Position numbers and translations under genes: made by a program. The notes under the pieces are model-generated. The model saw nothing but the letters and a program-made list of their open reading frames with translations, did not search any database and was not told where the DNA came from. From Phycisphaeraceae bacterium (GTDB lineage Bacteria > Planctomycetota > Phycisphaerae > Phycisphaerales > Phycisphaeraceae), in the NCBI GenBank assembly GCA_963674705.1, contig OY771506.1, positions 2,528,001 to 2,592,000 on the forward strand: a stretch of 64,000 bases of DNA, in the 5' to 3' direction. Numbering within the stretch: position 1 is the stretch's first letter; each line of letters opens with the position of its first letter. Positions 1-64,000 of the stretch are shown here, in pieces.

Positions 1-390
1 CCCGCAACCGACGAAGCGACGACCGAATCCCAGGAAGAAGTTTTCACCTTCGACGGCAGGCCGCTTCGCAAAGTCAAACAACTCACCATGCTCACCACCG
101 CCTACAGCCCGGACGAACGCTCCTGCGGCAAGTGGGCCGACGGCTTCACCGCTAGCGGGTACAGCGTCTGGACCAACGGCATGAAACTCGTCGCCGCCGA
201 CACTCGCATCCTCCCCTTCGGCACACTCGTCAGCATCCCCGGCTACAACGGCGGCAAACCCGTCCCCGTCCTCGACCGCGGCGGTAAGATCAAAGGCAAC
301 CGCCTCGACCTGCTATACCCCACCCACGAGTCCGCCTTGAAGTGGGGCGCCCAACGCCTCACCGTCGACGTCTGGGAATACGCAGACTGA
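1..390 (+). CDS. 3D (three-Asp) domain protein, MltA-like peptidoglycan-associated; 5' end lies outside the window
   Basis: Frame 1 is open from base 1. TAYS...TASG...VAADTRILPFGT...DRGGKIKGNRLDLL matches the 3D-domain pattern. Confidence 0.85.
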   Translation, partial: PATDEATTESQEEVFTFDGRPLRKVKQLTMLTTAYSPDERSCGKWADGFTASGYSVWTNGMKLVAADTRILPFGTLVSIPGYNGGKPVPVLDRGGKIKGNRLDLLYPTHESALKWGAQRLTVDVWEYAD

Positions 391-424
391 TCCCACGCAA
401 CCTGCTCTGTTTTCATCTTCTTTA

Positions 425-450
425 TTAGCCGCATTGCAACGCAATGCGGG
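425..450 (+). repeat. REP-like palindrome (TAG + CCGCATTGC-AAC-GCAATGCGG)
   Basis: Perfect 9-bp inverted repeat at 429-449, preceded by TTAG, just after the 3D gene. Confidence 0.55.
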
Positions 451-467
451 CACTCGTTTCTTACGCA

Positions 468-520
468 CATCCCCTCTCCCCGCGGCAGCCCCCGGATGAG
501 TGCAAGGGGGAGGGCCGGAT
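468..520 (-). repeat. CCCTCnCCC..GGGAGAGGG-family REP-like element (reverse orientation, internal insertion)
   Basis: Reverse complement ATCCGGCCCTCCCCCTTGCACTC...CGCGGGGAGAGGGGATG matches the copies at ~11360-11403, 12361-12400 and 24311-24350. Confidence 0.7.
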
Positions 521-668
521 TGCTTACGCATCCAATCACACCTCGCACGCACAATCTCCCACGCAACATCGTTCGCCAATTCCCAACATACCACTTCTAT
601 TCCTCCCCCCAACCAGCTATCATGCACCCAACGTTTCCGGCCCCGTCAATGTTGTCACTATTTGATTC

Positions 669-1604
669 ATGATGTCACCATTAATTGCCTTATCCACGAC
701 GCTCGCACAATTCAATCAACAGCCGTTCCAGCAACCGCAGTTCGAGCCGATGCACCTGGTGGTCCAGTTGCTGCTGCTGTTGTTGATGGGCGCGATCTTC
801 GTCTTCTCCATCGTCGTCATCTGCTACAACGGCCGGGCTATCAAGCGAGTGTGGCGCATCGGCCTGCTGTTCGCTTCTGTCATCTTCCTGCTCAATACCT
901 GCTCGACGATTATCAATCTCTACTTCATGGACATCCAAAGCCTGCCCGGCGTCGGCCAGGCAGACGGCGACCTGGCGCAGGCCGTCTTCTACACCATCAT
1001 GATCTGCGCCGTTGCCGCGGTTCTGTTTATTCAGTTCGCCTGGTACACGCTCGTTTTTACCGCAAGCTTCGGCGAATGGACAAAAGCAGGCTTGCCCGGC
1101 TTTGCCGTACTCATCCCGCGTAAACGCAATATCAAAACCGGCGTCCGCATCGGCGCTATCTTCGGCATCCTCGCCGGCGTCGTCAGCACCGTCATCTTCA
1201 TCTGGCTCAACATCGGCATCGGCCCTATGCTCGCCGAGTTTGAATCGCTGCTCATCAAGATCGAACAACTGCCCTTGCTCTACCGATTGATCGTCTACAG
1301 CATCCTCGTCGTCGGCCCGGCCATCACCGAGGAACTCACCTTCCGCGGCCTCATGCTCGGCTTCTTCATGCGGGTATGTAATAACAACAAACTTCAGATC
1401 GCGTGCGCCTACTTCATCGTCTCCATGCTCTGGGCGTTACTGCACATCCCCAACACCGACATGCCGATCGTCAAGGTCTCGCAGATCTTCCTGATCGGCC
1501 TGGTCCTCTGCGAACTCGCCCGCCGCTTCAGCCTCGAATCCGCCATCGCCGGCCACATCCTGCTCAATCTCTCCGCCGTCGTCTGCTCCGTCTTCTATGA
1601 ATAG
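669..1604 (+). CDS. CPBP (CAAX/Abi) family intramembrane metalloprotease
   Basis: Many hydrophobic segments; motifs TEELTFRG, WALLH and HILLN. Confidence 0.85.
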   Translation: MMSPLIALSTTLAQFNQQPFQQPQFEPMHLVVQLLLLLLMGAIFVFSIVVICYNGRAIKRVWRIGLLFASVIFLLNTCSTIINLYFMDIQSLPGVGQADGDLAQAVFYTIMICAVAAVLFIQFAWYTLVFTASFGEWTKAGLPGFAVLIPRKRNIKTGVRIGAIFGILAGVVSTVIFIWLNIGIGPMLAEFESLLIKIEQLPLLYRLIVYSILVVGPAITEELTFRGLMLGFFMRVCNNNKLQIACAYFIVSMLWALLHIPNTDMPIVKVSQIFLIGLVLCELARRFSLESAIAGHILLNLSAVVCSVFYE

Positions 1605-1712
1605 CACGCCACATTCAGTCCCCAGCTTGCCGGGGGAAACCGAACATTTACTCAAGATCCACGTGTGTTTTTCAAAATCTCCCACAAGCACAATAATCCA
1701 GGTGAGTCACAA

Positions 1713-3122
1713 ATGAAACCATCACGATTCATCATTTATTGTCTGTTCACAAGCCTCATCATTTCAACACCCATCTTTGCCGAACAGACTGATCCCATCT
1801 CACCCAAGGAAGACGGATACCGTGGCATCTGGTTCACGCTCGGTCAACAAAGTGAAGCGTATGGCGACAAGTACGCCGGCGGGCTCGGGACCTACACCGC
1901 CAAGCACATCCCGATCGCTGTTTATGCACCCCGCGCAAACAAGACGTTCTTCGTCTACGGCGGAACCATCAAAGACAAGCAACACCTGCTGATCATGGCA
2001 GGCTACTACGATCACGAACAAGGGGTCGTGCCGCGCCCTACCATCGTTCATGACAAGCAAGGCGTTAAAGACCCGCACGATAACGCCAGCCTCTGCCTGG
2101 ACGATCAAGGTTATATATGGGTCTTTGTCAGCGGGCGCGGCCGGGCAAGACCGGGTTTCAAGTACCGCAGCAACGTGCCATTCAGCATCGATAAGTTCGA
2201 CCTGATCTCTACCGAAGAATTAACCTACCCTCAGCCCTGGTACGTTTCAGGCTCAGGATTCCTGCACCTGTTTACCAAGTACACCAAGGGTAGAGAACTC
2301 TACTGGGAAACCAGTGCGGACGGCGAGTCCTGGTCTGATGACAACAAACTCGCCGGTTTCGGCGGACACTACCAGTCAAGCCGGCAACGTGGTAACCGCA
2401 TCGTGACCGCGTTCAACTACCACCCCAATGGTCAAGTCGATAAACGCACTAACCTCTACTTTCTTCAGACCGAAGACTTCGGCAAAACCTGGACTACCAT
2501 CGAAGGCAAACCCGTAACCACCCCTTTGAATGCAGTTGATAATCCTGCGCTGGTTCGCGATTACGCTGCCGAGGATCTGCTCGTATATATGAAAGACGTC
2601 AACTTCGATGCCGACGGCAACCCCGTCATCCTTTACATCACCAGCCGCAAACACACACCGGGCCCGGAAGGGGACCCACGCTATTGGACCATCGCACACT
2701 GGAACGGATCGCATTGGCAATACAACAGGATCACACGGTCCGACCACAACTACGACATGGGCTCGCTTTACATCGAAGATGATGGCAGTTGGCGCGTGAT
2801 CGGTCCGACCGAAGACGGCCCGCAGGTATACGGCACGGGCGGTGAGATGGCGCTATGGATAAGTGAAGATCAGGGGCAAACCTGGCGAATGGAAAAACGC
2901 ATCACTTCCAACAGCCGCTTCAACCACAGCTACGCGCGACGCCCCGTCTCGGTTCATCCCGACTTCTACGCGCTCTGGGCCGACGGCGACGCGTTTAATC
3001 TGTCTGAATCAAGACTCTACTTCACCAACCGCACCGGTGATGAAGTGTTTATCCTCCCACCGACTATGTCCCATCCCTTCGAGAAACCGATTCCATACCC
3101 GCAACACGCTGAGCAGCAATAA
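1713..3122 (+). CDS. Secreted BNR-4 repeat (sialidase-like beta-propeller) protein
   Basis: Signal peptide from ATG 1713; Asp-boxes SADGESW, TEDFGKTW, SEDQGQTW; DPHDNASL motif. Confidence 0.75.
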   Translation: MKPSRFIIYCLFTSLIISTPIFAEQTDPISPKEDGYRGIWFTLGQQSEAYGDKYAGGLGTYTAKHIPIAVYAPRANKTFFVYGGTIKDKQHLLIMAGYYDHEQGVVPRPTIVHDKQGVKDPHDNASLCLDDQGYIWVFVSGRGRARPGFKYRSNVPFSIDKFDLISTEELTYPQPWYVSGSGFLHLFTKYTKGRELYWETSADGESWSDDNKLAGFGGHYQSSRQRGNRIVTAFNYHPNGQVDKRTNLYFLQTEDFGKTWTTIEGKPVTTPLNAVDNPALVRDYAAEDLLVYMKDVNFDADGNPVILYITSRKHTPGPEGDPRYWTIAHWNGSHWQYNRITRSDHNYDMGSLYIEDDGSWRVIGPTEDGPQVYGTGGEMALWISEDQGQTWRMEKRITSNSRFNHSYARRPVSVHPDFYALWADGDAFNLSESRLYFTNRTGDEVFILPPTMSHPFEKPIPYPQHAEQQ

Positions 3123-3391
3123 GTGCCATCGGATTGGATAACAAACCCTTCAACACACAGCCTCAGGGTTCTCAAACCATCCGGTTGATCTCACCGCATC
3201 GCTAGTATTTTCGGCTTCAAAACCCACCTCACGCCCTTTCAGGCCCGATTATCTCTGTATTCGCCTCGATCAACCCGCTCGTATTGACCCCCCCTTCATT
3301 TGACGGCCTATACTTAACAAGACATGATGGTCCACTTTTAAAATCGTGAACGATACAACTTTACATATACACGGCGGGAAATGAGTACCAC

Positions 3392-5197
3392 TTGCAAAAC
3401 ACAACAGCCAACAGCAGGCGACACGGCCTGTCACTGCCCGTTCAGCAACGGCCCGCCAACGTGCATGCCGCGAACGCGCAAGACATCACGCCACACCCGT
3501 TAGGCAACAAGGCGCGCGTCCTGCTTACCAGCGTCTTCGGCCCTTACGCACAAGACGATGAGTTCGGCAGCCGATCCATCAACCCGATGGAGTTGTACCA
3601 CAACCAGGTCACACGCACGCAAGGCCCGTTTTCGCTGCGCATGTTCCACCGTTCGTGGGGGCTCATGCTCCTGCAAGCCAACATCACCGCGCCCTGCACG
3701 CTGCTCGACTTCCCCACACGCGACCGCTTCGTCGAAGAACTCAGCCAGAACCAATACGATGTCATCGGCATCACCGCGATCATGCCCAACGTCGGCAAGG
3801 TCATCCACATGTGCCGGCTGATCCGCGCTTATCAACCGCAGGCCACCATCCTCATCGGCGGGCACATCGCCAACATGCCTACCCTCGCCGACAAGGTTGA
3901 TGCCGACCACATCGTCCGTGGCGAGGGCGTACGCTGGCTGCGACGCTTCCTGGGTGAACGTGAAGATCAGCCGATCCATCACCCGCACATCCTCTCCGGC
4001 ATCGGTGCGCGGACCATGGGCATCACGCTCCGTGACAAGCCCGGCGACGTCGCCGCGACGGTCATCCCTTCCGTCGGATGCCCCGTCGGCTGCAACTTCT
4101 GCTCCACCAGCGCGATGTTCGGCGGCAAAGGCAGGTTCATCAACTTCTTCGAAACAGGTGATGAACTCTTCGAAGTCATGCAGGACCTCGAACAGAACCT
4201 CAAAATCAATTCGTTCTTCGTCATGGATGAGAACTTCCTGCTGCACCGCAAGCGCGCACTGCGCCTGCTCGAACTGATGGTACAACACGACAAAGCCTGG
4301 TCGCTCTACGTCTTCTCGTCCGCTAACGTTCTCAAGTCCTACAAGATCGAGCAACTCGTCGGCCTCGGGATCTCATGGGTATGGATGGGTCTGGAAGGCA
4401 AGCAAAGCCAGTACGCAAAACTCAGCGGAGCAAACACGATCGAGCTTGTCAAAACCCTGCAATCCCACGGCATCCGCGTCCTCGGCTCCACCATCATCGG
4501 ACTCGAAGAACACACGCCTGACAACCTAGATACCGCGATCGATTACGCCGTCCGCCACGACACCGAGTTCCACCAGTTCATGCTCTATACGCCGATCCCC
4601 GGCACCGCGCTGTGGGAACAGATGAAACAAAGCGGCAGCCTCACCGACCCCGACTGCCACGAAGCCGCCGACGCGCACGGCCAGCTCAAGTTCAACTATC
4701 ATCACCCGCACCTCAAAGACGGCATCGAAACCCAAGCCATCATCAACGCGTTCGACCGTGACTTCGAAGTCAACGGCCCAAGCATCGTCCGCGTCATCCG
4801 CACCACGCTTGCCGGCTACAAACGCTACCGAAAACACGAAGACCCTCGCATCCGCAAACGCTATGCACAAGAAGCCAACGAACTGCCCACCACCCAGGCC
4901 GCCGCGCTCTGGGCTGCAAGAAAGTTCTACCGCAAAAATCCCGCGATACGCCAGCGCATCAACGCCGTCCTAAAAGACCTCTACCAAACCTTCGGCCTAA
5001 AGGCCCGCCTCGCCGCACCCCTCGCAGGACGATACGTCTACAACAAAATCAAGGATGAACAAGCCCGCCTCAAACTCGGCTGGACCTACGAACCGCCCAC
5101 CTTCTACGAACTCGCCCACCAACCCGACCCGACAACAAACAACACCAAAGCCACCACCCCCGCCTGGCTACAACTCACCGCCCCCAGCGCAACATAA
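3392..5197 (+). CDS. Cobalamin-binding radical SAM protein (start uncertain: TTG 3392 or GTG 3461)
   Basis: N-terminal B12-binding-like region (YDVIGIT...ILIGGHIA...VRGEG), CPVGCNFC motif, MDENF, TPIPGTAL. Confidence 0.85.
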   Translation: MQNTTANSRRHGLSLPVQQRPANVHAANAQDITPHPLGNKARVLLTSVFGPYAQDDEFGSRSINPMELYHNQVTRTQGPFSLRMFHRSWGLMLLQANITAPCTLLDFPTRDRFVEELSQNQYDVIGITAIMPNVGKVIHMCRLIRAYQPQATILIGGHIANMPTLADKVDADHIVRGEGVRWLRRFLGEREDQPIHHPHILSGIGARTMGITLRDKPGDVAATVIPSVGCPVGCNFCSTSAMFGGKGRFINFFETGDELFEVMQDLEQNLKINSFFVMDENFLLHRKRALRLLELMVQHDKAWSLYVFSSANVLKSYKIEQLVGLGISWVWMGLEGKQSQYAKLSGANTIELVKTLQSHGIRVLGSTIIGLEEHTPDNLDTAIDYAVRHDTEFHQFMLYTPIPGTALWEQMKQSGSLTDPDCHEAADAHGQLKFNYHHPHLKDGIETQAIINAFDRDFEVNGPSIVRVIRTTLAGYKRYRKHEDPRIRKRYAQEANELPTTQAAALWAARKFYRKNPAIRQRINAVLKDLYQTFGLKARLAAPLAGRYVYNKIKDEQARLKLGWTYEPPTFYELAHQPDPTTNNTKATTPAWLQLTAPSAT

Positions 5198-5283
5198 CCA
5201 CGCACCCACATTAACCTTAAAAGCCCGATCATAGCCCAAAGGGCTGTGGTCGGGGTGCTGTATAGCTTCCTCAAACCTCCCCC

Positions 5284-5305
5284 GTAGGTCCGGGCCCGCC
5301 CGGAC
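5284..5305 (+). repeat. GTAG-type REP palindrome
   Basis: GTAG-GTCCGGGC-CC-GCCCGGAC: GTAG tetranucleotide followed by a perfect 8-bp stem. Confidence 0.65.
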
Positions 5306-5313
5306 AATCATGA

Positions 5314-5610
5314 CTAGCTTTTCTTTCTATTAATCTCATATTCATGTACCGCGGTCTGTAGCCATTGTTCGCAATCTAGCTCTTTAGCTCTTTCTACCAA
5401 CCGATTGTAAACCTGATCGGCTGGAAACTTGGTAAGGGCACTCGGTACATTGTGCAGCAAATGGCTGATCTTGCTTATTGCATCAAAATGCGCCCTTTTT
5501 CTCGCGGCATTGCGGATGTCCAGCAAACCTCTACCGAGAATGTAAAGGACTTTCTTTTTATCTTCAGTCATATGAATGCTCGCCAGGATTTGATTGGTGG
5601 ATAGAACCAC
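5314..5610 (-). CDS. Small hypothetical protein, AT-rich
   Basis: 98-aa ORF, visibly lower GC than its neighbours, fills the gap between convergent genes; no recognised motif. Confidence 0.5.
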   Translation of the reverse strand: MVLSTNQILASIHMTEDKKKVLYILGRGLLDIRNAARKRAHFDAISKISHLLHNVPSALTKFPADQVYNRLVERAKELDCEQWLQTAVHEYEINRKKS

Positions 5611-5693
5611 AAGAGAAGTGTCATAAAAGGTGCCAGAAGTCTACAGCCACACCGACTCTTGGCCCCTTATTCTGAGTGTGTGTCGACACGCCA

Positions 5694-6329
5694 TCACACC
5701 GGCGGAGCGACGTGTTCGATCAGGTCGTCCAGGAGTTCTTCGAGTCCGCCTTCGAGGACGCCGAGGCGGCCGGCGATGGAGATCATGGCCAGGCCGTGCA
5801 GGGCGATCCAGAACCGGCCGGCGCTGGCGCGGGCGGCGCGGTCGAGGTCGATGGGCGGATCGGCGCTGTCGTGCATGCGGCTGCGGACTTTGTCGAAGAG
5901 GTTCTGGAATCCGCCGTGCAGCAGGTCGTGGTCTTCGGCGGCCATGAACTGATCAAACATCAACTTATAAAGATTCGGGTTCTCCAGCGCGAAGTTCAGA
6001 TAAGCTCGGGCGCCGCCGCGCCAGCACTTGCGGGGGCTATCGGGGTCGGTGGTGTCCAGGGTGGAATTGGCATCACAGCCGGTGTGCAGAAGCTGGAAAC
6101 CGCGGCGGACCATCTCGCGGTGCAGGCCGCTCTTGCCGTTGACGTAGGTGTAGAGCGTCATGGCTCCGATACCCAACTGCTCGGCGACGGCCCGCATGGT
6201 CACGGCGTTCAAACCCTTTTTGTGTAAGAGCTTAAGTGCGGCATCCGTGATCAGGTCACGTCGTTGATCACGGCTGGCTTGTTGCCAACGGCGGTTTTCC
6301 GATTGGGCGGTGTTGTTGGGTTTGGGCAT
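5694..6329 (-). CDS. TetR/AcrR family transcriptional regulator
   Basis: N-terminal HTH ITDAALKLLHKKGLNAVTMRAVAEQLGIGAMTLYTY; C-terminal WIALHG (WHG-type); divergent from the RND genes. Confidence 0.92.
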   Translation of the reverse strand: MPKPNNTAQSENRRWQQASRDQRRDLITDAALKLLHKKGLNAVTMRAVAEQLGIGAMTLYTYVNGKSGLHREMVRRGFQLLHTGCDANSTLDTTDPDSPRKCWRGGARAYLNFALENPNLYKLMFDQFMAAEDHDLLHGGFQNLFDKVRSRMHDSADPPIDLDRAARASAGRFWIALHGLAMISIAGRLGVLEGGLEELLDDLIEHVAPPV

Positions 6330-6395
6330 GATGCGGTTAATAACGGACGAATTCGGCTTGACCCGATCTTGCGGGTGTATTAGACTTCCACGATA

Positions 6396-6410
6396 TCGTA
6401 CGATGTACGA
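6396..6410. promoter_or_regulatory. Candidate TetR operator TCGTAC-GAT-GTACGA
   Basis: Perfect 6-3-6 palindrome in the divergent tetR/RND intergenic region. Confidence 0.65.
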
Positions 6411-6446
6411 ACACGCAACCCGCAAACCCCAGAATTTTAGCTGAAT

Positions 6447-7697
6447 ATGCCATCAAAACACTTATATATCTCTATATCGTCGTCCGTCATCGCGGTCTGC
6501 GCGGTGGCCCTGGCCGTGGTGTTGTGGGTGACGATGCCCCAAGCCGGCGGCTCTACACCAGGTGCGGCCCCGGAGCAAACCGGCGGCGGGGCGCATGCGG
6601 GTTTTCCACCAGCAACGGTGCGCACAGGTGTAGCGCGTGTGGAGCATGTGCGCAAACGCGTGTCGGTGATCGGCCGGCTCCGCGAGCTGCGTCGGGCGAC
6701 CGTCGCGGCGGAGGTCGAGGGCAAGGTATTGAAAGTGCCTGTCGAAGAGGGCGACCGGGTCGTGGGCGGCAAGACCGTGCTGGCCGAGATCGACGGCGTG
6801 TGGGTGAAGCAAGATCTCAAGCGGGCCGATGCCAATGTTGCGGCCGCGCAGGCGACGCTCGATCAGTCCAAACTCGACCTGCAATACCTCGATGAGCTGA
6901 ACCGTCAACAATCCGCCAAGCCGAAGGAAGTGCAGGACATGCGGGCGCAGGTCGCGTCCGATGAAGCGAACCTCAGCGCCGCGATCGCCGAGCGTGATCG
7001 TGTTCAGCGTGAAGTGGAACGACTCGTCGTGCTCGCGCCGTTCGATGGCGCGGTGACTATGAAGGAAACCGAAGTCGGCCAATGGGTGCAGCCCGGTGAT
7101 GACATCGTGGAAGTGATCACGTTAGGCGATCTTGATGCGATCGCGGACGTGCCTGAGAAGATGATCGATCACATCAAGGTTGGTGACGTGGCAGTGGTGT
7201 TGGTCGATCCGTTAGGCATCAAGGTGCAAGGCAAGGTGGTGACGATCAACCCGAACGGGCGCAACTCGGCGCGGACGTTCCCGGTGATGATCAGGCTCGA
7301 CGATCAGGGCGGTCGGTTGAAGCCTGGCATGAGCGTGACGATCAGCCTGCCCGTCGGTGAGCCGGGCGACTTCCTGACGGTGCCCGAGGATGCGGTGTTG
7401 TATTCGCTTGAGGATGTAAGCGTGTGGGTTTCGACGCCGGCTGCGGAAGGTTCGCCGATGCCCAGCGCCGCGCAGGTGCCGGTCAAGGTGTTGTTCAACG
7501 AGCAGGGGCGCGTTGCGGTTGAACCGGTCAGTGCATCGGACAGCCAGGTGCTGGTTGACGGCGCGGTGGTTGTGACCGAAGGCGCTGAACGATTGATGCC
7601 GGGCCAACCCCTGATCGATGTCGATAAGCCGCAAGGCCCACCGGCGCAAGAATCAGCAGGAAGCGCTGATGCATCGCAAGCGGCCGAGGGCGCTTGA
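6447..7697 (+). CDS. RND efflux periplasmic adaptor (membrane fusion protein)
   Basis: N-terminal TM anchor; VAAEVEGKV...VEEGDRV lipoyl half; coiled coil; APFDGAV; LKPGMSV. Confidence 0.92.
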   Translation: MPSKHLYISISSSVIAVCAVALAVVLWVTMPQAGGSTPGAAPEQTGGGAHAGFPPATVRTGVARVEHVRKRVSVIGRLRELRRATVAAEVEGKVLKVPVEEGDRVVGGKTVLAEIDGVWVKQDLKRADANVAAAQATLDQSKLDLQYLDELNRQQSAKPKEVQDMRAQVASDEANLSAAIAERDRVQREVERLVVLAPFDGAVTMKETEVGQWVQPGDDIVEVITLGDLDAIADVPEKMIDHIKVGDVAVVLVDPLGIKVQGKVVTINPNGRNSARTFPVMIRLDDQGGRLKPGMSVTISLPVGEPGDFLTVPEDAVLYSLEDVSVWVSTPAAEGSPMPSAAQVPVKVLFNEQGRVAVEPVSASDSQVLVDGAVVVTEGAERLMPGQPLIDVDKPQGPPAQESAGSADASQAAEGA

Positions 7698-7786
7698 TAC
7701 ACCGAGCGATTCCGAGAATTCAAGACAACCGATGCGCGTGTTTACGCGTTAATTCACAGGGTTCTGATGCGTTTTCCTTACGCCAA

Positions 7787-7819
7787 GCCCTGAATCCCGA
7801 ACCCTGAACCCAAGACCCA
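7787..7819 (+). repeat. Degenerate heptamer tandem repeat (CCCTGAA-like)
   Basis: gccctgaatcccgaaccctgaacccaagaccc between the MFP and RND genes. Confidence 0.55.
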
Positions 7820-7825
7820 TAGCTT

Positions 7826-10800
7826 ATGGACATCATCCGATTCGCAATCAGTAATCCGGTGAAGGTATCGGTCAGCGTGCTGCTGCTGATCCTGTTCGGT
7901 TTGCTGTCTTTGTTGTCGATCCCGATCCAGTTGACGCCGAACGTCGACCAGCCGCTATTAACCATCGATACGAGTTGGGTCGGCCGCAGTCCCGACGAGG
8001 TTGAGAGCGAGATCATTCAGGAGCAGGAAGACAAGCTCAAGAGCGTATCGAACCTGCGGAAGATGACGGCGACGGCGAGCACGGGTAACGCGTCGATCGA
8101 GCTGGAGTTCTACGTCGGCACGGACATGAACCGCGCCCGCCAGGAAGTGTCGGACAAGCTGCGTGAGGTGCCGGAGTATCCGGACGATGTGGATGAGCCT
8201 GTGATCGCCAGCGGCGATACGGGGCCGGACCGTGCGATCGCCTGGTTGATCCTAACCAGCAGCGACCCGAACTTCAATGTTCAGGGCATTGGCGAGATGG
8301 TCGAAGACCGCGTGAAGCCTTACCTGGAAACGATCGAAGGCGTGACGCAGGTCAACGTGTACGGCGGATTGAACCGCGAGGTACACATCCAGATCGATCC
8401 GCGCGAGCTGGCGCAGCGCGGCATCACGTTTAACACGTTGCGTAACGCGATCCAGGGCGAGAACGTGAACGTCTCGGCCGGCGATCTTGAAGAGGGCCGG
8501 CTGGATGTGCGTGTGCGGACGGTGGGTCAGTACGACAACACGCAAGACGTATTAGAAACCGTCGTGATGGATACGGACGCAGGTCCGGTGCGCGTCAAGG
8601 ACCTGGGTGACGTGGAAGAAACGCTGGAGAAGCGGCGTTCTTTCGTGCGTTCCAAGGGTTCGGACGCGTTGGCGATCCCCGTATTCCGTGAATCCGGCGC
8701 GAACGTGATGACTGTTATGGCGGAACTGCACACCCGGCTCGATGTGGTGAACGAGCAGATCCTGCCGACGATCGCGCCTAATTTGACGATCGAACAAGTC
8801 TACGACGAGACGTCTTATATCGAGCAGGCCATTCATCTTGTGCAGAACAATCTCTGGCTCGGTGGTTCGCTGGCGGGCCTGGTGTTGTTATTCTTCCTGC
8901 GGACGATCCGGCCGACGATCATCGTGGCGCTTGCTATCCCGATCTCGATCATCGGCACGTTCGTGGTGATGACGGCGGCGGGTCGTAACCTGAACGTGAT
9001 CAGCCTCGCGGGGCTTGCGTTCAGCGTGGGTATGGTGCTGGACGCGGCGATCGTGGTGCTCGAGAATATCGACCGCCACCTGTCGATGGGTAAGCCGGTG
9101 CGTCATGCGGCGTACGATGCGGCGAAGGAAGTGTGGGGCGCGATCCTGGCGTCGACGTTGACGACGGTTGCGGTGTTCGTACCCGTCATCTTCCTGGAAG
9201 AAGAAGCGGGGCAGTTGTTCCGCGACATCGCGATCGCGATCTGCGCGGCGGTGCTGTTGTCACTGGTTGTGTCGGTTACGGTGATCCCGACGGCGGCGGC
9301 GCGCTTCCTTAAACCTCACGACCTGGAAGCGGACAAGAAGTCGTTCAAGTCACGGGCGAAGAACCTGTTCGGCCTGGGCTCGATTTTTGGTTTGATCCCA
9401 CGGGCTTATTCGGGTTTGATCCACGCGATCACGGTGCCGAATGTGTTCGGTGTCTCGGCGCGTTTAGGGATCGTGCTATTGATGACGGGTGTGTCGTTGT
9501 TGGGCGCGTGGTTGTTGATGCCGCCGACCAGTTACCTGCCGAACGGCAACAAGAACCTGGTGTTCGGCATGTTGCTCAAGCCGCCGGGGTACAACATCCA
9601 TCACGTCAGCGAGATGGGCGATCAGATGGAAACCAAGCTGAAGCCTTATTGGGAAGCCAAATCGTATGACGATCTGAAAGACCTGCCGCCCGCGATTCAT
9701 CCGTTTACGCAGCAACCGATCGCTCATGTGCCTCCGGTGGCGAACTTCTTCTTCGTATCGTTCCGGGGCATGGCGTTCTACGGTGCGATGAGCGGTGACG
9801 ATCAGAACGTCGCGCCTGTGGCGGGCTTGCTGATGTCTGCGGCGTCGGGGATGCCGGCAACATTCGGCGTGGCGGCACAACAGGGTTTGTTCGGTCGGGA
9901 CCTGCTCGGTGGTAATACGATCGATGTGGAAGTCACCGGTCAGGATATGGATTCGATCCGTGAAGATGCGGGTGTGTTGTACGGCACGTTCATGGGGATG
10001 TACGGCCAGAACAGCGTGAATCCCGAGCCGATGAACTTCAACCTGCCCAGCCGAGAGGCGCAGGTCAAAGTCGACTATGTCAAAGCAAGCGCGCTGGGTA
10101 TCCAGGCGGGTTCACTTGGTGCGGCGGTGCGCGGCCTGGTTGATGGGTTAACCATCGGCGATTACCGGATGGGTAGCGAGAACGTCGACCTATTGCTGGT
10201 GCGTCATCCTGACCTGCCGTTGGAGACCGAGACGCTGTCGATGATCCCGGTTGCGTACCAGGACAAGGACGGCAACACGGGTGTCGTGCCGTTGTCGCAC
10301 GTGGCGGAAGTGATCCAGACGACATCGCCTCAGGAGATACGCCGGATCGATTATCAACGGGCGGTGACGCTGAACGTGGCGGCGCCGGTAGGGATGCCGC
10401 TTGAGCAATTGACCACGGATGTACAGACCACGATCGACCAACTGCGCGATGGTGGGCAATTGTCGGATAAGACCGAGATCCTTATCTCGGGTACTGCTGA
10501 CAAGTTAACGCAAGTTCGTCACGCATTACTTGGCGAATGGCACGGATTCTCGCTGGCGAGTGCCGAGAGCCTGATCTCCAGCCGGATGTTCCTGGCGCTA
10601 TTGGTGACGTTCCTGCTGATGGCAGCTCTGTTTGAGAGTTACCTGTACCCGTTCGTGATCATGTTCAGCGTGCCGTTGGCGACAGTGGGCGGATTCCTCG
10701 GGCTGGCGGTGATGCGGTTCTTCGATCAGAACCAGCAACTGGATACGCTGACGATGCTTGGGTTCGTGATCCTGATCGGCATCGTGGTGAACAACGCGAT

Positions 10801-11155
10801 CCTGTTGGTGCACCAGGCGCTGAACTTCATGCGAGGCGTGGGCGAGGGCGAAGATGATCAGGTCGAAGCGATGTCGCCGCGTGAAGCGATCAGCGAATCG
10901 GTCCGTACGCGTATCCGGCCGATCTTCATGACCACATTGACGAGCGTGTTCGGCATGGCGCCGCTGGTGCTGATGCCCGGTTCAGGCAGTGAACTTTATC
11001 GCGGACTGGGCAGCGTGGTGATCGGCGGGCTGATCGTGTCTACGGTATTCACACTGGTGGTCGTACCGTTGCTGTTCAGCCTGGTGATGGACATGCGAAT
11101 CGCGTTCTTCAAGATGCGGGGCAAGGTGGCACCGGAGCTGCGCGAGGCGGAGTAA
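7826..11155 (+). CDS. RND efflux transporter permease (AcrB/AcrD/AcrF family)
   Basis: 1109 aa; LNVISLAGLAFSVGMVLDAAIVVLENI and RIRPIFMTTLTSVFGMAPL motifs. Confidence 0.95.
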   Translation: MDIIRFAISNPVKVSVSVLLLILFGLLSLLSIPIQLTPNVDQPLLTIDTSWVGRSPDEVESEIIQEQEDKLKSVSNLRKMTATASTGNASIELEFYVGTDMNRARQEVSDKLREVPEYPDDVDEPVIASGDTGPDRAIAWLILTSSDPNFNVQGIGEMVEDRVKPYLETIEGVTQVNVYGGLNREVHIQIDPRELAQRGITFNTLRNAIQGENVNVSAGDLEEGRLDVRVRTVGQYDNTQDVLETVVMDTDAGPVRVKDLGDVEETLEKRRSFVRSKGSDALAIPVFRESGANVMTVMAELHTRLDVVNEQILPTIAPNLTIEQVYDETSYIEQAIHLVQNNLWLGGSLAGLVLLFFLRTIRPTIIVALAIPISIIGTFVVMTAAGRNLNVISLAGLAFSVGMVLDAAIVVLENIDRHLSMGKPVRHAAYDAAKEVWGAILASTLTTVAVFVPVIFLEEEAGQLFRDIAIAICAAVLLSLVVSVTVIPTAAARFLKPHDLEADKKSFKSRAKNLFGLGSIFGLIPRAYSGLIHAITVPNVFGVSARLGIVLLMTGVSLLGAWLLMPPTSYLPNGNKNLVFGMLLKPPGYNIHHVSEMGDQMETKLKPYWEAKSYDDLKDLPPAIHPFTQQPIAHVPPVANFFFVSFRGMAFYGAMSGDDQNVAPVAGLLMSAASGMPATFGVAAQQGLFGRDLLGGNTIDVEVTGQDMDSIREDAGVLYGTFMGMYGQNSVNPEPMNFNLPSREAQVKVDYVKASALGIQAGSLGAAVRGLVDGLTIGDYRMGSENVDLLLVRHPDLPLETETLSMIPVAYQDKDGNTGVVPLSHVAEVIQTTSPQEIRRIDYQRAVTLNVAAPVGMPLEQLTTDVQTTIDQLRDGGQLSDKTEILISGTADKLTQVRHALLGEWHGFSLASAESLISSRMFLALLVTFLLMAALFESYLYPFVIMFSVPLATVGGFLGLAVMRFFDQNQQLDTLTMLGFVILIGIVVNNAILLVHQALNFMRGVGEGEDDQVEAMSPREAISESVRTRIRPIFMTTLTSVFGMAPLVLMPGSGSELYRGLGSVVIGGLIVSTVFTLVVVPLLFSLVMDMRIAFFKMRGKVAPELREAE

Positions 11156-11191
11156 TGATCGCAGTTTCGGGAAGCCTGTTTTCGGGCCAGG

Positions 11192-11403
11192 ATTTAGCCA
11201 CGGATGAACACGGATGGTTGAGAATGACGAATGCACGAATGACGAATGTCGAAAGAATGTTCAAATGACGGATGTTCAATAATTCACACCGGTACATTCG
11301 TCATTTGGGCTTCGACATTCTTTCGACATTCGTGCATTCTTAATTCGTGCATTTGCAGTCATCCTGACCTTACCCTTGCCCTCTGGCGCGGGGAGAGGGG
11401 ATG
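11192..11403 (+). repeat. ~200-bp composite palindromic repeat element, copy A
   Basis: GCCACGGATG head, (GAATGAC/GAATGCAC)n arm, complementary (CATTCGT)n arm, terminal CCTTACCCTTGCCCTCT...GGGAGAGGGG; homologous to 12203-12400. Confidence 0.8.
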
Positions 11404-11701
11404 GCGTGAATGACTGATTCGCCTATCTGGGTAAGTTGCGGGGATGCGAAGTATTTTTGAGATTGACTTTCACCTGTAAAAACAGGTTAAGCCTACTTAC
11501 ATTACATGCGGCCTGTGACGAATGAAACACAGGGGGATTATCGAACCTGTTTTTGCCACTGTTAGAGGCCTATGTTTTTGAATCTGACTTAGGGATTACG
11601 CCGATACTTTGGTTGGCCCGGAGTGATGGGATGTATTGAACTGTCCATCGGGCGTGCGTGCGGCGAGGTGGTAAGCGTAGAACTTTTTACCGAGATTGAA
11701 T

Positions 11702-12136
11702 ATGACGACAGAAAACGCATCCATGTCCTCGGCCGTCGTCCTCGAGTCTGAGAAGAAGGTGTTCTCGCTGGAGCACGCGAACCGTGCGTTGCCGTATATC
11801 TCTCGCATTGTTGATGATATCACGAGCGTGTATGCACGGATCATCGAGTTGCGTCGCAGCGCGGATAGGCCCGGCGGGGCGGATATCGAGACCGAGCGAG
11901 CGTATGAAAAGACGATGGACCGGCTCGGTGAGTTGGTGGATGAATTGCACGCGGTGGGCGTGGAATTGAAGGATTTTGAGCTGGGATTGGTAGATTTTCC
12001 CGCGATCCACCAGGGCCGGGATGTGCTCTTGTGCTGGAAACGCGGCGAGAAGACGATCGCCCACTGGCACGAAGTCGATGCGGGGTTATCCGGACGTCAG
12101 TCCGTGAACCTCTTGCGGGAGCCTCGCGCCGCATAA
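11702..12136 (+). CDS. DUF2203 family protein
   Basis: FSLEHANRALP and GLVDFPA...LLCWKRGE...HWHEVDAGLSGR motifs. Confidence 0.85.
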   Translation: MTTENASMSSAVVLESEKKVFSLEHANRALPYISRIVDDITSVYARIIELRRSADRPGGADIETERAYEKTMDRLGELVDELHAVGVELKDFELGLVDFPAIHQGRDVLLCWKRGEKTIAHWHEVDAGLSGRQSVNLLREPRAA

Positions 12137-12165
12137 AGCGAATACTGTTTGGAGCTTAGCGGTTG

Positions 12166-12191
12166 GGGATGCCTTTGGGCATCCCTTTTTT
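12166..12191 (+). terminator. Intrinsic terminator after the DUF2203 gene
   Basis: GGGATGCC-TTTG-GGCATCCC followed by TTTTTT. Confidence 0.85.
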
Positions 12192-12202
12192 ATTTGCGCG
12201 AT

Positions 12203-12400
12203 ATTTGCCACAGATGAGGGTAGAAGTACGAATGCACGAATGACGAATGTTGAAAGAATGACAAAGCATAAATGACGAATAGTTTGGTGTGAACCATTGG
12301 GCATTCGTCATTTGTACATTCATTCGTCATTCGTGAATTCGTCATTCGTGCATTTACAGACATCCGGCCCTCACCCCGGCCCTCTCCCGGGGGGAGAGGG
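12203..12400 (+). repeat. ~200-bp composite palindromic repeat element, copy B
   Basis: Shares ACGAATGCACGAATGACGAATGTyGAAAGAATG and ATTCGTGCATTT..CATCC..CCCTCT..GGGGAGAGGG with copy A. Confidence 0.8.
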
Positions 12401-13144
12401 AGTTTCGTTAATGTGTTTTGCATTTCGGTTAACCCATGCGAGGGTGAGGATGGTTCCGATAATTTTGGAACCGGCTTTGGCGCTGCCGATGAGTGAGCCG
12501 GAGATCTTGCTTTTGCCTGAACGTCGTTTGCGATAAGGGACATCTATCTCAACGACGTTCATGTTCAGTCGGGCGGTTTTGAATTGCATTTCCACGGTCC
12601 ATCCCCAGGTGCGGTCCTGCATGTTGAGTTGTTGAAGCGATTGATAGTTGATGATGCGCATCGGGCCGAGATCGCGAAAGCGTTTTTTCGTGGTGAGGGT
12701 GATGAGTTTGCAGGCTAACCAGTTGCCGAAGCGTTGGTGTGGATCGAGTGCGCCGGGGTCGGCCAGTCGGGCGCGGGTTCCGATAACCAGGTCGGCGCGG
12801 TGTTCGAGGACGGGCTGGCAGAGCTTTGGCAGTTGTGATGGATCATCGGAAAGGTCGGCGTCGAGGAAGGCGACGGCTGCAGGGGCGTTTGCCGAGCCTT
12901 GGTCGGCGATCCATTTGAGTGCGGCGAGGCAGGCGGCGCCGTAGCCGGGTTGGGATTCGTGGACGATGATTGCGCCGCGGTCACGGGCGAGGTCGGCGGT
13001 TTGGTCGGATGAGCCGTTGTCGGCGAGGATGATGTGGCGGAAGAAGTTGACGGGGATCGCGTCGAACAGGGCGGGGATGTTGGATTGCTCGTTCCGAGCG
13101 GGGATGATGAGGTCGATGCTGGGAGGTGGCGATCCGCTGGGCAT
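12371..13144 (-). CDS. Glycosyltransferase family 2 (DPM1-like)
   Basis: IIPARNE, ADNGSSDQT, GYGAAC, FLDADLSD, DLGPMR, GWTVEMQ. Start at 13144 or 13183. Confidence 0.9.
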   Translation of the reverse strand: MPSGSPPPSIDLIIPARNEQSNIPALFDAIPVNFFRHIILADNGSSDQTADLARDRGAIIVHESQPGYGAACLAALKWIADQGSANAPAAVAFLDADLSDDPSQLPKLCQPVLEHRADLVIGTRARLADPGALDPHQRFGNWLACKLITLTTKKRFRDLGPMRIINYQSLQQLNMQDRTWGWTVEMQFKTARLNMNVVEIDVPYRKRRSGKSKISGSLIGSAKAGSKIIGTILTLAWVNRNAKHINETPSPPGRGPG

Positions 13145-13212
13145 GTCGGGTGTTTGGGGGCTGTGGGGCTGGGTCGGCCGCAAGTTAGTTTGCGGTTGCT
13201 ACCATATCTACC

Positions 13213-14133
13213 ATGCACATACAGGACATATTCCAGGCAAGTACGCCGACATTTTCGTTCGAGTTTTTCCCGCCGAAGTCCCAGGAGGCTTCGCAGAAGC
13301 TATATAACAGCATCCGCGAGCTGGAGGCGCTGAAGCCATCATTCGTGTCGGTGACGTACGGGGCGGGTGGCTCGACGCGTGACCTGACGCGCGAGCTGGT
13401 CATCCGAGCCCGGCAGGAACTGAATGTGACGACGGTGCCGCACCTGACTTGCGTGAGCCATAACCAGGCGGATATCCGCGGGATATTGGAGCAATATGCG
13501 TATCACGGGATCAGCAATATCCTGGCGCTGGGGGGTGATCCGCCGGCGGGCAAGAACGGGTACAACAAGGCGGACGATGCGTTCCAGCATGCGGCGGACC
13601 TGGTGCGGTTTATTAAGGCGTTTAATGAGGAGGGGTTGCACCCGGACAAGCGGGGTTTTGGCATCGGTGTGGCGGGCTTCCCGGAGGGGCACCCCGCGAC
13701 GCCGAACCGGCTGCTCGAGATGGAGTATCTGAAGGCCAAGGTCGACGCCGGGGCGGACTACATCTGCACGCAACTGTTTTTCGATAACCACGACTTCTAC
13801 GACTTTAGAGATCGCTGCAAGCTGGCGGGGATCAGCGTGCCGATCATTGCGGGCATCATGCCGATCACCAGCGCCAAGGGTATGAAGCGTATGGCAGAAC
13901 TCGCGGCCGGTTCACGTTACCCGGCTCCACTGATGAAGTCGATCCATCGAGCGGGCGACGACCCTGAAGCGATCAAGCGCGTCGGCATCCACTGGGCAAC
14001 CGAGCAGTGCCGTGACCTGCTGGACCACGATGTAGCGGGCATCCACTTCTACACGCTCAACCAGTCAGACGCGACGCGGCAGATCTTTTTGAACCTTGGG
14101 GCGCGTGACAGTTCATCGCTGCGTGATACGTAA
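13213..14133 (+). CDS. metF: 5,10-methylenetetrahydrofolate reductase
   Basis: SFEFFPPK, FVSVTYGAGG, PHLTC, KVDAGADYICTQLFFD, GIHFYTLN. Confidence 0.97.
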   Translation: MHIQDIFQASTPTFSFEFFPPKSQEASQKLYNSIRELEALKPSFVSVTYGAGGSTRDLTRELVIRARQELNVTTVPHLTCVSHNQADIRGILEQYAYHGISNILALGGDPPAGKNGYNKADDAFQHAADLVRFIKAFNEEGLHPDKRGFGIGVAGFPEGHPATPNRLLEMEYLKAKVDAGADYICTQLFFDNHDFYDFRDRCKLAGISVPIIAGIMPITSAKGMKRMAELAAGSRYPAPLMKSIHRAGDDPEAIKRVGIHWATEQCRDLLDHDVAGIHFYTLNQSDATRQIFLNLGARDSSSLRDT

Positions 14134-14219
14134 GCGTTATACAGCAATAAAAATAAACTATTTACGGTCTTGGGACCGTGCGGTATTATGCCCACATGAG
14201 GCGGCAAATATACGACGTG

Positions 14220-15800
14220 ATGAAGTGGGCACATGTGCAATCCGCATTGATCGCAGCGCTGTTCTTGCTGGTTGGTGTGTCAGCGGTGCAGGCGGAAGAG
14301 TCCATAGTGCACATGCCGGGCACACAACCTTCGGAGAACGGGATCGAGATCGCGAAGGTTGCACAGTGCATGATGTGTCACAGCCAGACGCCTAACGGTG
14401 AGTCTGATCCATATCAGTCCTGGCAGGGCGGGATGATGGCGCAGGCGGCGCGCGACCCGGTCTTCCATGCGGCAATGACGATTGCGAACCAGGATGTGAA
14501 AGGTGTCGGCGAGTATTGCCTGCGCTGTCACAGTACGCGCGGTTGGCTCGAAGGACGATCGGTCCCGGCGGACGGTTCTGCGCTGAATGTCGAAGACAAG
14601 CAGGGCGTCAGTTGTGATGTGTGCCACCGCCTGGTTGATCCGTTGTCTGACGAAGCGAAGCTGTTCGCCAAAGAGATCCCGCCGGGGTACGGCAACGCGA
14701 TGGTCGTGGCGGACCCGGGCAATATCGTGCGTGGGCCATATGGCGACAGCAAGGGCGCGATGCCGCATAAGCCGATCAAGTCTGAGTTCCATGCGTCAAG
14801 CGAACTGTGTGCGAACTGTCACAACGTATCGAATCCGTTGCAGGCCGAGGATGTCAACACGCAGCCGCCCTATGCCTATGGCGTGATCGAGCGGACGTAC
14901 AGCGAATGGCGACTCAGCGATTTTGCCAAGCGCGGCGCGGAGGGCACCTGCCAGTCGTGTCATTATCCTCAAGCGGAAGGCGGCGGGCAGGCGTCACGGT
15001 TTACGCCCACCCATCGGGATTACTTCCCGCAGCACGGCCCGGTCGGTGGTTCGACATGGGTGCAGGACGCGGTCGTCGAATTGGCGGGGCGACGTGAAGT
15101 GGATGCGAACGCGCTTGCGATCGGCAAACGGCGTACTGTCGAGTTCTTGAAGACCGCGGCGAAGCTCGACCTGACAATCAACGCGCCCGACAAGGCGACG
15201 CTGCGCATCACGAATCTGACCGGGCACAAACTGCCTACCGGCTATCCGGAAGGTAGACGTATGTGGATCCACGCGACTTTCATCGATGCCGATGGCAAGG
15301 TCTTGAAGGAAGTCGGGCGGTATGGTGATAAACAGGACACGCTCAAAGGCGAAGCCGTCACGGTCCCGACACTGCTTGATGAGCAGGCCACGCGCGTGTA
15401 CGAATGCCTGCCCGCGATCAGCGCTGAACAAGCGAAGAAGTTCGGGAAAGCGCCCGGCAAGTCGTTCCACTTCGTGCTCAACGATACGATCGCGAAAGAT
15501 AACCGTATCCCGCCGGAGGGTTTCAGTAATGAAGCTTTCGCCGAACACCTATGCCAGCCCGTCGACGCGACCTACGCGGACGGCCAGTACTGGGACGATG
15601 TCGAATTCGCACTCCCCGCAGGCACAGCCAGCGTGAAGGCACAACTGATGTATCAATCGGTGTCATGGGAATACCTCAAATTCCTCGTCGAAACCAACAC
15701 GACAGATGACACGGGCCAGCGGCTGTACGATGTGTGGACCAAGACGGGCTACTGTGAACCGACGGTGATGGCTGAGGTTGTGGCTAAGGTGGGCGGTTGA
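14220..15800 (+). CDS. Periplasmic pentaheme c-type cytochrome
   Basis: Signal peptide; five CxxCH motifs (CMMCH, CLRCH, CDVCH, CANCH, CQSCH); GHKLPTG motif in the heme-free C-terminal half. Confidence 0.88.
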   Translation: MKWAHVQSALIAALFLLVGVSAVQAEESIVHMPGTQPSENGIEIAKVAQCMMCHSQTPNGESDPYQSWQGGMMAQAARDPVFHAAMTIANQDVKGVGEYCLRCHSTRGWLEGRSVPADGSALNVEDKQGVSCDVCHRLVDPLSDEAKLFAKEIPPGYGNAMVVADPGNIVRGPYGDSKGAMPHKPIKSEFHASSELCANCHNVSNPLQAEDVNTQPPYAYGVIERTYSEWRLSDFAKRGAEGTCQSCHYPQAEGGGQASRFTPTHRDYFPQHGPVGGSTWVQDAVVELAGRREVDANALAIGKRRTVEFLKTAAKLDLTINAPDKATLRITNLTGHKLPTGYPEGRRMWIHATFIDADGKVLKEVGRYGDKQDTLKGEAVTVPTLLDEQATRVYECLPAISAEQAKKFGKAPGKSFHFVLNDTIAKDNRIPPEGFSNEAFAEHLCQPVDATYADGQYWDDVEFALPAGTASVKAQLMYQSVSWEYLKFLVETNTTDDTGQRLYDVWTKTGYCEPTVMAEVVAKVGG

Positions 15801-16044
15801 AACAACATGCTAGCACATCCTGAAGTGATGGATCAATGGATTGTTCGCTATCAATAACTTTCGGCTCTATCTAACGTGCCGATACGCATTTTCCATACTG
15901 ATCCAATCAGACGCGGTCCGTAGATTTGTATTTTTATCTTTGGGGTCAGAAATAGCGCTTCAATACAGGATATGGAAGTGTTATACTGATTTTATTCCGG
16001 TGGCACGAAAACTGATGCAGGAATGCCATGATCGCGGGTGTGTT

Positions 16045-16425
16045 ATGTCATGCGACGATCTATCATTGAATCCCGGCGACGGGTTGTTCAAGACTGTTGT
16101 GGCGGTGAGTTTGGTTATCACGGCGCTGCTGGCGTGCACATCAGGGATCTTGTGCCAGGTTGTTCCTCACATAATCGAGCCCTTTAATATCGAGTATGCG
16201 AGGCCGGATGACATGATCGCGCATGCAGGCCTGGCTACTATCGCGGCAATTTTCCTGGCGGTGTTTATCTTAAACTGCCTGCTTATGTTCGTGCCGAACC
16301 GGCGGCTTGCGGCCGTCGGGAGCCTGCTTGTCTTTTTGCCGGCGGCGTGGTTTCTTGGTTCGGTCACGCTGATGCTGCTGGGAGTCTTCGTTCGCCTCGC
16401 AGCGCCTTGGGGCCCGGTCATGTAA
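16045..16425 (+). CDS. Hypothetical membrane protein
   Basis: About three hydrophobic segments; start uncertain. Confidence 0.45.
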   Translation: MSCDDLSLNPGDGLFKTVVAVSLVITALLACTSGILCQVVPHIIEPFNIEYARPDDMIAHAGLATIAAIFLAVFILNCLLMFVPNRRLAAVGSLLVFLPAAWFLGSVTLMLLGVFVRLAAPWGPVM

Positions 16426-16574
16426 TGTGTGTGGTCGTGAACATGCGGATACACTTCTTTGGTTAAGGTGTTATGCTTAAGGCCTGAATATTTCATGTCC
16501 GATCGGCTATCCTTAGTCGGACTTGCTGACTATTATGAGTTCTCAACTTGCTGGGCTTTCATTGGAGACTCAAG

Positions 16575-17555
16575 ATGACCTACCGCATACTTGGCCGGAC
16601 GGGCGTTAAGGTTTCGCCGATCTGTTTGGGGACGATGAACTTCGGGGGGCGAACGGATGCGGACGAAGCAGGGAAGATTCTGGATGCGTACGTCGGGGGC
16701 GGCTGCAACTTTATTGATACCGCGAACGTGTACAACGAAGGCGCGAGCGAGTCGATCATCGGGGATTGGCTAGCAAGATGCGGCAAGCGCGATGAGGTCG
16801 TGCTGTCGACGAAAGTTCACGGGCGACGGTCGGATCATATCAATGATGCCGGCAACCACCGCTGGCACATCGTGCGCGAAGTCGAGCAGTCGCTCAAGCG
16901 GTTGAAAACGGATCGGATCGATCTGTACCACATTCATCGGCCCGACCCGGACACGCCGATCGATCAGACCCTGCGGGCGCTGGATGATCTTGTAAAGCAA
17001 GGCAAGATCCTTTATGCAGCAAGCAGCACGTTCCCCGCGTGGGAATTGGCTGAGGCGCACTTTATCGCGAAGGAACTGAACACGGTCCGCTTCGATGTGG
17101 AACAGCCGCCATTTAATATTATTGATCGTCGGATCGAGAAAGAAGTGTTGCCTTTCTGTATCCGGTACAACGTCGCAACGATTGTGTGGGCGCCGCTTGC
17201 GCGTGGCAGACTTGCGGGGACATACACGCGAGGCGGGCGCAAGTTCCCCAAAGGTTCGTGGTATGAATCGACAGGCAAGTCAGACTTCCCGCCGGCGCAG
17301 TGGCCTTTGATGGAAGCGGTCGACCAGTTGGCGGACGAACACGACATCACCAGCAGCCAGTTCTCGATTGCATGGTGTTTGAAGATCCCGGGCGTGACGT
17401 GCGCGATCATCGGCCCGAGGACGGTGCAGCAGGTGCAGGACAATATGGCCGCGGCGGATGTGAGTTTGAGTAGGGCAGTGATGGAGCAGGTGGACAAGCT
17501 GAACCCGCCCGGCGAGTTGTGCCGCGATCCGGGCTTGGGCGCGGTGCCACGGTAA
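16575..17555 (+). CDS. Aldo/keto reductase
   Basis: LGRTGVKVSPICLGTMNFG, FIDTANVY, SLKRLKTDRIDLYHIH, WAPLARG; RBS GGAG. Confidence 0.95.
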   Translation: MTYRILGRTGVKVSPICLGTMNFGGRTDADEAGKILDAYVGGGCNFIDTANVYNEGASESIIGDWLARCGKRDEVVLSTKVHGRRSDHINDAGNHRWHIVREVEQSLKRLKTDRIDLYHIHRPDPDTPIDQTLRALDDLVKQGKILYAASSTFPAWELAEAHFIAKELNTVRFDVEQPPFNIIDRRIEKEVLPFCIRYNVATIVWAPLARGRLAGTYTRGGRKFPKGSWYESTGKSDFPPAQWPLMEAVDQLADEHDITSSQFSIAWCLKIPGVTCAIIGPRTVQQVQDNMAAADVSLSRAVMEQVDKLNPPGELCRDPGLGAVPR

Positions 17556-17620
17556 GCGAGGAAAGCTGGAAAGCCGAAAACCAGAAAAGCAAAAAACGCA
17601 GGGAATAAAATCCCCGAACC
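17556..17620 (+). repeat. Purine-rich GGAAAGCA-like tandem repeat tract
   Basis: gaggaaagctggaaagccgaaaaccagaaaagcaaaaaacgcagggaataaaatccccga resembles 20640-20691. Confidence 0.5.
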
Positions 17621-17699
17621 CTGCCTCATATTCATACATTTACACATTATTGATGGAACCTGATACGACCGGATCAATAACCCGCTACTATGTTTGGTA

Positions 17700-18422
17700 A
17701 TGTCCACATGGTCCACAATCAAATTCTGGGTGCCTTTCCGCCGCTGGCATCGTACGGAAGAGGACATGTTGCGGCAGCAGCGGTGGGTACATCGACGTGT
17801 CGATCATCGTGAAGAATCGATCAATGCAGTGACCCACGCATTGGGCCTGGTGCTCAGTGTGGCGGCGGCGGTCCTGTTAATCGTTGTCTCGGCAAGGTTT
17901 GGAGGGGCATGGGAGGTGAGTGCCTGTGCGATTTACGCGGCGACACTGATCGCGGTGTATACCGCTTCGACGCTTTCGCATGTCATGCGTCGGCCACGCA
18001 CGCGCCATACCTTACGAATCATCGATCAGGCGGTCATATTCCTGTTTATCGCCGGCTCATACACGCCGGTTGCGTTAACGCATCTGCGCGAAGGGCCCTG
18101 GTGGATCCTGCACATCCTGCTCTGGGCGGTTGCGTTGTACGGCTTCTTTGCCAAAGCGGCGTTTGTTCATAATGTGCGTTCGGGGGATGTGACGACCAAA
18201 CTCTACCTGGCGCTGGGGTTACTGCCCGTGATCGCTTTTGTGACGTTGCCTTTGAATATGATGTTCTGGTTGTTCGCGGGAGGAGGGTGTTATTTGCTTG
18301 GGATTGTCTTTTTCCATTACGACAAGCGTATCCGTTACTTCCACGCGATCTGGCACCTGATGGTGATTGCCGGCAGCACTTTTCACTTCATGGGTGTACT
18401 TTTGTACTGTTCCGGAGCTTGA
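17700..18422 (+). CDS. Hemolysin III (PAQR) family membrane protein
   Basis: EESINAVTH, ASTLSH, DQAVIFLFIAGSYTP, HAIWHLMV motifs. Alternative start 17766. Confidence 0.92.
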   Translation: MSTWSTIKFWVPFRRWHRTEEDMLRQQRWVHRRVDHREESINAVTHALGLVLSVAAAVLLIVVSARFGGAWEVSACAIYAATLIAVYTASTLSHVMRRPRTRHTLRIIDQAVIFLFIAGSYTPVALTHLREGPWWILHILLWAVALYGFFAKAAFVHNVRSGDVTTKLYLALGLLPVIAFVTLPLNMMFWLFAGGGCYLLGIVFFHYDKRIRYFHAIWHLMVIAGSTFHFMGVLLYCSGA

Positions 18423-18790
18423 TTCGGATATCTTGCCAAGTCTGATATGAATCGGCTTTATGTCTTGTGATTTAGTCATAACCCTAACCGGGCTTAATAT
18501 CGAACACATGAATGCTGTTCGTTCATGCCTGACGAGTTAGCAGACACGCGGCACGCAGGCAAGGTTGAAGTATGCCGAGGTCGAACACATCGTCGGGATC
18601 AACCGAATAATCCGTGTTTAATCCGCGTCTGTGTGATGTTCAACAAGCTGGATTGTGGCACATTATGAAATAAAAAGTATATACCGCTGTTCCGGGTGGA
18701 GGATCGCCACTACAATACGTGCGAGCATCTACAGGCGTTCGGGGTGGTGAGATCTCTAATCACCACCGGTTTAACAGGTAATCAGACAAT

Positions 18791-20638
18791 ATGGAACTTC
18801 CTCGACGTGAACGGGGCGATGAATTGCTCGCACCCGGTGCGATGACAATGCTCCGCCAACGATTAAGGGCCGTGGCGCCACGTCACGACCTTGTTACGGT
18901 TGCGGCATGTGCGTTCGATCACAGGACGCGGATGTTGCCTTTTATTTTTGCAGATACCCGGATGGCGCCTGCGGGCATCCGTGAGATCGGTTCGGCCCTG
19001 GTGGATAGCGGGTTCGAGAAGACCCGCCTTGTCCTGCAGCAGTGGAACCGCCGGTTCAGCCCGTCGCAGATGCGGTTGGACGGGCGGATCCCCGATATGT
19101 TCCTGGTTTCCAGCATGGGCATGCATGAGGCGGCGTGTAAGGCGCTGGTGCGAGATGCCCGGAAGATCGATCCCGCGCATCGGCCGTTGATTATCGTCGG
19201 CGGATCGCACGCGGTGTACGAACCTTTCAAAGTGTTCAGTGCAGACCCTGAAGACCCGGCGGGGCCCGATGTGGTCGTGACGGGTGAGGTTTTTGTATTC
19301 CTGAGTCTGCTCGAAGCAATCCTGTCGTTGCGCGCGGACGGTGAACCGATGCGTTCCGCCTTCGTGCGGGCTCGCGACTCGGGTGCACTGGATGAGATCC
19401 CCGGGCTGGTTTATCCGCTTGGTGCGCGTGACGGTGTGGCTGAAAAGCTTATCGACACCGGCACACAAAGATTGCTTGGCGACCTGGACGAGTTGTCGCA
19501 TCCGGTAATCGGTTACAGCATATTGGAGGCCCCTAGCCGAGGAACAACGCTTGCGCCCAAGGCGCTGCCGGCTAATCGCATCAGGCGCTACAGCCCGATC
19601 AGTTCAATTGTTATGACGTTCGGCTGCAAGTTCGCCTGCCCGTATTGCCCGATCCCGGCTTACAACCAGCGGCAGAACCGTATGAAGAGCCCACAGCGGA
19701 TCGCGGACGAGATGGTCCAGCTCGGTGATAAGTACGGTATCAGGTACTACTTCGGCACGGACGACAACTTCTTCAATGACCATAACAGGGCGCTGGCGAT
19801 TGCCGAAACACTGGCGAGTTCAAAGGTTGATGGTCAGTACCTGAAGAAACGCGTGCGCTGGGGCACGGAAGTGACGGTTCATGACACGCTGAAGATGAAG
19901 GACCATCTGTCGCTGATGCGCAACGCCGGCTGCCGCGGGCTTTGGCTCGGTGTTGAAGACATGACCGCCACGCTTGTGAAGAAGGGGCAAAGCGCGGACA
20001 AGACCACCGAGGCATTTCAGCGTCTGCGCGCCGCGGGGATCTGCCCGAATCCCATGATGATGCATCATGACTCACAACCGCTGTTTTCACGCAAGGGGAA
20101 CTACGGCCTGCTCAACCAGGTCAAGCAGCTACGCAAAGCGGGCGCTGTCACGCTTCAGGTACTCATGCTGGTCCCTGCGCCGGGCACGAAGCTCTACCAC
20201 GAGACGTTCAACTCCGGGCAGGTGTTCGACGAGGTCGGGGGCAGGCGTGTTGATCCTTACATGCATGACGGTAATTATGTGATCGCCTCGCACCACAAGC
20301 GGCCTTGGATCAAGCAGTTGAACATCCTGACCAGTTACGCGTACTTCTACAACCCGTGGTGGGCGGCAGTCACATTCTTCCGCAAGACCAACGTTGGCGG
20401 AAAGCCGTTCAACGCCCAGATATTCGGGATGCTGGGTAATACGCAGAACATCCGCCGCACCTTTGGCTGGGCGATCCGGCTGATGTTCTGCAAGATCAAA
20501 AGGCATACAAAGCCACCGACCAGCGCGATCCCGATGAAGAGCGTGGAGGGGACCAAATCCATCCACACCATGCCGACGGTGACGATCACGATCGATCAGG
20601 AAAGGAAGCCAGCGAAGGCAGTGAGTGTCGCGTCGTAG
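18791..20638 (+). CDS. B12-binding-domain-type radical SAM protein
   Basis: IIVGGSHA, GCKFACPYCP, FGTDDNFF, PAPGTKLY. Confidence 0.85.
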   Translation: MELPRRERGDELLAPGAMTMLRQRLRAVAPRHDLVTVAACAFDHRTRMLPFIFADTRMAPAGIREIGSALVDSGFEKTRLVLQQWNRRFSPSQMRLDGRIPDMFLVSSMGMHEAACKALVRDARKIDPAHRPLIIVGGSHAVYEPFKVFSADPEDPAGPDVVVTGEVFVFLSLLEAILSLRADGEPMRSAFVRARDSGALDEIPGLVYPLGARDGVAEKLIDTGTQRLLGDLDELSHPVIGYSILEAPSRGTTLAPKALPANRIRRYSPISSIVMTFGCKFACPYCPIPAYNQRQNRMKSPQRIADEMVQLGDKYGIRYYFGTDDNFFNDHNRALAIAETLASSKVDGQYLKKRVRWGTEVTVHDTLKMKDHLSLMRNAGCRGLWLGVEDMTATLVKKGQSADKTTEAFQRLRAAGICPNPMMMHHDSQPLFSRKGNYGLLNQVKQLRKAGAVTLQVLMLVPAPGTKLYHETFNSGQVFDEVGGRRVDPYMHDGNYVIASHHKRPWIKQLNILTSYAYFYNPWWAAVTFFRKTNVGGKPFNAQIFGMLGNTQNIRRTFGWAIRLMFCKIKRHTKPPTSAIPMKSVEGTKSIHTMPTVTITIDQERKPAKAVSVAS

Positions 20639-20639
20639 G

Positions 20640-20866
20640 GGGGAAGCAGGAAACGCAGGAAATTTAGAAAGCAGAAAATAAGATTTCCCGATACCCGATA
20701 CCCGATACCCGATACCCGGGAAGAAGCCCGGCCCTTCGCTGCGCTCAGAACCGGCGTTGGGGGGAGGGGAGCCACTAGCCTTTAGCAATTAGCCATTAAC
20801 ACAAATCCCAAATCATCAATCCCAAATCATAAATACAATTCCCTACACCCCACACCCTATCCCACG
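20640..20866. repeat. Mosaic of short tandem repeats between convergent genes
   Basis: GGAAAGCA-like tract; (CCCGATA)x4 at 20687-20714; (AGCnnnT)x4 at 20770-20797; (AAATCCC/AAATCAT)x4 at 20803-20830; CCCTACA-like x3. Confidence 0.8.
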
Positions 20867-20868
20867 AA

Positions 20869-21516
20869 TCATCGACGACGCAGTAGCGCCAAGCTGCTGA
20901 GGCTGATCAGCGTCATTGTGCCTGGTTCCGGCCAAAGATATATCTGTGATGATGCTGAGTTCTGTGCGATCCAGTTATTGCCGCCGTCCACGCTTAACTC
21001 CGTGAATACATCGAAGAAGCTGTCGATAAAGTACCACCCGCCGCCCGAGTCGGCGATATACATGGTTCCCTGAGAGGATGCGGTTGGACTTTCCCGCAAC
21101 ACGATCGGGTTGGAACCGGCCAGGCCCGTCAGGCTCATCGATACGATTTCAGTATCAAACGTACCTGTGGTATTGCCAACCTTGTCTCGTGCAATGACCT
21201 CCATCACACCGTTTAATAGCAATGGGCTGACACCCATGCCGCAGTCGTATTCTCCCGTCAGGCTGACCGAGACGACGTTATGTTCGTCAGGGCCGATTGA
21301 TGACTTCACAACGTCGTCGCCTGTGGTTAGATCAAGGTCAGTAAAAACACACCATGAACTACCGATGTCATACGACATCGGTGTGACCATATACTCCGCA
21401 AGCCTGACGTATCCATCCGGGTACGGCGTCATAAGCGGGCTATAGGCCAATACGCACGAGCCAGACAGCATGAGAACCGCAGTCGCGATCGAGACGATAA
21501 AGCACTTGTGGTACAT
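20869..21516 (-). CDS. PEP-CTERM sorting domain protein
   Basis: RBS AGGAGG; signal peptide; C-terminal WPEPGTMTLISLSSLALLRRR. Confidence 0.85.
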   Translation of the reverse strand: MYHKCFIVSIATAVLMLSGSCVLAYSPLMTPYPDGYVRLAEYMVTPMSYDIGSSWCVFTDLDLTTGDDVVKSSIGPDEHNVVSVSLTGEYDCGMGVSPLLLNGVMEVIARDKVGNTTGTFDTEIVSMSLTGLAGSNPIVLRESPTASSQGTMYIADSGGGWYFIDSFFDVFTELSVDGGNNWIAQNSASSQIYLWPEPGTMTLISLSSLALLRRR

Positions 21517-22012
21517 GATGCCCCTCCTGTTCTTGACGGACCCGGGGATCGAACGCGACCGCCGCGGAATCCATCCGGGTTCTTCGATTGACAACGCCGT
21601 TTTGCGCAGGCGCGGTTGCGCTCGTTTATCACGGTGTCTTAACGTGTCAGCATCGACCTGCTGCTCCTGAAGCAGATAACGACGTTGGTATGCCAACAGT
21701 CGTTAGCGGGGGGGATCGGGATTGAGAAGTGCTGTTTCTCCCTCCGCCTGATCGACTATATCCCCGAGGGCATTAGATCACAAGTTAAATGCAACTTTTT
21801 ATGTGCTGCCGGATTTGTCGGGCGGGGCCAGCCATCCGGCACTATCACACGACATGTATTGACGTTATCATGTTCTTGACTTCGTGTACGGACCCCCATG
21901 TGGGGCCGGGACCGCTTGGGGATTTATAGAAACCCGCCCGGCGACATGATTTATAACACGTTTCACGCCGCGTCTCGCGTCGGCGTGTGTTGTTACACGG
22001 AGTCGTTTGTCT

Positions 22013-23476
22013 ATGGCAGGGTCAATTACACCGCTTCCGGTGATGCTTGAAGAGGAAGAGGATCGCAAGGCTTACGCGGCGCTGGAGCCGCCGAAGTCGA
22101 TCGTGGTGCGCTACGGGTATCAGAAACTCGTCGCGGAGCTTTCCTACAGCGGCGATGACAAACCCGGCTGCGGATCGAAGATGGTGATCCGCACGCGGCG
22201 GGGCACTGAGCTGGCGGAGATGCTCACGACGACCTGCCCGAACTCGGGCTGTTCCAAGAGCGTCTCCCGAAAGGACATGCTCGACTACATCGAGAACTCC
22301 GGCGGGAAGGACTTCCCGTTTACCGACCAGGGCAAGATTCTGCGCGTCGCCGAGGTGGCGGACCTGAACGAGCAGGCCCGGCTCGACGGGAAGAAGCCCG
22401 AGGTGCTCCGGCTGACCAAGCAGTTCGTGAAGGAACTCGAGCTTGAGATGAAGCCGATCGAGGCTGAGCTTTTACTGGGCGGCGAGCGGATCATCATTTA
22501 TTACAACGCGGAGAACTGGGTCGACTTCCGGGAATTGGTCAAGAAACTCGCGGCCGAGCTTCAGACGCGGATCGAGATGCACCAGGTCAACGACCGCGAA
22601 GAGGCCCGGCTGGTTGCCGACTATGAGCGTTGCGGACAGTACTGCTGCTGCAAGAACTTCCTGAAAGTGCTCAAGCCGGTATCGATGCGTTCGGCAAAGG
22701 TGCAGAAAGCGACGCTCGACCCGCAGAAGATCTCCGGGCGCTGCGGCCGACTCATGTGCTGCCTGCGCTATGAAGATAAGACGTATGAAGAGCTGCGCAA
22801 GAAGCTGCCGCATCGTAAGACACTCGTCGAGACGGAAGACGGCATCGGCCTAGTGTTGAGTTCGCAGATCCTGACGCAGCTTGTCCTGGTCAAGATCGCC
22901 ACAAGTCCGCCTGCGGCGTACCCGCTTGAGAATATCCGCGTATTGAACAAGGAAGAGTGCGCCGAGTTCCGCAAACAGGAGCAGGAACGGGCCGAGCAAG
23001 CGGAGAAGAAAGCTTTTGCACGTCGCTCGTCCTCCGGCAGAAGTCGCGACGAGGAAAGCGACAAGCCGAAGGAAGAAACCGCGCCGCTCGAAGAGGAATC
23101 CGTTATCGAAACAGATGACAACGTAGAAACCACGGACGATCAGCCGAAGAAGAAACGCCGCCGTCGCCGCAACCGCAACAAGAAGAATCAGGACGATCAG
23201 AACAACCAGGGCGGCGAAGGTGGTGGCTACACCAACGATAACCAGGCATCACAGCAGCCGGGCGAGCAATCGCTACAACAACAAGACACCGACAGCGACC
23301 AATCGCAAAACGGCGGTGACGGTGAAAGTAACGGCGAAGGCAAATCCAAACGCCGCCGACGCAGGCGCAGAAGAAAGCGCAAGTCCGGCGGGGGCGAGCA
23401 GGGGCAGGGGGGGAATGACGGCGGCGATGGGGGTAATGGTGGTGGATCGGATGATGGTGCGCCGGCGGAAGAGTGA
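22013..23476 (+). CDS. PSP1-domain (RicT/YaaT-like) Fe-S protein with long disordered C-terminal tail
   Basis: VDFRELVKKLA...RIEM, CGQYCCC, KISGRCGRLMCCLRYE signature. Confidence 0.88.
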   Translation: MAGSITPLPVMLEEEEDRKAYAALEPPKSIVVRYGYQKLVAELSYSGDDKPGCGSKMVIRTRRGTELAEMLTTTCPNSGCSKSVSRKDMLDYIENSGGKDFPFTDQGKILRVAEVADLNEQARLDGKKPEVLRLTKQFVKELELEMKPIEAELLLGGERIIIYYNAENWVDFRELVKKLAAELQTRIEMHQVNDREEARLVADYERCGQYCCCKNFLKVLKPVSMRSAKVQKATLDPQKISGRCGRLMCCLRYEDKTYEELRKKLPHRKTLVETEDGIGLVLSSQILTQLVLVKIATSPPAAYPLENIRVLNKEECAEFRKQEQERAEQAEKKAFARRSSSGRSRDEESDKPKEETAPLEEESVIETDDNVETTDDQPKKKRRRRRNRNKKNQDDQNNQGGEGGGYTNDNQASQQPGEQSLQQQDTDSDQSQNGGDGESNGEGKSKRRRRRRRRKRKSGGGEQGQGGNDGGDGGNGGGSDDGAPAEE

Positions 23477-23583
23477 TATCCAGTTGTTTTTAAGTTTTCT
23501 CGTTGCGCCTCTGTCACTTTGTGTTCAAAAAACCAGAAATGCACTATCTGGCGTTTATATTGGGGTGGTATAATCGCAATAGC

Positions 23584-24237
23584 ATGCAGAATAAAGAACA
23601 GGCTATTATATCGTGTAATATGCTTGCAGGCTTAGTTACTGTTCCATGTATTTTCCTGTTTATTCCGTACTGCTTACATCCAATATTAGAGATATACACC
23701 AACTCGACATTCTCAATCAGTGTTGTTACGGATACGATCTTTTCAGCTTGTTCAATCTTGGTTGGTTGCATCTTCTGTGCCGGCATCTTTTTTGCCATAC
23801 GTAGTGCACTCACTTTTGCGATTGTTAAAAAAAGAATGCATGAAGCAATCGTCGGCAATCGATGTTTGCCTAAAAATTTCATTCGTGTTCTGGTGGTAGT
23901 AGCAACGATGTCCTTCGTGTTCTTTTGGATATTGGGATGGCGATCCATCAGGCCGTATGGTGATTGGCCTCGAGGTTTTCCAGATCCCGACGGATTCTTG
24001 ATATGGTTGGAACGCACAATTGATCATGCACGCCCTGCAGGCCCTGGGCGTATCAAAATCGAAGGTGAATGGCCAATCATCCGTTACTCGATCGGATTGG
24101 GCAATCTTATATCTTTGAGCATGATGATTGGAGGGATGCTTTTACTGAATTGGAGCAGATTGGTCCGGTGCATATGGAAGATTCAGAACTCCCGCAAGGA
24201 AGCTTTGGCTACGAAATGCAAATCCCAGTCGTTTTAA
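23584..24237 (+). CDS. Hypothetical membrane protein, AT-rich
   Basis: About four hydrophobic segments; lower GC than flanking genes. Confidence 0.5.
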   Translation: MQNKEQAIISCNMLAGLVTVPCIFLFIPYCLHPILEIYTNSTFSISVVTDTIFSACSILVGCIFCAGIFFAIRSALTFAIVKKRMHEAIVGNRCLPKNFIRVLVVVATMSFVFFWILGWRSIRPYGDWPRGFPDPDGFLIWLERTIDHARPAGPGRIKIEGEWPIIRYSIGLGNLISLSMMIGGMLLLNWSRLVRCIWKIQNSRKEALATKCKSQSF

Positions 24238-24310
24238 ACAGCAAGTATTGTGAAATTGGGGTGGTGAAAGATATTGTGAGAAATAATCTTGTCGTTGATT
24301 ACATAATCCA

Positions 24311-24350
24311 CCCGGCCCTCACCCTTGCCCTCTCCCGCGGGGAGAGGGGA
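24311..24350 (+). repeat. CCCTCACCC..GGGAGAGGG-family REP-like element
   Basis: CCCGGCCCTCACCCTTGCCCTCTCCCGCGGGGAGAGGGGA with a CCCTCTCCC/GGGAGAGGG stem. Confidence 0.75.
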
Positions 24351-24412
24351 TATGTGCAGGTTGTTACTTTGCGTGTTGTGAAGTGCGGGGCGCGTAAGGT
24401 ATGACAAGACAA

Positions 24413-24435
24413 CCCGACCAGGATGGTCGGGCTAT
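24413..24435 (-). repeat. GTAG-like REP palindrome or bidirectional terminator
   Basis: Reverse complement ATAG-CCCGACCA-TCC-TGGTCGGG. Confidence 0.55.
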
Positions 24436-24441
24436 ATGGGG

Positions 24442-25413
24442 TTAGTTGACGGGGATGTTGGCGTCTTCGGGGGTGCGGTCGAAGGGGTCTTCGATCAGGG
24501 AGATGACCATGAGCATCTGGGTGGGTTGGCCGGCGCGGATGCCGGTCATGAGGGATTTGCCTAAACCTTCGGGGACCGGTGGGATTCTTTTGTCGACGAC
24601 TTTGAATTCGGGTTTTTCCGGTTCACTCGATTCTGATTCGGTTTCGCTTACCGCTGTATTCTTCTCCGCGTCCTCTGCGGCCTCTGCGGTTACAGATGTA
24701 TCTTGTTCCGGCCAGGGGCGGTTGAGGCCGATGATGATGGCGGTGTCGGTGGTGATGGGCAGCAGCGCGGACAGTTCGCGGAAGACGCGGCCGTCGAGTT
24801 GTTTTTCCAGGGGGCTGCGCGGGATCAGGTCGGTTTTTTGTTTGTAGTGGTGGGGTGTGAGTTCGACGAAGGCGAGGCCTGTTTCGGATCGGCCGATGCG
24901 GATGAGCAGTTGGAGCCGGCCGTCGATGGCTTTGTATTCGGTGGGGGACTTGGGCGGGACGGTCAGGTCGACCATCACGGGTTCGAGCAGGCGTGGCGTG
25001 CTGCGTGCGGCGGTGGGGTAGTGTGAACTGTAGAGCTTGGCTTGCGATTCGCCATAGATGGGCGGCAGTGCTTTGGCGAAAGCCTCGGCGTTTTCCGCGT
25101 GCAACACGCCGATGCGCAGGCCGTTGGCTTGCCACAGGCCGTGCATGAGTTTGGGGACTTCCAGTTCGTCGACCTGCGCCCAGCAATCATCGAGCGAGAC
25201 GTCCAGGGGCATGTCGAGGCGGTTGATCATCGCGCCGACTTCCTTGTCAACCGTCGGGTCGCCCATAGCCTGGGCAGGTGTCGGGTTCGTGACGATTGGT
25301 TTGGCTTTATTCGCGTTTGGCGAGGTGGTTTCGCAGGACAGGAGGCATGTACACAGTGCTACGGCTAGCAGCGTTGTCAGCAGGCGTCGGGCTGTCCTTG
25401 TGCGATTACTCAT
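24442..25413 (-). CDS. Hypothetical lipoprotein
   Basis: Signal peptide with LLSC lipobox; ATGA overlap with the argD stop codon. Confidence 0.7.
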   Translation of the reverse strand: MSNRTRTARRLLTTLLAVALCTCLLSCETTSPNANKAKPIVTNPTPAQAMGDPTVDKEVGAMINRLDMPLDVSLDDCWAQVDELEVPKLMHGLWQANGLRIGVLHAENAEAFAKALPPIYGESQAKLYSSHYPTAARSTPRLLEPVMVDLTVPPKSPTEYKAIDGRLQLLIRIGRSETGLAFVELTPHHYKQKTDLIPRSPLEKQLDGRVFRELSALLPITTDTAIIIGLNRPWPEQDTSVTAEAAEDAEKNTAVSETESESSEPEKPEFKVVDKRIPPVPEGLGKSLMTGIRAGQPTQMLMVISLIEDPFDRTPEDANIPVN

Positions 25414-26666
25414 CCTTTAAGTACGTCCTCCAGTAAGTCGAGGCCTTCATTGAACAGGTCCTGGTCGATATTCAGAGCCGGTGCGATCCGCAGGACGTTA
25501 GCCTGAACGGCGTTGACCATGACGCCGCTGTTCAGACAGGCCTTGACGACGTCGCCGCCATTAGTGAATCGGCCGTTGTACGCCTGTGTATCCAGTTCAA
25601 CGCCTATGTAGAGGCCTTTACCGCGTACCTGCTTGATAATCGGGTGATTTTGTGCAAATTCATTGAGGCGTTTGGTCGCCATGTCGCCAAGGGTTTTGGC
25701 GCTTTCGATGAGGTTGTCGCGGTCGATGACCTCGAAGACTTTGGCAGTAACAGCCATGGCGATGCAGTTGCCGCCGAGCGTGCTGGCATGGACGGCGTGG
25801 CCGTGCGTGCGCCAGTCGAACAGCTCGGCGAACTTGGGGCTGATGTGCGAGACACCCACGGGCAGCCCGCCGCCGACACCTTTAGCTAGGCTCATAACGT
25901 CAGGCTGAACGTTCCAGTGCTGGTAGCCGAAGTATTTGCCGGTGTGACCGACACCCGTCCAGACTTCATCGAAGATCAGGACCAGGTCGCGCTCATCGCA
26001 CAGGGCGCGGAGGTCGGCGAGGTATGAATCGTCGGGGACATTGACGCCGCCCTCGCCCTGGATCGGTTCGACGAGTACGGCGACGGTTTCATCATCGATC
26101 GCGGCTTTGACCGCGTCGACATCATTGAACTTGACGTGCACATGCCCGGGGCCGAGCGGGCCGAAGCCTTCGTAGACTTTGGGTTGCCCGGTTGCTTCCA
26201 TTGCGCCGAAGCTTCTGCCGTGGAAGCTGCCGAGTGTGGAGATGACTTTGTATCGTCCACCTGTGGTTTTGCCTTTGTTCTTTTGGCCGTAGAGCCTGGC
26301 GAGTTTGAGTGCGGAGACGTTGGCATCTGCGCCGCTGTGGCAGAAGTAGCTGCGCCCTTCGAAGGCGTGTTTGCTGATGGCTTCCGCTGCGCGGGTCTGC
26401 GGCTCGGTGTGGAATAGGTTGCCGACGTGCCAGAGTTTCTGAGCCTGTTCGTGGATAGCGCTGACCAGGTCCGGATGACAATGCCCGAGCACGCCCGCGC
26501 CGAAGCCGGCGAACAGATCGATGTAGCGTTTATTGTTGGCATCGAACAGGAATGAACCTTCGCCACGCACGATCGCGATGGGGAATCGGCCGTAGTTAAT
26601 CGACATGTATTGGTCGTGTCGATCGGTGATCTGTTGTGTCTGCATATCGTTATCGGTAGTGGGCAC
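25410..26666 (-). CDS. argD: Acetylornithine aminotransferase (class III PLP)
   Basis: YIDLFAGFG..LGHCHP, SFHGRS, EPIQGEGGV, IFDEVWTG, PDVMSLAKGVGGG. Confidence 0.88.
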   Translation of the reverse strand: MPTTDNDMQTQQITDRHDQYMSINYGRFPIAIVRGEGSFLFDANNKRYIDLFAGFGAGVLGHCHPDLVSAIHEQAQKLWHVGNLFHTEPQTRAAEAISKHAFEGRSYFCHSGADANVSALKLARLYGQKNKGKTTGGRYKVISTLGSFHGRSFGAMEATGQPKVYEGFGPLGPGHVHVKFNDVDAVKAAIDDETVAVLVEPIQGEGGVNVPDDSYLADLRALCDERDLVLIFDEVWTGVGHTGKYFGYQHWNVQPDVMSLAKGVGGGLPVGVSHISPKFAELFDWRTHGHAVHASTLGGNCIAMAVTAKVFEVIDRDNLIESAKTLGDMATKRLNEFAQNHPIIKQVRGKGLYIGVELDTQAYNGRFTNGGDVVKACLNSGVMVNAVQANVLRIAPALNIDQDLFNEGLDLLEDVLKG

Positions 26667-26790
26667 GTCTGTGTGACTCCTGGTTTGTCGTGCGCGTTGG
26701 GCGTTGGATTTACATGGGAGAGACGACGGCTGAAGCCGTCTCCGCCGATTGTGGTGTGTGTGTATATGTTACCAGTGATGTGGTATGCGC

Positions 26791-26828
26791 AAAAGAGAAC
26801 CCCCGGCTTCGGAGCATGCCGGGGGTTC
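26791..26828 (-). terminator. Intrinsic terminator after the HU gene
   Basis: GAACCCCCGGC...GCCGGGGGTTC stem followed by TCTTTT on the minus strand. Confidence 0.75.
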
Positions 26829-26860
26829 GTTCATTTGCCGTTGTTAGTTAACTCGGCAGA

Positions 26861-27211
26861 TCAGACCATTTCCTTGAGGTTCTTCAGCGGACGGATGCGT
26901 ACCGTCTTGCTGGCGGGCTTGGCCTTGAACATCATCTCTTCGCCGGTGAAGGGGTTGATGCCCTTGCGTGCCTTGGTGGCGGGCTTCTTCTTGACGACCA
27001 TCTTGCACAGGCCGGGCATGTTGAACACGCCGTTGGCCTTGAGGCTCTTCTTGATGATGGGTTCGAGTTCGGCGAAGACGGCGGCGACGTCGCGCTTGGC
27101 CAGATCGGTTTTTTCAGCGATCTGAGCGAAGATTTCGCTCTTGGTCGGAGCCTTGCTTGCGACGGCTTTCTTCTTGGTGGTCTTCTTCTTGGTGGTCTTC
27201 TTCTTAGCCAT
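26861..27211 (-). CDS. HU family histone-like DNA-binding protein with Lys-rich N-terminal extension
   Basis: TKSEIFAQIAEKTDL...ARKGINPFTGEEMMFKAKPASKTVRIRP. Confidence 0.93.
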   Translation of the reverse strand: MAKKKTTKKKTTKKKAVASKAPTKSEIFAQIAEKTDLAKRDVAAVFAELEPIIKKSLKANGVFNMPGLCKMVVKKKPATKARKGINPFTGEEMMFKAKPASKTVRIRPLKNLKEMV

Positions 27212-27492
27212 GGTGCTCTCCTAGCGGTTTGGGGTTGATCTTCCATGATCGATACATGGATCGGAGCCAACCCGTGGTTACTTTCACCCCTGCGGGGTAA
27301 ACGAATTATCGCGATTTTTACGCGGTTTTCTGTACATTTCAACTCGAATACGCCAATTGTGGGTAATTTTTCCCTTATTTTTTAGGGGTTCGCGGTTTTT
27401 AGGGGCCATTTGACAAGGAAATTGAAGGGGTTTGGACACCTTCGTGATTCTCATTTTGCCCGATATGACCGAGCTCATGTGTGACCTTGTCT

Positions 27493-27505
27493 TGCCAATA
27501 TGGCA
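27493..27505. promoter_or_regulatory. Palindrome TGCCA-ATA-TGGCA, candidate enhancer site upstream of dnaK
   Basis: Perfect 5-3-5 inverted repeat about 80 bp upstream of the -24/-12 element. Confidence 0.5.
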
Positions 27506-27586
27506 GTCCTGTCAGGGCGGATTCACCGGCTGGCAGACCATCATGTGAGTAGATGCCCTCAGGACGGTTTGAGCGTGGTTTGGTTC

Positions 27587-27601
27587 TGGCATCGGGTTTG
27601 C
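27587..27601 (+). promoter_or_regulatory. Sigma54 (-24/-12) promoter of dnaK
   Basis: TGGCATCGGGTTTGC: GG-N10-GC matching TGGCAC-N5-TTGC. Confidence 0.7.
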
Positions 27602-27692
27602 GTTTTGTACACCGAGCCCGTCGTATGCCCTGAACGCAGCGACGGTCCTGAGCGGCACGCATGGGCGTGGATGCGAATAAAGCCTGATTTAA

Positions 27693-29648
<1,956 letters not shown>

Positions 29649-29698
29649 CCCCTTAAAAATACTGCGACGCAGTTTCAATATCCCCAATTCCCCACCCG

Positions 29699-29729
29699 AC
29701 CCCGTGGCAAGTTTTCCACGGGGTTTTTT
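29699..29729 (+). terminator. Intrinsic terminator after dnaK
   Basis: ACCCCGTGG...CCACGGGGT followed by a T run. Confidence 0.8.
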
Positions 29730-29755
29730 CAATTCTTACAACAGACCTAAATGTC

Positions 29756-29783
29756 TTGACAACAGTGGTGTACCATCTACACT
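29756..29783 (+). promoter_or_regulatory. Sigma70-type promoter of the hyp/hydrogenase operon with internal palindrome
   Basis: TTGACA-N16-TACACT; TGGTGTACCA at 29766-29775 lies in the spacer. Confidence 0.55.
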
Positions 29784-29834
29784 GCAATCTGTGTTGATGG
29801 ATGAACCCAGGGCCCGTGAAAAGGGGGTGCGGTT

Positions 29835-32198
29835 TTGTGCCCCACCGCTGAGTTCAGCTTGCAGGTATACCGGAAGCGATGGCGCATCCTTGGACAAGTT
29901 CAAGGTGTGGGCTATCGGCCGTTCGTGTACCGCCAGGCGCGGGCCTCGGGGATAAGTGGATATGTTCGGAACGACGACCGGGGGGTAACGATCGAAGCCC
30001 AGGGGTCGGCAGCTCAACTTAAGCGGTTTTCACGGGCCCTTGACGCCGAGCGGCCGCCCCTGGCTTCTATTGATCAGGTCATTGTAGAGGACATCCCGGT
30101 GTGCGACGAGCCCGTTGCCGGCCGGTTTTTGATACTCGATAGCAACATCCTGGACCAGGCCCAGGCGGCCAGTAGCGCCCGTGTCGGCATCACGATCGAC
30201 TCGGCGGTGTGCCCGGCCTGTCTGCGCGAACTATTAGATAAGAACGATCGCAGGCACCACTACGCGATGACCAACTGCACGGACTGCGGGCCGCGGTACA
30301 CGATCATCGACCGCATCCCGTACGATCGGCCTAACACGACGATGCACGGCTTTGAGTTGTGCGATGCGTGTCGAAGCGAATACAACAATCCCGGCGATCG
30401 GCGTTATCATGCCCAGCCCATCGCCTGCCATGACTGCGGACCAAAACTTGAACTGGTAAACCCCGTCGGTGGAGTGCTTTCGGGTGACCCGGTTCCGGTG
30501 GTTATGGGTTTATTGAGTGAGGGTCGGGTTGTGGCGATCAAAGGGCTGGGGGGGTTCCATCTTGCGGTGCGCGGCGATGATGAACAAGCCGTGGCGCGAT
30601 TGCGGCGGTGCAAGCAGCGGGACGGCAAGCCGTTCGCGTTGATGTGCCGTTCGCTTGAAGTGGCGCACACGTTGGTGGAACTCAGTGAATCGGCCGGGGC
30701 GCTGTTGTGCTCTCCGGCCGCGCCGATTGTTTTGGCAACACGGAGGCCCGACGCTCTTGTCGCGCCTTCGGTTGCACCGGGTAGCCACCGCCTGGGTGTC
30801 ATGCTGCCTTACACACCGATCCATCATTTACTATTTGAATCGCTGGATCCTTCCATAGATGCGCTGGTGATGACCAGTGCCAACGCGTCGAACGAGCCGC
30901 TGACGATCGACAACGATGAAGCACTTGATCGGCTTAAGGGGCTGTGTGACGCGATGCTTTGGCACGATCGGCCGATCCGCAGGCGGGTGGATGACTCGGT
31001 CGTGCTGGATATGCAGGATGAAAAGCCGCTGCCGATACGTCGGGCGCGTGGTTACGTGCCGAAGTCGATCTCGCTGCCGACCGAGAGCAGGGTGCACGGG
31101 CTTTGTATTGGCGGCGAATTGAAGAACACGATCGGGTTCGTGCGGGACGGTCGAGTGACATTGAGTCAGCACATCGGTGACCTGGGTTACACGTCGGTGT
31201 TTGATCACTTTAGACAGAACATCGACGACCTGGTGAATCTGTTTGATGTTCAGCCGAAGTGGGTCGCGCACGATCTACACCCGATGTATATGGGCACGGT
31301 ATACGCCAAAGAGCTTGCCAAGCGTTGGGATGTGCCATTGATCGGTGTGCAGCACCATCACGCGCATGCGGCGTCGGTGATGGCGGAGCACGGCGAGACC
31401 GGGCCTGTGCTGGCGGTCGTGTGTGACGGCGTCGGCTACGGCGACGACGGCATGAGCTGGGGCGGTGAACTTCTGCTGGCTGATCTGGTGGATTACGAGC
31501 GGCTGGCGCACCTGAAGCCGATCGACCTGATCGGCGGGGATGCGGCGGCGCAAGATACCCGGCGATGCGGTTTGGCATTACTACAGCAAGCCTACGGCGA
31601 AGCGTTTGCGGAGCATCCGGCAGTTACAGAATTGATACCGGATGAAACCGAACGGCAGATGTTCATCGGGATGCTGCAAAAAGGTTTGAACTGCACGCCG
31701 ACGACGGCGACCGGCCGATACTTTGACGGCATCGCGGCGCTGCTTGGCGTCTGTCAATACAACAGCTTCGAGGCGCAAGCGCCGATGCGGCTTGAAACCG
31801 AAGCCTATGCCAATGAAGCGGCGTTGCCTGGCACGCCGCTTTATCGTATCCACGAGGGCGAGCCGCAGGTGATCGATTTATCCGCGCTCGTCGCAGGTAT
31901 CGTGGAGGGTAAGGCACAAGGCAGAAGCGCCCAGATGCTGGCGGCGATGTTCCACGATCAACTCACATGGGCGTGGGTGGATGTGGTGGACCTGGCGGTA
32001 CGGCGATTGGGGATCAAGACCGTCGCGCTTAGCGGGGGCGTATTCTGCAACGAACGATTATCACGCAGCCTTACCGAAAGGTTGCGAGCACTTGGAGTGA
32101 GAGTTTTGGCCCACCGTGAAGTCCCGGCGAACGACGGTGGTCTGGCGTTAGGCCAGGCCGCGGTAGCGTGTGCACGCCTGGACAAAGGGCTTGTTTGA
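29835..32198 (+). CDS. hypF: Hydrogenase maturation carbamoyltransferase HypF
   Basis: Acylphosphatase GQVQGVGYRPF, zinc fingers NCTDCGPRY, KGLGGFHL, HDLHP, QHHHAH, NDGGLALGQ. Confidence 0.97.
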   Translation: MCPTAEFSLQVYRKRWRILGQVQGVGYRPFVYRQARASGISGYVRNDDRGVTIEAQGSAAQLKRFSRALDAERPPLASIDQVIVEDIPVCDEPVAGRFLILDSNILDQAQAASSARVGITIDSAVCPACLRELLDKNDRRHHYAMTNCTDCGPRYTIIDRIPYDRPNTTMHGFELCDACRSEYNNPGDRRYHAQPIACHDCGPKLELVNPVGGVLSGDPVPVVMGLLSEGRVVAIKGLGGFHLAVRGDDEQAVARLRRCKQRDGKPFALMCRSLEVAHTLVELSESAGALLCSPAAPIVLATRRPDALVAPSVAPGSHRLGVMLPYTPIHHLLFESLDPSIDALVMTSANASNEPLTIDNDEALDRLKGLCDAMLWHDRPIRRRVDDSVVLDMQDEKPLPIRRARGYVPKSISLPTESRVHGLCIGGELKNTIGFVRDGRVTLSQHIGDLGYTSVFDHFRQNIDDLVNLFDVQPKWVAHDLHPMYMGTVYAKELAKRWDVPLIGVQHHHAHAASVMAEHGETGPVLAVVCDGVGYGDDGMSWGGELLLADLVDYERLAHLKPIDLIGGDAAAQDTRRCGLALLQQAYGEAFAEHPAVTELIPDETERQMFIGMLQKGLNCTPTTATGRYFDGIAALLGVCQYNSFEAQAPMRLETEAYANEAALPGTPLYRIHEGEPQVIDLSALVAGIVEGKAQGRSAQMLAAMFHDQLTWAWVDVVDLAVRRLGIKTVALSGGVFCNERLSRSLTERLRALGVRVLAHREVPANDGGLALGQAAVACARLDKGLV

Positions 32199-32216
32199 AG
32201 AAAGGGCGGACGGATT

Positions 32217-32450
32217 ATGTGTTTAGCAGTACCAGCAAAACTTGTTGAATGTGAAGGCGGTCAAGGCGTGGCCGACCTGCATGGTAACCGCGTCCCGGTG
32301 CAGACAGTGTTTGAACCTGAAGCGAAGGTTGGCGACTGGGTGTTGGTCCATGCGGGATTCGTGATCAAGCGACTTGAAGCCGACGAAGCGGAAGCGACCT
32401 GGGCGGTGTTGGGCGATCTGGCGCGCAGCGCAGAGGAGGTCGACCAATGA
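32217..32450 (+). CDS. hypC: Hydrogenase assembly chaperone HypC
   Basis: MCLAVP N-terminus; VGDWVLVHAGF. Confidence 0.97.
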   Translation: MCLAVPAKLVECEGGQGVADLHGNRVPVQTVFEPEAKVGDWVLVHAGFVIKRLEADEAEATWAVLGDLARSAEEVDQ

Positions 32451-33586
32451 ACCAGGCGCAGCAGATGACAGCCAAAGCGCTGAAAGAACTGCACGAAACA
32501 GCGGCACAGGTCGACAAGAAGATGGCGTTCATGGAAGTGTGCGGCACGCACACGATGGCGATCTTCCGCAGCGGCTTGCGCAGTCTGCTTCCTGAGAACG
32601 TGAACCTGCTCAGCGGGCCGGGTTGCCCGGTGTGTGTCACGGCTCAGAGCGACATCGACATGCTGATCGCGCTGGCGTGCGACCATGATGTGACGATCTG
32701 CACGTACGGCGACATGATCCGTGTACCGGGTGCACGCGGCAGCCTGGAACAGGCACGCGGCGATGGGGCGGATGTGCGCGTGGTGTATTCCAGCATGGAT
32801 GCGGTTGATATTGCTCAGAAAGAGCCGCATCGACAGGTCGTGTTCGCGGCGGTCGGTTTCGAGACCACAGCGCCCGCGACGGCGGCGGCGGTGGGCCGGG
32901 CGCATCAGCTTGGTCTGGAAAACTTCAGCATCCTCGCCAGTCATAAGTTAGTGATGCCGGCAGTGACGGCGTTACTGGATGGCGGGGGCGTGAAGCTGGA
33001 TGGGTTTATGCTGCCCGGGCACGTGTCGGTGATTACGGGTTGGCGTGAGTTTTTGCCGTTATCTGAACATTACAAGCTGCCTTGCGTGGTTGGCGGATTT
33101 GAAGACGAGCAGATGGTCGTCGCGATCGCGGACTTAGTGCGCATGGTGCGCGACGGCAAGCCGGGCTTGATCAATCAATACCCGCAGGCGGTGAGTCCTG
33201 ATGGGAATACGCTGGCGCTTGAGATTCTGAAGCGCGTGTTCGAGCCGCAGGATGTGCCTTGGCGTGGCCTGGGTGTGATCCCGAAGAGCGGGATGGTGCT
33301 TCGGGCGGAATACAAGCAGTTTGATGCTCAGCAGAAGTTTGGCTTGGAACGTCCGCCGGACCGTGAGCCTAAGGGCTGTCGGTGTGGCGAAGTGATCAGC
33401 GGCGCGGTGACGCCGGCCGAGTGTGTATTGTTTGATAATGGCTGCACGCCGACACATCCGATCGGGCCTTGCATGGTCAGTTCGGAAGGGACGTGCCAGG
33501 CGTGGTTCAAGTACCACCGGGTTAAGACCAGTGCGCGGAAACCGGGGCGGGCGGATCAACCTGCGGAATGCGAGGTCGTGTCATGA
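32447..33586 (+). CDS. hypD: Hydrogenase formation protein HypD
   Basis: MEVCGTHT, GPGCPVCVT, GFETT, PGHVS, GPCMVSSEGTC. Confidence 0.97.
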   Translation: MNQAQQMTAKALKELHETAAQVDKKMAFMEVCGTHTMAIFRSGLRSLLPENVNLLSGPGCPVCVTAQSDIDMLIALACDHDVTICTYGDMIRVPGARGSLEQARGDGADVRVVYSSMDAVDIAQKEPHRQVVFAAVGFETTAPATAAAVGRAHQLGLENFSILASHKLVMPAVTALLDGGGVKLDGFMLPGHVSVITGWREFLPLSEHYKLPCVVGGFEDEQMVVAIADLVRMVRDGKPGLINQYPQAVSPDGNTLALEILKRVFEPQDVPWRGLGVIPKSGMVLRAEYKQFDAQQKFGLERPPDREPKGCRCGEVISGAVTPAECVLFDNGCTPTHPIGPCMVSSEGTCQAWFKYHRVKTSARKPGRADQPAECEVVS

Positions 33587-34650
33587 CGCAGGCTGCCTCG
33601 CAATCCGGTTCCACATCCAAGAACGGCAGAACATCGGGGCCACGCGGTCGGATAACGCTTGCACATGGCGGCGGCGGCCAACTTACTGATGAACTGATCC
33701 AGAACGCGATACTGCCCAGGCTGGGCAACGACATGCTCAATGGGCTGCTGGATTCAGCGACATTACCGGCTAGCGGTGAAGAACGACTGGCGATGACAAT
33801 TGACAGCTACGTCGTGCAGCCGTGGCGGTTCCCGGGCGGCGATATCGGTCGGCTCGCGGTCTGCGGGACGGTGAATGACCTTGCGGTCTGCGGCGGCATC
33901 CCGATGGGCATTGCGCTGAGTCTGATACTGGCAGAAGGCTTTGAGATGTCTTCGCTGAACCAGGTGCTTGATTCGATCGCACAGGCCGGTGAAGAGGCTG
34001 GTGTTAATATTGTCACCGGTGACACGAAAGTGGTCGGCCGGGGACAGAGCGATGGGATCTACATTACAACCGCCGGGGTGGCGCGCGTACCTAAGGAAAG
34101 ATCACTTGGACCTTCGCGTGTCCAGCCCGGCGATGTTGTGATCGTGAATGGTCCGGTGGGCGAGCACGGTTTAGCGGTCATGCTTGAGCGTGAGTTGCCG
34201 CAGGTTAAGAGCGTACTTAAGAGCGATGCGGCGCCGTTAAATGGTTTGATCGCGAAGCTGTATGAGGCGGTGCCGGACGTTTTGTTCATGCGTGACGCGA
34301 CGCGATCCGGGCTGGCGGGGGTGGTATGTGATTTGGCACGTGATTGCGGATATCGCGTGACGTTGGATGAATCGTTAGTCCCGGTAAGGCCCGAGGCGCA
34401 GCACGCCGCGGACATGCTGGGATTGGACCCGTTAGAAGTTGCTAATGAAGGGAAGGTCGTAGCGTTGGTTCGGCCGGAGATGGCGGACGCCGCGATAAAT
34501 GCATTGAAAGAACATCCGCTGGGCGGGGCTGCCTGTATCGTCGGGCAAGTTGGCGAAGTTGATGACGGATTATGTGAGTTGCGTACGCTCATCGGGGGCA
34601 GAAGGATCATCCAGAAGCCTTACGGGGAGCAATTGCCGAGGATCTGTTAG
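33583..34650 (+). CDS. hypE: Hydrogenase formation protein HypE
   Basis: LAHGGGG, FPGGDIGRLAVCGTVND, GDTKVV, C-terminal PRIC. Confidence 0.97.
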   Translation: MTQAASQSGSTSKNGRTSGPRGRITLAHGGGGQLTDELIQNAILPRLGNDMLNGLLDSATLPASGEERLAMTIDSYVVQPWRFPGGDIGRLAVCGTVNDLAVCGGIPMGIALSLILAEGFEMSSLNQVLDSIAQAGEEAGVNIVTGDTKVVGRGQSDGIYITTAGVARVPKERSLGPSRVQPGDVVIVNGPVGEHGLAVMLERELPQVKSVLKSDAAPLNGLIAKLYEAVPDVLFMRDATRSGLAGVVCDLARDCGYRVTLDESLVPVRPEAQHAADMLGLDPLEVANEGKVVALVRPEMADAAINALKEHPLGGAACIVGQVGEVDDGLCELRTLIGGRRIIQKPYGEQLPRIC

Positions 34651-34671
34651 ACCCAGTGGAAAGGAGTCGGA

Positions 34672-35862
34672 ATGTCGATCGACGATCAGACGATTCGTGA
34701 CGTCTGGTTCCTGACAACACAGGGACTGGACGCCTTAATCCGTGCACTTCAGGAAAGGGGGTATACCGTCATTGCGCCGAGGGTGCGTGACGGCGTGATC
34801 GCGTTTGGCGAGGTCACGTCCGTCGATCAGATCGCCCACGGTGTCCGGGATGAATTAGCGCCCGGGCGTTATCGCCTCGTGAAAGATCAACTAAGTCGCC
34901 ATTTTCATTACGTGGTCGGGCAGGACAGCCCGAAGCGGTTCTTCTTCCCGCCGAAGCTTGAGCTTGTTTCGCTTCACGTGGAGGGTAAGAAGTTCGTGTT
35001 GGACCGCACTGCGCCCAAGCCGCCGAAGCTGGCGATCCTGGGTATAAGGCCTTGCGATCTGGCAGCGATCAAGATCCAGGACCGCGTGTTCGGGTATATG
35101 GATGGCGAGGCTGCTGAGCGTTGCGAAACCGACACGTACTACCACCAGGCGCGTAAGAATTCCTTGCTGATCGCTGCAAACTGCACGCAGCCTGGCGGGA
35201 CGTGTTTCTGTGCCTCGATGGGCACGGGCCCGCAGGCCAAGGAAGGATTCGACCTGTCACTCACGGAACTGGGCGGCGGTTTCATCCTGCGCGTCGGTTC
35301 GGATGCGGGTGCAGAGTTAGTCAAAGGTCTACCCGTGCGTGAACCTTCGCCTTCCGAGATTGAGCTTAGTCAGCTTAAGATCGACCAGGCCAGTGAGCGG
35401 ATGGGGCGTAAGCTCAATGACACGGGTTTGAAGCAGTTATTGTTCGAGCGGATCGAGCATCCATCGTGGGACGAGGTCGCCAAGCGTTGTCTGGCGTGCT
35501 CGAACTGCACGATGGTGTGCCCGACGTGTTTCTGCTCGACCGTGACGGATTCCAACGACCTTGCGACCGGCACGCTCAGCCGGACGAGAAGGTGGGAATC
35601 CTGCTTTACGCATCAGTTCAGCTACACGACAGCCGGTCCTGTGCGCAGCACCGTTCGCGCGCGGTATCGGCACTGGATGCGGCACAAACTCGGCACGTGG
35701 TGGGATCAGTTCCACTCATCGGGCTGTGTCGGTTGCGGCCGATGCATCACGTGGTGTCCGGTCGGGATCGATATCACCGCGCAGGTTGAACGCCTGCGCA
35801 GCAACGAAGCGGGTGAGCAGCCACAACGCTCCAGCCGTGTATCGAGGGGGGTGCTGGTATGA
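34672..35862 (+). CDS. hydB: Group 3b [NiFe]-hydrogenase (sulfhydrogenase) beta subunit, 4Fe-4S
   Basis: [48 protein letters not shown]. Confidence 0.92.
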
Positions 35863-36734
35863 TTACACTAGCGACTTCCAATCGACCCGCACCGGTCTGC
35901 GGCCTGGATACGTGGGTGCCCGTGCCGGCTGAGATCGTGGATATCCAACGCGAAAACTTCAACACGCTGACTTACAAGTTGCGTTTCGTTGAACAGGTGC
36001 ATCGCGACAACTACCGGTTCCTGCCCGGGCAGTTCAATATGCTGTACATCCCCGGCGTCGGTGAGGCGGCGATCTCTATCAGCAGCGATCCGGAAGAGAC
36101 CGAAACCATCGGGCACACGGTGCGCGTGGTCGGTTCGGTGACACGCGCGATCGAGCGTATGGGTGTCGGCGGCGTGATCGGCCTGCGTGGCCCGTTCGGG
36201 CGCGGCTGGCCGCTGGGCGCGCTGCGTGGTCAGGATGTGGTGATTGTGGCCGGCGGTATCGGGCTTGCGCCGATGCGGCCAGCGATCTACTCCTTGCTCA
36301 AGCATCGCGAAGAGTTTGGGCGTGTCATGTTGCTTTATGGTTGCCGATCTCCAGACGACCGCGTGTTCGCACCGGAACTGGAGAAGTGGACGGCCGATGA
36401 ATCGATCCAGGTGCTGGTCACGGTGGATAACGCGACCGGCGGATGGGTCGGGCCCGTGGGTGTTGTGACGAACCTGTTGCAACGCATCCGGGTGAATGCG
36501 GAGAAGACGGTGGTCATGGTGTGCGGCCCGCCGATCCTCAACCGTGTGGCGGCGTGGCAGTTCCTGCAACTGCACGTCCCGCCGGACCGCGTGTACGTCA
36601 GCCTTGAACGCAACATGAATTGCGGCTTCGGACGGTGTGGCCACTGTCAGTACGGCCGGAAGTTTGTCTGCACCGACGGGCCGGTCTTCGCTTTCAGCGA
36701 AGTCGCCGACATCTTCGGAAAGGAGGAGATCTGA
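35859..36734 (+). CDS. hydG: Group 3b hydrogenase gamma subunit (FAD/NAD(P)-binding, 2Fe-2S)
   Basis: [36 protein letters not shown]...CTDGPVF. Confidence 0.92.
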
Positions 36735-36736
36735 TC

Positions 36737-37549
36737 ATGTCAGCTATCAGTATCCCCGCTAAGACAGACAAACCCAAGCTGGCGGTCTATAAGTTCTCGA
36801 GTTGTGACGGCTGCCAGTTAACACTTCTGAACCTTGAAGATCAGTTGTTGGATATCGTTGGTGCGGTCGAGATCGCTTTCTTCCTGGAGGCGAGGCGACG
36901 TGTGTTACCGCCGCCGTATGACATCGGGCTGATCGAGGGCAGTGTCTCGACGCCCGAGGAAGAGGAGCGTGTGCACCAGGTCCGCCGGGACTGTAAGTAC
37001 CTGATCGCGATCGGTGCGTGCGCGACGTCCGGCGGTATCCAGTCGTTACGGAACTGGTCAAACGTCAAGGAATTCGCGGACCGTGTGTATGCCAGCCCCG
37101 AATACCTGAGCACGCTGGAGACGTCGACGCCCGTCGCGGCCCACGTGTTCGTCGACTTTGAATTGCGTGGCTGTCCGATCAGCCCGAATCAATTGCTGGA
37201 AGTGATTTCAGCGTTGCTCGTGGGTCGTAAGCCGCGCATCCCGTCGTACAGTGTTTGCATGGAATGCAAGCGTGCCGGCTATCCGTGCACGCTGGTATCC
37301 AAGGGTGAACCCTGTCTGGGTCCGATCACGCAGGCCGGCTGCGGCGCGTTGTGCCCGAGTTGTTCGCGCGCGTGCTACGGCTGCTTCGGCCCGATGGACC
37401 AGCCCAATATCACTTCGTTAGGCAACAAGATCACAGGAGAACTCAATAAGACCAACCGCGATATGAAGCGCATGCTGCGCACGTTCAATGGATATCTCGA
37501 ACCCTTCAAACAAGCGAGCGATCACTATGAAAGACTCGAAAAGCGATAA
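36737..37549 (+). CDS. hydD: Group 3b hydrogenase delta (small) subunit
   Basis: KFSSCDGCQL, EGSV, GACATSGG, GCP, CLGPITQAGCGALCP...CYGCFG. Confidence 0.92.
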   Translation: MSAISIPAKTDKPKLAVYKFSSCDGCQLTLLNLEDQLLDIVGAVEIAFFLEARRRVLPPPYDIGLIEGSVSTPEEEERVHQVRRDCKYLIAIGACATSGGIQSLRNWSNVKEFADRVYASPEYLSTLETSTPVAAHVFVDFELRGCPISPNQLLEVISALLVGRKPRIPSYSVCMECKRAGYPCTLVSKGEPCLGPITQAGCGALCPSCSRACYGCFGPMDQPNITSLGNKITGELNKTNRDMKRMLRTFNGYLEPFKQASDHYERLEKR

Positions 37550-38864
37550 GGCGGGAACACGCACGATCCGTGTCGGTGCCCTCGCCCGAGTCGAGGGTGA
37601 AGGCGCGCTGCACCTGGTCATGGATGGCGACCAGGTGGAGAAGGTCAACCTGGAAATTTACGAACCGCCGCGGTTTTATGAAGCGTTTCTGCGCGGCCGG
37701 GACTTCATGGAAGTGCCGGACATCACCGCGCGTATCTGCGGTATCTGTCCCGTTGCCTACCAGATGGGCTCCGCCCATGCACTGGAAAAGGCGATGGGTG
37801 TCTACGACGAGGTGACACCCGAAATCCGCGAGCTGCGTGACTTGCTGTACTGCGGCGAATGGATCGAGAGTCACGTCCTGCACATGTTCATGCTTCACCT
37901 GCCCGACTTCCTCGGCTATGAAAGCGCGATCAGTATGGCCGCCGATCATGGCGAGACGGTCAAGCAGGCGTTGCGTATCAAGAAGCTGGGCAACGTGATC
38001 ATGGATGTGACCGCCGGGCGGAGTGTGCACCCGGTGAATGTCTGTGTCGGCGGGTTCTATAAAGCCCCCGATCCGGACAAGCTCAAGGCGCTACTGCCCG
38101 AGATCGAAGCATGCCTGGACCTGATGTGTCAGTTGACTTTGTTCCTGGCAGAGAAGATCGACTACCCGGACCTCGAGCGCGATTATGAGTTTGTCGCGTT
38201 GTGCCCGGATGAGGGGTACTCGATGAACCTCGGCCGGATCAAGAGCAACAAGGGCCTGGATGTCGATCAGCAGGAATTCGGTGCTGCGATCGAAGAACAG
38301 CACAAGGCACACTCGACGGCGCTGCACTCGATCATCAAGGGTCGGGGTGAATACCTGGTCGGTCCTTTGGCTCGGTTGAACCTCATGCATGAAGGTTTGC
38401 ATCCCAAGGCGAAGGAGTTGGTGCCGAAGGTCTGCAAGCTGATTGGTAAGAACCTGCCCTGGCAGAACAACTTCCTGAGTCTGCCGGCCCGCGGGATCGA
38501 GACGGTGCATGCACTGGCGTTAGCGGCGGATATCATCCGCAACTACACGCTGCCGCAGATCAGCCGGGTGCGCATCACACCACGCGCGGGCTATGGGGGC
38601 CACGGCACAGAAGCGCCGCGTGGCGTGTGCTGGCATGAGTATGAAACCGAGGATGATGGCAGCATCAGGACCGCTCACATCGTGCCGCCGACGGCCCAGA
38701 ACCAGACGACGATCGAGTCGGACCTGCGTGAACTGGCCCGGCAGGTGGTGGCACTTTCCGATGAGGATGCGGCCCTGAGATGTGAGCATCTGATTCGGAA
38801 TTACGACCCGTGTATCAGTTGTTCGGTACACTTTCTAAAATTCAAAAGGACCTTAAAATCTTGA
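37527..38864 (+). CDS. hydA: Group 3b [NiFe]-hydrogenase alpha (large) subunit
   Basis: RVEGEG; L1 RICGICPVAY; EAPRG; L2 YDPCISCSVH plus a short cleavable tail. Confidence 0.95.
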   Translation: MKDSKSDKAGTRTIRVGALARVEGEGALHLVMDGDQVEKVNLEIYEPPRFYEAFLRGRDFMEVPDITARICGICPVAYQMGSAHALEKAMGVYDEVTPEIRELRDLLYCGEWIESHVLHMFMLHLPDFLGYESAISMAADHGETVKQALRIKKLGNVIMDVTAGRSVHPVNVCVGGFYKAPDPDKLKALLPEIEACLDLMCQLTLFLAEKIDYPDLERDYEFVALCPDEGYSMNLGRIKSNKGLDVDQQEFGAAIEEQHKAHSTALHSIIKGRGEYLVGPLARLNLMHEGLHPKAKELVPKVCKLIGKNLPWQNNFLSLPARGIETVHALALAADIIRNYTLPQISRVRITPRAGYGGHGTEAPRGVCWHEYETEDDGSIRTAHIVPPTAQNQTTIESDLRELARQVVALSDEDAALRCEHLIRNYDPCISCSVHFLKFKRTLKS

Positions 38865-38909
38865 TCTTGGCCCCCGGCATCCCGGGAATATGAAAGTGAT
38901 TGATTTATA

Positions 38910-39419
38910 ATGAGTTACAGCCAAAACAACCTGCTAATCGCCACGTGCGGCAATCTGATGGCTTCGGATGACGCCTTCGGGCCGATGGTGGCTCGGGATT
39001 TAAGGCAGCTAAATCCGTCGGGAATCGAGGTCGTGGACCTGGATATCCGGCCGGCGGCGCTGCTGGACTACCTGCCCGGCAGGACAGGGCTGATTCTTGT
39101 GGATGCGGTTCACGCCCCCGGCTTAACGCCGGGGCGCGTGCTTGACTGGGACTGGTTCTCGCCGGATCGGCCTGAACTGGTCAATGATGACACGATGAGC
39201 ACGCACGGGCTGAGCCTGGCGATGCAGATCGATATGGCGGATCAGCTAGGCATGCTGCCGTCCTACGTTCGACTGATCGGCCTGACGATCGATCCCACGC
39301 TGGCGGTCGGTCAAAAGGCTAGCCCGGACCTGGTCCGCAACGTACTGACCGCGGCGGACCTGATTCGCATGCATGCGGAGCACCGAAGCGACACACCTCG
39401 GGAGCCGCAGTATGCATGA
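38910..39419 (+). CDS. Hydrogenase maturation endopeptidase
   Basis: GNLMASDDAFG, ILVDAV, STHGLSL; directly after the large subunit. Confidence 0.9.
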   Translation: MSYSQNNLLIATCGNLMASDDAFGPMVARDLRQLNPSGIEVVDLDIRPAALLDYLPGRTGLILVDAVHAPGLTPGRVLDWDWFSPDRPELVNDDTMSTHGLSLAMQIDMADQLGMLPSYVRLIGLTIDPTLAVGQKASPDLVRNVLTAADLIRMHAEHRSDTPREPQYA

Positions 39420-39810
39420 GATGTCCATCGCAACAGCGCTGGTGGGGCTGACCCGTGAACACGTCCCGAAGCAGGCGCAGGTGCGGTGCGTGCGGGTAAG
39501 AGTCGGGCCGATGCAGGCGATCGAACCGGAGGCGATGACATTTGCCTGGGAGGCGGCGACGGGCGGGACCGAACTGGAAGGTGCGGAACTGTCACTGACG
39601 TATGTGCCCTGGTCGTTACACTGCCGCGGGTGTGATCGGCGGTGGGAGCACAGCGACTGGCCCGTGATCTGTGATTGCGGAAGTGCCGATGTTGACCCTG
39701 CGGGCAGCGATGAATTGACCTTGTTATCGATTGAGATCGATGACGAGCAAGACGACGATCAAGAGCCGGTTAACCGTGAGACCGGATCTGTGATAAGGAA
39801 AGGAGTTTGA
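39412..39810 (+). CDS. hypA: Nickel metallochaperone HypA
   Basis: MHEMSIA N-terminus; CRGC...CDCGS zinc site. Confidence 0.92.
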   Translation: MHEMSIATALVGLTREHVPKQAQVRCVRVRVGPMQAIEPEAMTFAWEAATGGTELEGAELSLTYVPWSLHCRGCDRRWEHSDWPVICDCGSADVDPAGSDELTLLSIEIDDEQDDDQEPVNRETGSVIRKGV

Positions 39811-39812
39811 CT

Positions 39813-40496
39813 ATGGCGGAAGTCAAAGTTGTTCAGAACGTTCTAAAACACAACGACGAGATCGCGGCGATGAACCGCGAGACTCTGAAGCAGGCGGGCG
39901 TCTACTGCATCGATCTGATCGGCGCGCCCGGCTGCGGCAAGACGTCGTTGCTGGAGGCGACGCTCGAACAATTACATGACAAGATGAACATCGGGATCAT
40001 CGCCGGGGACCTGGCGACGGATCGCGATGCTCAACGCCTGCACGCCAAGGGCGCCCGGGTCGTGCAGGTCAACACAGGCAAGGGCTGCCATCTTGATGCC
40101 AACCAGGTCCGACACGCGATCGATGGGATCGATCTGAATGGTCTGGACCTGTTGGTGATCGAGAATGTCGGTAACCTGATCTGCCCAGTGGGTTTCGACT
40201 TGGGGCAGGCGGCGAAGGTCGGGATGTTCAGCGTATGCGAGGGCGATGACAAGGCGGCTAAGCACCCGCACCTGGTTTACGCCGCCAATGTGCTTTTGCT
40301 GAACAAGACCGATCTGATGGAACATGTTAAATTTGATCCCAATATTTTCCGCCAAGACGTCCAGCGGCTTAATCCGGACGTGCCGGTGATCGATATCTCG
40401 GTCGCCCGGGCACAACTGGACCGTTGGCTGGACTGGCTCACTTCCAATACACGTGCGGCCCAGGCCGTTTCACCCGTGCCGACAGGCAATAGTTAA
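39813..40496 (+). CDS. hypB: Nickel incorporation GTPase HypB
   Basis: GAPGCGKT, TGKGCHLDA, ENVGNLICP, EGDDK, NKTDL. Confidence 0.95.
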   Translation: MAEVKVVQNVLKHNDEIAAMNRETLKQAGVYCIDLIGAPGCGKTSLLEATLEQLHDKMNIGIIAGDLATDRDAQRLHAKGARVVQVNTGKGCHLDANQVRHAIDGIDLNGLDLLVIENVGNLICPVGFDLGQAAKVGMFSVCEGDDKAAKHPHLVYAANVLLLNKTDLMEHVKFDPNIFRQDVQRLNPDVPVIDISVARAQLDRWLDWLTSNTRAAQAVSPVPTGNS

Positions 40497-40509
40497 GGAG
40501 TAACAGTAG

Positions 40510-44082
<3,573 letters not shown>

Positions 44083-44145
44083 TTCTTGAACATTCATACC
44101 CCCCCCCACGTTAAGTGGGGGGGACATTTATACGGAGTAAAAAAG

Positions 44146-45135
44146 ATGGACCTTTCCACAAAGTATATGGGCATCGAAATGTCCCACCCCCTGATGGTCG
44201 GTGCGAGCCCGCTTGCCTATGACCTGAGCACAGTGAAACGGCTGGAAGATGCCGGCGCCAGTGCGATCGTGATGCCTTCGTTATTCGAAGAGCAGATCCT
44301 GCGTGAACAGTTAGCGACGAACGCCAGCCTGATGGCACATAATGAATCGTACGCGGAAGCACTGAGTTACTTTCCCGATCCGGAAGAATTCAAGCTTGGA
44401 CCACATGAGTATCTCGATAAAGTGAGTGCGGTGAAGAGCCACACAAGCATGCCCGTGATCGCGTCGCTGAACGGCATGCGTGACGGGCACTGGCTTGAAT
44501 ATGCCAAGCAGATCGAACAGGCTGGTGCGGATGCGCTTGAGTTGAACGTGTATTACATCGCGATGGACCCGAAGGAAACCAGTGATGACCTGGAAAACCG
44601 AGCGGTCGATATGGTCAAGCAGGTGAAGGCCGCGACGAAGTTGCCGCTGGCGGTGAAGCTCTCGCCGTTCTATACATCGCTTGCCAATGTCGCGCAGCGG
44701 CTGGTTGATGCCGGCGCTGATGCGCTGGTGGTTTTTAACCGCTTCTATCAGCCTGACATCGATGTGGAAGAGCTTGATGTGATGCGTGTGAATCTGTCGA
44801 GCACGTCGGAACTGCTGCTGCGTCTACGTTGGCTGGCAATTTTGTCGAGCCAGGTTAAGGTTTCGCTGGCGGTGACTGGCGGCGTTCATACCGAGGTGGA
44901 CGCGGTGAAGTCGGTGATGGCCGGTGCAGACGCGGTGCAGATGGTTTCGGCGCTATTGCAGAACGGGCCGGAATATATCACGACGGTGCGTGAGGATCTT
45001 GAACGCTGGCTGGTCGAGCATGAATATGAATCGCTGGCCCAGATGCGTGGCAGCATGAACCTGCAGAACAGCCCGAACCCGGCCGCGTATGAGCGGGCCA
45101 ACTACGTCCAGGTGCTGCAAAGCTGGACGACATAA
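44146..45135 (+). CDS. Dihydroorotate dehydrogenase-like FMN protein (nifJ-associated type)
   Basis: DLSTKYMG, PSLFEEQI, IASLNG, AVKLSP, FNRFYQPD, YERANY; the catalytic SCPN loop is absent. Confidence 0.88.
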   Translation: MDLSTKYMGIEMSHPLMVGASPLAYDLSTVKRLEDAGASAIVMPSLFEEQILREQLATNASLMAHNESYAEALSYFPDPEEFKLGPHEYLDKVSAVKSHTSMPVIASLNGMRDGHWLEYAKQIEQAGADALELNVYYIAMDPKETSDDLENRAVDMVKQVKAATKLPLAVKLSPFYTSLANVAQRLVDAGADALVVFNRFYQPDIDVEELDVMRVNLSSTSELLLRLRWLAILSSQVKVSLAVTGGVHTEVDAVKSVMAGADAVQMVSALLQNGPEYITTVREDLERWLVEHEYESLAQMRGSMNLQNSPNPAAYERANYVQVLQSWTT

Positions 45136-45235
45136 AGTGGTGTCGGTTAAAAATACGTGTTTTCCCTTGTGTTGACGCGTATTTGGGTTGAAAAAAAGAC
45201 CCAACATTGGTATAAAACAAATACATATTTTGTAC

Positions 45236-45269
45236 AGGGAGTTGTCTCTTTCGGGGCATCTCCCTTTTT
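45236..45269 (+). terminator. Intrinsic terminator after the hydrogenase-PFOR operon
   Basis: AGGGAGTTGTCTC-TTTC-GGGGCATCTCCCT followed by TTTT. Confidence 0.65.
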
Positions 45270-45497
45270 GCTGCATACACGGGGCTAAGGCTTTGGGCGG
45301 GCCGTGGGGGTGAAAGTGGGGGTGTGCTATGCACGTCGAAAGTTATCCGTCTGTTGACAACAAACCCCAATCCCTTCTTGTGTTAGTTGACACAGTGACA
45401 CAGTCTTTTCATGCGCAGTAGTGAATACACGTACCACGTTCACTACTGTGCCTGTCGTTCGGTTCACATCTGTAAACAACAAAAGGAGTGATTCAAG

Positions 45498-46901
45498 ATG
45501 AAATGGAGCTTCGTGGCTACCGGTTGTTTAGCCGTTATTGTCGCAGCCCCCGCCTTTGGTAATGAACCCCCGCCCGGCCAGGCCGATCCGATTTCGCTGA
45601 CGCGCAACTCGCCCAGCGTTATCCTCTTCGGCAACACGCCGGCTGATATCTACGGCGAAGTGATTGGCGCCGCAGTGGGTGGATGGGATGTTGGGGGGCC
45701 CGGACCTGTGATTCATGTGCCTGATATGAACTATGGTCTACAGCCGATGGCTGACAACAATGATGCTCATTCCAATGGTGAGCAGCAGTTCTCTGATCCG
45801 GGTATGGAATTGGTCATCTACTTTTCGGGTGATGTCAGTTCGGTCGGCATGCCGTTGACCGACTATGACCATCAAGCCCAACGTAACCAGGCTGCGGGAG
45901 ATCGATTTGTTTCAAACGGCGCGGCTCAGCCTCCCTCGTTTGTGATGTTCAGTGGGGCTCCGTCGCCGCTGATCAATGGGCCCGTTTTCCCGGGCGCATT
46001 CGGGACCATGTCGCCCAACATACTCAGTGCCAACCAGGACCGTTACAACGAGATCCCGACCCGACCGGCGATGATCTACAACAGCTATGTGCCCCCGGCC
46101 GGATCGGGTGCGCTGAACATGGATGACATGGACGCGCTGGAACTGATGCCGTTTGATATCAACGGTGACTTGATGCACGACACGCCGGTCTACTTCAGCC
46201 TCGACCCATTAAGCCCAAGTCTGGGTCTGGGCGCCGGCAGCCCCGCTGACATACTTGTCTCGCTGCCAATGAGCCCGGCCGTGCAGCTTTTTGCCCCAGC
46301 GCCCCTGATGGGCTTAACGATGATAGATGATGTGGATGCGTTGGCCGTGTGGGATTATGCGAACCCACTGGTAGCTGACGGGCAATTAGACTACGCCCTG
46401 TTCTCACTGGCGCCCGGATCACCCTCACTGGCGGGGCCCGACGGCGCGTGGGGGACGCTGGATGATTACTCCGCGGCAGATATCTTCGTTACCGACTTCA
46501 GCGGCGTGCACGCGCTGTACATGACCGCTCAGTCGCTGGGTATGCAGTTTAGCGACAATATCGACGCACTCGATGTCGAAGCATGGGAAGGCCCACAAAG
46601 TGTTGAGGTCTTCGAAGAGATCTGGGCATTGCCCGCGATTGAAGGGGACTTGGATGGTGACGGATTTGTTGGCCTGTCCGACCTGGATATCATCCTCAGC
46701 AACTGGAACCAGACGGTGCCGCCTGCCAATCCACTGGCTGACCCGAATGGCGACGGTTATGTCGGGCTGGATGACTTGGACATCGTGTTGAGAAACTGGA
46801 ATAAGGGTGTCCCACCACCGGTAGCGAACGTCCCGGAACCGGCGACACTCGCCCTGATCTCGCTTGCCGGTTATGCATTGCTTACCCGTCGGGCCCGTTA
46901 A
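45498..46901 (+). CDS. PEP-CTERM protein with internal repeats and dockerin-like C-terminal domain
   Basis: RBS AGGAG; signal peptide; GDLDGDGFVGLSDLD/DPNGDGYVGLDDLD; VPEPATLALISLAGYALLTRRAR. Confidence 0.9.
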   Translation: MKWSFVATGCLAVIVAAPAFGNEPPPGQADPISLTRNSPSVILFGNTPADIYGEVIGAAVGGWDVGGPGPVIHVPDMNYGLQPMADNNDAHSNGEQQFSDPGMELVIYFSGDVSSVGMPLTDYDHQAQRNQAAGDRFVSNGAAQPPSFVMFSGAPSPLINGPVFPGAFGTMSPNILSANQDRYNEIPTRPAMIYNSYVPPAGSGALNMDDMDALELMPFDINGDLMHDTPVYFSLDPLSPSLGLGAGSPADILVSLPMSPAVQLFAPAPLMGLTMIDDVDALAVWDYANPLVADGQLDYALFSLAPGSPSLAGPDGAWGTLDDYSAADIFVTDFSGVHALYMTAQSLGMQFSDNIDALDVEAWEGPQSVEVFEEIWALPAIEGDLDGDGFVGLSDLDIILSNWNQTVPPANPLADPNGDGYVGLDDLDIVLRNWNKGVPPPVANVPEPATLALISLAGYALLTRRAR

Positions 46902-47079
46902 GAGGTCGCGCCAGATCGTCCGGGAGAAGGGGGGGAAATCAGGAGGGGAGCGTGCCTCGGACTGGTGGGGTGGGTGGCAAGGTGATCACAACGACACCAA
47001 GCCACCTGCCACACCAGTTTTTGCTTTGGTTTTGAATAGCCGGAATCAATCTTGAGCATGACGTACTCACCAGGATGCT

Positions 47080-47994
47080 TCAACTGCCTGAACCATAAAC
47101 TTCAACAGGTACAGCAACCATATGATCGATTGCTGAGATTGTTCGACGCAGTCGATCGGCGAACACAGTTAATGCTTCATTACTCAGTGCGGTGACATAC
47201 GTTTCCAGTGGTTTGCGGGCCACGGTGTAGAGTTGGATCAACTTGATCTGGCAGCCATGCTCAATCAGGTCTTTGATCCGCATCATATAGGCATCAAATT
47301 CGATATCGGGGATCGGTTCACCATGCAGTTGCATCAGCATGGTCTGGATTATGATCGGTCGCTTGCGTCCGCATGCCTGGATGTTGTCGAGCACCTTCGA
47401 TAACGGCACAGCGGAACGGTCAACGAGTTCGTAATAGGCTTGTGTGCCCGCGTCGAGTTTGGCCCAGACCTCGCCTTGATTGGCATCGAGTGTTTGTATC
47501 GCCTGCTCGACGTTTGGCCGATTCAGCAGGGTCGCGTTGGTGATCAGGACAATCTTGGTTTCGTCCAGCTTGTGTGCATTTTTTATACTTACAACCATGT
47601 CGACCACGTTGTTGAAGCATTTTGCCGAAGTCGGTTCGCCGTCGCCGGAGAATGCGATGTCATTGAGTCGGCGTAATGCCGGGTCGACATGTGCGAATCG
47701 CGGGTGTGACCATATTCTGCCACTGACGACGGCATGGATCAGTGTACTGAGTTCCTGATGCAGTTTTTGCGTGTCCACTGCGATGGGTTTTGCAGGCAGG
47801 ATCTTGTCAACCTGACAGTAAACGCAATCGAAGTTGCAGATGGTATCGGGGTTCAGGTTGACGCCGATCGATAGCCCCTTGCTGCGTCGACTTACGACGG
47901 GGTAAACATAACTGAAGCTTTCCCAGTGCCTGCTGTGTTCTGCAAAGGGCGAGGGGGTGTGTTTCGCGTTAAGGTAATCAGTATCGTCGGTCAT
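47080..47994 (-). CDS. Radical SAM protein (COG0731-like, function unknown)
   Basis: YVYPVVSRRSKGLSIGVNLNP, CNFDCVYC, FSGDGEPT, KLDAG. Confidence 0.88.
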   Translation of the reverse strand: MTDDTDYLNAKHTPSPFAEHSRHWESFSYVYPVVSRRSKGLSIGVNLNPDTICNFDCVYCQVDKILPAKPIAVDTQKLHQELSTLIHAVVSGRIWSHPRFAHVDPALRRLNDIAFSGDGEPTSAKCFNNVVDMVVSIKNAHKLDETKIVLITNATLLNRPNVEQAIQTLDANQGEVWAKLDAGTQAYYELVDRSAVPLSKVLDNIQACGRKRPIIIQTMLMQLHGEPIPDIEFDAYMMRIKDLIEHGCQIKLIQLYTVARKPLETYVTALSNEALTVFADRLRRTISAIDHMVAVPVEVYGSGS

Positions 47995-48070
47995 GGTTTT
48001 GCCGTGAAGTTTCCGCAAGGCATCATAGCGATGAATCGTCGTTTGGTGGAATGGTATTGGATTGCGCAAT

Positions 48071-48102
48071 AAAAACCCGGACGCCGTGGGAGCGACGTCC
48101 GG
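48071..48102 (-). terminator. Intrinsic terminator after the minus-strand PEP-CTERM gene
   Basis: CCGGACG...CGTCCGG stem followed by GTTTTT on the minus strand. Confidence 0.65.
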
Positions 48103-48183
48103 TTTCAGTGTTTGACAACAAGAAAGGTTGTCAAGGTGTGATTCAGCCGTTACTCCGCATCACACCCCACATTATCAATTTGA

Positions 48184-49230
48184 TTAGCGACGACGGAGCA
48201 TCGCGAGGCCACCCATACCGAGCAGGGCGAGGGTAGCGGGTTCAGGCACGACGGAAGCGGCCGGCGGGGTGCCAGCGTTCCAGTTGTTCAGGACGGTGTC
48301 AAGGTCTTCCAGACCGACATAGCCATCACCAGAGGGATCCGGCTCGCTGCCGGGAGTGACGCTCTGATTCCAACTGCCGAGGACCAGGTCCAGGTCGTCC
48401 AGGCCGACGAAGCCATCGCCATTCAGGTCGCCTTCGAGGGCGGTTTCAGCCGCGATGATCTCGAGCAGGATGTTATCGAAGGTCAGGCCGCCGCCGGCGG
48501 AGCTGATGCCCGAGGGGCTGCCGAAGCGGATGGCGTTGAAACCGTCTACGGTGGAGGGCATATCGAAGTGTTCGATTTCGTAATCGAAGACACCGTCATA
48601 ATCGAAGTCGACTTCGTAGAGTACCGACTCGGACTTGATGGTGGCCTGGAGGGTGTACCAGGCGCCGCCACGGAAGCGGTTCACGGCCAGTTCGGTTTCG
48701 CCGACCAACTCGGTACCCATATCCCACGCCTGCCAGTTGGGGTTGGCAGTCCCGTTGATCGAGTCAAACAGGATGCCTCGGTAGGACAGGTGCATGCCGG
48801 TGGAGTTGTAGACACCCAGTTCAACGATGTTGGCCGGGGCGTTGGAACGCAGGCCGAGGCTCATACGCTTATTGCTGGGATTCAGCGGGAAGAACGGGTC
48901 CAGAGAGGTATCGTTGTCATAGATATCGACCTTGACGCGGATCCATTCTTCTGTGGTGGCATAAATGGGAGAGGCCAGAAGCAGTTCATTGACACTGCCA
49001 CCGGGATGGTAGGCGAAGTTGCCGATACCGGACACTTCCGGGGTGCCGTCAAAATCGTCGTCGATTTCATTCGTCAGCACACCATCGAAGCCAGCCCAAA
49101 CAGCAGCCATTGCAGAGGTGCTGGCGTAGCTTTCAAAGTCTTCATCAACGACCACGCCGATCGTTGCCCAAGCGCTGCTGGCGGCGCCTAGCATAGCTAC
49201 ACAACCTAAACCGAATGCAAACTTACGCAT
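48184..49230 (-). CDS. PEP-CTERM protein with dockerin-like C-terminal domain
   Basis: Signal peptide; GDLNGDGFVGLDDLD/DPSGDGYVGLEDLD; VPEPATLALLGMGGLAMLRRR; RBS GGAGG. Confidence 0.9.
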   Translation of the reverse strand: MRKFAFGLGCVAMLGAASSAWATIGVVVDEDFESYASTSAMAAVWAGFDGVLTNEIDDDFDGTPEVSGIGNFAYHPGGSVNELLLASPIYATTEEWIRVKVDIYDNDTSLDPFFPLNPSNKRMSLGLRSNAPANIVELGVYNSTGMHLSYRGILFDSINGTANPNWQAWDMGTELVGETELAVNRFRGGAWYTLQATIKSESVLYEVDFDYDGVFDYEIEHFDMPSTVDGFNAIRFGSPSGISSAGGGLTFDNILLEIIAAETALEGDLNGDGFVGLDDLDLVLGSWNQSVTPGSEPDPSGDGYVGLEDLDTVLNNWNAGTPPAASVVPEPATLALLGMGGLAMLRRR

Positions 49231-49335
49231 GTCTCATTCCTCCCTTTCAGATGGGTATGGTGAAATAACAGTTTTAATGGTCTCTGGTCGAATTACCACG
49301 AGCTATACACATGTGATTATCAAAGTACCAATTTG

Positions 49336-49363
49336 ATTATATAACAAGAGTGTGGGTTGTCAA
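49336..49363 (-). promoter_or_regulatory. Consensus sigma70 promoter for the PEP-CTERM gene 48184-49230
   Basis: Minus strand reads TTGACA-N16-TATAAT. Confidence 0.7.
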
Positions 49364-49695
49364 CGAATATCAGGGATTCCTGATTAATTAACGCATATGT
49401 AATCATGCCCCTGATTTCCAACTGGGATTGGTTTATACCCGCCTCCCACGGCTTTCTTACAACTGAATCATAGCTCATATATCAGGAAATGCGATTTTTT
49501 TTATAATTTGTTAAATATCAATATTATATGAGACTATAGGTGAGGGTTGGTGATATTGCATAATTAGGGGTCGGCGGGATGGCGGCTTCATGCTGCCGTG
49601 GCGGGGTGGCCGGACCGGCTTACGCCGCCGTGATTTACTCATCGCTCAAGATTCTGGTGTATAACAACTAGAAAGTAGCCCTTGGAATCATTGGT

Positions 49696-50781
49696 ATGGA
49701 TGCCGACATCAATAAAGGTTCGTTCTCGCCTTGGGGTGATTTGCCTAAAATTGATCTGCGTCATCTGTTGAAGATGACGGATGATACGGGGCTGTTTCAG
49801 CATGCACTTTATTCCGTACCTGATCCGCATCATGGCTACTGCATCGATGACAACGCTCGAGCCCTACTGGTTGCATTGATCCATGCGGAATTGTTTGGCT
49901 ATGACGAGCATATCGTGCCGTTGCATCGTTACCTGATGTTTATGGCTTATGCCTTCAACAATGACACAGGCGTCTTCCGGAACTTCATGTCGTATGACCG
50001 GCGATGGCTGGAAGATGCCGGCAGCCCGGACAGCCAGGGGCGTGCCATCTGGGCCTTGGGCACCGCAGTCGCGCATGCCCCTGATGGCGACACCCATGAC
50101 CTCGCATCTGAGCTCTTTCGTAAAGCTTTACCGGGAATCAGTGCGTTTGAACACCTGCGTTCCAAGGCTTTTGCGCTGATAGGGTTGAGCGAATGGCTGG
50201 CTGTTGAGCCGGGGGATCAATCTACGCAGAGTCTGCGTGACCGTTATGCCAATGATATCTACGAAGCTTTTCAACAGCACGGCAGCGAAGATTGGCCTTG
50301 GTGTGAACCGCTGGTGACATATGACAACGCAAAGCTGTGTCACGCATTACTGGTTTGTGGTGCTGCCATGTACAACAGCGAGATGATCCAGCAAGGGCTT
50401 ACTTCCTTACGCTGGCTCTTGGATGTGCAACGTGCGGACCGCGGTCATCTGAGCATCATCGGCAATGACGGGTGGCTGCCTCGCGGTGGTCAAAGGGCGC
50501 GGTTCGACCAGCAACCACTCGAGGCGCATGCACTGGTGCATGGTTGTCTGGCCGCGGCCAAGATCAGCCAGGACCGGTCCTGGGCGGATGAGGCTTGGCG
50601 CTGTTTCCGCTGGTTTACGGGTGAAAACGACCTCGGCGTATCGCTCTATGCCGAGGAGTCCGGCGGATGCATGGACGGTCTTCAGGCTAACGGTGTTAAC
50701 CGCAACCAAGGCGCGGAGTCTACGTTAGCCTACCTGTTAAGTGTCTTGGAACTACACTGCTACGTTGCCTCTCTAACTTGA
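49696..50781 (+). CDS. Stand-alone glycosidase-like helical domain of the type usually fused C-terminal to GT4 glycosyltransferases
   Basis: HLLKMTDDTGLFQHA, GYCIDDNARAL, FRNFMSYDRRW, FDQQPLE, NQGAESTLAYL. Confidence 0.75.
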   Translation: MDADINKGSFSPWGDLPKIDLRHLLKMTDDTGLFQHALYSVPDPHHGYCIDDNARALLVALIHAELFGYDEHIVPLHRYLMFMAYAFNNDTGVFRNFMSYDRRWLEDAGSPDSQGRAIWALGTAVAHAPDGDTHDLASELFRKALPGISAFEHLRSKAFALIGLSEWLAVEPGDQSTQSLRDRYANDIYEAFQQHGSEDWPWCEPLVTYDNAKLCHALLVCGAAMYNSEMIQQGLTSLRWLLDVQRADRGHLSIIGNDGWLPRGGQRARFDQQPLEAHALVHGCLAAAKISQDRSWADEAWRCFRWFTGENDLGVSLYAEESGGCMDGLQANGVNRNQGAESTLAYLLSVLELHCYVASLT

Positions 50782-50939
50782 TCATCCGCGATGGATCGTC
50801 TGCCTATCCCGCACATCCGATAACGTTTACCAAGCAATCGTCGTCTTTTTACATCTGTGCGCTGAGTCCGCCATGGGTTATATCCGACGATAGATAGTCG
50901 GGAGCCGTTATGGGACGGGTTCCGCCTCGGTTAGGTGCG

Positions 50940-50968
50940 CTTAAGTCGGATGTGAAAGCCGACGATGA
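50940..50968 (+). promoter_or_regulatory. Sigma28(FliA)-like promoter upstream of the GT39-like gene
   Basis: TAAG-N15-GACGATGA (consensus TAAA-N15-GCCGATAA); shares GCTTAAGTCG with 52937-52946. Confidence 0.55.
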
Positions 50969-51037
50969 CGATCAAACCGGCTGTAACGTTTGTATCGATC
51001 GGCGAAGCCGCCCGTAAGCCGGACAGGAGCGACCAAG

Positions 51038-52711
51038 ATGTGGTTTCTGCCAAGTAGCAAGCAAAACAGTGCTGTGAACGAAGCGATCAATGCGCCCGAG
51101 CCGGAGGTCGAGGTTGCTGTACGTCCTGACCGCGTGACGCCACTGCCTCAGGCACGGGCCAAGTCTGAGTATGAGGAATCGCAGGCGGTGTATGTCACGC
51201 TGATCTTCTTCGCCGCGATCACACTGCGCATTCTGTTTTTTGTGCTTGGACCCTATGGCGACAGCGAACGTGCGATGTACCCGGATTCCTACCGGTACGT
51301 GGAGTTGGGCGAGACATTGGTCAGCGATGGCGTGTTTGGGATAACCAGTCCGGAAACCGGTGTTGTCCATGAGCCGCTGTATGAGCTGCGTGAAGAACTG
51401 GGGCAGTTGGAGCCTTCGATCGATGGCGGGCTGCGGCCGGAGATCATGCGGACACCCGGTTATCCCGCGCTGCTGGGATTAGTCGCGTGGTCGGGAGTGG
51501 GGATCAACGGTTTACTGATCGCGCAGTGTCTATTCGGAGCGATATCGGTTGTCCTGGTGTATGGCATCGGTAGGGTGCTGTTGAAGCGGCCCGGTCCGGC
51601 GTTGTTCGCGGCAGCCATTGTTGCGATCCACCCTGCGGCGCTTGTTGCGCCGACATCCGTCCTGACCGAGTCGTCTTTTACCTTGTTGATACTGCTTGGC
51701 CTGTGGGCGGTCGCGGATCGTGAGAAACGTGGTATCGGCAGAACAACCTTTGGTGGCATGATGATCGGCCTGAGTGTGCTTGTTCGGCCGGTTTCGATCT
51801 TCCTGGGACCCGCGGTAGCGATCTGGATGTTTGCTACGGATCGGCGGTTTAAGACGGCATTCCTCGCGATCCTGATGCTGGGTTTGTCATTGGCGCCCGC
51901 TGTCGGATGGATGGCACGGAATAACTCGATCGGCTTCGGCTATCGTCTGAGCAGCATCCCGTATATCAATACCTACTTCTACACCGACGCTTACATGCGA
52001 ATTACCGAGCAGGGCGGGGACTGGAAGCAGGATTGGCCCGCCACCGTCGACACGCTTATGGGTGAACTGAAAGCAGAACAGAATCTGAATCCGCATCAAG
52101 ATGTCTACGTCACGATGGAAGACCTGGGCGTTCAGGCGATCAAGGACGATCCCGGGCTCTATGGCAAAGTCATGCAGGAGAGCATGATCAAGTTCTTTAC
52201 GGATCATTCATTGGGTGGGATGTATCAGCAGCTTGGTTTGACGTACACACCGTCAGGCCTGCGGGACAAGTTGATGTCCGGCGGTTTCTCATGGCAGAAT
52301 CTTGTGGATACCTTGAAGAATCCTACGGGCTGGCTGGCGTTGAGCTGGTCGGCATTCAATGGTTTATTGCTCATCGGGATGATCCTCGGCAGTGTGATGC
52401 TATTGGTTCGTCGCCATTGGCCGGCATTCCTGCTGCTGGGGGGAGTGATGTTCTACTTCGCCTTTGCTACACAGGCGACGGGGCTTGAGCGTTTCCGCCT
52501 GCCGGTGTTGGGCATTCAGGCCCTGCTGGTTGCGTCATTGTTTGCTCCACGTCGGCAGAAGCCGCAGAAGAGCAAGGACAAGACTCCTAAGCGCCGTTGG
52601 TACGAGCGGGCCGTAGATGGTGATGAGCCGGACGATGAAGCAAAGTCGGATAAAACCACACCGACGCTAGAAGCTGAACCGGAACCGGAATCACTGGCTC
52701 GGCCGATTTGA
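51038..52711 (+). CDS. Membrane glycosyltransferase, GT39/ArnT (GT-C) like
   Basis: PDSYRY loop, RTPGYPALL, LTESSF, LVRP, many TM segments; RBS AGGAG. Confidence 0.8.
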   Translation: MWFLPSSKQNSAVNEAINAPEPEVEVAVRPDRVTPLPQARAKSEYEESQAVYVTLIFFAAITLRILFFVLGPYGDSERAMYPDSYRYVELGETLVSDGVFGITSPETGVVHEPLYELREELGQLEPSIDGGLRPEIMRTPGYPALLGLVAWSGVGINGLLIAQCLFGAISVVLVYGIGRVLLKRPGPALFAAAIVAIHPAALVAPTSVLTESSFTLLILLGLWAVADREKRGIGRTTFGGMMIGLSVLVRPVSIFLGPAVAIWMFATDRRFKTAFLAILMLGLSLAPAVGWMARNNSIGFGYRLSSIPYINTYFYTDAYMRITEQGGDWKQDWPATVDTLMGELKAEQNLNPHQDVYVTMEDLGVQAIKDDPGLYGKVMQESMIKFFTDHSLGGMYQQLGLTYTPSGLRDKLMSGGFSWQNLVDTLKNPTGWLALSWSAFNGLLLIGMILGSVMLLVRRHWPAFLLLGGVMFYFAFATQATGLERFRLPVLGIQALLVASLFAPRRQKPQKSKDKTPKRRWYERAVDGDEPDDEAKSDKTTPTLEAEPEPESLARPI

Positions 52712-52937
52712 TGCGTCAACGCTCATCAATTTCAGGTAGATCTCAGCGTATACGGCCTCACTGCTAGCACAATATCGCTATCACGCTCCGGTTCTATGAA
52801 TGGCTGTTAGCAGGCACATAAATTATGGGACCTATACGACAAATCGACCGGGCTGATGGTTAACTCACTCACGCCAGACGTAGCTTTCTCACGCTTTACA
52901 GCAAGTGATTTTATCGCACCTGTCTCTCTTATAGGGG

Positions 52938-52981
52938 CTTAAGTCGTCCCCCTTTAGAGTCGATACAACTTGTGCCGATCG
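52938..52981 (+). promoter_or_regulatory. Sigma28(FliA)-like promoter(s) upstream of wzm
   Basis: TAAG(52940)-N15-GTCGATAC and an overlapping TAGA(52955)-N15-GCCGATCG. Confidence 0.55.
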
Positions 52982-53043
52982 TAACGGTTGTAACGTCTGG
53001 GCGCACCGCGCCTTGGATGTGGTGGTCCGTCAGGAGTTAAGGT

Positions 53044-53922
53044 TTGTCCAGCACACCGATCCCAACGCAGCTATTTGCCGGCCCGGATAAGGCCGAGGCG
53101 TCACTCGTGACGGTGATCAAGCCGCAGCGAGGTCTGTGGGCATTGGACCCGGTCGGACTGTGGCGTCGTCGTGAGCTGGCGTGGGTGCTTGCATTGCGAG
53201 ACCTGCGCGTGCGGTATAAGCAGACACTGCTCGGGATCGCCTGGGCGGTGATTCAGCCTTTGGCGACAATGGTGGTGTTACACATCTTCTTCGGGCGCGT
53301 GATGGGCATGGCAGAGAAGGTCGGCGATGTGCCTTACCCCGTGTTTTTGTATGCGGGACTCTTGCCTTGGACATTGTTCTCTAATGCGGTGACTGCATCG
53401 AGCAATAGCCTGGTCGGCAACGCGCATATCCTCAGCAAGGTTTATTTTCCCCGACTGTTGTTGCCTTTATCCGCCACGATCGTGCCGGTGATCGATTACT
53501 GCATCGCTTTTATTGTGCTGGCAGGATTGATGCTCTGGTTCCAAGTGCCTTTGTCTTGGGACATGGTCCTGTTGGCGCCGCTGGTGGTCTCGACCATTAT
53601 CGCGGTGCTTGGGGTTGGGATTCTGCTTGCGAGTCTGACCGTCAGCTACCGGGACTTTCGTTATGTGGTCCCGTTCATGTTGCAGTTGTGGTTTTTCATG
53701 ACGCCGGTGATTTATGGTCTGGACTTCGTGCCGGAGCGTTACCAGTGGCTGATGAACCTGAATCCGATGGCGGGCACGATCGATGCCTTCCGCGCGGTTG
53801 TGTTAGGCCAACCAGTGAACTACGCGGCGTGGCTGGTTTCGACGACCTCTGCTGCGTTGACGCTGGTGATCGGTCTGATGTGGTTTGCCAAGCTCGAACG
53901 GAAGTTCGCGGACGTGGTGTGA
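53044..53922 (+). CDS. wzm: Polysaccharide ABC transporter permease
   Basis: RDLRVRYKQTLLGIAW, KVYFPR, YRDFRY, FMTPVIY, LNPM; TTG start with AGGAG. Confidence 0.93.
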   Translation: MSSTPIPTQLFAGPDKAEASLVTVIKPQRGLWALDPVGLWRRRELAWVLALRDLRVRYKQTLLGIAWAVIQPLATMVVLHIFFGRVMGMAEKVGDVPYPVFLYAGLLPWTLFSNAVTASSNSLVGNAHILSKVYFPRLLLPLSATIVPVIDYCIAFIVLAGLMLWFQVPLSWDMVLLAPLVVSTIIAVLGVGILLASLTVSYRDFRYVVPFMLQLWFFMTPVIYGLDFVPERYQWLMNLNPMAGTIDAFRAVVLGQPVNYAAWLVSTTSAALTLVIGLMWFAKLERKFADVV

Positions 53923-53935
53923 TTAGGTATTACGT

Positions 53936-55216
53936 ATGAGCCAACCGGCGATCCAGGTTGAAGGTTTGAGTAAAAAGTACCGTCTAGGTCAGACGCGTAC
54001 GCTGCGCCAGCGTTTGGCTTCGATGTTGCGTGCAACGAATACAGAACAAGCGGATTCATTGCAATCCGGGACATTCTGGGCGCTGCGTGATGTATCATTC
54101 AGTCTGCAGCCGGGGCGCGTGCTGGGAGTGGTTGGGCACAACGGAGCGGGCAAGAGCACGCTGTTGAAGTTGCTTTCGCGGATCACAGACCCGACTTCAG
54201 GATCAGCCGCGATCCGTGGACGGGTTGCTAGCCTGCTGGAAGTTGGCACGGGATTTCATCCCGAACTGACGGGTCGTGAAAACATCTTCCTTAATGGTGC
54301 GATCCTCGGCCTGAAGCAGAACGAGATCAAGCGGCACTTTGAGCGTATCGTGGACTTCGCTGAGGTGGGTCGTTTTCTGGATACGCCGGTGAAGCGTTAT
54401 TCAAGCGGTATGTATGTACGGCTTGCTTTTGCTATCGCGGCACATCTTGAGCCGGAAGTATTGATCGTCGACGAGGTGCTGGCGGTGGGAGACGCATCTT
54501 TCCAACGCAAATGCTTAGGCAAGATGGGAGATGTAGCCAGAGGTGGTCGTACGGTTGTGTTTGTCAGCCACAATATGGCGGCGGTCCGCAATCTGTGCCA
54601 TGAAGCGATTCTGTTAAACAGCGGATGTATCGAACGCCACGGCAACACTGATGAGGTCATTGACGCCTACCTGAACCGGATGTTTGCCGGCTCATCTGAT
54701 GATGGTGAAATTGGTTGGGACCTGCCCGACGCGCCGGGGGGCGAAGAGGTCCGTTTGCTGCGTGTTCGGGCAATCGATGAGGCGGGATCGCCGCGTGGTG
54801 TGTTCGATCTGTCCGAAGATATCCGTGTTGAGATGACTTACCGTGTGCTCAAACCCCTTGAAGATATGCGCTGGGTGATCAAGGTGATTTGTGACGATGG
54901 TTCGATCGCCTTGGCGACAACGGATCACACTCAACGTGAACCTGGCACAAAGCCGGGTGTTTACTGTAGCACGTGCATCATCCCCAGGAAGTTACTCAAT
55001 GCCGGGCGGTACAGCTTGCGGATCAATGCGGGATGTCCCGGCATCAAGGAGTACGTACCGGGGCAATCATTCATCCGGTTCCAGACAACCCGATCGACGG
55101 ATCATGGCTCATACTACGCTGAGAAGTGGCCGGGTGCAGTTGCTCCTTCCCTTGAGTGGGAGCAGCAGACTGTTGAACAGGCAAATGCTGATGAGACGAT
55201 CCGAGAAGCCGCTTAA
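53936..55216 (+). CDS. wzt: Polysaccharide ABC transporter ATPase with C-terminal Wzt_C domain
   Basis: GHNGAGKSTL, FHPELTGREN, YSSGMYVRLAFA, DEVLAVGD, plus a C-terminal extension. Confidence 0.95.
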   Translation: MSQPAIQVEGLSKKYRLGQTRTLRQRLASMLRATNTEQADSLQSGTFWALRDVSFSLQPGRVLGVVGHNGAGKSTLLKLLSRITDPTSGSAAIRGRVASLLEVGTGFHPELTGRENIFLNGAILGLKQNEIKRHFERIVDFAEVGRFLDTPVKRYSSGMYVRLAFAIAAHLEPEVLIVDEVLAVGDASFQRKCLGKMGDVARGGRTVVFVSHNMAAVRNLCHEAILLNSGCIERHGNTDEVIDAYLNRMFAGSSDDGEIGWDLPDAPGGEEVRLLRVRAIDEAGSPRGVFDLSEDIRVEMTYRVLKPLEDMRWVIKVICDDGSIALATTDHTQREPGTKPGVYCSTCIIPRKLLNAGRYSLRINAGCPGIKEYVPGQSFIRFQTTRSTDHGSYYAEKWPGAVAPSLEWEQQTVEQANADETIREAA

Positions 55217-55229
55217 GGAAGGGTTCGCG

Positions 55230-56063
55230 ATGCGTTGGATCGATAAGTTATGGCGATCGGAGCGGGAGTTTGAGCAAGACGGTAGCACTGCGCGCCCCAG
55301 GATATATGACGATGACCTGTTTCTCGTGTCTTATCCGAAGTCGGGCAACACGTGGATGCGTTTTTTGCTGGCGAACCTGATGCGCATTGATCTCGAAGGG
55401 TTTGATGCTGAGCCGATTGACTTCAATTCAGCGGTTCAATACGTGCCGGAATATGAATTGCATACTGATGCAGTAGATGCCGCAGCCCGACCTCGGATCC
55501 TCAAAAGTCATACGGAATATGATGCGAGCTTCCCGCGTGTCGTGTATCTGGTACGTGATCCGCGAGATGTTTATGTTTCATATTACCATTACCTTCGCAA
55601 AAGATTGCCGGAGGGTTTTACCCTTAATGACTTCTTGCAGAAGCAAGACCTGCACCCGTGTCATTGGCATGAACATGTGACGGGTTGGATCGATCAGCCC
55701 AACGTGTTGACTATCCGGTACGAAGACATGCTGGCCGATACAGCGATGCAAGTGCATAATCTCGTGGCTTACTGGCGTCAACGCGGTTTTACAGATGAAC
55801 AAATCGATGTGGCCGTGAGTCGCTCTTCATTCAATAACATGAAACAAATCGAACAATCCGGCGGTCGACCATTCCGTAGCGAGCGGCACCGCGAGCTTTC
55901 AACCCCCTTCATGCGAAGTGGAAAAGCCGGGGCCTGGATGCGGCATTTTAGTGAAGGTGACCATCAACTACTGATAGATCGGATGGGCGAGCAGATGGCT
56001 CGCCTTGGCTACGACACCGAATATCCAAGCAGTAACTTGGAAGTAGTTAATAATGCAGTTTGA
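55230..56063 (+). CDS. PAPS-dependent sulfotransferase
   Basis: 5'-PSB SYPKSGNTW, KSH, 3'-PB RDPRDVYVS, RYEDM, FMRSGKAGAW. Confidence 0.93.
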   Translation: MRWIDKLWRSEREFEQDGSTARPRIYDDDLFLVSYPKSGNTWMRFLLANLMRIDLEGFDAEPIDFNSAVQYVPEYELHTDAVDAAARPRILKSHTEYDASFPRVVYLVRDPRDVYVSYYHYLRKRLPEGFTLNDFLQKQDLHPCHWHEHVTGWIDQPNVLTIRYEDMLADTAMQVHNLVAYWRQRGFTDEQIDVAVSRSSFNNMKQIEQSGGRPFRSERHRELSTPFMRSGKAGAWMRHFSEGDHQLLIDRMGEQMARLGYDTEYPSSNLEVVNNAV

Positions 56064-56110
56064 TTCTACTGAGCGCAAGAGACAAGAATAAATTGTGGTT
56101 GAAGTGAATA

Positions 56111-58339
56111 ATGCTACAAGAACTTCTACATGACACGTTGACAATGACATCTGTTGTAGGTAGAGACCTGCGACGGCGTTGGCTGTCCTCTGTCATGCCC
56201 AAGAAGCCGACCACGATCAATCTACTGGTCAACGATATCTGCAATTCTCGTTGCGTGATGTGCAATATATGGCAACAGAAGCGAGATAAGGAATTTACCC
56301 CCGATCAGTTGGCATCCATCCTTATGGATGAACTCTATAGCCGGGTTGAGTATGTGGGTGTATCCGGCGGCGAACCGACACTGAGGCGGGACCTGCCCGA
56401 GTTGTTCAGTGTAATCTGCCGAAAATTACCGAGCCTCAAGGGTACGGGCATTATTACCAACGCGATACGTGACCAGGATGTGATCGAACGTGTCGAGGCA
56501 TCCGCCAAGATCTGTGCCACAAGGCATATCGACTTCAATGTGATGGTATCGCTTGATGGTCTCGGTGATGTGCACGACCAAATACGCGGTAAGAGAGGTA
56601 ACTTCGAATCCGCGATCCGTGTGATTGAAGACTTCAAGAGTCGATTGCACCTGCCCTTATCGGTTGGGTGCACTGTTACCAAGACGAATCTCTGGCACGT
56701 CGGTGAGTTACTCGAGTACTGCAAGGCTAACGATATCTACGCCCGCTTCCGCATCGGCGAGTTTGTGCAAAGGCTGTATAACTTCGGACAAATGGCCCAC
56801 ATCCGTGGCTTCAATGATGATGAGTCTTATCATCTGGCGATGTTCTTCACGCAACTCGACCGGGAATACGAGACGCGAAACGCGGTTCGTAGAACGTATC
56901 GTAATATCGCCGGTATGCTGCTAGGGCGGCCGCGTCAGACAGCCTGTCCGTATCAGGATCAGGCGGTTGTACTTGATTGCCGGGGCAACCTTCAATACTG
57001 CGCGCCGAAGTCGAACACAATCGGCAACGCTTTAGAAGATTCATCTTTTAAAGTGTTTGTCCGCAAGCTGGATGAACGAAATCGCATCCGTAAAAAGGAT
57101 TGTGCGACCTGTATCCACGATTATCACGGGCGGCTTACCCGCGGAGAATGGCTAGGCGAAGTGACCGCCAAGTATTGCGGCCGGGCGCTCAGTATACGAA
57201 ACGCTTTACGTCTGGCGAACCGTTTGCCTGCTCGTGAAGGGGAGGCCCCCTCTGACGGACCCGGCAGCATTCTGATCACTGGATGGTACGGCACAGAGAC
57301 GGTCGGAGACAAAGCTATCTTGGGTAGCATCGTCAATGACTACAGGTCGCGTTATCCGGAAGCACGTATCAGTGTGACGAGTCTGTATCCTTTCGTGACT
57401 GAACGCACGTTGCGAGAGCTTGGTGTCGATGCACAGGTCATACCCGTGTACAGCCCGCGATTCTTCAAGGCGTGTGCAACGCACGATGAACTGGTCATGG
57501 GTGGCGGGCCTTTGATGGACCTTGGTGAATTGGGTGTGATTCTGGCTGCATTCGCTATCGCTGCTGCTGCGGGTAAACGGCGTGTGGTATATGGCTGTGG
57601 GCTCGGACCGTTGAAGGATGCTTCCTGTATTGAGGCGGTAAAGCGCATTCTGGGATTAGCGGACGAGGTGATGCTGCGTGATAACGCCAGTGTCGTATGG
57701 GCGATGGAATTGGCCGGCCGTGATGATATTCAGCAAATAGCTGACCCGGCAGCATCCTATGTCACCCATCGCCGTGAAACACTGCCGAGCGTGGTTAAAC
57801 AGCCTGTGCTCGCATGCTTTCTGCGTCAGTGGCCTGCTGGGTACCGCGGTTCACGCTCGGTTGATGAATATGAGCAGATGCGCGAGCAGTTTGAGCAAAG
57901 GCTTGGAGAGCAGGTGCATCAAGCATGTGAATCGCTTGGGTTGAGACCCGCGCTCTACAGCATGCATACTTTCTTTGAGGGGTGTGATGATCGTCGCTTT
58001 AATCGCAGCTTTGCAGACAGGTATCTGACAGAATTAAATCCAATCGTTGATATTCGTCCGTCTAGCGTGGATTCTATTGTCCAGGCAATGCTAGGTGCGC
58101 AGGTGTGTTTATCAATGCGATTCCACTCGGTTTTGTTTGCTTACACTCTCGGCAAGCCATTTGTTGCAATCGACTATACTCAAGGCGGTAAGATCAAAGG
58201 CTTCCTGACAGATCACGACGCATCGGATCGGATGGTGTGTCTGGACGATGTGATCAATAGTGATGCAGCACTACTGACAAACCATTACGCAAAGCAGGGT
58301 GTTGTGCCTCGAGTTGCCCCAGAGGGGGTGGCTGCATGA
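56111..58339 (+). CDS. Radical SAM (SPASM/twitch)-polysaccharide pyruvyltransferase-like fusion protein
   Basis: N-half: CNSRCVMC, SGGEP, SLDG and a Cys-rich auxiliary region. C-half: ITGWYGTETVGDKAIL, MGGGPLMD, GCGLGP, LRD..S, ADPA, MRFHS. Confidence 0.85.
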   Translation: MLQELLHDTLTMTSVVGRDLRRRWLSSVMPKKPTTINLLVNDICNSRCVMCNIWQQKRDKEFTPDQLASILMDELYSRVEYVGVSGGEPTLRRDLPELFSVICRKLPSLKGTGIITNAIRDQDVIERVEASAKICATRHIDFNVMVSLDGLGDVHDQIRGKRGNFESAIRVIEDFKSRLHLPLSVGCTVTKTNLWHVGELLEYCKANDIYARFRIGEFVQRLYNFGQMAHIRGFNDDESYHLAMFFTQLDREYETRNAVRRTYRNIAGMLLGRPRQTACPYQDQAVVLDCRGNLQYCAPKSNTIGNALEDSSFKVFVRKLDERNRIRKKDCATCIHDYHGRLTRGEWLGEVTAKYCGRALSIRNALRLANRLPAREGEAPSDGPGSILITGWYGTETVGDKAILGSIVNDYRSRYPEARISVTSLYPFVTERTLRELGVDAQVIPVYSPRFFKACATHDELVMGGGPLMDLGELGVILAAFAIAAAAGKRRVVYGCGLGPLKDASCIEAVKRILGLADEVMLRDNASVVWAMELAGRDDIQQIADPAASYVTHRRETLPSVVKQPVLACFLRQWPAGYRGSRSVDEYEQMREQFEQRLGEQVHQACESLGLRPALYSMHTFFEGCDDRRFNRSFADRYLTELNPIVDIRPSSVDSIVQAMLGAQVCLSMRFHSVLFAYTLGKPFVAIDYTQGGKIKGFLTDHDASDRMVCLDDVINSDAALLTNHYAKQGVVPRVAPEGVAA

Positions 58340-59619
58340 GGGTGCTGATTCTTTGTGATGTACAGCGGAAGGGTGGTGCTGGGATCGCCGCGCACAGGCT
58401 TGCCTCTGCGCTTACTCTGTATGGTCATGAGGTGCACTGGGCGACACCTTATCCCACTTCCTCGTGTGACATCACGACACACAATTGTCGTGAGTATTCC
58501 ACGGGTGCGCGTGTTATACACAAAGCTCTCAACATGTTGCAGCCTGCCAGACGTCAGACTTTCGAGTCACATGCGATTGTTCGTCGCCTGAAGCAGATTG
58601 TCAGCGATATCAAGCCGGATGTTGTGAACGTACATAACCTTCACGGCGCATCGTTGCCTGCCACTCTCCCGGCCGAATTGTCGCAGATCGTGCCTGTTGT
58701 GTGGACGTTACACGATATGTGGGCGTTCACCGGCACATGTGCGTATTCGATGGGTTGCCGAAAGTTTGAGTCATACTGTGATAGTCATTGCCCGATGGCG
58801 GATGAGTATCCAAGCAGCCCGGCCTCTCAGGTGGGGTACCTCTATGAACAGCGCAAGAAAGCTTTGGCGGAAGCGGGTCGGTTAGCATTTGCCACCCCAT
58901 CCCAATGGCTGGCTGATGAAGCAGTCAAGGGGATGCTGAATGGTTTTGATGTTAGGGCGATTCCCAACTGCATCGAGTTGGACCAATTTGTCCCGGTTGA
59001 TAAGGATGCCGCACGTCAAGGATTGAATCTGCCGCTTGGTCGGCCGGTTCTTGTTACGACAGCTACGCCGGGTGATCCACGCAAAGGTGCTTCTGTTTTG
59101 TATGAGGCGATGAAACTGTTGGGGCGCCCGAATACGATCATGCTTCAGCTTGGCGGTGATTATAAAAACGGTGTTGAGCATTGGGACCATCGCGTGCTTG
59201 AGGGTGTAGATGACCCCCGACTCATGCGCATTGTCTACAGCGCCGCCGATGCACACATCCTGCCGACGCTTGCGGATAACCTGCCTAACACCTTGCTGGA
59301 AGCAGCCGCCTGTGGCGTGCCAAGCATCGCGTCGGATGTCGGAGGTGTGGGTGAAGCGATCATCAATAGCGAAACCGGATGGCTGGTCCCTCCATCAGAC
59401 GCAGATGCGCTGGCTCAAAAGATCGGTGTCGCGATCGACCTCAACGTCAAACACAATCAGGCGATCCGTACCAGATGCCGGGCATTTGCTGAAGCCCAAT
59501 TCGCTCCTGCGATTCAAGCAAAACGTTACACCGAACTATTTGAGCAGACGATCAATCAAGATCTGGCTCAAAATGACATTCTTACGCAAATCAGTTCAAT
59601 GAGCGGGGAGGCTGCGTAA
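58336..59619 (+). CDS. Glycosyltransferase family 4 (WcaC-like)
   Basis: GGAGIAA, HNLHG, WTLHDMW, DPRKG, DNLPNTLLEAAACG. Confidence 0.92.
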   Translation: MRVLILCDVQRKGGAGIAAHRLASALTLYGHEVHWATPYPTSSCDITTHNCREYSTGARVIHKALNMLQPARRQTFESHAIVRRLKQIVSDIKPDVVNVHNLHGASLPATLPAELSQIVPVVWTLHDMWAFTGTCAYSMGCRKFESYCDSHCPMADEYPSSPASQVGYLYEQRKKALAEAGRLAFATPSQWLADEAVKGMLNGFDVRAIPNCIELDQFVPVDKDAARQGLNLPLGRPVLVTTATPGDPRKGASVLYEAMKLLGRPNTIMLQLGGDYKNGVEHWDHRVLEGVDDPRLMRIVYSAADAHILPTLADNLPNTLLEAAACGVPSIASDVGGVGEAIINSETGWLVPPSDADALAQKIGVAIDLNVKHNQAIRTRCRAFAEAQFAPAIQAKRYTELFEQTINQDLAQNDILTQISSMSGEAA

Positions 59620-60500
59620 TGTCCAATACTGTTCAGCAACCAAAGATCAGTGTTGTCATGGTCGATGGCGCGTTCCGTGAGCGGTACGACTCGATCGACT
59701 TCATGGCAAAGCAGAACCTGCCTGCTGACAGATACGAACTGATCTGGGTTGAGTACTTCGACAAGATTGATCCTGACTTGCAACAGCGGATCGACACTGC
59801 GAGTAAGACGCATAACTTTCGAACAATCACGCTGGGCCGGAAGGGGCACTACCATTCATCGTATTGCTTCAATCGGGGGATAATCGAGGCGAAGGGTGAA
59901 CTGCTCGTCATCCCCGACGCCGATGTCATTGCCGAGCCTAACTTCCTTGAAAAGGTATTACAGGATCACGCCGGGTATGACCGGCTTGTGACATATTATC
60001 ACCGGTACAACGAGCCCGAATCACAGCGGGCAGAACAGGTTGATATCGAACATCTACGAGATGTCTGCGAACTGACGAACCCCTCAAACCATGGGGCATG
60101 CATCGCGACACGCCGCAAGTGGTTTATCGAGATTAATGGCTACGAGCAGAGCCCCATCTTCGCAACAGGTTTTCACGCCAATGATAAAGATGTCTATGCA
60201 CGGCTATGCAGTCTTGGCCTGATGGTTCGTTGGAACCCGGATGTGAAACTCTATCATCCCTGGCACGCAATGACCGGTGAACTCACACCACACTACAAGC
60301 CACAGCTTGATGTCATCAGTTGGCGCGGGCGAACTTTGTCCACACGGCCATTCCAGGGCCTGGTTACATCGCTCAACACGATCCCACCGCAGCGTTACAT
60401 CGATATTGAGAACTGGTTGAAGTCTATTGATGAGCCCAGGTGGAAGAAGGTCGCGGGTAAGTTACGCAAGATCGCGGGTATCGAAAGGCGGGCGGCATGA
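59619..60500 (+). CDS. Glycosyltransferase, GT-A fold (family 2-like)
   Basis: NRGIIEAKGELLVIPDAD, INGYE, YHPWH. Confidence 0.8.
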   Translation: MSNTVQQPKISVVMVDGAFRERYDSIDFMAKQNLPADRYELIWVEYFDKIDPDLQQRIDTASKTHNFRTITLGRKGHYHSSYCFNRGIIEAKGELLVIPDADVIAEPNFLEKVLQDHAGYDRLVTYYHRYNEPESQRAEQVDIEHLRDVCELTNPSNHGACIATRRKWFIEINGYEQSPIFATGFHANDKDVYARLCSLGLMVRWNPDVKLYHPWHAMTGELTPHYKPQLDVISWRGRTLSTRPFQGLVTSLNTIPPQRYIDIENWLKSIDEPRWKKVAGKLRKIAGIERRAA

Positions 60501-61432
60501 GTGAAGTTAATCCTGGTGCTGGCGGCAAACCAAGGGTGTCTGTGTTGATGCCCGTCTATAATGCGCAGGCTTATCTTGTGGAAGCAATCGACTGTATCCT
60601 CGCACAGACCTTTAGCGATTGGGAGCTGATCTGTGTCAATGACGGCTCAACCGACGCCTCACAAGCGATCCTCGATAGTTACGCCAACAGGCATTCACGT
60701 ATCCGAGCGATACATCGGCATAATACGGGTATTGTCGGTGCACTCAACGATGCGTTGGATGCGGCTAACGGCGAATACATCGCGCGTATGGATGCTGATG
60801 ACTGGTGCGCGGAAGTCCGCTTTCAGCAACAGGTGAAGTACCTAGATGAGCACGTTGATTGTGTCGCTGTTGGTACGTATGTGCAGCGGACTGATCCTTA
60901 CGGCTCACCGGCCGGTTCGCAGGAGCCGCCAACCGATCACGAGACTATTGATGCGGCATTACTCGCGGGTGATGCCAGTGCATTGGTGCATGCGAGTCTT
61001 ATGATGCGCGCCGATGCACTCCGATCGATAGGCGGCTGGCGAGAGGGTACGGATTGGGTCGAGGATCTGGATCTGTTCTTACGCTTGGCAGAATACGGTA
61101 AACTCTCAAACCTGCCACAGTATCTCTATATCTACCGCCGACATGCACAAAGTGTCTGCTTCAATCGGTATGAGTTGATGTGTCGGCGGTTGAAAGAGGT
61201 ATTGAGAGAAGCCTACGAACGGCGGGGCATTATCAAGCAATACGATGAGCAGATGATCCGCCCGGACCTGGCGCCGAAGCAGTCGGTAGCAGAGCACTAC
61301 CGCAACTGGGCGTGTTATGCGATCCATGCTGGCAACGGCACACTGGCTCGCAAGCATGCGATCGATGCACTGAAGCGTTCCCCGTTATCACCACGAACAT
61401 GGAAAGTCGCTTACTGGGCTTTGGCAGCCTGA
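60497..61432 (+). CDS. Glycosyltransferase family 2
   Basis: VSVLMPVYN, NDGSTD, ARMDADD, EDLDL. Confidence 0.93.
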   Translation: MSEVNPGAGGKPRVSVLMPVYNAQAYLVEAIDCILAQTFSDWELICVNDGSTDASQAILDSYANRHSRIRAIHRHNTGIVGALNDALDAANGEYIARMDADDWCAEVRFQQQVKYLDEHVDCVAVGTYVQRTDPYGSPAGSQEPPTDHETIDAALLAGDASALVHASLMMRADALRSIGGWREGTDWVEDLDLFLRLAEYGKLSNLPQYLYIYRRHAQSVCFNRYELMCRRLKEVLREAYERRGIIKQYDEQMIRPDLAPKQSVAEHYRNWACYAIHAGNGTLARKHAIDALKRSPLSPRTWKVAYWALAA

Positions 61433-61436
61433 AGCC

Positions 61437-62225
61437 GTGAGGTATCTGATGAGCCTGAAGACAATCAAACAAGCCTACTGGCGATTGCTGAATGCCTGGA
61501 ACAAGCGCCGGCATCCTGTCAGTGTTGACTATTCGCCGCACCCGTTTCTCGATGGCATCGAGCGCAATCTCCCAACGGATCATGACGGAATCGTGATGGT
61601 CGATGGTGGAGCGCATGACGGACAGATGGCCAAACGTTTTGTCGAGCGATTGCCGGGCTTACAGGTACATTGTTTCGAGCCTAACGCCGACTTGTTCCCG
61701 AAACTGCAGCAAAACCTTGCAGGCATTCCAGGTTCGCGACATCAACTTGCACTATCCAGCAAGACGCAGACGCTGAAGATGTTCATCAATGATTCTCCGA
61801 TGACAAGTTCCGTGTTGCCCCGCAATGAGAACAGCGAACGATACTTTGATGCCGTCACACGGATTAAAGAAGTCCGTGAACTGAAGGCAACAAGTCTCGA
61901 CGACTGGTTCGATCATTCGGGCTTGGACCACGTCGACATCATCAAGCTGGACCTCCAAGGCTATGAGCTTGAGGCACTCAAGGGGGCCAGGCGTCTCTTA
62001 GCACGTGGCGTAGCTTGTATCTATCTCGAAGTGAATTACGTGCCTTTCTATGAAGGCTCCGCAACGTTCGGCGAGATCGATGTCTTCATGCGAAGCTGCG
62101 GTTACAAGCTGTTCAATTTATACAACACATGCACGCACTTGCCTGAAGGGCACATCGGGTCGGGTGATGCGCTATACGTGTCGGATGTTACAGCGAATGT
62201 ACAACAGCTCAGGGAGGCTGCATGA
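61437..62225 (+). CDS. FkbM family SAM-dependent methyltransferase
   Basis: VDGGAHDG, FEPN, KLDLQGYELEALKGA. Confidence 0.92.
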   Translation: MRYLMSLKTIKQAYWRLLNAWNKRRHPVSVDYSPHPFLDGIERNLPTDHDGIVMVDGGAHDGQMAKRFVERLPGLQVHCFEPNADLFPKLQQNLAGIPGSRHQLALSSKTQTLKMFINDSPMTSSVLPRNENSERYFDAVTRIKEVRELKATSLDDWFDHSGLDHVDIIKLDLQGYELEALKGARRLLARGVACIYLEVNYVPFYEGSATFGEIDVFMRSCGYKLFNLYNTCTHLPEGHIGSGDALYVSDVTANVQQLREAA

Positions 62226-63106
62226 GTCGAAGCGCCTCCATTCCGCCGCATCCACCCGTGACAGCGATCGTGATCTATCGAAACGAGAAGCGTCACCTGG
62301 AAAGATGCCTGCTCGCGTTGCGCTGGTGCAATGAACTCATCGCAGTTGATATGGAATCAAGCGACGGCTCGCGAGAAATCGCACAGGACCTGGCTGACCG
62401 TGTCTTGAGTGTGCCACAGTGTCCGATCGCAGAGCCCACGCGTGTTGCGGCTGCGAGGCTGGCAAAGAATGACTGGGTTCTGCTGGTCGATCCCGACGAA
62501 GTGATACCGCCGACGTTATCTGATGATATCCGTGCTGCTTTGGCGGCGAATCCGAACGCCGGAGCATTCAGTCTTCCGATGTGGTTCTACTTCAAAAGCA
62601 AACGGCTCACAGGAACGGTCTGGGGCACGCTGACGTTCAAGCAGCGTCTGATTCACCGTAAGCGTTGTGACCTGTTGCCGCTTTGCAATCGGATCAGCCA
62701 GATCAAGCCGGGTGAACAGGATGTCCGCATCCAGCACGACGGCGACAACCACATGCGGCACTACTGGTCTGATTCGTATCTCGATCTGCTGCACAAGCAC
62801 TTCGTGCGCTATTCGCATACCGAAGCGGCCGCGATGGTCGCACAGGGTAAGCTGTTTAATCTTAAGCTGGGTTTCATTGCACCATTTGTAGAACTAAGAA
62901 GGACGCTGAAAGACTTTGACGGCTGGCGTATCGGGTTCCGCGGCTGGGCGCTTAGCGGTATTTACTTCGGGTATGTCCTGGCAAGCCATTGGTTGACACT
63001 GTATTACCAATGGAAGGGCGCACCACCTGAAAAACCGGAATTACGCGACCTGCCGGTGTTGACCGACATCACCGACAGGCCGACCACGGAAAGGGCGGCG
63101 GCATGA
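62222..63106 (+). CDS. Glycosyltransferase family 2
   Basis: RNE..L..CL, VDMESSDGS, WVLLVDPDE. Confidence 0.9.
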   Translation: MSRSASIPPHPPVTAIVIYRNEKRHLERCLLALRWCNELIAVDMESSDGSREIAQDLADRVLSVPQCPIAEPTRVAAARLAKNDWVLLVDPDEVIPPTLSDDIRAALAANPNAGAFSLPMWFYFKSKRLTGTVWGTLTFKQRLIHRKRCDLLPLCNRISQIKPGEQDVRIQHDGDNHMRHYWSDSYLDLLHKHFVRYSHTEAAAMVAQGKLFNLKLGFIAPFVELRRTLKDFDGWRIGFRGWALSGIYFGYVLASHWLTLYYQWKGAPPEKPELRDLPVLTDITDRPTTERAAA

Positions 63107-63990
63107 GTAACGCACCACACCTGCCAAGCATCACGATCATCACGCCAAGTTTCAATCAGGCAGCGTTCCTTGAACAGACGATCCAGAGCGTGCTCAGCCA
63201 GGGATACCCGGCTCTGCAGTACGGCATCATTGATGGTGGATCAACCGACGGCTCCATCGATATCATCGAACGCTACCGCAAGCAACTCGACTTTGCGGTG
63301 ATTGAAAAAGACAACGGCCAAACAGAAGCAATCAATAAGGGGCTAAAACAAGCCAAAGGCGAGATCGTTGGATGGCTATGCTCTGATGATACACTGCTGC
63401 CGGGCGCGCTGCAGACGGTTGGGACGCACTTCATGCATCAGCCTAAGGATGATTGGCTTGCCGGTGCATGCGCCATGATCGACATCGATGGTAAACAAGA
63501 GAGCGTCATCCGACCCGGCGGCGTGTTCACACTCGAAGGGATCCTCTTGCGCAGTGATGAACATCCATTTAACCTGCCTCAGCCCGGTGTGTTCTGGCGT
63601 CGAAGCCTGCATGACCAATTGGGACTTCTGGATGAGTCTCTGCATTACTGCATGGACTTCGAGTTCTGGCTGCGCCTGGTATCCGCCGGTTACCGCCCGA
63701 CATTGATCAACGATACCCTCGCCACCTACCGTCTGCATGATTCGAGTAAGAGCTGCGCCGCACCGATGGGCTTCATACGCGAACACATCGAGGTCGAAGG
63801 GGAATATGCCAAGTCGCTGCCGTTAATGCAGCGGATGCAGGTTGCCAGGCGCTTAGGTTACATGCATCGTGCGAGTGTTTTAAATGCGGCCGGCTGCAAC
63901 CCATGGAGCGAAGTCGCCCGACGGCCGTGGTGGCTCCTTTCGCAGCAGGTACGTGAAGCGCTACGCCACGGACCGCGTAAAGCGGCTTAG
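63103..63990 (+). CDS. Glycosyltransferase family 2 (WfgS-like)
   Basis: ITPSFNQ, DGGSTDGS, GQTEAINKG, WLCSDD, MDFEFWLR. Confidence 0.93.
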   Translation: MSNAPHLPSITIITPSFNQAAFLEQTIQSVLSQGYPALQYGIIDGGSTDGSIDIIERYRKQLDFAVIEKDNGQTEAINKGLKQAKGEIVGWLCSDDTLLPGALQTVGTHFMHQPKDDWLAGACAMIDIDGKQESVIRPGGVFTLEGILLRSDEHPFNLPQPGVFWRRSLHDQLGLLDESLHYCMDFEFWLRLVSAGYRPTLINDTLATYRLHDSSKSCAAPMGFIREHIEVEGEYAKSLPLMQRMQVARRLGYMHRASVLNAAGCNPWSEVARRPWWLLSQQVREALRHGPRKAA

Positions 63991-64000
63991 TCCATCGACT

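Follow-up and report, generated by a model that had tools for sequence, protein, structure and literature searches.

Almost every soluble enzyme of a Wzm/Wzt-type glycan operon from a Phycisphaeraceae bacterium ends in Ala-Ala (AA), and this terminal Ala-Ala before the stop codon is selected at the protein level. Among the loci that we read, such tails are restricted to the Phycisphaeraceae. Judging from the sequence, we think the odds somewhat favour a reading in which the R-x-Ala-Ala tails are pathway-wide, ssrA-like degrons for ClpXP, and a sigma-28-type promoter confines synthesis of the pathway to one lifestyle phase.

The operon lies on the forward strand of the window, by which we mean the whole 64,000-nucleotide stretch of DNA analysed. 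Gene families were assigned by Pfam matches, of which Wzt_C (below the Pfam cut-off) and one GT2 match are weak. The membrane subunit of the ABC-2 transporter, Wzm (53044..53922), is untagged and ends in ADVV, and none of 39 homologues ends in AA. It is followed by the ABC ATPase Wzt with the weak Wzt_C match (53936..55216), which ends in IREAA and has AA in 32 of 41 family loci. The sulfotransferase (55230..56063; NNAV) is the operon's exception, with AA in one of five orthologues. Next come a radical SAM and polysaccharide pyruvyltransferase fusion (56111..58339; EGVAA, AA in 6/6), a GT4 glycosyltransferase (58336..59619; SGEAA, 6/7), GT2 (a) (59619..60500; ERRAA, 10/10), GT2 (b) (60497..61432; WALAA, only 9/18), an FkbM methyltransferase (61437..62225; LREAA, 15/15), GT2 (c) (62222..63106; ERAAA, 17/17) and GT2 (d) (63103..63990; PRKAA, 17/20). 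The last of these is the final operon gene inside the window; GT2 (e) (G000:C1:2592267-2593217; AA in 18/18) starts 276 nt past it, on the same strand and outside the window. By Pfam, the gene set fits a Wzm/Wzt-type pathway, with wzm and wzt accompanied by cytoplasmic glycosyltransferases and modifying enzymes. Upstream on the same strand lies a PMT_2-family membrane glycosyltransferase (50990..52711) that lacks the tail, as do all ten of its orthologues. This PMT-like protein is a candidate glycan transferase, as is a Wzy_C protein found among AA-tagged neighbours elsewhere.

All C-termini and codons quoted in an earlier, sequence-only reading of this DNA are present in the sequence. That reading counted AA ends in eight of nine operon genes, which we confirm; the count becomes nine of ten because GT2 (e), the next same-strand gene, ends in PLRKAA. 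Using our own gene caller, we find AA ends in 122 of 4190 called genes of the genome (2.9%), which gives a binomial P of 1.5e-13 for at least nine of ten, and in 2000 label shuffles the richest 10-gene window held six. AA is thus not common in this genome and the claimed enrichment stands; background and shuffles together rule out chance or a genome-wide bias. The hyp/hyd/nifJ operon, offered earlier as an internal control, indeed has no AA end among its 12 called genes. Its ATGA-overlap genes do end in VDQ, VVS and VLV, but that list was incomplete, since a fourth ATGA-ending gene ends in QYA. Likewise, the codons given for AA genes without an ATGA overlap were correct; however, one of these, GT4, overlaps its neighbour by TAATG, which leaves the last codon unconstrained. 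Glycosyltransferases outside the operon end in AA in 4/23 (GT2) and 3/28 (GT4) cases, above background and far below the operon, which rules out a general trait of these enzymes.

We considered whether the pattern could arise at the nucleotide level, as a by-product, in GC-rich DNA, of translational coupling, Shine-Dalgarno overlap or termination context. According to the available part of PMC7246954, bacteria in general prefer NNA codons at ATGA overlaps, and here GCA is over-used at the last position (72/226). Where genes overlap, the codon for Arg at −4 is AGG or AGA in 29 of 52 cases, so a need for a Shine-Dalgarno sequence contributes there. However, four-base-overlap genes end in AA in 76/96 cases in tagged loci compared to 2/155 in untagged and control loci, and genome-wide only 15 of 438 ATGA-ending genes do so. 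Conversely, AA is present in 129 of 197 non-overlapping genes and in 14 of 32 chain-final genes. All four Ala codons occur in AA ends, and at the penultimate position (GCC 92, GCG 83, GCA 27, GCT 24) they match internal use, without synonymous bias. Where there is no overlap, Arg at −4 is a CGN codon in 53/58 cases. Inserts on the opposite strand are tagged too, and the GC content of the operon is below that of the window. The counts for overlap, non-overlap and codons rule out ATGA or Shine-Dalgarno overlap as the sole cause, in line with the earlier reading; the by-product explanation is largely refuted and we give it hardly any credence.

Across the Phycisphaeraceae, 233 of 426 genes in 41 wzm/wzt loci end in AA, as do 74 of 166 in 18 further chains, and by our own count 30 of the 37 genera sampled have a locus with at least three AA ends. 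Loci were selected by Wzt score and contig size, some because a GT2 (c) orthologue lay nearby; related loci are not independent of one another, and the Wzt tree is a quick tree. Outside Planctomycetota AA is found in 7/586 genes. In other planctomycete families it is found in 10/406 (order 0/44, class 5/204, phylum 5/158), from 38 Wzt chains obtained with best Wzt hits only, two of 40 loci having given none; these chains hold no sign of a phylum-wide or class-wide trait. Phycisphaeraceae orthologues keep AA, a check that the earlier reading had proposed. The pathway GT4 carries an AA extension in 5/5 family genomes and stops at the fold, lacking AA, in 11/11 from other families. Swapped-in non-orthologous genes and opposite-strand inserts end in AA as well (loci L110; L112, L113, L117, L121, L122).

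Tail length and sequence vary, whereas AA is kept, and the tails often read R-x-A-A. For Wzt, the radical SAM-pyruvyltransferase fusion, GT4, FkbM and GT2 (a, c, d, e) the median tail is 6 to 25 residues. In a structural model, FkbM has a 12-residue low-confidence tail past its last strand (pLDDT 62 and 52 in the tail, with a mean of 89). The AA ends thus appear to sit on accessible, flexible tails beyond the fold, with the exception of GT2 (b), which has no free tail. They also appear to be cytoplasmic: 300 of 301 downstream genes scored as soluble by a hydrophobicity proxy, and AA is rarer in likely exported proteins (2/467 vs 66/2483), making a periplasmic tail-specific protease unlikely as the reader. 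Arg occupies −4 in 110 of 233 AA ends compared to 29 of 193 other ends. The tmRNA tags of the family end in AA in 30/30 cases and have Arg at −4 in 26/30, so that an R-x-A-A tail agrees with the tag at −4, −2 and −1. An upstream motif conserved in the family tag is absent from all tails (0/233). The ClpX encoded here keeps equivalents of all six recognition residues (Y153, V154, T199, V202, R228 and H230) named in the portion of PMC7652416 available to us, and ClpP, identified by motif, is present. We suggest that the Ala-Ala tail is likely an ssrA-like ClpXP degron.

As far as the accessible text of an E. coli screen goes (PMC10862746), a terminal Ala-Ala is required in that organism yet does not suffice by itself; 39% of AA pentapeptides are weak and the favoured AA motif has Leu at −3. 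Most of the operon-type tails lack this Leu, unlike that E. coli optimum; it occurs in 27 of 233 AA tails and is not enriched.

Upstream of wzm we find a predicted sigma-28-type promoter (52939..52966, forward strand; TTAAGTCG, 12 nt, GTCGATAC) and a second sigma-28-like copy before the PMT-like gene (50942..50967, forward strand), two matches in the window compared to 0.04 expected. Set against the Chlamydia consensus (PMC8762339), the wzm promoter matches at 8/8 positions of the −10 box and 5/8 of the −35 box, with a 12-nt spacer. The element is conserved in relatives: it precedes 19/31 tagged and 0/7 untagged loci of the derivation set, 6/13 tagged and 0/3 untagged new loci, and in control loci 0/27 from other planctomycetes and 1/47 from non-planctomycetes. 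Just 3' of the −10 box lie three YGTnnCG repeats with a 9-bp period (52971..52995, forward strand), likely an operator. The conserved sigma-28-like promoter, as predicted, together with its 9-bp repeats (52939-52995) is a new element. A GCCGAT at about 52973 was ruled out as the −10 box, since the footprint in relatives places that box at 52959, and an RNA element upstream of wzm was sought without an Rfam match or structure (folding z −0.44).

The genome has one FliA/WhiG gene, the single TIGR02479 match over the cut-off. Upstream of other AA-containing operons the −10-like word GCCGAT[AG] occurs in 23/82 cases compared to 177/2602; the reverse strand is enriched in this word too (30/86 vs 444/2602). 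Genome-wide the −35 box is weak (3/82 vs 14/2602), and the full repeat array is a weak mark of AA operons, with 6/82 above the 95th percentile. The −10-like word is present at CheV and some MCPs; a clear promoter copy was looked for upstream of the flagellin genes and not found. AA ends are also carried by 5/7 che-operon genes, 4/12 MCPs and 7/29 receiver-domain proteins, and in the genome as a whole chemotaxis, motor and c-di-GMP functions are common among the proteins that end in AA. Strict coupling of the tagged operon to chemotaxis is unsupported, since CheW has no match in five genomes whose Wzt locus is tagged; these have flagellin in 5/5 and a FliA match over the cut-off in 4/5.

The mechanism that we propose from these features runs as follows. 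FliA/WhiG would drive transcription of the operon, and a protein binding the 9-bp repeats head-to-tail would gate it; a small MerR-like protein (G000:C1:2891267) is a candidate for this role. In the cytoplasm the enzymes would build a lipid-linked glycan and add methyl, sulfate and pyruvyl groups to it, for export by Wzm/Wzt. Once transcription stops, ClpX would grip the free Ala-Ala carboxylate and ClpP would destroy each enzyme, while the membrane partners (Wzm, PMT-like, Wzy_C ligase) would remain untagged. Since the tails are shared and one promoter is predicted, the whole pathway would switch on and clear as a unit, built in a pulse and then removed. Chemotaxis, motor and c-di-GMP proteins with the same tail may be cleared together with the glycan enzymes. 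The earlier reading had proposed coordinated turnover that limits the glycan to a short developmental or cell-cycle window. The sigma-28-like promoter lends support to a time-limited programme, but a cell-cycle window finds none. Cultured Phycisphaeraceae mostly divide by binary fission and are without stalk and holdfast, as described in the available part of PMC8882080, which makes a motile-versus-matrix lifestyle switch the likelier expression window. Housekeeping-type proteins such as phosphofructokinase likewise end in AA, which counts against the proposed mechanism. More tentatively, and as a possibility somewhat short of even, one sigma-28-type factor may run a regulon-wide, hard-wired destruction programme. 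Its phase-specific proteome (surface glycan, chemotaxis, motor, c-di-GMP) would bear the lineage's ssrA tail on nearly every soluble member, and newcomers to the glycan operon would be driven to evolve one.

The tails could instead be constitutive ClpXP degrons that limit the amount of each enzyme or clear subunits left outside a glycan-synthesis complex, with no lifestyle timing. All the degron evidence fits this equally, and the promoter is assigned by likeness only, with flagellins lacking it; we nonetheless regard it as unlikely, given that the promoter element occurs together with tagged loci and that motility and signalling functions are so frequent among the AA-ending proteins of the genome. 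Alternatively, R-x-A-A may be a docking signal whose reader is either a PDZ- or TPR-like scaffold in the cytoplasm or ClpX acting as a remodeller, so that the enzymes are gathered at one site and not destroyed. The members of one pathway all have the tail in common, as the enzymes of a complex might; the depletion in exported proteins shows only that the reader is cytoplasmic; and many tails would be weak by the E. coli rules in the available text of PMC10862746. We consider docking quite unlikely, however, because unrelated systems (chemotaxis, signalling) carry the same tail and because the motif equals the family tmRNA tag at −4, −2 and −1, a match that ClpX could hardly ignore. That the main reader of such degrons is instead another AAA+ protease of the genome (ClpCP, Lon, FtsH or HslUV) seems distinctly unlikely, since the ClpX pocket is intact and, as far as the available text of the E. 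coli screen reports, strong Ala-Ala tags depended on ClpXP (PMC10862746). We thus favour ClpXP degrons combined with phase-restricted synthesis.

A class of native Ala-Ala ClpX degrons, C-motif 1, was reportedly described by Flynn et al. in 2003. Compared to ssrA and such native degrons, the present case differs in that a single biosynthetic operon has almost all of its soluble enzymes tagged, in that the tail resembles the tag of the same lineage in its Arg at −4, and in that newly arrived genes are tagged too. In the available portions of the reports, Streptomyces sigma-AntA has an Ala-Ala end in 67/71 orthologues and is stabilised by an AA-to-DD change (PMC7142297), and like Caulobacter CtrA (PMC8138137) it resembles our case in having an encoded, conserved Ala-Ala, with ClpXP there controlling a pathway. 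In those two a single regulator is tagged, whereas in our case the tag sits on the enzymes, of which each operon has about ten. E. coli LpxC, according to the accessible text of PMC8138137, is degraded by FtsH via its C-terminal tail, placing envelope glycolipid synthesis under C-terminal degron control, as the tails predict here. There, however, one committed step and another protease are involved, and here a whole operon. We also propose a likeness to the Caulobacter capsule, a surface polysaccharide confined to one part of the cell cycle, although its control, in the available part of PMC4241560, is by the restriction factor HvyA and not by enzyme degrons.

In the literature searched we found no published description of operon-wide Ala-Ala tagging; the native Ala-Ala degrons that we found described are on single regulators or committed steps. 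If correct, enzyme-by-enzyme tagging that is kept in about 30 genera and extends to incoming genes would represent another kind of design, in which shut-down is achieved by clearing every catalyst. The life cycle of the Phycisphaeraceae is barely described, and a regulon-wide programme, if true, would amount to an undescribed developmental switch in FtsZ-less planctomycetes, readable from protein ends alone. Tails and promoter together yield a list of candidate ClpXP substrates and a likely sigma-28 regulon. Unless the tail is masked, attempts to produce these glycosyltransferases in E. coli may not succeed.

The nine ORFs of the glycan operon reported in the sequence-only reading (53936-63990), and their C-termini, match the sequence as read again. 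Pfam assigns them to Wzt, a sulfotransferase, radical SAM plus polysaccharide pyruvyltransferase, a GT4, two GT2 enzymes, an FkbM methyltransferase and two further GT2 enzymes, with Wzm and a PMT_2-family (PMT-like) membrane protein encoded 5' of these nine. Consecutive intergenic gaps from wzm to the last GT2 gene in the window are 13, 13, 47, -4, -1, -4, 4, -4 and -4 nt, and a tenth gene directly outside the window, GT2 (e), has the C-terminus PLRKAA. The radical SAM domain is joined to the pyruvyltransferase in one protein (56111-58339). A hairpin resembling a terminator (contig piece L161:2066-2091) separates GT2 (d) from GT2 (e); in several relatives this gap holds an opposite-strand gene, FkbM-like in three, likewise ending in Ala-Ala (AA).

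Genes of the host genome were called with a purpose-built hexamer-based caller (4190 genes, 82% coding), whose stops are reliable and starts less so. AA ends are scarce (122/4190 genes, 2.9%, which is 3.1 times the internal dipeptide rate) compared with 9/10 in the operon, bearing out the proposed enrichment. The probability of at least nine of ten operon genes ending in AA is 1.5e-13, and in 2000 shuffles of the genes the best 10-gene window never held more than six. The hyp/hyd/nifJ genes, offered as an internal control, indeed have AA ends in 0/12. The sole other AA end among the 39 genes called elsewhere in the window is that of a DUF2203 protein (11702-12136; EPRAA), with a GCCGATA word ~100 nt upstream of its gene. 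Ten of the 122 are copies of one repeated ORF ending PPLAAA (e.g. host contig C1:20799-21638), which by its sequence we take to be transposase-like; several ORFs ending RKAA or STAA are presumably integrase-like.

Most of the soluble enzymes retain AA among orthologues (counts include the host's own gene): FkbM 15/15, GT2 (c) 17/17, GT2 (e) 18/18, GT2 (a) 10/10, GT2 (d) 17/20, the radical SAM fusion 6/6 and GT4 6/7. Retention is weak in GT2 (b) (9/18) and the sulfotransferase (1/5). The membrane proteins Wzm (0/39) and PMT-like (0/10) have no AA ends among orthologues. In the nearest relative the place of the sulfotransferase and the fusion is taken by three different genes with the ends MQAA, TLAA and KRAA, and opposite-strand inserts in five relatives also end in AA: gene content turns over and the AA tail persists. 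Tails differ greatly among orthologues in length and at residues -5 to -15, and in an AlphaFold model of FkbM (mean pLDDT 89) the last 12 residues score 62 and 52.

A nucleotide-level cause of the dipeptide is very improbable. Overlapping start codons favour NNA codons (PMC7246954, accessible text) and do affect codon choice here (GCA at the last residue, AGG at the fourth from the end, -4), yet they do not create AA. Genes with a four-base overlap end in AA in 76/96 cases in tagged loci and 2/155 elsewhere, and genes without overlap in 129/197, in keeping with the earlier argument that overlap does not explain the tails. Penultimate Ala codons (GCC 92, GCG 83, GCA 27, GCT 24) are near internal usage.

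A Wzt search gave matches in 127/144 genomes of the Phycisphaeraceae. We read 40 of the listed matches, picked by score and contig room, and walked each operon downstream from wzt; with one locus that groups with them (L008) they form a set of 41. Here 233/426 genes end in AA, an underestimate, as are the other fractions in these loci, because the walk took in stray ORFs as well as genes lying beyond the operon. Wzt itself ends in AA in 32/41 loci; genes 3' of such Wzt do so in 194/301 cases, compared with 7/84 for the nine others. Six of these nine cluster with Chloroflexota and Acidobacteriota Wzt (SH-aLRT 94 in a quick tree that included one in three control sequences), and are therefore likely to be a different Wzt lineage. 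From 20 further loci, some selected because a GT2 (c) orthologue lay nearby or because they carried a genome's second Wzt, 18 chains gave 74/166 AA ends. Where the first locus was untagged and a second was read (G047, G060, G134, G077 and G110), the second was tagged in 5/5 genomes. By our own count, 30 of the 37 genera sampled include a locus where three or more genes end in AA; no AA end occurs in three loci of genus g3 or in one of g19.

Outside the family, AA ends occur in 7/586 genes at the nearest Wzt loci beyond Planctomycetota (75 of 77 loci) and, in other planctomycete families (38 of 40 loci), in 0/44 genes within the order, 5/204 within the class and 5/158 within the phylum. A GT4 that other genera encode within their tagged cluster carries AA on an extension in 5/5 family genomes, and ends at the fold without AA in other families (11/11 genomes). 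Judged from sequence, AA tailing of the glycan operon is real, selected and, among the loci read, restricted to the family. Across the class tmRNA tags keep AA (27/29 loci), and therefore the families would differ in their use of the tag.

By sequence the tails fit the ClpX degron class. They would work like the ssrA tag, sigma-AntA (PMC7142297) and CtrA and LpxC (PMC8138137), as the accessible text of these papers describes them. We found no operon-wide or planctomycete AA-degron case in the literature searched; partial precedents may exist in subscription papers and in the Flynn 2003 and Bhat 2013 substrate lists. The host tmRNA tag ends RMAA, and family tags end in AA in 30/30 cases, 26 with Arg at -4. 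Arg at -4 is also found in 110/233 AA-ending genes compared with 29/193 others (p 8e-13) and is CGN-coded in 53/58 genes without overlap. Proteins with a single N-terminal hydrophobic segment are poor in AA ends (2/467 versus 66/2483). Aligned to solved ClpX, the host protein has identical GYVG, ITRDVSGEG and RKH loops, which include all six residues named for Ala-Ala recognition in the accessible text of PMC7652416. In E. coli, according to the part of PMC10862746 available, Ala-Ala is necessary and not sufficient, and the best tags carry Leu at -3. The upstream motif of the family tmRNA tag occurs in 0/233 AA-ending enzyme tails, so these may be weak or adaptor-dependent. The tmRNA tags of this family and some relatives (L170-L199, L266, L268, L274, L281, L285, L286) are long, at ~17-23 residues, and share a conserved GRIGF-like motif that may be an adaptor site; in the other families of the class the tags are short.

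A motif search 5' of wzm in tagged loci identified a conserved element, a predicted sigma-28-type promoter: TAAG, 15 nt and a G[AT]CGAT[AG] box, followed after 5 nt by up to three YGTnnCG repeats with a 9-bp period. The element lies at 52939-52995 in the window, with a second copy at 50942-51000 before the untagged PMT-like gene, which normally precedes wzm in this genus (two matches compared with 0.04 expected). Compared with the sigma-28 consensus of Chlamydia given in PMC8762339 (accessible text), the window element agrees at 8/8 positions of the -10 box and 5/8 of the -35 box, the two boxes lying 12 nt apart. The strict pattern was present in 19/31 tagged and 0/7 untagged loci of the deriving set (L120 and L141 excluded), 6/13 tagged and 0/3 untagged new loci, and 0/27 other planctomycete and 1/47 non-planctomycete control loci. 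An independent search gave CCGATA as the top 6-mer 5' of AA-containing operons in the host (33/87 versus 289/2637), and GCCGAT[AG] stayed enriched with the glycan operon taken out (23/82 versus 177/2602). The reverse word is enriched as well, and the -35 box is weak genome-wide. Nine other terminal dipeptides showed no upstream-word link (best p 0.02), and neither a known RNA family or folding at the element nor a clear promoter copy at flagellin genes was found. One flagellin gene (L257, C1:2683066 region) has two TGTnnCG repeats with a 9-bp period ~240 nt upstream, preceded by a looser promoter-like pair. A 113-residue MerR/HTH_17-like protein ending EQAA (L162:11268-11606, C1:2891267) adjoins flagellar genes and is a candidate head-to-tail binder of the repeats.

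The host has one FliA/WhiG gene; sigma-28 relatives serve late flagellar genes and also development in Streptomyces and Chlamydia (PMC4598750, accessible text). We suggest that FliA/WhiG would switch the operon on, gated by a repeat-binding protein; the enzymes would make a methylated, sulfated and pyruvylated lipid-linked glycan (possibly an O-antigen, a protein glycan or matrix), exported by Wzm/Wzt; and once transcription stops ClpXP would remove the soluble enzymes. We lean slightly towards this timed scheme. In falling order of probability, constitutive ClpXP turnover is unlikely, a docking role for the tails more so, and their reading by another protease still more so. ClpP, ClpC, ClpB, Lon, HslU and FtsH of the host are presumed from motifs. 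The sequence-only reading had the glycan made in a short developmental or cell-cycle window. Most cultured members of the family are motile; they produce matrix or aggregates, those examined for stalk and holdfast have neither, and division is by binary fission or of no clear mode (PMC8882080, PMC7783415, accessible text), which makes a lifestyle switch more plausible than the cell cycle.

Domain scans of 66 host proteins, selected from the 122 with AA ends and from their neighbours, found AA ends on CheW, CheA, CheY, CheB, FapA, CheV and an MCP; on FliK, MotA and a PilB/GspE ATPase; on PilZ, GGDEF-EAL, HD-domain, STAS and MerR-like proteins; and on further GT4 and GT2 enzymes, a polysaccharide deacetylase and phosphofructokinase. 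Rates are 5/7 in the che operon, 4/12 for MCPs, 7/29 for receiver-domain proteins and, outside the glycan operon, 4/23 for GT2 and 3/28 for GT4. Strict dependence of the glycan tag on chemotaxis is not supported: five genomes with a tagged Wzt locus (G082, G054, G071, G078 and G102) gave no CheW match, and of these 5/5 have flagellin and 4/5 FliA.

A cluster at L155:10914-16943 (C1:3.173-3.179 Mb) encodes two ATPases and a weak tyrosine-kinase GNVR match, presumably Wzc-like, with three AA ends and the TAAG-N15 promoter form. Two more host glycan loci have AA ends (GT4, GT2, methyltransferase): L159:11440-14470, whose genes belong to the wzm/wzt cluster in other genera, and L160:7588-14962, which includes a Wzy_C ligase-like protein without the tag. 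By regular expression ~290 host proteins have PEP-CTERM-like C-termini; these likely account for RR as the commonest terminal dipeptide and could be acceptors of the glycan.
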